A DNA stretch of 63,078 bases, filler included, from Bipalium vagum (Eukaryota), in NCBI GenBank assembly GCA_037834085.1. It is 3 parts of 3 records of this genome, joined end to end, with 100 filler letters (N's around TTAATTAATTAA, not from the genome) between each part and the next. Parts side by side here need not be neighbours in the genome. Positions count along the whole stretch, not along the records: positions 45,269 to 63,078 come from JBBMKC010049845.1; 2 more parts are not named here. The stretch is one strand, 5' to 3'. Position numbers and translations under genes: made by a program. A model generated the notes under the pieces. That model was not told where the DNA came from. It did not search any database and worked only from the letters and a program-made list of their open reading frames with translations. Below are positions 1 to 63,078 of this stretch, one piece after another (positions within the stretch are counted from its first letter, which is position 1; every line of letters begins with the position of its first letter).

Positions 1-15159: not shown

Positions 15160-17100
15160 TTACAATATTGGAAGAAAGATAGGAATACATCATACAACTC
15201 TATCTAGATCCTTTAAGAAATCTTTAGTTTGCAGATTATGAAATCGGTGACCTGGCAGCGGTAGAAAAAAGAGACTGCCGATTTTTAAAAAGACAAATGG
15301 AATTTTTGAAGCTCGACAGTTGACAAGGAAATTTAATGAAGAATTTAGAATTAATAATAATAATAATAGTCTTTGATGAAAAATTGAAAGTATTCGGAAA
15401 TGTTGGTATAAATAGCAGAAGATGAGAAGACAATTCAAGATTATATAACATTAACTGAAATATTTTCTGATATCGTAATAGTTGTGGCGGTTTAACCAGT
15501 TAAGGTATAGGATGACTTCAAAACTTCAAAAATAGTAATTACTTTTTCCTTTATATTATTTTTTTGCCCATTTTACTTCTATTTAGGGATTTTTACTTAT
15601 TTATTTTCTTTTTTGCCTGTAATTATTATTAATTTTTTTTCATTTTTAGTAATTTCCATTTGCTCTTTAATATTTTTTTAAAATACACAAATATATACAG
15701 TAATTTATTATTATTTTATTTATTTTATATTAATTAATTAATTAATTAATTTGCCTATTTATTTATCTATCAAGGATGATTTACAATATAATTAAAACAT
15801 TTTATTAACACAAATAAAATATATTAACACATAATTGTTTAAGGTTAATCACAAAATGTTTGTTCTATGGTTGGGGCATCTTCTGTTGACATGGCGAATT
15901 GGAAGATTTTGGTTGTCATGGTAGCATTGATTGTGGGGACATTTTGGGCGTTTTTAATGACTTGGTTGAGGGATTAACGACTCTGTTTGAACTGATGACA
16001 TTGATTGAGGGAGTCTCTACATTATTTTAAATTTCAAGACCACAATGCATTATATTATAGATCAAAAACAGTTTAAAATGGTTTTCCTAATGAAGGTATT
16101 CCTAATGAAAGTGCCTTATTACATAACTGAAATAAACAAGTAACATCGCAAACCCACTTGTAAAATTTGGATTTAGAGAAATAAAATTCTTTTCTTTATA
16201 TTATCGTCGCTGGATATGAAAAATGAAGTTTTTTAGCAATCATAAAACTTATAAATTAGGAGTTGAATCAGGTCACCCAATAACTTCAACCGCAAAAACT
16301 CAATTAATATGAAAAGAAGTTTTATTGTGAGTATGTTGATATTAAATAGGTATTATATCTATGGGTTTCTGAAACCAGGAAGACTATTACCGGTATGCAT
16401 TATGAAACTCAAGTAATGCATTCAAGTCAGGAACCCACAACAAAACTCACAGAATGGTCTGCCAGACATGGGAAAGTGATATTGCTATGTGACAACAACC
16501 GGTCCAAAAATGTAAAAGACAAAATTAAAAGAAATGAATTTGGAAGGACACCCGCCATACTCACCGGATTTTACTATATAATGATCACTTGTTCCGACCT
16601 CATTGATGCTTAAGGATGAACCGTTAACCGTGTTGAACAAAAAAAGTGTGGATTGATGTAACCAAGTGACAAAGGAGATAAACCTGAAATTTTAGTATGG
16701 GGTACCATATGCTTTGAATTCCCGTCACATCTTTTTTTTATCAGAGGTAACTTGAATGCTCTTTTATACATGGAATTTTGACATATTGAATATATTATAT
16801 CCATTAATAGAAATACATCCAGACAAAGTTATCAACAACATACCGCCAATGTAATAAAATAGTTTCTGGAAAAATCAAAAGTGAAGACAATAACTTGACC
16901 ATAATATTCACCAGATTAATCTCCAATTCAACATCATGAGTCGTGATCTACGGTTTTCTCTTGGTACATGTAGAATATTGGTTGAATTAAAAAATTAACT
17001 TCAACAAATATAGAAAGACATACTTCAAGGGAGAATAATTCTTCTAATTAATAGAATACCTAAGAGAATCAAAGATTGTGTCTTAAGAATTAATCACTAT
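15160..17100 (+). mobile_element. Cluster of Tc1 remnants (N-term about 15160-15345; catalytic part about 16620-17100) with an intervening mariner fragment (about 16150-16570)
   Basis: Tc1 HTH: GRKIGIHHTTLSR...PGSGRKKR. Mariner: FLYIIVAGYEK*, VILLCDNNRS, PPYSPD. Tc1 DDE region: ILVWGTICF...GNLNALLY...*P*YSPD*SPIQH. Confidence 0.6.
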
Positions 17101-17517
17101 TGATATCTCTCCATTTTTCCATATAAATTCATTTATTTCATGCAATTTGATCAAATATATTTGATAATTTTATTTGTTTCATTTTAATTATTTTTAGCGC
17201 TATGTTTTTATTAAAAATGATCGCATTTGATAATTTATTTTAAAACTTCAAAAACTGTAGATAAATTATAACTAATTAATTAAAATTTATAACCATGGTA
17301 TAAAACCTTTGTCTTTGGAATATGGCTGACTTTCAATGTTGACAATAACGAACTCAATTGTGTATTGAGTTCAGATGAACGTTTTGCTCCACAAAAAATC
17401 AATCGACTGTAACCTAATTAAAAATATTTTTTGTTTAATTGAAAAATAGCAAAATATTTTAAACAAAAATAATTTGGTTTCAAATAATTTCAATATAACC
17501 TTCAATAAAACTTCACA

Positions 17518-18615
17518 TTAAAAAGTTGTAATTGTAGAATGTCTCTTCTCTGAAGATTTAATGAAAAGCTTTGTGTTTTGTTCTTCAGATGAATATCCGT
17601 TGTCTATATTTGCAACTATGAACTTAAAAGCTTCTTTTACAGTTATCTTTCTATAGTAAATTTGTGAAACAAAAAGACTTCAGTTATTTTAATAAAACTA
17701 TATTTTAAATGTAGAGCAATACTTAAATTTTATTCACTTTCAATAGCGTATATTATAATTATAATTATTTTTTTTATTAAACAAATATACTTGTTCTCAA
17801 ATCGAGAAATTTAATGATTTTCGTTCAGAAAAGTCTAAATAAATATAAAATAAATATAAAATATTTTTTATATTTTATTCAAAATGTCGATATTTTGGTT
17901 ATTTTTCAAATTAGAATGTTTAATATTTTTACTTGTACAGTTTTCCGCAAATTACTTTTGCTCCCATTAACAATATAAAATCCGGTTTATTTTTAAATGA
18001 TGTTTCTATTAAAATTATTAAAGACTTTCTTAGAGGGTTTCCTAAGCTAAAATTTCACTTATTTAAAAATTATATTATTTTTTTCAGTATTTTATAGAAA
18101 AAACTAATAATAATCTCGATCATATAATTTTCATCTATTTAAAAATATCTTACTTTTTGATATTAAAATGTGGATATTCTATTTTTCATTTTTTAAAATT
18201 AGATTTTATTTTAGTTTCACCATTGAAAAAATTGTCAAACGAAACCATCAAAAGGGGAAACATTTCCAAAAATTAAATCTGTACTGTTGCAACTTTTCTG
18301 AATCTCAACATACTAAATGAAACAGGTTGTAACAAAATATACAAATGTTTCTGTGAAAACACAAAATAAACCCAGACCTTATTTTATTATTCTCAGTGAT
18401 ATCTAACATTGGAGCTACCCTCTCACATACAATAATCCTTGATTGTTGAGGTGCCAGCGGAAATATGGCAAGACCTGAAGTTTTCTAAAATAGTTGTTAT
18501 TTATGATGATACTGATCCTTCTGTCTACATTTGCAGTCAGTATAATTCTTTTTATTAACATTTTGAAAAATATTAACTAACCAAATTTTTTTTTCATATA
18601 ATCAGAAAATGATTT
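17518..18615 (-). CDS. Candidate 3' exons of an unidentified gene (18615-18582, 18474-18378, 17650-17518)
   Basis: Phase-compatible splicing gives KSFSDYMKKKFGLAIFPLAPQQSRIIVCERVAPMLDITENNKIRKITVKEAFKFIVANIDNGYSSEEQNTKLFIKSSEKRHSTITTF*. Acceptors are good (gtgtag, cttcag, ctatag) but one donor (GTCTGG) is weak, and no family was recognised. Confidence 0.35.
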
Positions 18616-19019
18616 CTACACAAAATTGTGACAAGAAACATTATCAGAATGAACCTAGAGAAAAATCGAAGTGAAAAGTAAATTAGACTATATACTGAGT
18701 TTTTTTTATTAGATATGGGAATTAGTTTCGATTGTTTTGCTATAGATTAATTACTATTATTATTGAGTAATGATATTTTTAAACAAGACAGATATATAAT
18801 TTAAAAACGCAAAAATCAGAATGGTAAAATACCAGGCCGATAACAAATAAACAATTAAAGTTGGCAATTTCATTACCTAGAAATTTCATACTACACAACC
18901 TGATATTATCGATTATTTATAAATATCGTGTATTTGTCATTTAAATAAAACTAAAAAGTAATATTGAATATATATAAGATATCAATAATTAATATTTGTT
19001 TTAACTGACTAAATAGCTT

Positions 19020-19826
19020 ATTTATTTAGCGAAAACAAAATCATACATAAAAAAACAGCATTTGTGATAATAACTTTTTTCGCAACAATCAGCAGTCCAA
19101 GTTCATAGATTAATGACATAAGCTTACGGCGAATATTCCCTCTACGAACCAATATGCCGAGAATGGTATTTACAGGTAACTAATTTTTGCATAGTATTAT
19201 AACTGGTGATGAAAAATGGTTGTGGTATAAGAATCTCAAGTGCAGAAAATTTATGGAAAAAATTTATAGAATCATCAAGATTAACTGTACAAAGATTGAC
19301 GAACAGAAGTAAAATGATGCTAAGCATCTGATAAACCAAGCAGGAGTAACGTACACTGAGGTTCTCAAACCATCGAAAATGTCGATATCAGCAGCAATTA
19401 CTCGATTTAAATCGAGTAATAAGTAATAAAGAATCACAATATGGCCTAAGACGTGATAAAATCATTTTGCAACACGATAATCCCAGACCACATCTTACAA
19501 AACCAGCTAAAGAAATATTGAAAAGACTTGTGTGGAAGGCTGTACCCTCCTCTACCGTGACCATCCGACTTCTACTCGTTTCGATCCATGTAGCATTCTC
19601 TTGCTGGACAGGCATTCAATTCCTATAAAGATGTCAAAAAATGGATGGATTAATAGAATTTTTCAAAGGATCAAGATTTCTTTTACCTCAGAATCATTTC
19701 TTTGACCGTAAGATGGACAAAAGTTGTAGCTTTCAACGGAAAATATTTTGACTGAAATGTTTTGCTACTTTTAAATAAACAACCTTATTTTTATAAAAAA
19801 CGATGGGAATTAATTCCTATACCTAA
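19020..19826 (+). mobile_element. Degenerate mariner (DD34D type), 3' two-thirds plus 3' TIR
   Basis: FLHSIITGDEKWLW, RDKIILQHDNPRPH, RWTKVVAFNGKYFD*; the end ...GGGAATTAATTCCTATACCTAA is followed by TA. The 5' boundary is approximate. Confidence 0.8.
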
Positions 19827-20399
19827 TATTAAACAACAAAGTATTTCGTCCCTTTCTGTATGTAATTTTAAATGATCTTATACAATTTTAAACAGTTATA
19901 TTGAATATATTAATTAGTTATCGCAGAAGTGGATTATTTGAAAGAAATTGTAGAACGAAGTAGATCCAATATTTATTTACAAAGAAGACCTTGTTGCAAA
20001 AATTGATGTGCTCTTTTCATATGAAACTTTATAAAGTCACACCATTCTTGGCTTGCATCGCTACCTGTGATAAAAAATAATTGGTTTTTAGAACAAGATT
20101 ACCATCATTTTTTAATTAGACCAACAGGTTGCATCATATCTTGATCAATATATTTACTGGTAAAACATTTAAAAATGGATTCATCAATCATTATTGGTAC
20201 TCCAACCGAAGAAAATTCCTTCTTCAGAGAAGATGATCTACCATTATTGTCATGTATTTAGTTACTTATTCCAAAACACCTTTTAAACCCTTTTAAATTC
20301 AAGAAAAATTGATTCATTGATAAAAATTCTGATTCAGTAATTTCCAAAAAACGTGAACAAATATTTATAACAGGACCTTATGACTAATATCTTAAAGTT

Positions 20400-20973
20400 G
20401 TTGGCCAACAGCACTGACATCTGCTAATATCCCCCATTTTACAAATTAAATAATCCTGAACTAATTAAGATATTCAGATATTTTGGTAAACTTTTTATTT
20501 CTGAACAAAGACAAAAAATAAAAGATTAAAAGAGGAAAATATATAAAAATTAATAAATTATTTTAAGGAAGAAACAAATTTTCTTGAAATTGACGAAACT
20601 GAAATTAAAGGAAAGAAATATGTGAATATATTATCTGGTACTATAAAAAATTCTTGTAAGATATTTGTGTTAAATGTAATACAGGTGGTCAATCTTTCCA
20701 TTGCCAATGAACTTATTTTGACATATTTAGGTAAGTATTTCTGCGGTAGAGCAAATATTTTCTATTTTAGGAAATCGGCTAACTAACCAAAGAAATTTTA
20801 ACAGCGATAATATTTATCACTATTTCTCACAATATGTATGCATTTGATGAATAAAGTAGATTACAATATAGTTTTTTTAAAAAAATTTTTAAATGCCACT
20901 TTTTAATAATGACATTTATTATAATTTTACTGAATAAATGCCATTTTTAAGTGCCATTTTTAAATTGACCTTG
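20400..20973 (+). mobile_element. Internally deleted hAT (CGGBP1/DUF659-like), same family as 50901-52832
   Basis: LTSANIP..KLNNPE, FLEIDETEIKGKKYVNILSG and the TGCCATTTT-rich 3' subterminal repeats align by eye with the copy at 51245-52832. Confidence 0.7.
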
Positions 20974-23811
20974 TTATTACGAATTTTGAATAAAGAGCCT
21001 ACCCTCATTGTCTAAATAAAAAAGACCAATGTCGTATGCAGGGCAAAAAGAGATACATGATAAAATCCTTAAAAAACACATTTATGAATGGATGTAGAAA
21101 TCGATTATATTGTTCCAAGACATTTTGCCATCTACCAGCAAATTTGAATATCCAAACCTTTAAATTGAATTAAGTTCTTTAAATTTAGATTTAAAGATAG
21201 GTATAAAAAAGCGAAAAAACTTTTGAAACAAACCAATACAAAAAATGCACAAGTTATTTTCGACTTAAAAAAATTACATCCTCATTCTTGCTTTATATTA
21301 TTTATGTTTTTATTCATATATTTTTAAAAAATTGCCACCATGTCTTAAATTTGGAAAACTGAAAAATCAACCGAAATAAGACAATATTGGTTCAAAATAA
21401 TTCAAACTCAAATTTCGCCAAGCCAACAGTGAAAAAAATCTGCGAATTACAATGGAAAGTGTTATATCTTCCATATTCTCTGGATATTCATCAAACCGAA
21501 TAGAGAATACACTGATGATAACATGGAAATCTTTTCGCTTCTGAAGATTCTCAGTTTTATAATAAAAAGATCTATAAAAATGGTTGACCGAATGTGATTA
21601 TTTCAATTGATAACATTTTATTTAGTTACATTTATTATAAATATTTTCATTATTAATAATAATATTCTTATATTATTTTTTTAAACTTATAATACAGGGT
21701 TTGTCATGCCATTTTGTAATTCAATTTTGTTTGAATGAAACTATTACAATTTCACTATTTTTAATTGAGAATAAAGTAAAAATAGGTCCAAAAACAGACT
21801 GAACATATCCGTGCTATTCGATTTTGGACTGATTGTGATTGTGAATTTACATTATAAGTCATAAACACAGATTACAAGAGAAGTATAATATTTCGGTTTG
21901 TGAGAAGACAATTGATAGATACATTGGTTCATCCTATTATTGAAATTAAAATGTATTGATGATTTCTGAAAGTCGCAACGATGAAAGATCGGCTCAAACA
22001 GGCACGGCTATGGTTTAAAAGTTTTCGGTTTACTTTATTTCTGTTTGCTGTGTGATAACTAAAATTGGCATAACAAAACAAAAAGTTTCAGAGTTCAATT
22101 TATTAACATTCTCAAAGTTCTTTAATGAACTTTTATAAGATACTGATTTAATATCTATTTCTAAGGAGGTAACATAATATTCTCCGTTCATGAACCCAAA
22201 TGGTAATTTTTGCCAACTAAAAGCTGTTTATAAGAACACTGTGCTTGACAGCAAACACCATGTCTCAATACACAAGCAATGATTGTGGTGGGTTTTATCG
22301 CACGATTTTATTTGTCTGCATAAATTTACTAACAAATTTGTTATTGTTAATGGTAGATAATTTTAACTTTTTATACGTCCAGGAGGTTTTTTTTGTTTGT
22401 TTTAATTCTTTCACGTATTTTTTACATGTAAATAGTATAACACTTCAGTAACAAAATTATATAATAAATGACGTATATGGAATTAAAAGGTACAGACTTT
22501 TTTGGTTACCGAGTATATAATTTTCTAATAACTAAATCACGAAAACTACTTTTGATTAACGATTGCAGAGTTCATTATCCTTTATTGACTTTCAGGAATT
22601 TTATTATAGATCGACAATGCAATAGATAGTTCCAATAAAAATATTCAAAGGAAATTTTATTATTGAAAAAATATTTTTTACATTAATCATTAATAACGAA
22701 TCATGATAACCTAAATGATTATTACACTCTTAAAAGTCTTCATTTTCAACTTGTATACCTTATACATACAAAATATATGCCAAAATATTTATACATTATG
22801 TATTTAACATAATGGTAAAGAGTATATGAAAGATGAAACAGGTTTAATTTGATCTATAGAATGGATTTTGGCAGTTTAATTTTGGTGTTCACTCAAGAAT
22901 AGGTCGTACCTGTTTTCTGTTTTCCTTGGGGTCTAAACTCAGTCCAAATACATGTCTTCAAGACACAAAAAGGTGAACCAACCAAATCGGAACACTTAAG
23001 CACGTTTAAGATACAAAATTAATAAAGACGTTAAGGTAACGTTAAGATATCTTCCATCTGTTCGAACTCAATTAAAGACCTTTTTGATCAATAAATTGGG
23101 TTCAATTAATCTAATTTATCTTTTTATCTGTCAATCAATGATATTATGCAAAATATATTTATCATAAGCCGATAAGATATATATACGTATATATCTGAGA
23201 AAATAAATGAATGAAATTTTATTTTTATAAACTCTTTGAATTATTTCTTCGAAATCTTATAGATTTCATAGTATATATATATATATAATTAAATATCAGC
23301 AAAAGTTATTATTTGGGAGTTGATACCATTCAGGTTAATAAAATGAAACGGACCTTAACTTTCCTTAACGTGTTTCAAGATACTGACATTGGTCTACTAA
23401 TGACGTAAAGAGCGAAATTTATTTTGAATGAAGATATTGTGAAGACTTGATGCTGTATGTATATATAAGTTCTAACTGACAATATCTCTTGAGTATTATC
23501 TCTAATCTCTGGGATTTCGATGACAAGAAAACCTTTTTTTACATGATTTGTTTTAATTTCCTCATATTTTGATCATGAATTTGGAGAGAGAGATCTTAAA
23601 AGGAATTTTCTATTTTCATATTATATTTATTGTTCAAAGACAAAAATCCTTTGTGTTGGATGACTTTTATTAACTTTTAATCAATATATATTTAAAATAC
23701 CTTTTCTACATTTTTCTCTGTAAAAATTAAATAAATATATTTAATTTTATTAAAAACTTTATTATTTATTTTATATAAACATTTATTCTACTTAAATTGC
23801 TTTTTCAGACT

Positions 23812-23817
23812 TTTATT
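23812..23817 (-). terminator. Putative polyadenylation signal (AATAAA) of the prohormone gene
   Basis: AATAAA on the minus strand about 73 nt after the stop codon. Confidence 0.4.
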
Positions 23818-23889
23818 AATTTTCGAACTACCAAAGTTAATGAAAACAATTTATATTGATAATATCACAAATTTTAAAATAAGTTGTTC

Positions 23890-24443
23890 TTAATATCTTA
23901 TTCCTCCCGTCAAATATCTTTTGTCCAGACCTTTCTTGTAGCGTATTCCTCCGGTTATATATCTTTGACGTTTAATCATTGAAGAAAAATCGTTTAAATT
24001 ATCCAAATCACTGTCGTACAAAGCCTAGTAAAAAAATTAATTCAATGTAAAATTTTAACAAAATAATAAATTTAATCATAAAATATGAATATTCCAACCA
24101 TTCGTTCTCCCAATCTTGGCAATGCTTCGCTAATAGAAACACTCTCAAAAATCAGAATTGTGACTAAAAAAAATAATCAGTGATAATTTATTTTCAATTT
24201 AATAAAAAAAGATAAATCGTTGACATAATGAGAGAAGATTATGCAAATGTATTATTCTAACAAATGTATTATTCTAATTGATTATTCTAACAAAGGAGTT
24301 CAACAGAAATTTCCATTATGACAATTATCTTATATTAAATCTTTTTATAAAATTTTTTTTAATTTTCCAAATTAGTAAAAATATGAAACATATAACAAAA
24401 CATTGAAGGCTGACTTACGGATAGAGGCAATCAATATTTTCAT
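23890..24443 (-). CDS. 1020HH: Neuropeptide prohormone, 74 aa, planarian 1020HH-like; exons 24443-24419, 24163-24099, 24024-23890
   Basis: Spliced: MKILIASILTILIFESVSISEA-LPRLGERMALYDSDLDNLNDFSSMI-KR-QRYITGGIRY-KK-GLD-KR-YLTGGIRY*. It has a hydrophobic signal peptide, an acidic spacer, and dibasic sites flanking two near-identical peptides. GT-AG introns of 255 nt (GTAAGT...TTTTTTAG, phase 1) and 74 nt (GTTGGA...TACTAG, phase 0). The family name comes from recollection of planarian YLxGG(I/V)R(Y/W) peptides and is not search-verified. Confidence 0.88.
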
Positions 24444-24477
24444 ATTTTCTACAAGTATTATAATTGAGAAGATTGAG

Positions 24478-24485
24478 TATTTATA
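24478..24485 (-). promoter_or_regulatory. Putative TATA box of the prohormone gene
   Basis: TATAAATA on the minus strand, 35 nt upstream of the ATG at 24443. The AT-rich background lowers specificity. Confidence 0.45.
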
Positions 24486-25022
24486 CTAAGATGATAAATA
24501 AAATATTTTAAAGAGCCAATTAGAATTTGAAATTCAACATTTATTATAACCAATAGGAGTTTTGTTTATATTGAAAATTTATTGTTAATTATGTTTGCTC
24601 TTTTCTATTTAATTAATATATTATTATTATTATTTTTATTGTTATTATTATTATTATTATTATTATTACATGTATCTAAATAAAATGTTGTTTATTGAAA
24701 TAATCTCATTCGGTCAACAATTTTTAAAGACGTCGTTTTTATAAAACTGAACCAACCTATATTACCAAAAATTGAATAAAAGGTATGCCGTTATACCTCA
24801 AAGATATTAATTCGAAAACAAAAATTATCAATTTAGTTATTGAAATCCTAACACATCCAGTACATATTCATGATATACAACTATCATATTTTCACCTATT
24901 TTAAGTAATGTTTACGTTCTTGAAAGGAAAAAAATTCTAGATAACAATAATTATATTTTATTAATATATATTTATATATATAATTTATTATCCAGATTTT
25001 AAATAATTATTAAAGAATTATA

Positions 25023-25253
25023 CAGTCCCCGCCAGAAGTCTTTGGCCACTATGTAAAAAAGCCTATTTTATCTTTTAGTTATTTATACTTTTTTAAATTT
25101 TTTTATTGATAAAATTTGATTAATGATTTAATAATATTTTGTAGAGAAATCTAAATACGATAGGTAAGGAATTATTGCCAGAAAAACTGGCTAAATCATT
25201 GCCCTACATGAAATAGGATTTTAAGAGTGACCAAAGACTTTTGGTGGCGATTG
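25023..25253. mobile_element. Tc1-type MITE, 231 bp
   Basis: TIRs CAGTCCCCGCCAGAAGTCTTTGGCCACT and revcomp CAATCGCCACCAAAAGTCTTTGGTCACT; TA on both flanks; no coding capacity. Confidence 0.85.
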
Positions 25254-25257
25254 TATA

Positions 25258-26020
25258 CCAGGTTGAGTCAAAAGTCATTAGCGATTTTATTCAATATATT
25301 CAATGACAAGAATAACAAAAAAAAATCACAATCATTCCTACTTTCTATTTCTATATTTATCGTGCTTTAAATCAATCATTAATATTTTTATTTAGAATTA
25401 CTTGAAAATAATGGAAGATGAAAATGTTTTTTATCTCATCGTTTATCTTTATTAATTCAGAAAAAGGAAAATGCAACTGAAGCGCACAAAAAATTATGTG
25501 ACGCATTCTGAAGTAACAAAAAATCGACGCGTAACAACTTAAGATAGGACAAGAACTTAATATTTACATAATTGGATATAAAAGCGATTAAAAAACTGGA
25601 ATATCGAAAAATCTTGATTTATAGATTTCGTATAATCTTAACGAAAGTAAATTAACCGAGTCCATTAACATATGTCATTTGCATCTGAAACGTAACAAAA
25701 CTAATTCATTTCTGAAACGATTGATAACTGGAGTTGACGAATGGATTAGCTATGATAATGTAAATAGAAAAAGATAGTGGTACGAGAAAGATGAATCAGC
25801 ACAAATATTAGGAAAAACAGGTATCTACCAAAAGAGGTTATGGTGGAAATATGATGACTTTAAAGGAATAATTTATTTTGATATATATTCATAAAATATA
25901 CAATTATTAATTATCAAAATTCAAATGTTTATATTCAACTAATTTCATATTTTACTAATCAAATACAAAAAATGTCCCTGAATTGACGAATCAAAAGGTG
26001 TCGTCTTTCACCACGATATC
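25258..26020 (+). mobile_element. 3'-truncated mariner (cecropia-like), directly abutting the MITE
   Basis: 5' TIR TA-CCAGGTTGAGTCAAAAGTC; MEDENVFY...NATEAHKKLCDA; FLKRLITGVDEWISYDNVNRKR*W; KGVVFHHD. Confidence 0.75.
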
Positions 26021-26540
26021 AAGAGTGCAATGCCAAGAATTCGTGGATAGCTTCTATAGTTTGGTATAGATTACTGAATAAGTGACTTTTAATGGTCTTG
26101 ATTTTATAAAATTAACAATTTGAATAAGTTGTTCCAGCATTATTTCTAATTTTGTTGGCGAACATTGTGAAATGAAGGCTTCCCAATGCAAAAAAAATTT
26201 TTGCATTTGTTAAGTCTCTGAAAAGTGGAGCTAAAACTAAGAGCTTAACGGTTAGAAGGTTATTTTTAAGCGTGATCTGAGTATGATTTTTAATTGACTA
26301 AGATAACTAAATGCTTTCAAATCTTTATTGATACTAAAAAAAATTTATCAACTTTACAAAACAAGAGTTATTGCTGTTCGAACAATCCTCTGTCAGAAAA
26401 CTTTCCCCGAGCTTAGGATTAATAAAAGGAAGGAAATCTTTTCGCACTGATAAAAATATCAGTGTCTCAAAAGCCCTCAAAGATAGGTAATTCACCACCC
26501 TAATTAGTGTATGAACTACAAAAATAAAAATATCTGTGAC

Positions 26541-26651
26541 GGAAGTGAAGGAACAAACAAAAACAGTTACTTGATTTTAGGGCTGAACCCTAACACTTAT
26601 TTAAAAGATGATTAATTAAGACAGTTGTGTAATTTTTTACAAATTACCAAC
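26541..26651 (+). repeat. Dispersed repeat, homologous (inverted) to 59385-59490
   Basis: GAAGGAA...TTGATTTTAGGG(C/T)TGAACC(C/A)TAACA(C/T)TTATTT...AATTACCAAC is shared with the reverse complement of 59385-59490. Confidence 0.7.
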
Positions 26652-27266
26652 TGTGGGGTGTTTTTAGAAAGTACTGTTAAATTTAGTTAAATTTATTCTA
26701 TAGTAATTGTGTAATTCTATGAAATTACCAATTACAAAATTAAAGTTTAATAAATAACAAGAAATAATATAATATAATGATAAAAGAAAATAATTTACTT
26801 TTATGCATAAGATATTAGCTGATTATGTGCTCTGTTGCTTTTATAGTACTGTTCAACAATCGTGGTGGGTGAATAAATTTTATGCAGGAATTTTCGTTTG
26901 CGTTAATGTTTTTCGTTACTGTAAGTAAAAGTGTGATTTTTTATTTTGTTTTTATATGCGCATTTTAATTGTTGTTTTATATTTATTAATATTTTTTTAC
27001 CATATATACATTTTTTTTACCAATATGTTGTTATACAGTCAACACTGTATAATTTCACATCCGTTAATTTCACTCTCGGCATAATTTCGCAAAAAGCTTT
27101 CGGGACATTTTTTTTCCTTAAAAATTTTAACAGAAACCTCTGTATTTTCACAAATTTCATAATTTCTCATAATTTTTCAAATATTTTATAAATAATTACG
27201 CAATATTTGTTTAAATAATCATTTTTAGTGCTATTTTAAAAATGAATGCTAAATCAACGAGAAAAA

Positions 27267-27366
27267 NNNNNNNNNNNNNNNNNNNNNNNNNNNNNNNNNN
27301 NNNNNNNNNNTTAATTAATTAANNNNNNNNNNNNNNNNNNNNNNNNNNNNNNNNNNNNNNNNNNNN
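27267..27366. other. Artificial gap spacer N44-TTAATTAATTAA-N44
   Basis: Exactly 100 nt with a six-frame stop cassette at 27311-27322; identical to the spacer at 45169-45268. Confidence 0.97.
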
Positions 27367-27772
27367 TATATTACTTTAAAAATTATTTTAAAAATATTTA
27401 TTATTTATTATTTAATATTAATTAAAATTTAATCCTTACAATTGTAAACAGTAAAAATGATATTATTCGTCTTTAAAAAGGAAAAATAAATAAATAAAAT
27501 TTTCTCATAAATGAAGAAATATTACTTTCAAAAAAGTTAAGAAGGGAGAACTGAATATTTTGTTAATTAAAACTAAATTAGAATAGAGACGGTTATAAGA
27601 CAAATGGGCGGAATTTATAAAGAGACAAAAAATAAATTAAAACTCATTTTCCCATGTTTTTCAAATTAAGTTTGTTCAGATCATACATGTATTATAATAA
27701 AGATTTCCAAAATATGAGCAAAGATCAAAATTGAAAACAAAAATTGATTGAATGAAGTCAAACCGTTTTCAG

Positions 27773-30700
27773 AGACACTCGTAGTCATAGAAAGCGCCAC
27801 TTTTAACGGTTCACAGCATTGTTAGTAAAGTAAATGTGATAAGTTTTGCTTGACTGATATCTAAATTTGGACCGTTTTATATTTTACTTTGAGATCAATA
27901 TGAACTTAAGGTAACTGTGTCATTATCTTTCAGTTAACGACAAGATTTTGATACGAATTTATGACAAAATATATTCTGATGAGATTAATTGTCAAAATCA
28001 ACTGAGAAAGTATTACTATTTCTGAAACCGAATCCCCGTGAAATTATTTATATTTACAGATGGTGGTTAATATTTATATATAATAATATACTAATTTATT
28101 TTTATGCTAACGTAATTACAAAAAAGCACATTTTTATCCTATAAGAATTTTAATTAACGTCTGTGACGTCAGTCATTATAAATAATAATAAATCTATTAA
28201 CACTAATCATTATTTTTTAAAAAATTTAACAATTAGAACAATGAACAGAGAACACACCTCAACTAAATTATACATAGAAGTTAATAAATACAGGAAGATT
28301 ATTCGATAATATTAAAAACGTTTGTATTATTTACAAGCCTTACTAATAAATTTCAACTGGTCTATTGGCTTGTGGTCCGTGACCTCATGTGGGACTTTTT
28401 ATGAATATATCCAAGTTTGTGCAAATATCTCAAAACGTGATCAAGAATATATATTGCTGCCAAATCAAAACTGTTCAATGATGACTCATCTTCAAGAGTG
28501 CGAACCAAGCCCTCGTCGTCTCAGAACGAAGCTGGTCTTCCAAATTGATGTCATAGCAGTTAAAACGGTTGGACCAAAGAGAAACAGTTGCATGGTTGAC
28601 GGTTTCATTATTGACCTTTAAGCTTCCCTGTTAGAAATCCCTCACTTCCAACAATACCGAATCAGGATTTGTATATCATTTCTACTTAAAGACATCTTTT
28701 TATAATGTACAAAGATTACATTGTAATTTTAAAATAAGTAATTTACATTTTATTATGCTGAATTATAATTATTGTGAATATTTTTTTAAAAATTGGGTTG
28801 TTATTGTACAAAACTTTTGTCCCAAACCTATTATTAACTTAAAGAAGATCATACAAAATTATTTGGAAAAAACTCAGAAGATTTCAATTTTATTTATTTT
28901 TTATACGGAAATAATGAGTGAAAATTGATTTTCAGATTGATAAAAATCATTTGTTTTTTCGAAAAATTAATAATTGACTTTGGAGAATTAGCTAAAAGTC
29001 ATTTAAAGCATTTTGGCATTTTTATTACGAAAAATGAATATAACTCATTCCAATTTTTATTGGCAAAAAAAACCAATAATGATATAAATTCTAAAATAAT
29101 TTCTAAATTTTAGACTGGTGGCACGATATTATAAGTGATATCATCTATTAGGTGTCACAATAAGTTCTCTGCCTCAAAGTCTACACTTTAGGAACCAATT
29201 GACAATTGAATGTAAATATTATACATTTATAAAAAGGAGTCAATTTTAAATTCCAAAGATTTTCTACAACTTATTTTGTTTCAAGACAAACAATGTTGAC
29301 AGGATGGCATTCTTTATTGACTTAAATAAAAATAAATTATCTCCAGACCAATCAATTGAGCTTTTAATAGCTGAATGACAAAATATTTTTTTAATAATTT
29401 ACGAATTAGATGTAAAAGCTGATTGAAAGAAAACACTCTGAAGTTTCGATTAAACAATACTATTCCAGCATTGTTTAAGCAACTGTTTCCTTCGTTTATA
29501 TACAGAGTGCGTCAGCAATGATTTGTTTTAATATCCAATATATTATATTATTTATTCGAGTGGCAGAAAATCAATTACAATATTGATATTGCAATGTTTT
29601 ATTAATGTTTTATTTTATTACTCATAAAGAAGAATTATAGTATGGAAATTTTTTAATTATATAGGCGGAGAAATATTATAGTTTTTCAATTTTTTTGTCT
29701 TAAAAAAAGTTTTTATTTTTTTATTTTTATTTAATACAGAAAATTTATTTTTGGAAAGTACTTAAAATATTCTTGCTGATTTCACTAATTTTCTTTTCTC
29801 TCATTTTAATTTTTGGAAAATTATGAAAGATTATCATTACAGATTATCTCATACCAATAAATTATTCAAATAGAAGCTTTATATAAAACTGTTATTCGTG
29901 AAGTTCGGCATAAATCACAAGATATATTGCCGAACCTATTTTAAATTAAAATTATAATTTTAAAAAAAATTATTATAAAACATAAAATAAATATTATTTT
30001 TAAAAAATACAATTTTTTTATTACATTTTTATAAATTTTGTTATTTCATAAAGGTTTTGATAATAATAATTACTAAAAATGATTGATGTAATCAGTTAAG
30101 ACCTTAGAGACATATTTATAGAAATAAACATTGATCTGATCATATGTAATAAAAACTAGATTTATACAATAAACCTAGTACAAAAACTATTGATTGTTTA
30201 TAAAAACAGTGTTCCCTAAAGTACTGAATAAGTACGTAAGTCAGTCGACAAATCGTAGTTCTTCGTAATATGTATATTAGATATTTACCATAGTTAGATT
30301 ATGGAATACTTTAACTGTTATGTTTACTCTCAAAACGAATACTGTAACATTTCTTATGTAAATGTAAACCACTTTGAACAAAGCTCCTAAAATGTAGATA
30401 TAATTACGTAAACTACAAAACTGTATTGTTTCTATGATTTATAGTTTTTAAGATACCCTTCAAAATGAGAAAAAATAAAATTAAATTAATAAATAATAAT
30501 ATTATTATTAAAATAAATATATTTATATTTTATTTATTAATTCGTGGAAAAATGAATTAAAATAAAATTATTTTTAAAGTTTTATTTTAATAATAATAAA
30601 TTATTTTTTAATTTCATTTTAATTAATTGCACTACCACAGAATTACACTAAAACATATTTTTAGTAATTTTTCTGACCACTTCACGATGTTAAGCGTTCA

Positions 30701-33700
30701 TTAATCCTAACATTACGTGAGACCGGGAGAAATAGAGAGGAATTTCAATACACAATTTATGATTTGGAAACTGTTTCAAAAGGTTTTATGATCAATTTAT
30801 GCATTCCATTAAAACAAGTTTTTCCTCCAGAAATGTCAAATATTATTTCGACTGTGAAATTACGACATGTTTTGTATAAACATATCATATTTTGATAATG
30901 GATAATGTGAAAGATTCAATCAGGCTGCTATTTTTAACATAAAAAATAATTATTTCTTTATAAATATAATTATAATTATAATCTTGATATTCAGTGTTAC
31001 TTAATTAAAACTTTGAAAATGTTACTTGTTTAGTGGTGCCATTTTTGTTTGTAGTGTGAGGGTTAGTTGGTTCAAAGGGGGTTTTCGTTATGATTCCCAT
31101 GTGTTGGAAGTTTTCTTTTTACTAATGTATGGAAGGGCTCATTTGTCTGATGGAGCTTAATCCTATCGAATTGATTTTTTGCCTATAACTTTTGCTTCTT
31201 ATATTTTTAAACATTACTAAAAACACTTTCTTTATTCTTTATTATTATTGCTTTATTTTTCTTTTTTTATTTTATTTCAACTATTTAATATTATAACGAA
31301 CAATTATTATTTCATTTCAGCACGGTCATCAGCCCTTCAACAAATGATGCCTTTCACAAGTAAGTATAAAAACTAATTTTACTTTTATAAAAGTTGTTAA
31401 ATGAGGATTTGTAAATTTTTTTAATATTTAAATATTAATTATAATTACCTTATAAAATCTTTTTATACATTTTTAAGGTTTAAACATAATATTAAAACTT
31501 GAACCTTTCATTATACCTGCAAAATATGGTCCACCTATAAAATCTTTTTAAAAGGAACTTATTCAATGAACAAGAAAATATTTAATGTTAATATAATATA
31601 AATATTTAATATCTTCAAATATCCGTCATCACAAAAAAGAATACCGTTCAAATCATTTCGCAAGCGGTTCATCGTAAATATTTGTTTGTATTTTCCAAAA
31701 ACGTTTCTATGGACATTTGTGGTTCATCTAAAAAGTAAATTATTTTTATTCTTCACTTAGATTCCGAATTATTCCCCATGAAGCTGTCCATCTGGGAAGT
31801 AGATCTGTTGTGATATAAACATTATTGTATTTAGTTCAAATTGGTTATTTGAGATTTCCTTGTTAATGGATTGACTTCGTATTTTAAAGAAATTCAGAAA
31901 ATCAATGAGCAATAAAGTTTGTCTTGCACAAACACCTTGAAAAATTGATAATCCCTACAAAAATGCGTTATTTTTTATCTGTGATCTTTTCCATTTTTTC
32001 TTCAAAATTTTTTCCACTATTGTTCATCTTTAACAAAGGTTGGCAATGAATTACGACAAAGAATTACTTCTTATATATGACGACAAATGTGTTCAAAAAA
32101 ACGAAAATGAGAAATAAAAATGAGTAAAGTAACAACTTTAAATCAAAGTATTATAATCATAAAACATTGAGCTCATATGTGAGAGAAATGGTTTTCTGAT
32201 GTCTTCAAGCAGATGGAATAAATTAACCGGTCAAAAGAGTTTATTAGTCAAAGGTTTCTGAAGTCAAAAACCTAGGCATATTAAGTCCGTGAAGACAATA
32301 ATTTAAGGATCAAGAAGAGAATGTGATTAAATTAAGTAAAAAGAGGAAATGTCTATAATTATAAAAACCAAAATAATGCTTGAAATTGTCGAGGTACGGT
32401 AAACAAATTTAACGACTGGTTGATTGAAAATCTTACGGATCATTATTAAAGAGGAAACATTTAGAGAATATCCTAACTATTATTGATGTGAAAGTTTGGC
32501 TTATCATTTGTGAAAATGTTCTTTTGCAATGTTAGGACAAATATGAATGAATTATATTAATCCGGATAAAGATCAATTTTTGAAGAGGTTATTTATTAAA
32601 TACTGGCTTATTTCTGCAGTAATCTCTCTATCAGTAAAGCTAGAACAATAAATAATAAAACAAAACCTTTTAGGTTAATCAATTATCAGATTATTAATGA
32701 AGGTTATAATAAAAGAAAACACATTGATAACATAGGAACGATATAATTTAATGTATATTGGGTTGTCAGGTATGAAAATTTTAGTTAATAATTGTCAACT
32801 TTAATAGCTGATTGTTTGAGATTGACTTAATATTTTATCATTCAGTTTCTTGGGTTGGTAATTCCTTTTGTTTAAAGTAATCTTTGTCAGCTGAAAAATA
32901 TTAATTAATTAACATTATTTAAAATGGATCATCATTATGAAGTGTTGCAACGACATATTATACTATGAATATATTTTTAAAAATACAAATACGTTATTCC
33001 AGTCTTATTCCAGTCCATAGCGGCAGACGACGTAGGGGTGCGGTGAATGATAAAATATTACATGAGAATTTACTATTACAACTAAGAACAGAAACAGTAT
33101 GCTTTATTAAGGCAAGAGTTCAAGGGAAAGGAGCGATGCATTTCAAACCAAGTATCGAATTACGATAGTTGTACAAAGCAGTGAATGAAATGTTGGAAAT
33201 TAAGGATGGAAAGATTCCAATACGAGTAGTAAATAAAGATGTAAAAGAAAAACAGCTATACAAAAAATGAAGATCGGACAATTACAGCCTTTAACAAACG
33301 AACTATACGCAGATTCCATCAATGTATTGTGACCAAGAAATATAAATCACTAATTATAACGAGTCCGAATTTGAAAAAATGACAAAACAAAAAGTGATCT
33401 GGAAATTTGGCCACGTATTCACAAAATTGATTATGACCTAGAATGTATATATACTCAAATACAAAATTATTCTTGTATATTTAACGCCCATTAAACAAAG
33501 ACCTTATAGACAACCATACCAAGTTAGAATATGAAATGAACCAGCTAACCAATGACTTGTTAAAGGTGGGAACTATCGACCCACGTTGTTATTAAGGTGA
33601 AGACTATTTATTCCGAAGATAAATTTAAGACGAATGACGTTGCTACATCAGAACGTTATTATTCACAAGTAATGTTTTCCTTTTTCCTGGGATTATGTTT

Positions 33701-36700
33701 AAGTTTTAATTCACTGATTTCTTTTGATTAATATTTTATTATTTGAGACATTTCGTAACCATGAGAATACTGTTATTTTTGGTGATCCTTATATTGATTG
33801 TTATTGTTGATATTCATATTTGAAATAAATACAAGTTATTGGTTTACTAACGGTTGTTATTTCGCACCACCTAAGAGTCGGAGTCAGTTAAATTTGATAC
33901 TCTAAATATTGAATATATGTGAAGAATCAATTCTACAAGACTAATTTTTATTTACTAAAGATTTTTCACTGAACGTTTTTTTATTTAATTTCATTCTTTA
34001 TGAAATAAAATTAAATTCGAACATGTTATGTTCTATCTTTAATCAATTATACAAATTTGCAATTAAAATATTTTATTTTAACTAATCAGAAAATGATTTA
34101 ATTAATTTTTTCATTTCTGAAAATTTTTTCCACTTCTAAAATACACCTTATTATTAATTTAATAATTGTAACCCATTAAATTCTTTTCAAGGTTTGTAAT
34201 TCTCATAGACAGATGTTACCTAAATTCACAAATTTTTATTTTTAAATTGTTTAATCATATATTTTTATGTGGCCCTATATAATTTTTATATTAAAATTGT
34301 AAAGTTCTTAATGTTCCGGAAAGAATTCTCTTGGTTGAAAAATATTTTAAATCGTCATCCTGTAAGATGTGGGAAGAGGAATTCGGCCTGGAATATGGAA
34401 ATTTTTACGAAGAAATTGTTTCAAGCAAATCGACAATACAACGCCTAGTTAACAAATTTTGCTTAAACGGGATCGGTATTCGATGCTCCACGATCAGGAA
34501 GATCAACTATTTAAAGTAAATCTTTGTCACAAAAGATTGCAACAAGTGTTATCGTGAATCGAAGCACATCAGCACGACGAATGCCCAGTGAAACTAAAGT
34601 CTGTCCCAACACTTATCGAAAGGTACTTAAAAAGAAGCTGAAGATTTAACCGTACATAATAAGAACGCTTTATGAAATCAAAGAACTTTATTTTTGTAAG
34701 CGAGTAACATTTTGTGAACGGTTTATTCATTAACATACTGAAAGTAATAAATTACTGGATAATTTTTTTTCGCACGAGGCTTGGTTTTAACTTTCTGGTT
34801 ATATCGATGCTCAAAATTCCCGTCATTGAGCCAGAAGTAATTCTCATGAATTTGCACAGCATCCTTTGCATTCCATCAAAATATGCGTGTGGTGTGCAAT
34901 TTCAAAATAATTGGACCCAACTTTTTCCATGAAGTCATAAATTCCTTTCTTTATTTAAAAATCTTTAATAATTTTATTTCTAAATTAATTAAAGAAGAAA
35001 TGTTGTTGGGATATTATCAACAGAACAACTCCAGACCTCGTGTCTCAAATCTTTCACTAAGCAGAATTCGCGGAATATCTGAAGATCGATTACATTCCAA
35101 AAAATTATGGCTACCTCGTTCTCCTGTTTTAATGCCATCTGATTATTTTTTGTCGGTTCATCTCAAACGAGTTGCATATAGAAAGAATCCAAAAAGAATT
35201 GAAACAAGCGATAACTGAGGAAATAAACAATATTAATGCAGAAACTTTAGAGAGTTTTAAACAATTTTCTTTGTCACATTGATTTATGTCTGAAATGTGA
35301 TGGAAACCATTTTAGCTATTTGTTATCATTATATCATTTTTTTATAACATTGTATCACTTTGGTTTTATGTTTATTTATATATTCTTTAAAAAAATAACA
35401 ATATTATAAGTATAATGTAATTGATTTTTTTTTAATTTTGGGTTACGTGACTTTATAGACACCCAATAGTAAAACGAATACAAAAAATTAAGATTTACGA
35501 TTGCTAGCACCACAAGAAATATTTGTGATATTTTTGCGTATAGCACCATCTAAGATTTGTTTTAAAAGTTTTAAAACGTGGATACTAATCTTGGAAATCT
35601 GTAAAAAAAAATTGCAAAATCCTAGAGGTGACCGCTTTTGACTTCATATTGTTACTACAGATGTAAAATGAATCTTATTTATTAATTAATGGAGAAGTTA
35701 ACATTGGATGTAAATGATCAATCTCCTGAAACAGTTGTCCAAAAGAATCTGTTTGAGAAAAGGTAATGATAGGGTCTAGTGGAATTTTCATTTTAAGTTT
35801 ATCACGTTTTGTTGTGAACCCTGAGCTTTACTGTGAACAGCTTGACAGTATCAATGAAATTTTGAAAAGAAAATATCCAAGCTTGAACAATAGAAAGCGA
35901 ATGCTTTATCAGTGTGACAATGCGCCAGTTCACCGGACATATTTGACGTAAGATAATTTACTACACTTGATGGGATTTAATTTTTGTCTCATCCAGACTT
36001 GTCACCCTCGAATTTTGTACTTTTTAGATCGATGGAACACTTTTTGAGAGGACAGAGGTTTATTAATTATGAAGAAGTTGAGAAATTTTAAAGGTTATTC
36101 TTTGCTTCAAAGTCTAAAGAAGAATGGTACAGTGAACAAATCTGAAAACTTACAGAAATATGGCAAAATGTTGTACATAATAACGGTTATTTTTTAAAAA
36201 ATAATAATTTATGTTTTGTTATTTTCTCATATTATGCATGATGTTTGTGAGAATTTTGAATTCACGGAAAATTTTGATACAACCTAATAATATACCATAT
36301 GACAGTTAAAAATTATTACTTACCTATTATATTTATATATATTAATAATTAGATTCATGTTACGTCACCTAACTTTTAAATAATACCATACTTCTTGAAG
36401 TATTTAATTTTACTTAGATTAAATTAAAATAAAGTTCTTTACTTAGATATAAATGCGTTGAATCCCGGTGTTTTTGTCCTATCATCGTCAATTCCTCTTT
36501 CAAAAGTGAAGAAGCAGACGCCAGTAAATCCAGAATGTGTGAATAATTCAAAGTTACCGAAACCAAAGGGCATCAATGAAACTGTCAAATCTGAAGCTGT
36601 GAATTTTATCAATGGTTCTGTGGAAGAAAATATTGAAAATGACAAAAAAAATCCTAAACGGAGAATTTCCCATTTTTTATCTCGTAAATATTCTCAAAAT

Positions 36701-36739
36701 AATTCTGCGCGTAATACAGTATCGGAGAGCGAAGACTAA
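27773..36739 (+). CDS. 3' part of an unidentified gene; candidate exons 27773-27820, 31321-31359, 36447-36739
   Basis: Three phase-1 junctions (ttttcag|..|gttagt; catttcag|..|gtaagt; tttacttag|..TAA) give TLVVIESATFNGSQHSRSSALQQMMPFTNINALNPGVFVLSSSIPLSKVKKQTP...KKNPKRRISHFLSRKYSQNNSARNTVSESED*. AATAAA follows the stop. The last two exons are better supported than the first. Confidence 0.55.
28340..28833 (-). mobile_element. 5' fragment of a mariner
   Basis: TIR-like TAATAGGTTTGGGACAAAAGTTTTG; MSLSRNDIQILIRYCWK*GISNREA...; VPHEVT (WVPHELT-like). Confidence 0.6.
33000..33600 (+). mobile_element. Ty3/gypsy pol fragment
   Basis: PIKQRPYRQPY...EMNQLTNDLLKVGTIDP matches the pre-RT motif PIKQRPYR.P...LL..G.I.PS. 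Confidence 0.55.
34310..35466 (+). mobile_element. Degenerate rosa/DD41D-related Tc1-mariner transposon
   Basis: SKSTIQRLVNKF, FSHEAWF*LSGYIDAQNSR, PLHSIKICVWCAIS, IIGPNFF, YQQ(N)NSRP...WLPRSPVLMPSDYFL (38 residues between catalytic positions); 3' end ...ATAGACACCCAA-TA. Confidence 0.75.
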
Positions 36740-37529
36740 ATTTTTTCATAATTTTAATAAATGGTTCTGGACATTTCCTATGATAATAATTTGTTTTTTG
36801 CTCCTTATTTATCATTAGCACAGTTTGGTCTGTCAAAATCTTCATAAATATGAAAATCGAAAGTACACGTTTTAAATATTTTAGATCTTTTCTCCTTTTA
36901 TTCACCTCAAACAAAAACTAAGATTTCCTCCAATAAAATAAACTTTATTTTTAGTAACAATCACTATTTTTGGTAACAATTTATTTTTATTTTGTTTATA
37001 AATGTAAATAAAACTGGAAGATAAATTACTCAAATATTTTATTAGAATTTAAATTACGATTTTTCTTAAATCTCGGAACTATTCTGTGGAAATTTTTGTA
37101 ATGATGAATAAAAAAAATTAATCTATCTTATTTTTCTACTGATAATAAATAAAATGAAAGAATCTGATATTTAGTTTAGTTTACATTTCCAAAACTTATT
37201 CTATATATCATTCGATGGGTCCTGGTGAACATTATTGGGATCCGTCCGATTCATAGTCAATAGTATTGCAATCTGGATCTTATATACAGACATTTAAGAT
37301 AACTGAAATAACATACCTAAATACTGATGTCGTTATAATAAGTTATATTAAAACCGATGTTAGTCTCTGGTTACCATATTTTCTTGAAACTTACCATATA
37401 ATCTCTTTTTCTCATTTAACCATTACTTTTTTGTAATTTTTTAATGTTTTCGAATCCATGACTTTAATTTTAATTAATATTAATAAAATTATAATAATTA
37501 TTAATTAACATCTATTCTAGAAATCGTAC

Positions 37530-37785
37530 ATTTTATGATCGATGTTCAAATCACATATTCTCCATGACACAAAATGATATTGTTCAAATCATCTCACAAT
37601 AAGTTCAACTTGAGTCAGCTAACATATTGTCTGATGTCCTGAGAACTGTTCTAAGAGCACTTATTTTGTGCAGGGATTAAAATGTTTTCATTCTTCTATA
37701 TGACTCCAAATTCCGAAATATAAAGCTATCCATCAGGTATATGTTAGGTGAATAAGGTAGTGGAGGGATAAGTTGAATCATTGAA
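37530..37785 (-). mobile_element. Mariner-like transposase C-terminal remnant
   Basis: QLIPPLPYSPNIYLMDSFIFRNLE...NIILCHGEYVI*. Confidence 0.55.
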
Positions 37786-38379
37786 TTAAAATTAAAACAA
37801 TTTAATTATAAATTACGTTTTTTAAATCTTTAGAAGAAACCATTGAAGAAAAGTCTGATAGCTTATAAAAAATGTTTTCATCAAAAATTTAGGTATGCGA
37901 AATGATTTAAATTCGTGTAATAATTTTTATATTGAATGTTACGTGCACATTCGATTTGAAATTTTATGGAATGAATGAAATTGACTATAAGATATATCTC
38001 AATCAGCCCAGTAAAAGTTTAACGACCAGATTGGTCCTCACAAAAACAATGTAAATATTCAAAAATATCTCATATCGCGGTAACCAACGACGCTCTGACT
38101 CTAAGGTGGCTTAGACTGAAGATGGCTTTCACTCTAGGCAAACTGTATGATAAAAATCATCAATTTTGAAAGGAATTTCTACCATTTCAACTCAAAATCC
38201 AGCTAAAGTCACTATCCCAATATAATCAGTATTTGAATGCTTCCTCTACTTTATCAAAAGGCAGTGTTTCGCAAAAATTCGAAAATTAAAATGCATCTCA
38301 AATAATGCACAAAAGCAAGCACTACTTTGAAGGGAAAATACATGACATTATAAATGTTACGGTTTTCTTAATTAGATTT

Positions 38380-38800
38380 TAATACTTCGTTGCTTTTCCT
38401 TGACGTTTGATGACCTCAAAAATAATGTTATGCATTGATTTTACTAATTTTTCTATAACTTCGGAGCTGATTTCCTTCCAACATAATATAGTTTTTAAGA
38501 GACTCAAAATCCCTTTTATTGACAAAATCTGTCAAAGATTTTCAATCGGATTACAATCTGGACTGCATGAGTTAAGCTTAATTGATAACAATGGGAATAA
38601 TTGCAGAAATATTTTTCAAAAACGTATCCGACAAATTTCTTGGGTCATGTATTTGCTTTTTCCTTTCTTTTTCATCTTCAGCATTTCAGCCAATAATTAC
38701 TTGTTACCACAAACTTTATCCATGGGTTCTTCAATGAAAAGAAAACACCAATATTCTAACAGCTTGGACAGCATCAGTATCTAGAAAAAGAATCTGTATT
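38380..38800 (-). mobile_element. Tc1 (DD34E) C-terminal remnant
   Basis: SCSPDCNPIENL*QIL...WKEISSEVIEKLVKSMHNIIFEVIKRQGKATKY*. Confidence 0.7.
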
Positions 38801-40339
38801 ATTTGTTAAAATTTTCGAAGAAAATAATCAACTTTGTTCAATTATTGTAATGTTGTTATTGGAGTAATGTTCATTTCATATCAGTTCAGTAAATAATTCT
38901 TGCTTAAAATTAATTCAATTTTTATTTATCAATATTGGCCTCTCCTTGTGTTAGAAATTAATTTTCTGAAATAAATTAACAAATTTTACTTTTCAATTTA
39001 GTACTCTGTGAGGTAGCCTGTAACTTTCTCTTCGAAATGAAAATGAAAGAAATTTAACAACACAATTTCATTCGTAAGCAAGACGCTGATGTTGTTATCG
39101 AAAAATAACATATTCCAGCAGTTAGAATGCCACTTCGGGAACGTGTCGATTATAGTTCTTACTTTCGCGAAAGATTCACTCCTCACCTGTTCCAGCACTA
39201 TGCCCACCTGACTGCTTCTTATTTTGCATCAGCTTCTCCTGATGGCTGTTCAATCGATTTCGATAGTGTTTGTATTTCTTAAAAGCGTAAATCTCGTAAA
39301 AGCGTTTTGCAACATTAAGCGGTTAAAGCATTATCAGAAATCCTTAAAAGGGATATTCTAACCCACCCATAGAATTTACCAGACATTGCTCAATTCTATA
39401 TCGCAAAGTACAACTGACCTTCATTTTCATTCATTCAGAGACACCAGAAATTGACTGAAATCTTGGATCCAATCAAAAAAACAAGTGATCAAATCAAAGC
39501 AAATCCGTTACATGTTTGAGAGATAGAAGCAGGTAGTGGCAAGCTCTGAACAATACTTCCAGCAATAAATGCACCAATTTTTGTAGTAGTATTTATCTGA
39601 GTTATTTCTGAAAAAAAATCCGGAAATTAGTTCACACATCTAAATTTAGATTGTCGTATATATCCTAAAATAATGCTGCATAATATTGTGACATTATGTC
39701 GTTCGTATTCATTTAATTAATTAATATGAAGCACTGCTGATATACATTAACTTAAATTTATTATAATAAATATTTTTTATTTTAAACCATTACGGCTTTA
39801 AATGAACGCAGGTAATAATTTTGTCCTCCGCAATAAAAGATGGTAGAATATTTGGAGATCATGTCTTCATTTTTGATTTGAGTCGAGAAACCATTATTAC
39901 AATAATGGTTCAACATTTCACTCAACTAATTCATGTCTCTTTACTTCGGTTTTTGTAACCCACTTGCCGATGTCGTGACTTTAATAATGAAAGAAATTTT
40001 GATATCCAATGTAATCTTAATATCCGAGATTTTGAATCTATTCGGTTACTATATCCACAATTACCCATGAGTCAAAAAAGGAAGCGCAACTTTAGGTAAA
40101 CGTGTTATGCTTGTTTGAATTAAATATATACTTCATTGCTGAATTATTACTCAAATTGCTTTTTACTATGAGCTGACGTAATTTACATTTTTCTTGTTCA
40201 TATTATCCAGTATCTGTCCATTGAAATAGACTCAAGTATTATTTTACAAACAATGGTATAACTATAAAGCATAGGTTACCGCTGACTCTGATAATAAACA
40301 GACTAGCTTGGGGACTGAAATACAAATACTACGGATACA

Positions 40340-42240
40340 CGCTTTTGTCAAAAGTAAATAAAAATTAATTTCTACAAAACAGTTTTCATTAAATCAGTTT
40401 AATTTCTTACGTCAAAAAATGATATTTTTGCTTAGGTCTATTTCAATGGTCAGGTACCGTAGTTAAAATAAAACAGCAACAAATTGTTGTGATTCTTTCA
40501 CAACAGCAAACCAGAAAAAAAGTTAACGAGCAAAATTATACATATTTCTAACGTTTATTTTGGATGTAAAGTTGGAGAGCAGGATAAGACCTGAGAGCAT
40601 CACATAATTTGCATATCATGTTCTACCTTGTTTATAGGACGGTATTCTGGGAAATGAAAATGTATACCGTTTGCATTGTCGATGATCTGGAGAGTACCTA
40701 CTAATCATTCAACTGACTGCTACTTTTGCATGACTAAAGTGACTGGTAAAAACAAGAAAAATAAAAAGGCGATAGTATACCCAGTCTTACGATCAGTTAA
40801 ACATTCAGACGATTTGTATATTCCGAAACTACCTCTGGGTCTACCTGAACTGTAATAGATTGATGATGACGAAGACAATACCAGTAGTGATGAATACAAT
40901 TCCCGTGAAGAAGAAATGACAAAGTTATTTACACAAGACGAACTTGGTGACCTGATAAAAGATTTAAAACTATCAAAAGCATCAGCTCAATTGTTGGGTT
41001 CAAGACTGCAAGAGAGAAATTTATTGATGAAAGATAAATTGATAATAATTATTACACTGACAAATAATAATTTGTCTCGACAATGATTAAAGATAATGGT
41101 AATCCTATATTTGCCATTTAATTTGTTCTGTTTAGGCATATAATTTTTAAAATATTCAAGATGTAGTCCCTGGTTTTTAAATTTTAAAGAGGATTATTTC
41201 CAAGGGTTCCCTTAATTTATGGATTCTGTTTAGTTTTTTGCTAATTCATTTCACAAATTCTATCTAATATTTCCATTATTATTATTACACAAACTTTTAT
41301 TTGTGAAACAATTATTTTTATATCATTTGACAGAAAATTGGAGTACCTGCAAAGTTATTTGAAAATGCGATGTGTTCGTTAAAGAAGGTTATGATTTTGC
41401 TTGTATTTAAATTCGAATACATAAAATTACTGATTCAACTGTTATCAGACAAAGAGGTTGCAGGGGTCCCTATGCTTTAAAGAATATATTAATCAGAAAA
41501 TCAATCACATTAAAGGTGAGAACTGTTGAACTAAAGTTTTCGCCTTAGATAGAAAAGAATCGGAACATGTATTCATGATAGAAAAGTATGAGGAAGGAGA
41601 CATCCAATTTCGTGATTGAAAGGATGTTTGATAAATTCTTAGTTTTATATAAAACTTTATTAAAACTAAGATCGTCTTGATATAATTATTAATATTAAAA
41701 TTGATTAACAGCAAGAAGACAGAAAAAATCAAAAATTTATTTCTGGAAGAAAAGTAATGTTAAAAAACAAGAAAACATATTGGAATTTGTAGACAATTTT
41801 TGGAGAAATGGAAACTAAAAAAAATAAAAAATTGGTGTTCCAGAAAAAATTGCTTGTTCGAAGTAATCAAATAAGAATCTGGGTAGCATATCTAGAGCCA
41901 ATTTTTGAAAAAATATAGTCCTACAATATCAAATTTTTCAAAAATGTGCAAAAATTCCAGTTTGCCTACAAAGAACTTTCAACTTATTAATAAACAAGAC
42001 CACGTGAACAATTAAGGCCAAAACCATGGTGTCAGATTTGGATAAAGTTCAAAAATTGCAGTTTAAAATTTCTCATATTCTTATACTTCTCTACAATCGA
42101 TTCAATACCAAAACCCAAATCCCATAGGATGATTTCTACATAAATAACTTAATACTTATTAGTTCTTAATCTGAATTATAAGTTAGCAGACCGCAGAGGT
42201 CGAATTCCACCGACACATATACATGGTTAATTTTTTGTGA
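40340..42240 (+). mobile_element. Decayed Chapaev (CMC superfamily) DNA transposon
   Basis: YFGCKVGEQDKT*EHHIICISC...PFALSMIWRVPTNHSTDCYFC...QDELGDLIKDLKLSKASAQLLGSRLQERNLL (40555-41030) matches the Chapaev N-terminal Cys-rich signature; outer boundaries approximate. Confidence 0.7.
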
Positions 42241-42559
42241 TCTATTATTATCTTATATTTCATAATTATCGCTTAACTTTCATAAAAAAGAGAGAAAAAG
42301 AAGACAATGGTAATATGAAATATATTGCTCTACATCTAAATATTTTGAAAGTGAAATATTGTAAATTTATTTCCAAATAATTTAAGACTTAAGGTGACTC
42401 TTAGGGTAATTCTAATATAATAATATAATTATAAGAAAAGAAAAACGTTTATGGAAAATAAGGAACTAAAAAACCGCCAAAATGTTTATTCTAAAAGGTT
42501 AACCTAACCCGGAAAATGTCGATGGAAAAAATATATACAAAATACAATGAAAAATGCCT

Positions 42560-43000
42560 AACGTGATCAACACTTAACATATCCAAAATAATCAGGACCA
42601 TAACGGATTGATATCAGTGCATAATAAAATTCACCTGTCAACTTGGAAAAAGAGATCGCCGGCAGTTTAGTTGATTCGCCCTTTTCCTCACAACACAGTG
42701 TGTATGCATGATAGCAGCATAGGAGCATTTCGTTCATGCACTGTTCTTGACCAAATTTTGACAATCCCACAAAACATATGGATATAGGGACATAAGAAAG
42801 GATAAATGCAACTCATTTTAGATAAACCAAAGAAAAATCCACTAAATTCTACATCAAAATGTGATCCATCAATATCCCTCGCCTGATTCTCAAGAAACTC
42901 ATTACTAATGAAGTTGAAACTGAGTATAAACCTCATATTAAAGTCGGAAGTGTTTAAATTAGATATAGGACAACTACATAAATGTGACGCATAGTTTAAT
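42560..43000 (-). mobile_element. hAT transposase remnant (GTF2IRD2/ZBED5-like)
   Basis: Across frames: MRFILSFNFISNEFL (F.R....I.EEFL), GIVK...HTHCVV (G.V...HC..H), RANQLNCRR (RA..LNHR). Confidence 0.5.
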
Positions 43001-43162
43001 AAGTTAGTCTTTTAAAGCTTATCTACTTTACATTAGCTACATTGTTAATGTTCCGGTTCACTCCGTCCATTCAGATTTAATTATAAACTCTGGTATTTCG
43101 ATATTGTAATCTTCATTGTTGACAAACAAATTTGACTTTCTTTGTTTTTTTTAAAAATTATT

Positions 43163-43571
43163 GGTCAGACAATTTTATAATTAAAGTTTTGATGTAGGTA
43201 TTATTTGTGTAATTTTCAGCTGCTTTTTTGTGTTAAAGAGAAATACTTAAATATTTTAATTTTACTTATTTTTAGGCAATCATATTTTGTTTAGTACAAA
43301 ATACGAAAAAATTAATGAATATTTAACAATCATTTGACTAAGAAAAGAAAATATTTAACAATTTCAGTTTCAATAATTTTTATAAATTAAGAATGCAAAT
43401 CAACCCAGAAATAATTTCCGTTAACGTAGCAACCAGATATTTATGCAAAATTCAAACAAAGATATACGTTTCTTTAATTTTTTCAATCGCATCAAATAAA
43501 TCCAGTTCAAAATAATTGAAGCACAAAGCAGCTGAAAATGACAACATAACACTTACTCTTTATAACTGACC
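43163..43571. mobile_element. MITE-like element with long imperfect TIRs
   Basis: GGTCAG...ATTTTCAGCTGCTTT at left is inverted as AAAGCAGCTGAAAAT...CTGACC at right, followed by TTAA. Confidence 0.5.
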
Positions 43572-43894
43572 TTAAATAGAAAACAAAGCATCATTAATTA
43601 TACATTTTATAAAAAACATTGCTTACAAAATTGTATACATATATAATCACAACATTAAGTATAGAACAAGGCATAAATCAAAGCATTCCCAATAAAAAAT
43701 AATTGAACATAAACAATAAGTAAACATTGACACATTAATTTATTTAATCAAATAATTGGTTGCGATTTCACAAAGAATTCGGTACAAATTAAATTTTATC
43801 CGAACATTACTAACGTGCTATGGTGTATAAATATACAATGAAACAACAAATACATCAATACCAAAAAATTATAAAACACCCTAAAACATTGATT

Positions 43895-44341
43895 TTAAGA
43901 CCCCTGTTTTGTTGTAGCGGGCGTCGTTTCACCCTTCTTTTTTAACAAAGACGGATGAATACAAGGAAGAACACCCCCAGAACTTATATGAACGTTTTTC
44001 AGAAGTTCATTTAATTCTGCATCGTTTCTTACACCAAGCATGATGTGTCGAGGAGTTATTGTACGTCTTAATTGAGATCAATTAAATCAAATTGCAATAT
44101 GTTAGAATATCCACCTTTTGTTGGCCTTTGCTGCGTTACCTGATAATTCATTTACTTCAGCCACCAAATATTCAATTACTGCAGACATATAAACTGCGGC
44201 TCCTATTGATATTCTTTGAGCATAGCGACCTTTTTTCAAATATCTTTGTAATCTACTAACAGGCATAACAAGACCAGCTTTTTGTGTTTTGGACTGACGC
44301 TTCGTTCCAGGTTGCTTGCGTGATTTTCCTCGTCCGGACAT
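43895..44341 (-). CDS. H2A: Divergent intron-containing histone H2A variant, 132 aa; exons 44341-44115 and 44066-43895
   Basis: [76 protein letters not shown]^[56 protein letters not shown]. Removing the 48-nt GT-AG intron (44114-44067) restores a full histone fold; AATAAA lies at 43739-43744 on the minus strand. Confidence 0.93.
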
Positions 44342-45168
44342 TGTCAACTTATTATACAATTACAAAAAATGAAAATTCAAAAAAATACTTACTGAAAAAA
44401 ATTTCAATTAAATTATTATTAACACGAAACAAAATGGCAGCTGATTTTTGTAAAACAAAACCTTTTGTGCTGGAGATTAAAATTTTCAAGAATTCTTATT
44501 TAAGAAAATTTTATAAAATTAAAGTTGAAGTAATTTTTTTCTACTAGATATATTATAATTTTAAGAAGACTCTAAATTTTTTAAATTTTAATAAGTCATT
44601 TTTAAATTACTTATATAACTCAGTGATTTACATAATATAATATTAGATGTATTTCATTATTTCAATATAGAAGATTTTCAACAGAAAACCATTTTTGATT
44701 TATATATATTATTTTGGCTAATATATTTCTTTATTTTAATATAAATACAAACTTGAAACAAATGGATTTTATTGTAAAATTTTTAAAATTAAATTGCTTT
44801 GCCTTTAAATTAAAAAAATACTTAAGAAAACTAATTTTTAAACCTCCATAAATTAATAACTATTAATATAAGATTAACTTTTATTTTTACAAATATAATG
44901 CAGAAAATAATATTTTTCGAAATTTCATGCTAATTTTTAATTTAATACTTAGACTTATAACACCGATCTTTCAGTTTTTATATTCAGATTTAGTAGACAT
45001 CACCACAAAATTGAACTGTAACGTTCTCGGTTTTACTAACTTTTCACTTTGTGTTCATTAAAATCTTCTTTGAATCAAAATACCTGTGGAGACTACGAGG
45101 AGTTCAATCATCTGGAGTCCAATCATCAAAGCCATCCTAAAACTTTATTGAGTGCATCAATCAACTTT

Positions 45169-45268
45169 NNNNNNNNNNNNNNNNNNNNNNNNNNNNNNNN
45201 NNNNNNNNNNNNTTAATTAATTAANNNNNNNNNNNNNNNNNNNNNNNNNNNNNNNNNNNNNNNNNNNN
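45169..45268. other. Artificial gap spacer N44-TTAATTAATTAA-N44
   Basis: Identical 100-nt spacer with the six-frame stop cassette at 45213-45224. Confidence 0.97.
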
Positions 45269-45470
45269 AGAAGGATGTTAATCAACATTACCACACATCT
45301 GTCGACTCTCTAAAAATTAAAATACAAGAAGTGATGACGAATCTTTAAATAGTGATGCGAGAAATTGTCGACATATCTATGTGTCTGGTCAATGAGATTA
45401 AGAAATTTTTTGCACATGTCGATACCAATTTCATTCTATAATTTTCGAGTTATATTTGGCTAAGCTCTGT
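45269..45470 (+). mobile_element. 3' end of a DD37D (maT)-like element
   Basis: (E)KDVNQHYHTSVDSLKIKIQEVMTNL resembles the C-terminus of the 55929-57242 transposase; ends ...CTG-TA. Confidence 0.5.
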
Positions 45471-46816
45471 AATATGTTGAAAATATTCACACAATATTTC
45501 TTAACATTTTCCTTTAAAAAATGTCCTTTAATCAATATCGATTGAAAGTGTAAATATAATTATTGCTCAATATTATGAAAACTAATTACGGTAAAATTCA
45601 TTCAAAGTTATATCAGAATGTTAATAATTTACAACATATATTAATTTTATAATTTCTTAAAAATTATAATTAACCTTTTTCTATATTAAAAATTAAACAT
45701 TTATTTAAGAGCTTTTTCATTAAGGCAACCTCAGGTAATTAATTATTCAGCTCAGAATACATTCGATCTGAACTGAATAATTGTAGCTCTCAATAATCCA
45801 TTAATGGAAAAGAAAACCTGGTGGAAATAGAACGAAGATATCCGACTTAAAAGGTAATTGATTTTTCAACCCAGCCGAATACGTTCGGGCTTAACTGAGT
45901 AATTAAAAGCTCCCTGTTTATCCATTATCAAATAGTCATTGGCTGGCGAAGAGACTAATTTAAATATAATGGAGCATCAGTGTCCATAATCACATAGAGT
46001 CGCTCGAGATTTAGACGAAAATCAGAGGGAAAATTTAGCAACAAATTAGAGAAATAAATTATGAAATAAAATTGTACACTGAGATAAAGATAGAATCAGA
46101 GTGAATCGAGAAAACTGGATAGGATAATTACAGAATAAAGTGGTCGACCTTTATATTACTATTTGTGATTTGATACTTTTGTTTTCCTTTCTTGGTAATT
46201 GAAAAAAAATTTATCAATATTTTTTTTGCCCGCATAGAGAGCGGACCAAAAGAAAATCACTGGAATCAGAAAGATATAATAGATAGTTTAGAACAAAGGA
46301 TAAAAATAAACTGATTAATATTCTTTAGAATATTAACATTAGTTTTAACTCTCTCTTAGGCTTATTTCAATTTTTCTAACATGTTTTAACCCTAATAAAA
46401 CTCTAGTAAAGAGGAATATCAAGAATGATACTTGATTCAAAATAATTAATCATGAAATTAAAATATATAGATAATCCTGGGAAAATTCAATCCAAAATAA
46501 AAGCATTTTTTCAGTGGATAGACTTTCTTCAAGTCATTTTTAAGTGAAATTTAATTTCCATTACTATTGAAAAAAGAATAAGAAAAACAAAGAATTCAAA
46601 GATCCCGAAGTTAACATTTTGATCTTATAACAGTGAATCGATCCTTGTTATAATCGTGTGAGAGAGAAGTAAGACAGGTAAAAACTAGGATAAAAAGGTG
46701 AATCGAATCTAATTGAAAAAAATTAAACGCGTACGTTAAAATATCCAAAACAATAAATGAGTCAGATTAACAATTTATTATGGGTTTTATTAAGTACTTT
46801 TTCACTCCTTCATTCG

Positions 46817-48247
46817 TCAGAGGAAATAAGGCGTGGTAATACGTGGTGGAATGGTTCGATTTTCATCCGGAACGGCGTTAAATTGTAAGATGTTGGGCCT
46901 ATCAGTGTTGTTCTTGAACTCTAATACTGCAGCCATGTTACCACACCGGTAACAGTAGTTAGGAGCCGACCATACTGTCACTAATTGATTGTTGAATTGA
47001 TATCGAATACCTTCTTGAATCAACTGATGAGCTCGACAAAGTAAAGTTAGACCGTTTACATGAAGAAATTCTTTTGTGACCTGAAAAGAAGGTTCAGGTA
47101 AAAGGTCAAACAAATCATTTTTGCTTCAGTTTCACTTTTATAATAAATTTGATAATTAGCTAAATAATATATAATTTAATTTGATCTATTTTTACAATGT
47201 TTAATAAAAATAAGTATAATTTCGATTTTTAACCATTTCCAAGAATTTAGTCTTAGAAAAGTATAAAAATAACTATAATAATAGTCATATATATACACGT
47301 TTCTTTTTTAAAATAGAGTTTAGTAGGAGACTGGTGAAATGATGAAAAAACAATTAATTTTTAAAATAATTTCAATAAACTTGTATAAATTACATAACTT
47401 GAACATTTTTTAAGTAAGCGTGTTAAATTCAATCGAAATTTACAAAGTTCAATAAGCAATTTGAGAGAAGTATAGTTATAATATTTGAATATATTACTTC
47501 AGCTTTTTAAAAAGAATCAATAATTAATTCAAAATAAAACATTTTCAATAACCTGTTCTCCAAATAAATACCCAGCTCCTCGAGGACTGGGTCGCCAATT
47601 CTGAATGACATCATCTGGATCTGACCAAACCAAGTCACAGAAAGGTCCTTTTTGTGGTATTTCTTGGTTACGGTCCAATAACTGAATTTGATCACATGAA
47701 TTTATTTCAGGTGACAAACCACCATGGACACACAATATGGTATCATCAATTAATGCAGCAATCGTCATTAAGTCAAATAATTTACAACATCGTTTCCATG
47801 GCTCAGCATTTCCGTATTTATTAAGACATTCATCATAGAAACCATAAACCTATACAATAATACAATAGATACCATCCATTAAAAATTACACACTTGAGTA
47901 ATTTGTCGACTTTCATGATTTCCTCTCAATAGAGTAATTTTTTCTGGATATTTCGCTTTTAAGACAAGTAACAATGTCAACGTTTCAAGACTATAATATC
48001 CTCGATCAACAAAATCACCCATAAATATATAATTTGTATGTACAATATCTCCACCAGTTCTGAAAAGTTCTAATAAATCATAGAACTGCCCATGAATATC
48101 TCCACATATAGTAACTGGTGTACTAACAGGTTGAATGTTGCATTCTTCAATTAATAGCAAACTAACAAAATCACAAAGTCGATTCAGATCGTTTTCAGGG
48201 AGATATTTACATTTATAGGCATGTTCAAGCCATTCATCGATATTCAT
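46817..48247 (-). CDS. PPP6C: Serine/threonine protein phosphatase 6 catalytic subunit, 304 aa; exons 48247-47894, 47849-47553, 47080-46817
   Basis: PPP motifs [28 protein letters not shown]; PP6-specific N-terminus [13 protein letters not shown] and C-terminus TTPYFL. Phase-0 GT-AG introns of 44 nt and 472 nt join ITQ^VYGFYDE and FGEQ^VTKEF. Confidence 0.96.
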
Positions 48248-50189
48248 TTTTACCTAAAATTATTTTGAATAAATATAATGTTACAAGAAATATCAAAATC
48301 CGTTAATTTTAAAATCATGCAATTATTTACATAAATTAAATTTAATTTAAACAAAAATATAACACGATGTAAATATTTTATATTTAAATAAAGTTACAAT
48401 ATGTTAAATATTTATAAGATTTATGAAAGTAGTAGTGTTTTATTGTTGTATTATTGATATTTACTTATTAATTTATTTAAATGTGTTTATGTTAGGTATA
48501 AGAAGAAAATAATAGGTATAAATAAGAAAATTTGATTTAAAAGAGGAAGACGTAATAAATGTACTGTAAATTATTAAACTCAAACATTTTTTTGATTTAT
48601 TTTATAAATCTTTTAGAAATAATTCATGATAAAAATTTAATCAAATTATACAAACTATATAGCAATTTAATTCATTTAAAAATTTTGAATCCGTAGAGTT
48701 ATGACCCGGATCCACTTAAAAGTGATCACAGCCTGACTCCAAAAATGGCCATTTTAAATGAGGTGCTAATTACTTACCTTTTGGTTGGTGTTTGTTAGGG
48801 AATTGCTATGTTCTTAGCTGAAGCGTCCTAAATCCTTGATCGCATTAGTAAGGACAATAATATTTTCCATAAGAAAGTATATTGATTTTGATATTTTTGA
48901 GCGGGATTGACATAGAGACAAATGATTACAATGACTACGATTGATTATCGACTCTAGTTGAAACTGATTATATGCGGTATTGAGTAAAGATTAGCCAGAA
49001 AGTTTGCAGATCATCAATTAATTTTTTTGCAATCTGATTTTGGACAAAGGAGTATTTATTCTTTATTTACTTTTGAACAAGTGAAAAAAGCGTCCCTAGT
49101 TTTTATTCGTATTTAGTTTAAATTAATTTGGTGTTTTTTTCATAAATATTTATGAAGGAAACAGTACTAAAGTTTAATTAGAAATTAACTTAAAGCAAAT
49201 AAAAATTCTATTAAATTCAAAAAGAATTTCTGTTTTTTGATTAAAGAAATTAAAAAATTATAATTTACTGTTATTCAAAAAAATTGTAGACTGAAGAAAT
49301 TTTTCTCGGGTTTTTTCCTGATCGCTGTTGGTCTTGTTTGCTTTTCTAATTGATTAGTAAACACAGAATTGATTGAAAAATATTCTTCTGGTTATTGTCT
49401 ATGTAATCCGTTCTATAATATTTGGTGATTTTCTCAATTAGTGAATGAATCCAGACTTATTGTTTATTAACAAAATTTCTAAGCGATCAAAATTTTGATC
49501 GGAAATAAAATGATTAATTTTTTCCAAAGCTTCATATGGATAATCTAGGTCTTTTACCACCATCAAGTCGACTGCAATCCATATATTAACTATTCTATAA
49601 TTCATTTCATAAGTTCTATCAACTTTCACTAACACTTTAAAATTGAAAAACCAAGATAAAGAAATTATTTAACTTTTAAAGCAGTCTCCATCACTTTCAA
49701 TGAGCAGTATCTATTCACAAATATAATTTTCATTATCAGGTTTATAAAATTCTCTGTTGATATTTCTTTCGAGGCTAACTGACAGGAAAGGAAAGAACGC
49801 GCCTGGTAGCCCAAGAATTAGAAAAACATATTTCATCTTCTCCTCACCATGAGTAGATCATTATATCCATGAATCAATTTATTTTCTGAAAAAATGGATA
49901 ATACATGTTAGTGCGAATTTTATAAAAAATAAATCACTAAAAAATTAAGTCATCATGAAAATACGATAAAACATGAAAAAATTAAAAAATGAAAATACAA
50001 TGGTTAAAAAGCACAAAAATAATAGCAAAAAAGTAATTTTAAATATTTTAGAAGTTCAACAAAAATAGACAAGTTTGTTTTAACAAAAAGAATAGATTTA
50101 CAATTGGCTATTACAAATAATAATTTTTAAAATTAATTTTCAGTAAGATCTTTTAATAAAACAAACGCTTTTAATAAAACAAATTTACC

Positions 50190-50492
50190 ATGTCTGTGTC
50201 ACATAATGATAAGCGTTTAGAAAACTATGAAGAAATATTAAATAAATATTATGAAACAGAAGAATTAAATATTTTCCAAATTTCTAAACCAGATTCCATT
50301 CCAATAGATATAATTAAAAAAGCAGCAATGAAACATGATGTAAAATATCTTTCAAAAGATTTAAAAGATCGTCATGTTGCTGATGTTGAAATGATGCATG
50401 AAATGAAAAATATTAAAAATGCAACCCCAGGAGAAAAACTTGAAAAAGTTTTAGTAAAATTAATTGTGAAAAGCAAGATCACCGTTGATTAA
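50190..50492 (+). pseudogene. Parvovirus-type phospholipase A2 domain (PLA2X) of a Maverick/Polinton/adintovirus-like element
   Basis: PIDIIKKAAMKHDVKY...RHVADVEM matches P.N..D.AA..HD..Y...R..AD; the YxGPG Ca-binding loop is not seen; it lies directly upstream of the integrase. Confidence 0.7.
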
Positions 50493-50900
50493 GGAGAATT
50501 ATATCCTCCTTTTGTCTTAGGTTTACGATTAGAAAGGTTTGCAAAAAATATTATCAATGAAAAATTCTAATAATTAAAACCACAATAAAGAAAACATTCA
50601 GCAAATGAAAGGATTTTAGAAAACCTAAACAAGTATCTTAAAGTTAAGGTCTTTAATAAAGATGATATTTGGTGTGTAGATTTAACCTTTGTACCAGAAG
50701 AGAAAGATTATAAAAAATATTAACAGTTATTGATTTATACGCAAGATATGCTTTTACTATTCCTTAAAAAAATAATACTGGAAAATTTATAATAGATGCT
50801 TTTGATCAAATATTTGAAGACTACCAAAGAAAGCTAAAAACTTTGGGTTGATGAAGGTACTGAATTTTACAATAGTTCATTTGAGGATTTTTATGATGAT

Positions 50901-52832
50901 TAGGGCAAGTTAAATGCAACATAAATGTCATTTTTTGCATTATTTCAATTTTAAAATGCAAAGATTTAAAAGATTTATAATGGTGAATTTGTGTATCATT
51001 CTCAAGATAAGTTATATTGTAAAATTTTTGATACTTTTGTTAAACATGATAAGAAATATTATGTAGCTACTCATCGGAAATGTAAGAGATATTATATGTA
51101 TATTGATTTTTGACATTTTTTATAAATGTAGAAGCAAAGCCTATATATTCAAAAGAAACTTGAAACACAAATGATTAAAAAGGTCGATATAGGCTTTTTA
51201 ACCGGAGCTTACAGTCAATATATTGAGATATTCGTTAAAGCATTAACGTCTGCCAATATTCCCTAGAACAAGTTAAATAATCCAGAAATAATTAAAAATT
51301 TTTCAATATCTTGGTAAACCGCCCATTTTCAAAACAAAGACAAGGTTATATATCTTCCAAAAAATGAAAAATGAAGATATGCCAAAAATAAATAATTATT
51401 TTACAGATGAAAAGATATTTATCGAAATCGACGAAAGTGAAATTATATGTAATAAATATGTAAATATACTATCTGGTATCATAATTACTCCTAGTTGTTC
51501 TGTCATGGTCTTCACGAATACCATCTTCATATTCTTTAGCGATTTGCTGTATTCGTCGAAGACTTATAATTTTATCTTCTCCCCAACGTGTAACCAACAA
51601 TCTGTGGATGACGACGCATGAAAAATTATTGCCAACCAGAGTGTCAATAAAAAAATAAATATCACTTTGTGATGCCATCTAAAACTGAAAAAAAAGAAAT
51701 TTAAATTGGTATACATAGATTATCAAATTAAATTTTCAATTGATTTATTCAAACAATAAAACTTGTAATCATAAATAATGAAATTTATTAAATCTAATAA
51801 ACATATATTTATTTATTAATTTATAATGAAAATATAATTTTGTAAAAACGAAGTTTTTTTGCGGACCCCTATATTTTTATTAAACGTAAATGAAGTGGTA
51901 GATGTTTCAGTTGATAATGAGCTTATTTTGGATTATCTAGATGTAACATTAAATTTCTTCAATATAAAACTGAGCCAGCTTATTTTAATAATTACGAACG
52001 CAGCCAAATATATGATAAAAGCTTTTAAAGTATTAAATAATCAAATCAAGTTCTTTTTTCATATGCATTGCCTTGGACATTGAAGTCATAATTGTGCCAT
52101 GAAAATAATTCAAGTTATATTAATGTTGATTATTGTATTGCCAGAATTAAATTAATCCCAATAAAAAATAAAGCAATACAGTTCTTCCAAAGACATATGA
52201 AAGCCTCTAGAAATGTTATTATTATTAGATGGTCAACAGGGCTGAAAGTAGTATTCTATTATTCTACGAATTTTCCAGTTACGAAAAAAATTGTTAACTC
52301 TATCAAAGATGACGGGATATTAATTAAGCGTGCTAAAGAGGCTTTGGATAATGAAAATGTATTTTTGGAAATAATGGAAATACTAGAAAATTATAGTGGT
52401 TTTATTGATATTTTAGATAAATTTAAGGATTCAAAATATAATATTGGAAAAGGATATCATGCCGTTTTTAACTTAGATTTTGGAAGAGACCCTTTAGAAT
52501 TAAAAATTTATACACATAAGAGATTTAAAGGATAACGGAGCATCGAAATTACTATTATTTAATAAAGAAGAAATATCTCCACCGGACTATATAAATTTAA
52601 ATAAATGTCCACCAACTAATATTGCAGTAGAGCGAAGCTTTTCCATGTTAGGAAAATGTTTGTTAGAGACAGAAATTTTATAATTGAAAATATTTATCAT
52701 TGTTTTTTATAATATTATAATGCTTTTCCACAATAAATCTTGTTATGTAATATTGTTTTTATTTTTTAAATGCCATTTTCCTGCAGTTTTTGAGAAATAA
52801 TGCATTTTTAGTGCCATTTTAAACTTTTCCTG
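50901..52832 (+). mobile_element. hAT transposon (CGGBP1/DUF659-like), 1932 bp, 8-bp TSD ATGATGAT
   Basis: TSD at 50893-50900 and 52833-52840; imperfect TIRs TAGGGCAAGTT-AAA and revcomp CAGGAAAAGTTTAAA; motifs QDKLYCK, IEIDESE, ITNAAKYM, HMHCLGH, IRWSTGL, CPPTNIAVERSFSML. Confidence 0.88.
51480..51870 (-). mobile_element. 5' fragment of a mariner-like element nested in the hAT
   Basis: TIR-like TATAGGGGTCCGCAAAAAAAC; ORF 51469-51678 IHRLLVTRWGEDKIISLRRIQQIAKEYEDG is an HTH-type transposase N-terminus; it interrupts the hAT reading YVNILSG / IFLLNV. Confidence 0.65.
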
Positions 52833-53138
52833 ATGATGATAATGAAATAAAAATATATTTAACTGAAAATGAAGAAAACTTTGCTGTCATTGAAAGATTT
52901 AATAAAACTTTGAAGAATATGATGGTTTAAATATTGACGGAACAAAGGAAACAAAAAATGGTCACATCTTTTACCTCAACTAATTAATTTTTATACCAAT
53001 AAAAAAATTAGATCAATTGCTATATTTCCTAAAGAAGCATGTAAAAATCCAGCAAAGATGTCAGAGCCTTAAAATCGTCCTTTAAAAGTAAAACCTCGTT
53101 TCAATATTAGTGATAAAGTTCAAATTTTTAAAATAATA

Positions 53139-54376
53139 TTAGATGTTCAACTATGACTCGGGCTTTTTTTAAAAAGAAAACAAAGACATTTATTAAAAAA
53201 ATGTTCCATTGGAAGCTACAACCTTTGCCTACCTTTAAGGTAACGAATGCATTCCATGAAAGAAAAACTCTGGCTCTTTTGATGAAATCCAGCTCTCAAT
53301 CCAATTTTGGAGGTCTACAAGGGAACTTAACCGCTCTCCGAAAAGTGCTGATTGCAAAGAGCGGAACAAATGATAATCATAAGGAGCGATGTCTGATGAA
53401 TAGGGTGGGTGAGGTAAGACTTCCCACTTTGTACCTTCTAATTAATTATTTACAACTGAATTAACGTGTGGTCTTGGGTTATCGTGTTGTAAAAATATCT
53501 TTTCGTGTCTAGTCACCCATTCCGGTCGTTTTTCATTCAAAGCTTGCTTCAAACGAATTAATTGTGATCGATAAAGGGAAGATTTTAAAAATTCATAATA
53601 ATCACTCCTTTCTGATCCCACTAGATACACAACATAACTTTCAAACCGTGGACATTTTGTTTCGGTGTTGATGGACCGGGTTTACCTGGCACCACCCAAG
53701 CTACTTTGCGTTTTTGACTGTCATAAAGAATCCATTTTTCGTCTCCTGTGATAATTCGATGGAAAAACCTTTTCCTTTATTTTCTCTGAAGAAGGAGATC
53801 ACAAATTGTTTTTCACTGTTCAATGCATCTTTCTGTCAATTCATGTGGGATGCAAATTCCTAATTTTTGAATAATTCCTAAAGCTGCCAGACGTTTTGAC
53901 ATGCATTGTTGAGTCCCATTTAATGCGACAGCCAGATCAGATTGTGTTTGGCATGAACTTCGTCCAACAGCATTCTCAAATCTCTATCTTCACATTTTTC
54001 TGTGGCTTCCCATGTTCCTTGTCGTTTGTATCATATTGGCCATTTCTAAAACGGCAAAAACAATCTCTACACGTGGTCATCGAGGGAGCATGTTCTCCAT
54101 ATGTATCTCGAAGCAAGCGGTACGTTTCCGCTACAGTTTTTTTGGCAAAAAAGTAATGTAGAATTACTTCCCACTAATTTCGTTTATTTGGAATGAATAT
54201 TGACATTTTGAATCACTGTAATATTTAAACAAGGTATATTAAAACAACTGTCTCGTGATATTATTATTTATATGGTATTTTTGTTTTTAAATCCATTCAA
54301 TATAATTTAGATATAAATGCATACAAAATTTTTATTAACATTTTAAAAAAAGCCGGGGTCATAGTTGTACACCTAA
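53139..54376 (-). mobile_element. Full-length degenerate mariner, mauritiana (Mos1-like) subfamily, 1238 bp
   Basis: 36-bp TIRs TTAG(A/G)TGT(T/A)CAACTATGAC(T/C)C(G/C)GGCTTTTTTTAAAA (4 mismatches), TA on both flanks; MSIFIPNKRN*...KKTVAETYRLL...DKEHGKP, ITGDEKWI, KIFLQHDNPRPH. Confidence 0.92.
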
Positions 54377-54869
54377 TACAATAAAATGGACAGGAAATAT
54401 TTATTATAATGAAGTTTAATATACAAATATAATTGTTTATGGAATCATAGATATAGAAGAAGTAAAAATATTAGGATCATTTCCTAAAAATGTATTTCAA
54501 AAATCATCATTTTAATTTTTATAAGAGTGTGTATTTTATTAGCTCACATTTAATGTATATTTTATTAAAATCGGATAAGCATATTAAAATTTATTAAAAG
54601 TTAAAGATTATAACATGGTTTTATTTGTGTTAATTACTTTTAATTAATTAATTAAAATTTTTTTAGAAATATAATATTCAGTATTTCAATAAGAGATATA
54701 TTTTGTTAAAAATGAAAAGAGAATAGTTTTATCATTATTTAAATCAAAAAAGTTTACTGAAATATTATTTTGTTTATTAAATTTATTAATTATTATTAAT
54801 TTATTAAGCCTTAAAGAAAACTCAATATCACTTAAATTAAATTTTTTTATATACATGTTCTTGTCACTG

Positions 54870-54995
54870 CATAGTATGGGGATCGTTTTCTAGAGATGGT
54901 TACAGTAATTTGATTAGAATTCAACAGCGGCTTAATTCTGTAGGATATGTTGAACTTTTAGGACAGAATCTTCTTCCTTTCGTCGATCAAATGAT
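54870..54995 (+). mobile_element. Short Tc1/Tc3 catalytic fragment
   Basis: IVWGSFSRDGYSNLIRIQQRLNSVGYVELLGQNLLPF. Confidence 0.5.
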
Positions 54996-55928
54996 ATATA
55001 TATCAGATATATTTTCAATTTTATTGTAACCTAATATTTTATAATTATTAAAATATAGATTACTATCTAAAAATTGATAATCAATTTTGAAATAACTTTT
55101 CTAATAAATTTACTTTGTCTTCTAATTCATTTAGGGATTTTACTTTTTGACTAGATTTCATATTTTGATTCTAAGAATTTGTTAATCTAATAATTATAAC
55201 TTTTAGCAGTATTTAAATTCTCTATTATTTAAATTGCTATTTTTACGTATTGTTGAATTTTGAGGTAGTTCATCAAATAAGTTTATTTGATTATAATTAT
55301 TAATTAATGTATTTTATTCAAATGTTCCTTTGATTTTGATGGGATAATAAAGCTGGTTTGGTTTAAAATATTTATTAGAAATATCACAATGAAATGCGCC
55401 CAGTTTGGTATCATTCATTTTCATAATAAATTATTATATATTATTATTAATAATACTTTTACATTCTTCTTTTTTATGATTATTATGAGAAGTTATAATT
55501 AAATAGGAAAAGAAGGAGAGCGATCAATGATCAAAGAATGACAAAACATATTTCATCTTTGACAAATGAAATGAGGATTTACGGTTAAATTCATTGGCTA
55601 ATCATTTTGTAGTCATCAAAGTGTTAAAAACTATTGATTATAAAATGTTAAATAAATTTCCTTCTTAATTTTTATTTTCAAATGTTTCCAGTTCTTTTAG
55701 GTTGTAATTTATCATTTCTCAAAAGTATAATCAATCTTAGCTTCATAAAAATAAACAAAAGCCGTATTAAGTAAATTCAGGCTGCTTAAGTTCTAATTTT
55801 CAACTGTCCTTCAGTTTATATCTCGTGATTCTTCATGAAAATAAGAATATCAAATTATACTTCAACTTTTTATAATAATGAGAAAAAGAAAAACACAAAA
55901 ATAAACAAAACATAACTAAGAACATATA

Positions 55929-57242
55929 CAGGGTGCTTCAGCTATTTGAGGATAAAAGTTGTTAAAATATATCATGATAATTTTTTAGTGGCGCTAAAAT
56001 CGACTTGCAATATTTATTGATGCAGCATTAAAAAATTATTTTTTTTATTTAGAAATGAAAGGTATAACTTTTGAATTAACACAAGAAATGAAAAGGCACG
56101 CAGTTATTGTTGCATTAGCTCCCGGATATAGTGACACAGAAAATTTTCAAATTTCTTAATGTGGCCAAATCGTTTGTCAATAAAATTAGAAAGAAATGTT
56201 TGGCATCTGATCGAAATGTCTAAAAGACATTTCTATATCTAAAAAGAAAATCACATTCCTCACGTTCAGACATTGTCAGAAATGTTAATTTTGTTCAAAA
56301 AATCCAGGATGTTGTTCATGAAAGTCCCGGAACATCAATTACAGAAATTGGTTATCGACTATCGGTTACTGAGTCAACAGTAAGACGAACGGTACACAAT
56401 GATTTAAAATGCAAGTCCTACGTCATGAGAAGAAGACATTTTGTGTCGGCAAAAAGAAAAGAAAATCGTTTAATCCGCTCTAAGTGTTTTTTAAACAAAA
56501 TCAAGCATCCTGATCATCCAAACATGCTATGGTTCTTTTCTGATTAAAAACGTTTTACTCAATATCAAAAGGTTAATAGGAGGAATGATCGATGACTGTG
56601 CTCAAGTGTTTCTGAAGTCCCTAATGTTATGCACACCAAGTTGCCATCATCTTTAATGATATTAAGTGTTGTGAGCAACGAAGATCATGTTATACCTCCG
56701 TATTTCTTTCCACAGGGACTTAGAATTATTGCATCTCTTTATATCGGGTGTCTGGATACATATGTGAAGCCCTGGATTGAAAAAAAATGCACACGGAAGG
56801 CCTTATGTTTTCCAACAAGACTCAGCTCCCTGCTATACAGCATTAAAAAGACAAAAATGGCTATCGCTAAATTTTAACGACCATTTCACTCCAAAATTAT
56901 GGCCACTTAGCTCACCCGATTTAAATACTTTGGACTACTTCGTATGGGGCGTCGTAGAGAAGAAGAGCAAACATCCTCATAATACCAAAGATTCATCACG
57001 GGCTTTTATAAGTCCTGCTATGATAAATATGAACAAAAACAATTTGATCACGGGTTGTAAGCTTTTCAGAAGTCGTCTTGAAGCTGTAATTGACACTGAA
57101 GGCGATTTTATTGAATAAATAAAACTTGTGGACTTAAAACAAATAAAGATTCTAATATTGCTTCAAAATATACATTCTTTTCATTAAACATATTATTTAC
57201 TTTTAATATAAATTTTTGTCCTCAAATTGTTGACGCACCCTG
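55929..57242 (+). mobile_element. Full-length degenerate DD37D (maT/Bmmar1-like) transposon, 1314 bp
   Basis: 29-bp TIRs CAGGGTGC(T/G)TCA(G/A)C(T/A)ATTTGAGGA(T/C)AAAA, TA on both flanks; WFFSD*KRF, FQQD-x37-D (WPLSSPDLNTLDYFVWG), SRLEAVIDTEGDFIE*. Confidence 0.92.
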
Positions 57243-57379
57243 TATTTGTATCATAAAATATTTTATTTCCCTTCTCAATCATTAATAAAATAATGTTAAT
57301 GATAAAATAAATAATAAATATATTAATGAAAAAAATTAAAACCAATTCTTGATTCTGTAATTGTAACGCTTGCCAAGTT

Positions 57380-59340
57380 TTCACTGTAACGATAGAATTT
57401 CCATTAGTGTCTTTTTATGGATTGGAAAGCATCGTCGTAACATCGTCTAACATCACCTAATACTTCTTCCAATGCCCATCCTTTCGACAGGTATTCTGTG
57501 AAAAATTTTCGGTAGTAATTACATTTTCCGAAGAAAATTTACGTATCTTGGTCTCTGAAATGTTTGGCTAGTCCGTCCTTATCCCTTCTTGATCAATTAT
57601 GTGTCCCAGGAACGTTACCTGCTTCTGTAACAAAATACATTTGCTTAGGTTTGCTCGTAAACCAGATTTTGTTATTTTTTGTTGAACGATGTCAAGTGCC
57701 TTGTCGTGTTATCTGAATATATTAAATTTTCGTCCATATATACCATAACACCCTGAACTCATGTTATCACCGTTATCATGAGGTATTAAAAGTGCCACAG
57801 CTATTCCAAACGTCATCCTAGTAAAACACTACGGTGTTTTTTTGAAAGCTTTCTTTTCCTGTGACGAATCATCCAATTATACCTGGTAATATAGATAGCC
57901 CAGATCGACCGTACTGAAATATCGAGTTCCTCATAGATTGTCTAGTAATTCTTTGGTATATGGCATTTTGAATGATTGTCTCTCTGATGTCAAGTTCAAT
58001 TTCCTGAAATTTAAGCAAAACTGCAATTTTTCTTTTTTCCACACACATACATACAAGTGGAGAGTTTCACCTTCAATTGCATTAATTAAGCTCAGTATCG
58101 TCTCATTTATCTTACTTTCTAGGTGTATTGTCTGCTTTCATGGTCTCGTGTTGATTGGGACCACTTGTTACAGTTTTGTATTTCTCAAGTCTGGTGCTTC
58201 AATATCCCATTCGTCAGCCTTGAAGGCTGTTTTACTTTTTTATCACTCTTACTAGATCTGCATTGTCTTTTATTTTAAGAATCTTCAGTGGTCTTCTTTT
58301 TCTTTCGTCATCTGATACTATTCTCAAAAACTTTGTTTCTAAAACGCATAAATGAGCAAATGTTTTGTCAATGGCATCGTTTGTGATTTTACATAGTTGG
58401 AACTCGAATGTCCTTAGAAAGTCGAGCTCTTCCATTTTGGGAATTGTTCCTGGTTTTTCTCTTATACATCTCATCGCCTTCACTGAGACGAATTTGTTCG
58501 CATTTACGGCTGTGATAATGTGCTAATGATAATTCTGTGCCTCAAGTTCCTTCGTAGTACTCTATTAACCTTGAAAAGCATACATGTTTGACAATTGTAA
58601 TCTCTGAATTCTCTTATCTTTCTTATCCTCCAGAGGACAGTTTGACATCCTTCTGCAATGCGGCACTTAAGCGTATATTTTACACATTTTACATTGGTAC
58701 AAGACCTTCTAATATGCGCAACATTCTTGTTATGTTGTTGAACAATTTTGTCAAACGTAGGTTCAACGTATATGTTTTGTTTCTGTCTTGTATTCTATAC
58801 TTTGAATACTCTGGCTAACTGTTGTCCTGTTTGTGGTGAGTGATAATTCTTATAACATTTCTGTATCTTTTTCTAACGGCGTTTATAGTATCCATTTTTT
58901 CTATTCTGTCCAGATTTTCTATATACTGGATGATCCATTCCAAGTCATTAATGTTATGCAACGTGGTACTTTTCTTTATTTCCTTGTTTTTGCTGCAATA
59001 AAGTAAAAATTATTTGTACTATATTTAAATTATCACATATTTAAATTTAAATTGTAAATAAAAATTGTCATATAATTAATATGATCCTGCCAATCTTCGC
59101 CTTTGTCGTATCTGGTTCTGAGGGAATTATCAGATAGACTCACCATCAACAGGTCTTTCGTAACGCCAGCAGAAAAAAATCTTACATTGATCAATAAGCC
59201 TCTCAATGTCATCGCCATTCCTGTAAGTCTTAGACGTAGCGAGCAGGTTCCGAGTCTAGGTGTGGTCGCCAAATTAGCCACTGAAACTGACTCTAAATTA
59301 ATTTTCATTAATGATACGGTTTTCAAAAAGTATATATATT
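57380..59340 (-). mobile_element. Decayed Ty3/gypsy LTR retrotransposon (RT remnant, probable gag region, possible PBS)
   Basis: Minus strand: GTRYFSTVDLGYLYYQV*LDDSSQEKKAF, RMTFGIA, VMVYMDENLIYS, KSGLRANLSKC...VTFLGHII; PBS-like TGGCGACCAC at 59271-59262. Confidence 0.75.
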
Positions 59341-59892
59341 AGTCTTATTTCAAATGAGTTACATAAAGTTTAAAAATATAAAAATGTTGGTAATTCTCGA
59401 GAGTTTCACACTTTCTAAATAATTATTGAAAATAAATGTTATGGTTCAACCCTAAAATCAAATAATTTTTGTTTTTATTCCTTCATTTCGAAAGGATTTA
59501 TTGTTCGTAGTTCAAATAACAATTAGATTAGTGAATTACAATTCATAAAGGACCTTTGAGATACTGACATTTATTTCAGTTCGAAAGGATTCTGATCTTA
59601 AAAATAATAATTAAAAATATTTGGGGAATTTTTCTTAAGAGGATTGTTGTTATAGTAGACTCTTAGTTTTGTAAATCATATATCCTTGTACATTTTTTAT
59701 TTAATTCCAATATACTAATAAAAGTTGAGTCTTAGTTATTTGATATTTAATCTATTATTTTTTTAAGCAAAAATTCTTTCACAGTTAAGCTTTTAATCTG
59801 TTCCAGATTTAATTAAGAGATGAACAAATAATAAATTATATATATAATGACAATAAAAACAAAACAATATTTGAATAATTTATGATATAAAT

Positions 59893-59966
59893 AAATATAA
59901 AATAAAATGATGCTACACATCAAATATAAAATAAAATGATGCAACACATCAAATATAAAATAAAAT
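59893..59966. repeat. Tandem repeat, 29-bp unit x about 2.5
   Basis: AAATATAAAATAAAATGATGC(T/A)ACACATC repeated. Confidence 0.8.
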
Positions 59967-62129
59967 TAATATGATGACATCTATGTAGGAGGAAGTTGGT
60001 AACAGTGGGATTACGTCATTGATGAATTAAACATCATTAAAAGGAAATTAAATGAAAGTAAGATGATGCCATCAGAAGGTAAATTGTAAAATCTAGTATA
60101 AATACACAACTAAAAACCATAATTTTGCTTTTCAAAATTCTAACTTTTTAGTTTATCAGAACTAAAAGTTGATTTGAAAAACTTTACAAAATGATTTTAT
60201 CACAACTTACAACAAAAATAATTTTTTTAAGAACAAAAAACGTAAGTGAATTATTATATTCATTTCTGCTAATTAATCCTACACTGATCGTGAATATCAT
60301 TTTTTGTTTATGGTTTTATTATATACTGTTATTTTATTTATACTGTTTTATAGTTAACATGGTTCTATGTAATGCTCGGACAATAATATTAATCCTTTTT
60401 ATCTTAGATTAACCTACAATATTGGTGCTATACTCAATGTTTGATTCAGACATCACCAGTGAACTCATTGAACTTTAGGTGATTCGCTTGAGTGTCTTAT
60501 TTAAGTCATACTTGTGTTGGGTATTCACCTGATAATAATAAAAAATGAATTTGAATATTAATTTGAAAAATGATCTTTATAACTTTTTATATTGTATATT
60601 CTTTAAGTTATTATTACTTGGACAGATTTCATTTTGAATCGTGAAATGCTATTTTCTGTCGAACACGCTAGATGGAGTTCAATCATCAGATCAGAAAGGG
60701 AACTCGTTGATGGTTTGGGTGCCTAGCTCCAAACCGGATCGGAGAGACGTTTTTTCCTTTTTATTTATTTGTACTCATTTAAGTGCCTAGGTGGTTTCTC
60801 TAAACAGTTACAAAGGGCTTATATCTGGGCTCACCAACTCCAAAGTGTAAATAATAAAAGATTCACGAATAAACAAAGCGATTAACAACATAAGGTATAT
60901 TTGTTATCACAAATAAAAGGTTAGATCTTTTATGCAAAATTGATATTTACAAATAGAAAAATAATTATTTAGTTAATTAAATACCTCGACTTTTTGATAG
61001 TCGAAGAAGTTCTGTTAACAAAATGCGTATTCTGAAAGCCTAGAGCGAAGCAGAATCGAATGAGCGAGAGAACAATAAAAAATATAAGAAAATCTTAAAA
61101 AAGTTATTGATGAGAAGAATTTATTTTTATTACTAATAAACGTTAATTAGTTAATTATTTTAATTTAACTCTATCTGTAAAGATTGGAAATTAATACAAA
61201 TCCCTTACCCCCATTATTACCAGCTGTTTAAAACTTATATACTTAACTTACATTCTGGAGCTTCTCATTGGCTCTTTTCCAACTTTCCAATAATAGATTC
61301 ATCTGTGAGCGGTTGGTATTTTAGGTAAGCTTTATATTATATAACTTTCTATATTTAGTAATTTACCCACTGACTTACTCACACATCCTTTATTTATGGA
61401 AAGTTTCTTTATTTTTTAAGTTATCAGAAGTTTGTGAAAGTTTTTTTTGAGGTTTGTCTGGGTTCAGTATGGTTTTTTTTACCAGTTTTACTGTAGATCC
61501 AAAGACTAATAGCACTGTATTTTCAAAGTTATTTATTACAATTGTCTACTGGCATATTTTTATCTTTAGTCAAATATTTTTTATTATTGCTATCATTTCA
61601 TAAGCTTGATTTGTGTCTTCTCAATTAATTGATATTGTCGCACTTGTCTTATTACGATGTCATTATAATTTCGATCAGTAGCTTATTGTTGGAAACGGAC
61701 TGAACATAAGACAAGAATCTGTTGGTTTTTATGTCAACTGAGAGTAAAGAAGCGACTTGGGTATAATCTGATGTGTGTGTGACAAACTTGAATCTGATTG
61801 TGGGTTATTTGGTAATTAATATTAACGTTTCTGTAATTATTTTTATTTCCGAAAAAGAATAAAAATTATTATTGTTGGATATAATATATATATATATATT
61901 CCATGGAGTTATTGTAGAATCTAACCATACGAAAGATTTGGAAGTCAGAATAAATATTACACTGGATTGGATTAAATATATTGTTGGGTTTACCTAAGAC
62001 ATCCCCCGGGGAAATATAACTAAGTAAAATTAATATTAAATAAAATAAATAAAAAATAAATATTAAGGATCATAATAAATTAATTTTTAGGGAATTGTTA
62101 GGTAATTTTAGAATTTTAAGTACAATTTT

Positions 62130-63030
62130 GAGAATATCTCAAGAATATTTCCCAGATGAAGATCAGTCCCAAACAGTATATAAGCAAAGGGATTTTAGTA
62201 GATTTTAATTTCCGAAATTAATAATCGATATTGAAACATTTGAAACATTTTACATACCAGACGTGCTAGTATCCCCCAAAGATTTTCTATGGGATTCAGA
62301 TGTGGTGAATAGGGCAAGACATAACATCGATATTTCTGTCTTGTAGCCATTGCGAAGTGGAACGAGCAACATGACATCGAAAATTATCCTGTTGGAAAAT
62401 TGGTTTGTCTCCGTCAAAATCATTCATAAAGAGAAGTAAATGTTTTCCTAAAAGCATTTGATAATCAGATTGATTTAGCCTGCAGGTAATAATCGCGAGA
62501 GTCGACGTCCAGTGGTAATTGAAACAAACCCAAATCAACAAGGAAGCTTCTCCAGTGTGTCTATTCGAAAAAGATATTTCCTCCTTTTGCAAATCTTGCC
62601 AATAACATGCGTAACCATTTGATCCATCCAAATTAAACTTCTTCTCGTCACCCCAGATGACAATTTCCCACTCGGTGACTCACGACATTTTCTCTTTAGC
62701 TCAGCAGACACGATTGACTTTATGTTGTGGCTTCAAAGGGGGTTTTAACAACATTCTTCTTTTACCGGATCGTCCCAGATTTATTTAAAATCTTTCTAAT
62801 CTCTACGGATCAATTTAGCTTGAATTGCGTTTTTATTTTCGCACAAGACATGCTTTGGTTGTTGGCATTCCTAATAATTGAACGCTTCGTTGCTGCGGAA
62901 ATCGTTGCCTTAGGACCTCGTGTCTTCTTTTCTTTATTTTTATTCTTCAAAAAGTATCTTAACTACTTTCATTCTTCCTTCATTCTCCCTTCTCGATGTC
63001 GGTTAATCTTTGAATTTTACTCATCTTACT
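62130..63030 (-). mobile_element. Degenerate Tc3-like (DD34E) transposon
   Basis: IWGDEKKFNLDGSNGYACYWQDLQKE, LLIWVCF, IFQQDNFRCH, PYSPHLNPIENLWGILAR. Confidence 0.85.
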
Positions 63031-63078
63031 AAATAATTTTTTTAAATCTTAGTATTCGATAGACAGAAGTACTTACAT

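What the first reader, a model, noticed from the sequence alone, without database searches (positions are those of the whole stretch)
23890..24485. Complete neuropeptide prohormone gene missed by the ORF track (1020HH-like, two YxTGGIRY peptides)
Seen: three small coding exons (25, 65, 135 nt) with phase-compatible GT-AG introns encode a 74-aa precursor with a signal peptide, an acidic spacer and KR-QRYITGGIRY-KK-GLD-KR-YLTGGIRY-stop, plus a TATA box and AATAAA. Knowledge: this is prohormone-convertase architecture. As I recall, planarian 1020HH prohormones carry YLxGG(I/V)R(Y/W) peptides and have been linked to brain function and phototaxis recovery. Inference: the products are non-amidated (no C-terminal Gly). 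The first peptide could be pyroglutamylated, or trimmed at its Arg to YITGGIRY, giving an I/L pair of ligands. This is also the best taxonomic clue that the DNA is from a flatworm.
Basis: partly seen in the sequence, partly recalled or inferred. Interest (0 to 1): 0.8.

Follow-up and report, generated by a model that had tools for sequence, protein, structure and literature searches.

The report
Planarian 1020HH-2 neuropeptide precursor gene

Summary
On the minus strand, exons 24443-24419, 24163-24099 and 24024-23890 join in frame through GT-AG introns. They encode 74 aa: a hydrophobic leader ending SISEA, an acidic spacer, then KR-QRYITGGIRY-KK-GLD-KR-YLTGGIRY-stop.

The interpretation also holds. 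The published Schmidtea mediterranea 1020HH-2 prohormone (Collins 2010, Table S5) has the same layout. From SISEA to the end, 37 of 57 positions are identical, with equal spacing across the intron-2 junction. YLTGGIRY and pyroGlu-QSYLTGGIRY were sequenced by mass spectrometry there, both with free C-termini. A profile of the exon-3 translations hits proteins named 1020HH from Dugesia japonica and S. mediterranea (E about 1e-8).

New here:
- The genome also holds a 1020HH-1 orthologue, only 64% identical to the Schmidtea one, so this is another planarian species.
- The roughly 1-kb 1020HH-2 unit is present at nine or more places, counting the window copy: two intact near-identical copies, one intact divergent copy, three degenerate short forms, and at least four partial pieces.

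No RNA run exists, so splicing and expression of this copy remain inferred. Verdict: a new member of a known family; low interest.

The parts
24550..24554 (-). Distal inverted CCAAT box (ATTGG) in the promoter
   Evidence: Located. It lies in the CTCCTATTGGTTA block, which is invariant in copies A, B and C. A regulatory role is inferred only.
24516..24520 (-). Proximal inverted CCAAT box (ATTGG)
   Evidence: Located. It is conserved in copies A-F. A regulatory role is inferred only.
24478..24485 (-). TATA box (TATAAATA), 42 nt before the ATG
   Evidence: It is kept in copies A, B, D and E, and altered in C and F.
24419..24443 (-). Exon 1: ATG plus 8 codons plus 1 base (MKILIASI), the start of the signal peptide. 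The donor GTAAGT follows.
   Evidence: There is one synonymous difference from copies B and C.
24164..24418 (-). Intron 1 (255 nt, phase 1, GT..AG)
   Evidence: Indel lengths against the paralogues are not multiples of three (1, 33, 22, 1 against copy B). It contains a 27-nt tandem duplication (D3).
24099..24163 (-). Exon 2 (65 nt): the rest of the signal peptide through SISEA, then LPRLGERM
   Evidence: SISEA is also the last motif of the signal sequence given for Smed-1020HH-2.
24025..24098 (-). Intron 2 (74 nt, phase 0, donor GTTGGA, acceptor TACTAG)
   Evidence: It is 97% identical to copy B and 94.5% identical to copy C. If left unspliced, the frame stops after 9 codons (read).
23890..24024 (-). 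Exon 3: acidic spacer, both peptides and the TAA stop
   Evidence: Pairwise BLASTP against Smed 1020HH-1 gives E 2e-9. The profile search hits named 1020HH proteins.
23938..23967 (-). Peptide 1, QRYITGGIRY, between KR and KK. Predicted masses are 1225.657 Da, or 1208.630 Da as pyroGlu.
   Evidence: The homologous Schmidtea peptide was sequenced as both the Gln and pyroGlu forms.
23893..23916 (-). Peptide 2, YLTGGIRY, after KR and directly before the stop. Predicted mass is 941.497 Da.
   Evidence: It is identical to a peptide sequenced by MS from S. mediterranea. The two peptide units form a 28-nt direct repeat 45 nt apart (D2).
23812..23817 (-). Polyadenylation signal AATAAA
   Evidence: Homology between copies A and C ends just after it.
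23598..24592 (-). The duplicated gene unit (promoter to about 200 nt past the poly(A) signal), shared with copy B
   Evidence: Searches give 87.8% identity over 1031 aligned columns, with non-homologous flanks. Further copies appear.

Best explanation
The locus is a complete gene for a 1020HH-2-type neuropeptide prohormone of a planarian flatworm that is neither S. mediterranea nor D. japonica. Shown from sequence: three exons encode 74 aa with a hydrophobic leader, an acidic spacer and two Y(I/L)TGGIRY units bounded by KR, KK and the stop codon. Inferred mechanism, by homology with the Schmidtea gene. (1) The leader is removed after SISEA. (2) Prohormone convertase 2 cuts at KR/KK and a carboxypeptidase removes the basic residues. 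(3) QRYITGGIRY is released, largely cyclised to pyroGlu, and YLTGGIRY is released, both with free non-amidated C-termini. (4) The peptides are secreted by brain neurons and act on an unidentified receptor, most likely a GPCR, in circuits needed for light-avoidance behaviour. The gene is one of at least three intact-looking copies of a locally amplified family.
For: The gene model is read. It is collinear with cDNA-derived Smed-1020HH-2. From SISEA to the end, 37 of 57 positions are identical with one 1-residue gap. Both proteins have PR, then 7 residues, then YDS, so the 24099/24024 junction reproduces the spacing of a real mRNA. YLTGGIRY is identical to an MS-sequenced peptide. The pyroGlu and free-acid forms were seen in Schmidtea, and the 1141-Da 1020HH-2 peptide fell to 0.64 of control after pc2 RNAi (p = 0.055). 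The profile search hits Q6L8A5_DUGJA '1020HH' at 8e-9 and E3T7U2_SCHMD '1020HH-1' at 1.7e-8 among 5.8 billion proteins, and pairwise E is 2e-9. ATG, splice sites, stop, TATA and AATAAA are kept in copy B, and nearly all are kept in copy C. Exon-3 indels between A and C are 30 and 12 nt, so the frame is kept, whereas intron indels are not multiples of three. A against B has 2 synonymous and 1 non-synonymous change. The leader has MK, then a 12-residue uncharged hydrophobic core, with Ser and Ala at -3 and -1. The same genome has a 1020HH-1 orthologue that also has a phase-1 intron inside its signal peptide.
Against: There is no transcript evidence. The only public run holding the stretch is DNA-like, covers the introns and shows no joint at 24419/24163 or 24099/24024. 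The intron-2 donor GTTGGA is far from consensus. The family includes degenerate copies, so expression of this particular copy is not guaranteed. SignalP was not available. At 24423 all six laid contigs of run X1 read the letter found in the paralogues, not the window's letter; the change is synonymous. The receptor and the function are extrapolated from other species.
Confidence: 0.85

Rival explanations
1. The window copy is a silent or decaying duplicate. The family is real, but another copy (B or an unassembled one) is the one expressed, and this copy only looks intact because the duplication is recent.
For: There are nine or more places holding the unit, counting the window copy, and several are broken or partial. 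A and B differ by only 3 coding substitutions, too few to show selection on either copy. There is no RNA data.
Against: Every signal is intact in A: ATG, both donors and acceptors, the frame, the stop, the TATA box, both ATTGG boxes and AATAAA. The degenerate copies belong to a separate short-form lineage with a 160-nt replacement.
Confidence: 0.1
2. The unit was spread by a mobile element that captured the gene, so the copies are passengers and not a neuropeptide gene cluster.
For: About 0.75-1 kb units sit on different contigs with non-homologous flanks.
Against: No terminal inverted or long direct repeats bound the unit; only AT-rich low-complexity matches were found. No transposase-like ORF is nearby. 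Homology runs from the promoter to the poly(A) signal and includes the introns, as expected of segmental duplication. The assembly is too fragmented (272,664 contigs) to see tandem order.
Confidence: 0.04
3. It is a chance open frame with no gene.
For: The DNA is AT-rich, so TATA-like and AATAAA-like strings are common (one search lists several).
Against: The expected number of paired motifs in the whole genome is about 1e-10. There is also collinearity with a cloned cDNA product and conservation in paralogues.
Confidence: 0.01

Closest known systems
Smed-1020HH-2 prohormone of Schmidtea mediterranea (GenBank BK007025; Collins et al. 2010, PMC2953531)
   Same: Similar size (77 against 74 aa). 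The signal ends in SISEA, followed by (V/L)PR, an acidic YDS..LND spacer, KR-Q.Y.TGGIRY-KK, a short linker, KR-YLTGGIRY and the stop. The second peptide is identical. There is no amidation signal on the main peptides.
   Different: The first peptide is QRYITGGIRY, not QSYLTGGIRY; the extra Arg creates a possible monobasic site. The linker is GLD, not QVPG, so no QVP-amide by-product is expected. About 35% of positions after the signal differ. Here the gene is multi-copy.
1020HH of Dugesia japonica (Q6L8A5_DUGJA) and Smed-1020HH-1 (E3T7U2_SCHMD)
   Same: Same family: a leader, an acidic spacer and repeated Y-L-x-G-G-(I/V/L)-R-aromatic peptides at dibasic sites. Identity to exon 3 is 45% (E 2e-9).
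   Different: These have three peptide units with Lys in place of Thr and Trp/Phe in place of Tyr (YLKGGIRW, NYLKGGLRF). This genome has its own orthologue of that type on another contig (L004).
Schistosoma npp-27 (Sma-npp-27, Smp_134550; Sja-npp-27)
   Same: The C-terminal peptide VPPYITGGIRY shares YITGGIRY exactly with peptide 1 here.
   Different: It has a single peptide copy, a long unrelated pro-region and a trailing Arg. Only the peptide itself is alignable.

Membership tests
1020HH prohormone family (flatworms) | N-terminal secretory signal peptide | tested here: met
   MK is followed by a 12-residue uncharged hydrophobic core (mean Kyte-Doolittle about 2) and then SVSISEA, with Ser at -3 and Ala at -1. 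The signal given for Smed-1020HH-2 ends at the same SISEA. This was rule-based inspection exon by exon; SignalP on the joined protein was not run.
1020HH prohormone family (flatworms) | Two or more Y-(I/L)-x-G-G-(I/V/L)-R-(Y/W/F) peptides bounded by dibasic sites | tested here: met
   KR-QRYITGGIRY-KK and KR-YLTGGIRY-stop. These are the only two motif matches in six frames of the window.
1020HH prohormone family (flatworms) | Significant sequence similarity to named members | tested here: met
   The profile search hits '1020HH' of D. japonica at 8e-9 and '1020HH-1' of S. mediterranea at 1.7e-8. Pairwise E is 2e-9. Pfam has no model for the family.
1020HH-2 subtype | TGGIRY core, two units, Gln-initiated first peptide, last peptide ending at the stop with no Gly for amidation | tested here: met
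   Compared by eye with Table S5 of PMC2953531: 37 of 57 positions identical from SISEA onward, with one 1-residue gap. The published sequence was not typed into an alignment tool.
1020HH-2 subtype | Spliced mRNA expressed in cephalic ganglia neurons | not testable with these tools
   No RNA run holds the stretch. The one run laid is DNA-like contigs without the predicted joints.
1020HH-2 subtype | PC2-dependent processing to free-acid and pyroGlu peptides | not testable with these tools
   Known only for Schmidtea. Predicted masses here are 941.497, 1225.657 and 1208.630 Da.
1020HH family function | Needed for the light response after head regeneration | not testable with these tools
   Reported for the D. 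japonica homologues (citing Inoue et al. 2004).

The most novel reading that the evidence does not exclude
In this planarian lineage the 1020HH-2 gene has been amplified to nine or more places and is diversifying its ligands. Copy C encodes YLTGGMRY and a PP-YLKGGLRY peptide, which mixes the 1020HH-1 and 1020HH-2 motifs and recalls the schistosome VPPY form. Between copies A and C, intron 2 and the 3'UTR stay about 94% identical, while exon 3 is only 77% identical (Fisher p = 1e-4). Even synonymous divergence (0.36-0.48) exceeds intron divergence. This would mean either patchy gene conversion or accelerated evolution of the peptide-coding exon, as in venom and antimicrobial peptide families, applied here to a brain neuropeptide.
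Probability: 0.3. Interest if true: 0.45.

Novelty: new member of a known kind. Interest (0 to 1): 0.25.

Why it matters
The finding gives a clean, complete gene model, with promoter, introns and poly(A) signal, for a neuropeptide precursor that ORF-based annotation misses. It places the DNA in a planarian flatworm. It shows that YLTGGIRY is conserved unchanged across planarian genera, and that the YITGGIRY core is shared with schistosomes. This marks the peptide as a strongly constrained ligand whose receptor is still unknown. The multi-copy state offers natural variants for structure-activity work. None of this would surprise a specialist.

Tried and rejected
- **Word protein search, exon 3 alone:** blank. 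The 44-aa query only admits candidates up to 77 aa, so this says nothing. An alignment of the exon-3 translations (A3) then found the named 1020HH proteins.
- **Pfam and Rfam:** nothing at the locus.
- **RNA evidence:** Laying it showed intron coverage and no canonical joints. Its 23961-to-24122 joint with 26 inserted letters is the short-form paralogue (copy D), not splicing.
- **Mobile-element origin:** no bounding repeats.
- **Copy B as a haplotig of A:** rejected, because homology stops after about 1 kb and the flanks match nothing in the 27-kb window.
- **Steps not done:**
All searches were exon by exon.
  - The large HMMER search was not run, because the operators flagged its cost and the family was already settled.
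  - The published Schmidtea sequence was not typed into an aligner, so identity was counted by eye.
- **Other ORFs in the window:** scanned against Pfam, with no hits apart from a sugar-transporter gene.

Full report
**What is there**

The minus strand of 23700-24700 carries an ATG at 24443.
- Exon 1 is 24443-24419 (25 nt) with donor GTAAGT.
- Exon 2 is 24163-24099 (65 nt) with acceptor TTTTTTAG and donor GTTGGA.
- Exon 3 is 24024-23890 (135 nt including TAA) with acceptor TACTAG.

Translated exon by exon, the pieces are MKILIASI, then a split Leu codon, then TILIFESVSISEALPRLGERM, then a 44-residue piece. That last piece holds the acidic spacer and KR-QRYITGGIRY-KK-GLD-KR-YLTGGIRY-stop. The phases fit (25+65 = 90 nt), giving 74 aa.

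A TATAAA lies 42 nt before the ATG, and an AATAAA lies 73 nt after the stop. The + strand has no ORF of note here.

At the window's base composition, about 0.056 single Y[IL]TGGIRY matches are expected in the whole 440-Mb genome, and about 1e-10 pairs.

**What it is**

Collins et al. 2010 (PMC2953531) list Smed-1020HH-2 in their Table S5. It is a 77-aa prohormone cloned by 3' RACE. Its predicted signal ends in SISEA, and its body runs VPR, an acidic spacer, KR-QSYLTGGIRY-KK-QVPG-KR-YLTGGIRY-end.

Counting by eye from SISEA onward, the window model matches 37 of 57 positions with a single one-residue gap in the linker.

Both proteins have PR, seven residues, then YDS. The predicted 24099/24024 junction therefore reproduces the spacing of a real mRNA product. 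This is the best available support for intron 2, whose donor is weak.

Tables S2 and S3 of that paper report MS/MS sequencing of YLTGGIRY (941.50 Da, the free acid), QSYLTGGIRY and its pyroGlu form.

Independent database support came from a profile of the exon-3 translations of the paralogues (A3). It retrieved '1020HH' of Dugesia japonica (E 8e-9) and '1020HH-1' of S. mediterranea (E 1.7e-8) out of 5.8 billion proteins. Pairwise BLASTP of window exon 3 against the latter gives E 2e-9. Pfam has no model for this family.

**The same genome, other loci**

A six-frame search of the window's own assembly (440.8 Mb in 272,664 contigs) found four exon-3-like places.

L004 is the 1020HH-1 orthologue.
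- Its exon 1 is L004:1365-1404 (MHHKYLFTFLVGI plus one base) with donor GTACGT.
- A 58-nt intron follows.
- Its second exon ends in SSYLKGGVRW-KK-PSVVERRYLKGGLRW-KRR-NYLKGGLRF-stop.
- It is 64% identical to Smed 1020HH-1, so the organism is a planarian other than S. mediterranea or D. japonica.
- Both paralogue types carry a phase-1 intron inside the signal peptide.

A DNA search with the 761-nt unit found at least eight further places, aligned:

| Copy | Contig | State |
|---|---|---|
| B | C207761 | Intact. Differs from A by three coding substitutions, one non-synonymous. Homology ends after about 1 kb and the flanks are unrelated, so it is a paralogue, not a haplotig. |
| C | C29056 | Open. 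Would give YLTGGMRY and SEDKVITPPYLKGGLRY. Its intron-2 donor appears shifted 3 nt (CGA\|GTGGGT), which keeps phase 0. |
| D, E, G | C221983, C260844, C269209 | Short forms. The end of exon 2, intron 2 and the first 63 nt of exon 3 are replaced by about 26 nt, and the C-terminal Tyr is His. Each has its own one-base indel, so they look degenerate. |
| F, H | C261815, C209901 | Partial pieces. |

Two further short matches (C228999 and C219125) were not aligned.

The short form is also present in the public run, as the 23961/24122 joint with 26 inserted letters.

**An oddity**

Between A and C, intron 2 (94.5%) and the 3'UTR (93.6%) are much better conserved than exon 3 (77%) or exon 2 (86%). 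Fisher's test gives p = 1e-4 for exon 3 against intron 2 plus UTR.

Nei-Gojobori estimates over 62 codons are dN 0.20 and dS 0.36. Even silent sites have diverged more than the neighbouring non-coding DNA.

Patchy gene conversion or fast evolution of the peptide exon could explain this. The sample is small and I leave it open.

**How it most likely works**

Shown: the coding architecture.

Inferred by homology:
1. Signal peptidase cuts after SISEA.
2. PC2 cleaves at KR and KK. In Schmidtea, pc2 RNAi lowered the 1141-Da 1020HH-2 peptide to 0.64 of control, p = 0.055.
3. A carboxypeptidase trims the basic residues.
4. The N-terminal Gln of peptide 1 is cyclised.
5. The peptides are released from cephalic ganglia neurons. 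1020HH was 81-fold enriched in dissected Schmidtea brain, and 1020HH-2 was enriched in the lateral ganglia.

Functionally, knockdown of the D. japonica homologues gave regenerated animals that are morphologically normal but fail to respond to light. In a 2024 preprint, 1020HH was among the neuropeptides targeted by RNAi in a UV sensory-gating assay, but the effect was reported only for ppp-1 and spp-1. No receptor is known from the papers searched.

Trimming of peptide 1 at its single Arg (K-R-Q-R, then Y, with a basic residue at P4) is possible but speculative. The product would be isobaric with peptide 2.

**Limits**

- No RNA run holds this stretch. The single run found is DNA-like, so splicing and expression of this copy are inferred.
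- SignalP was unavailable.
- The large HMMER search was not run.

**Verdict**

This is a new species' member of the known flatworm 1020HH-2 neuropeptide family, with a modestly interesting local gene amplification.

Noticed in passing
L004:1365-1668 (G000:C139556, + strand): A complete two-exon orthologue of 1020HH-1 in the same genome. Exon 1 is 1365-1404, followed by a 58-nt phase-1 intron, and exon 2 is 1463-1668. It has three YLKGG(V/L)R(W/F) peptides and is 64% identical to the Schmidtea protein. Two ATTGG boxes lie upstream, as in the window gene.
   Followed up: partly
L002/L006 (C207761), L003/L007 (C29056), L008 (C221983), L009 (C260844), L010 (C261815), L011 (C269209), L012 (C209901): At least eight further full or partial copies of the 1020HH-2 gene unit. 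They comprise one intact twin, one intact divergent copy, three short forms with a 160-nt replacement and private frameshifts, and partial pieces; two of the short matches (C228999, C219125) were not aligned.
   Followed up: partly
window 23812-24163 against L003: Between copies A and C, intron 2 and the 3'UTR are about 94% identical, but exon 3 is only 77% identical, and synonymous divergence exceeds intron divergence. This is unexplained; gene conversion or fast peptide evolution are candidates.
   Followed up: partly
window 100-720 and 5713-6024, + strand: Two open stretches match the Pfam sugar (MFS) transporter family PF00083, at profile positions 266-369 and 394-452. They are probably exons of one transporter gene at the left end of the contig.
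   Followed up: no
window 24423: All six contigs of public run X1 laid here read G where the window has A on the + strand (TCC against TCT on the coding strand, synonymous). This is the letter of the paralogues, so the window copy's own letter is not seen in that run.
   Followed up: no
window 24609-24677: An (AAT)n-type microsatellite sits just upstream of the promoter. Copy F shares the sequence between it and the promoter.
   Followed up: no

Follow-up and report, generated by a model that had tools for sequence, protein, structure and literature searches.

A dead Maverick gene in Bipalium vagum derives from a fused phospholipase A2-integrase, a candidate virion polyprotein

A decayed locus in the genome of Bipalium vagum (GCA_037834085.1) carries a phospholipase A2 (PLA2)-like reading frame followed by an rve integrase. 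Were the two once a single protein and, if so, what kind of element encoded it? The locus lies in the third part (45269-63078, contig C49845) of the 63,078 nucleotides analyzed here, the whole of which we call the window. A first-pass annotation described the PLA2-like frame as running into the integrase through single TAA codons only, and this is what we observed: one frame extends over 50190-50732, with TAA at 50490, 50568, 50571 and 50586, plus a further one at 50721. This frame contains the PLA2 residues H-D (50334-50339), Y (50346) and D (50382) and also the first catalytic D of the integrase (50679), while the calcium-loop motif and the C-terminal GxG motif of the PLA2 have decayed. The boundaries had to be redrawn. 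The Met at 50190, taken at first as the start of the ORF, is not the start, as homology to sister copies begins at ~49850 and a remnant leader is recognizable from 49894. Similarly, the interval 50190..50900 does hold the PLA2 and the start of the integrase, but the integrase resumes at 52833-53136 and 54378-54515. The gene thus spans ~49894-54515 on the plus strand (leader, PLA2, linker, integrase) and is a dead copy broken by stops, frameshifts and two nested transposons:

49894..50183, plus strand: decayed 5' part, with a Zn-finger-like leader and the PLA2 start, carrying stops and frameshifts (DNA homology from ~49850, frames, sister N-termini)
50184..50495, plus strand: parvovirus-type PLA2 with H-D, Y and D kept and a stop at 50490 (frame, profile)
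50496..50600, plus strand: linker to the integrase, with stops at 50568, 50571 and 50586 (frame)
50601..50900, plus strand: 5' part of the rve integrase, with D at 50679, the second D motif at ~50850, and frameshifts (frame, profile)
50901..52832, no strand assigned: nested hAT-like element with imperfect ends (8-bp target duplication at 50893-50900 and 52833-52840)
52833..53136, plus strand: integrase continued, with the catalytic E at ~52892 and the start of the C-terminal domain (homology)
53137..54378, minus strand: nested mariner with 48-nt inverted ends (HTH_48, E 1.9e-10)
54378..54515, plus strand: C-terminal end of the integrase, without chromodomain (homology to sisters)

The 1.9-kb insert at 50901-52832 matches DUF659 weakly (E 0.02), and its 8-bp duplication suggests a hAT element. 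One contig of run X1 (possibly the source sample), at single-copy depth, matches 50433-50663 with 0 differences. Because the match is exact, the stops in this interval are not assembly errors. The stops, frameshifts and two nested transposons also rule out domestication of this copy, which is ordinary genomic debris: a lone dead fragment ~1.6 kb upstream of a divergent host gene for a calcineurin-like (PPP-type) phosphatase (47529-48253, minus strand, with a short intron).

To ask what the intact gene looked like, we collected sister copies from the same genome. Candidates numbered 2178 by DNA and 3776 by protein, of which 40 and 150, respectively, were scored. Sister copies were found that hold both domains in one open frame (456, 496 and 424 aa). 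Among loci picked by DNA, both anchors were present in 16 of 20, and the two domains were in frame in 10 of these 16 (window included), once without a stop; the expectation by chance is 1/3 (p=0.016). For loci picked by protein, which is a biased pick, 28 of 29 had both anchors, 26 of the 28 were in frame and 19 of the 28 were in frame without a stop. The stops are scattered, any one position being shared by at most 3 of 44 loci (counted by eye). The sisters thus have open frames and neither a conserved stop nor a separate start between the domains, which bears out the proposal that the ancestral element encoded a PLA2-integrase fusion. Over 17 copies chosen for their open frames, dN/dS was 0.20 (0.14-0.28) for the PLA2, 0.43 (0.27-0.65) for the linker and 0.23 (0.18-0.30) for the integrase; all three intervals lie below 1, and purifying selection runs through the PLA2, the linker and the integrase. 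The fusion is real, and the copy in the window is the dead remains of a Maverick (polintovirus) gene present in high copy number.

The profile search that had been suggested for the joint ORF gave a divided answer. The window ORF matches the PLA2 profile PF08398 only weakly (13.6 bits, E 0.086, cut-off 23.9), whereas an open sister ORF exceeds both Pfam cut-offs (PF08398, 27.3 bits; PF00665, 43.2 bits). Genome-wide, PF08398 has 14 matches, 12 of them in the family of the window copy and two in a second family (L264 and L265). The second family includes a stand-alone PLA2 (L264:483-831) that closely resembles the PLA2 of fused proteins from outside this genome; in L265 the PLA2 is truncated by the contig end.

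Five of the 31 own-genome loci with both anchors carry an insert of 329-428 nt at one site, in the codons of the PLA2 calcium loop (L037:2338-2633, L049:2373-2694 and L023:1054-1359, as well as L011 and L035). Three of the five inserts exceed the cut-off of the group I intron family RF00028 (98.8, 96.6 and 57.6 bits). Such copies would need splicing to produce the integrase, because it is encoded further along the same frame. The window copy is free of this insert.

The surroundings of the sister copies identify the element. The window itself gave no hit for capsid, PolB or ATPase, as the first-pass annotation had noted, and none for protease or pX. The element end, AGTAGT, is absent from the window too; an AGTAGT word at ~48428 was considered as the end and rejected. 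Other contigs preserve more. Pieced together over contigs, the gene order is the AGTAGT end, an unknown ORF, PLA2-integrase, a pX-like ORF, a protease-like ORF, several unknown ORFs, a penton-like ORF, a putative ATPase, capsid and, head-on, PolB. For instance, contig C254987 holds the PLA2-integrase and capsid genes on the same strand, with pX, protease-like, penton-like and ATPase ORFs between them. The major capsid protein is of the double-jelly-roll type (PF21738, 60.8 bits), and its gene is linked to PolB on C241985 and C226218; PolB converges on the family's capsid gene in L095 and L102. The pPolB profile PF03175 has 75 matches in the genome, and two PolB types adjoin genes of the family. 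The putative ATPase is a partial ORF with a P-loop whose match to PF04665 (20.9 bits) stays below the cut-off of 22.8, although its place between the penton-like and capsid ORFs is fixed. The pX-like protein is a separate ORF downstream of PLA2-integrase (PF05829, E 0.0098). The protease-like and minor capsid ORFs have no matching Pfam family, the former giving no peptidase hit, and we presume these identities from position and motifs. The rve integrase of the sisters scores 43-57 bits against PF00665.

The AGTAGT end is shared by five contigs with unrelated flanks, with a variant in a sixth, and lies 0.3-0.9 kb upstream of the PLA2-integrase gene where measured. A terminus starting with AGT is a hallmark of Mavericks (Polintons). 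Many copies are deleted or rearranged, and none of the own-genome contigs examined has both element ends. With a PLA2 profile match above cut-off, and with other contigs that carry the family's capsid and pPolB genes together with putative ATPase, protease-like and pX-like ORFs, the earlier Maverick assignment holds: the family is a Maverick/polintovirus. Near the ends we made two further observations. In L009 (107-778, minus strand), just outside the element end, there is an intein-like stretch with a LAGLIDADG endonuclease domain (PF14528, 26 bits), probably from a PolB. In four loci (L090:1282-1473, L092:3911-4153, L050:2962-3258 and L271:1815-2001) the terminal word occurs again, inverted, 190-300 nt further in, possibly as a terminal hairpin.

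We then looked for the fusion in other organisms. The search found 422 homologs, and architecture was counted in the best 120. PF08398 and PF00665 occur together in 84 of these 120 (counted by eye), and both domains in 98 of 120 when our own, partly circular, profiles are used; one fused homolog comes from the coral Oculina patagonica, and fused clusters of 114 and 40 members exist. Of the 22 that lack PLA2, 5 are gene calls beginning within the PLA2 tail or shortly behind it; the other 17 are close relatives whose calls begin at the integrase start. The active sites are nearly invariant across 94 aligned proteins: PLA2 H/D/Y/D in 93/93/94/94, the G and P of the calcium loop (F/Y)xGP in 94 and 85, and integrase D/D/E in 94/94/93. 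The first-pass annotation had read the fusion as a sign of a virus-like lineage in this host. Membership in the Mavericks stands, but the fusion is not host-specific: many members of a large group of Maverick integrases share it. Scanning viral contigs with one protein at a time, either the outside fusion P0010 or P0257, gave no match. Many contigs with Maverick-type integrases (L184-L235) lie inside prokaryotic MAGs, which is likely eukaryotic or viral contamination of the bins.

These results bear on a sceptical explanation, namely that decay or assembly in the window produced the in-frame run by accident, or that the integrase comes from an LTR or Ginger element. The window ORF taken alone does fall below the Pfam cut-off, and our integrase trees contained no Ginger or gypsy references. 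Open fused ORFs in the sisters and in database homologs refute an accident, however, and the linkage to capsid and PolB, the AGTAGT end and the reads matching the window leave this explanation, as a whole, with almost no probability.

Not every PLA2 of this type is joined to an integrase. Of 3512 PLA2 representatives at E <=0.001 we examined the best 150, many of which are fragments: 29 run on into an integrase, 79 stop within 25 residues and 42 continue otherwise. Six proteins (P0157, P0159, P0160, P0165, P0166 and P0211) join a PLA2 of the same type to C-terminal regions other than integrase, one of them protease-like by eye; these may be further fusions, or gene calls that are chimeric.

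One may therefore ask whether the fusion is a neutral by-product, a stop lost between neighbouring genes, in which case the link would be labile and bring no packaging benefit. The arrangement outside Bipalium partly fits such a history: among 16 distinct outside loci with both genes, the genes are apart in 10, adjacent with a frame break in 4 and in frame in 2. The group of 17 proteins called from the integrase start, with fused close relatives, points the same way, as does the fact that the trees do not establish a single origin of the link. In FastTree, 48 sequences form one branch (support 86) with one fused sequence outside it, and the deep forks of the smaller IQ-TREE run, from which 42 of 88 sequences were dropped by hand, are not settled, so we do not claim a single origin for all PLA2-linked integrases. 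Elements with separate PLA2 and integrase genes form their own group (starred in the trees). Several results nonetheless speak against a labile link. A clade in which 14 of 14 sequences are fused (support 100) contains the window's family, the distances of the PLA2 vary together with those of the integrase (rho 0.35, 0 of 999 permutations), the linker is under selection, and 74 of 94 proteins lack any Met from the end of the PLA2 to the first catalytic D. We consider a neutral origin of this kind improbable.

What the joint protein does may be suggested by its glycines. A GG or GxG motif is present at the PLA2-integrase junction in 85 of 94 aligned proteins, and a GG precedes the PLA2 in 66 of 94 (11 sequences are too short). 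In the integrase cores, only 3 such motifs occur in 15,180 residues, where ~31 would be expected naively, the sequences being related rather than independent. Because a protease-type GG/GxG sits at the junction and is scarce in the integrase cores, the best reading is a cleaved virion polyprotein: PLA2-integrase is probably cut by the element's own protease, as judged from sequence motifs and from analogy. The PLA2 part would be an internal virion protein for membrane escape and would bring the integrase into the particle in a 1:1 ratio, and an adenain-like protease would cut at the GG before the PLA2 and at the GxG after it. The fusion would load the integrase with the entry enzyme at a fixed ratio; the PLA2 would be trimmed at both ends like adenovirus protein VI, and the integrase delivered as in retroviral Gag-Pol. 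The residue before the junction GxG is mostly K, as against the hydrophobic residue preferred by adenain. Stand-alone PLA2 genes also end in a GxG motif, which may thus be older than the fusion and mark an ancient domain boundary rather than a site kept for separating the parts.

The protein could also remain uncut, with the PLA2 left attached to the integrase as a tether for packaging or to membranes, or with the two domains simply tolerating each other. Linkers range from 3 to 51 aa in the 94 proteins (<=5 aa in 16), and such short ones, down to 3 residues, are compatible with this, as are the 9 of 94 proteins in which the aligned GG/GxG is missing. A model of the fused protein also folds as separate, confident domains (mean pLDDT 85.5, pTM 0.59). 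The integrase fold matches those of foamy-virus and MELD-virus integrases. For the PLA2 fold the top match is a modest one to rice PLA2 (Z 6.4, rmsd 4.2, 92 aligned), with bee PLA2 at Z 5.0; its list of viral folds consists mostly of densovirus and parvovirus VP1 (best E 1.1e-3), and a sequence search of the PDB returned integrases only. Against an uncut protein, the Gly motifs are near-fixed on both sides of the PLA2 and scarce in the integrase core, and related proteases cut such motifs. We regard an uncut fusion as unlikely, though deserving of serious consideration, and favor the cleaved polyprotein.

Known systems offer partial parallels for cleavage. In retroviral Gag-Pol, the integrase enters the particle as the tail of a structural precursor and is freed by the viral protease. 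Retroviruses are RNA viruses with reverse transcriptase, whereas ours is a dsDNA element with a phospholipase as the carrier, and the comparison is an analogy only. The protease of mavirus cleaves at GG|X and GX|G, and both an rve integrase and a cleaved, lipase-like hydrolase are present in its virions (Born et al. 2018, PMC6048507); unlike here, the two are separate genes, the hydrolase is an alpha/beta hydrolase and not a PLA2, and the host is a protist. Adenovirus pVI is an internal protein that disrupts membranes and that the viral protease trims at a C-terminal GL|G site (PMC4246237), but it is not an enzyme and has no integrase attached, and again only an analogy can be drawn.

The closest counterparts in the literature are the Alpha (Mayetiola-class) adintoviruses (Starrett et al. 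2021, PMC8502044; also PMC11071296) and the Sf Mavericks with their 'CAP' protein (Geisler 2018, PMC5803895). They share with our family a parvovirus-type PLA2, capsid and rve integrase; their ATPase and protease have putative equivalents here. Their PLA2X, however, joins the PLA2 to a C-terminal pX-like domain and their integrase, which has a chromodomain, is separate, whereas in the window's family the PLA2 is fused to the integrase, pX-like is an ORF of its own downstream (40% over 40 aa to the PLA2X tail) and the integrase has no chromodomain. We saw the PLA2X layout with a separate chromodomain integrase directly in locus L123. The chromodomain profile PF00385 has no match in L026 or L028 and is present in the outside fusions P0010 and P0011. 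The element is a Maverick with a parvovirus-type PLA2, but its layout is not that of a canonical Alpha adintovirus.

We found no description of a PLA2-integrase fusion in a literature search that covered subscription journals and Repbase reports thinly; the available parts of PMC8502044, PMC5803895, PMC3671162, PMC11071296, PMC11131425, PMC11161782 and bioRxiv 2026.06.19.733378 do not describe it, although it may be drawn in the genome maps of Starrett et al. The architecture is visible in the Pfam annotation of public proteins, and the fused ORFs are filed as transposases or hypothetical proteins. Their annotation should be corrected to PLA2-integrase, PLA2X not being the only layout. The finding bears on how Maverick integrases enter particles and on whether infectious particles are formed by animal Mavericks at all: a PLA2-integrase precursor that is conserved and bears protease-type motifs would tie integration to virion entry in one gene.

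Some outside loci hint at another way of joining the two parts. In three that are otherwise open (L121, L184 and L186), a run of seven A lies where the end of the PLA2 and the integrase frame overlap, with an offset of -1 in L121 and L186 and +1 in L184. There is no Met before the first catalytic Asp in L184 and L186, and one in L121, an element of 15.6 kb with identical 60-nt ends and long open genes. In L120, the frame break lies inside the integrase start. The mixed offsets could reflect programmed recoding, or homopolymer decay or assembly error. It is a tentative, rather doubtful extension that a large Maverick clade is Gag-Pol-like, with a virion phospholipase that would carry the integrase in frame in lineages such as that of the window copy and by programmed recoding at the A-run in others.

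Elsewhere in the window, at 55922-57249, 62296-62679, 97-720 and 5704-6024, we noted a Tc1-like element with 39-nt inverted ends, a DDE_3 fragment and sugar-transporter exons.
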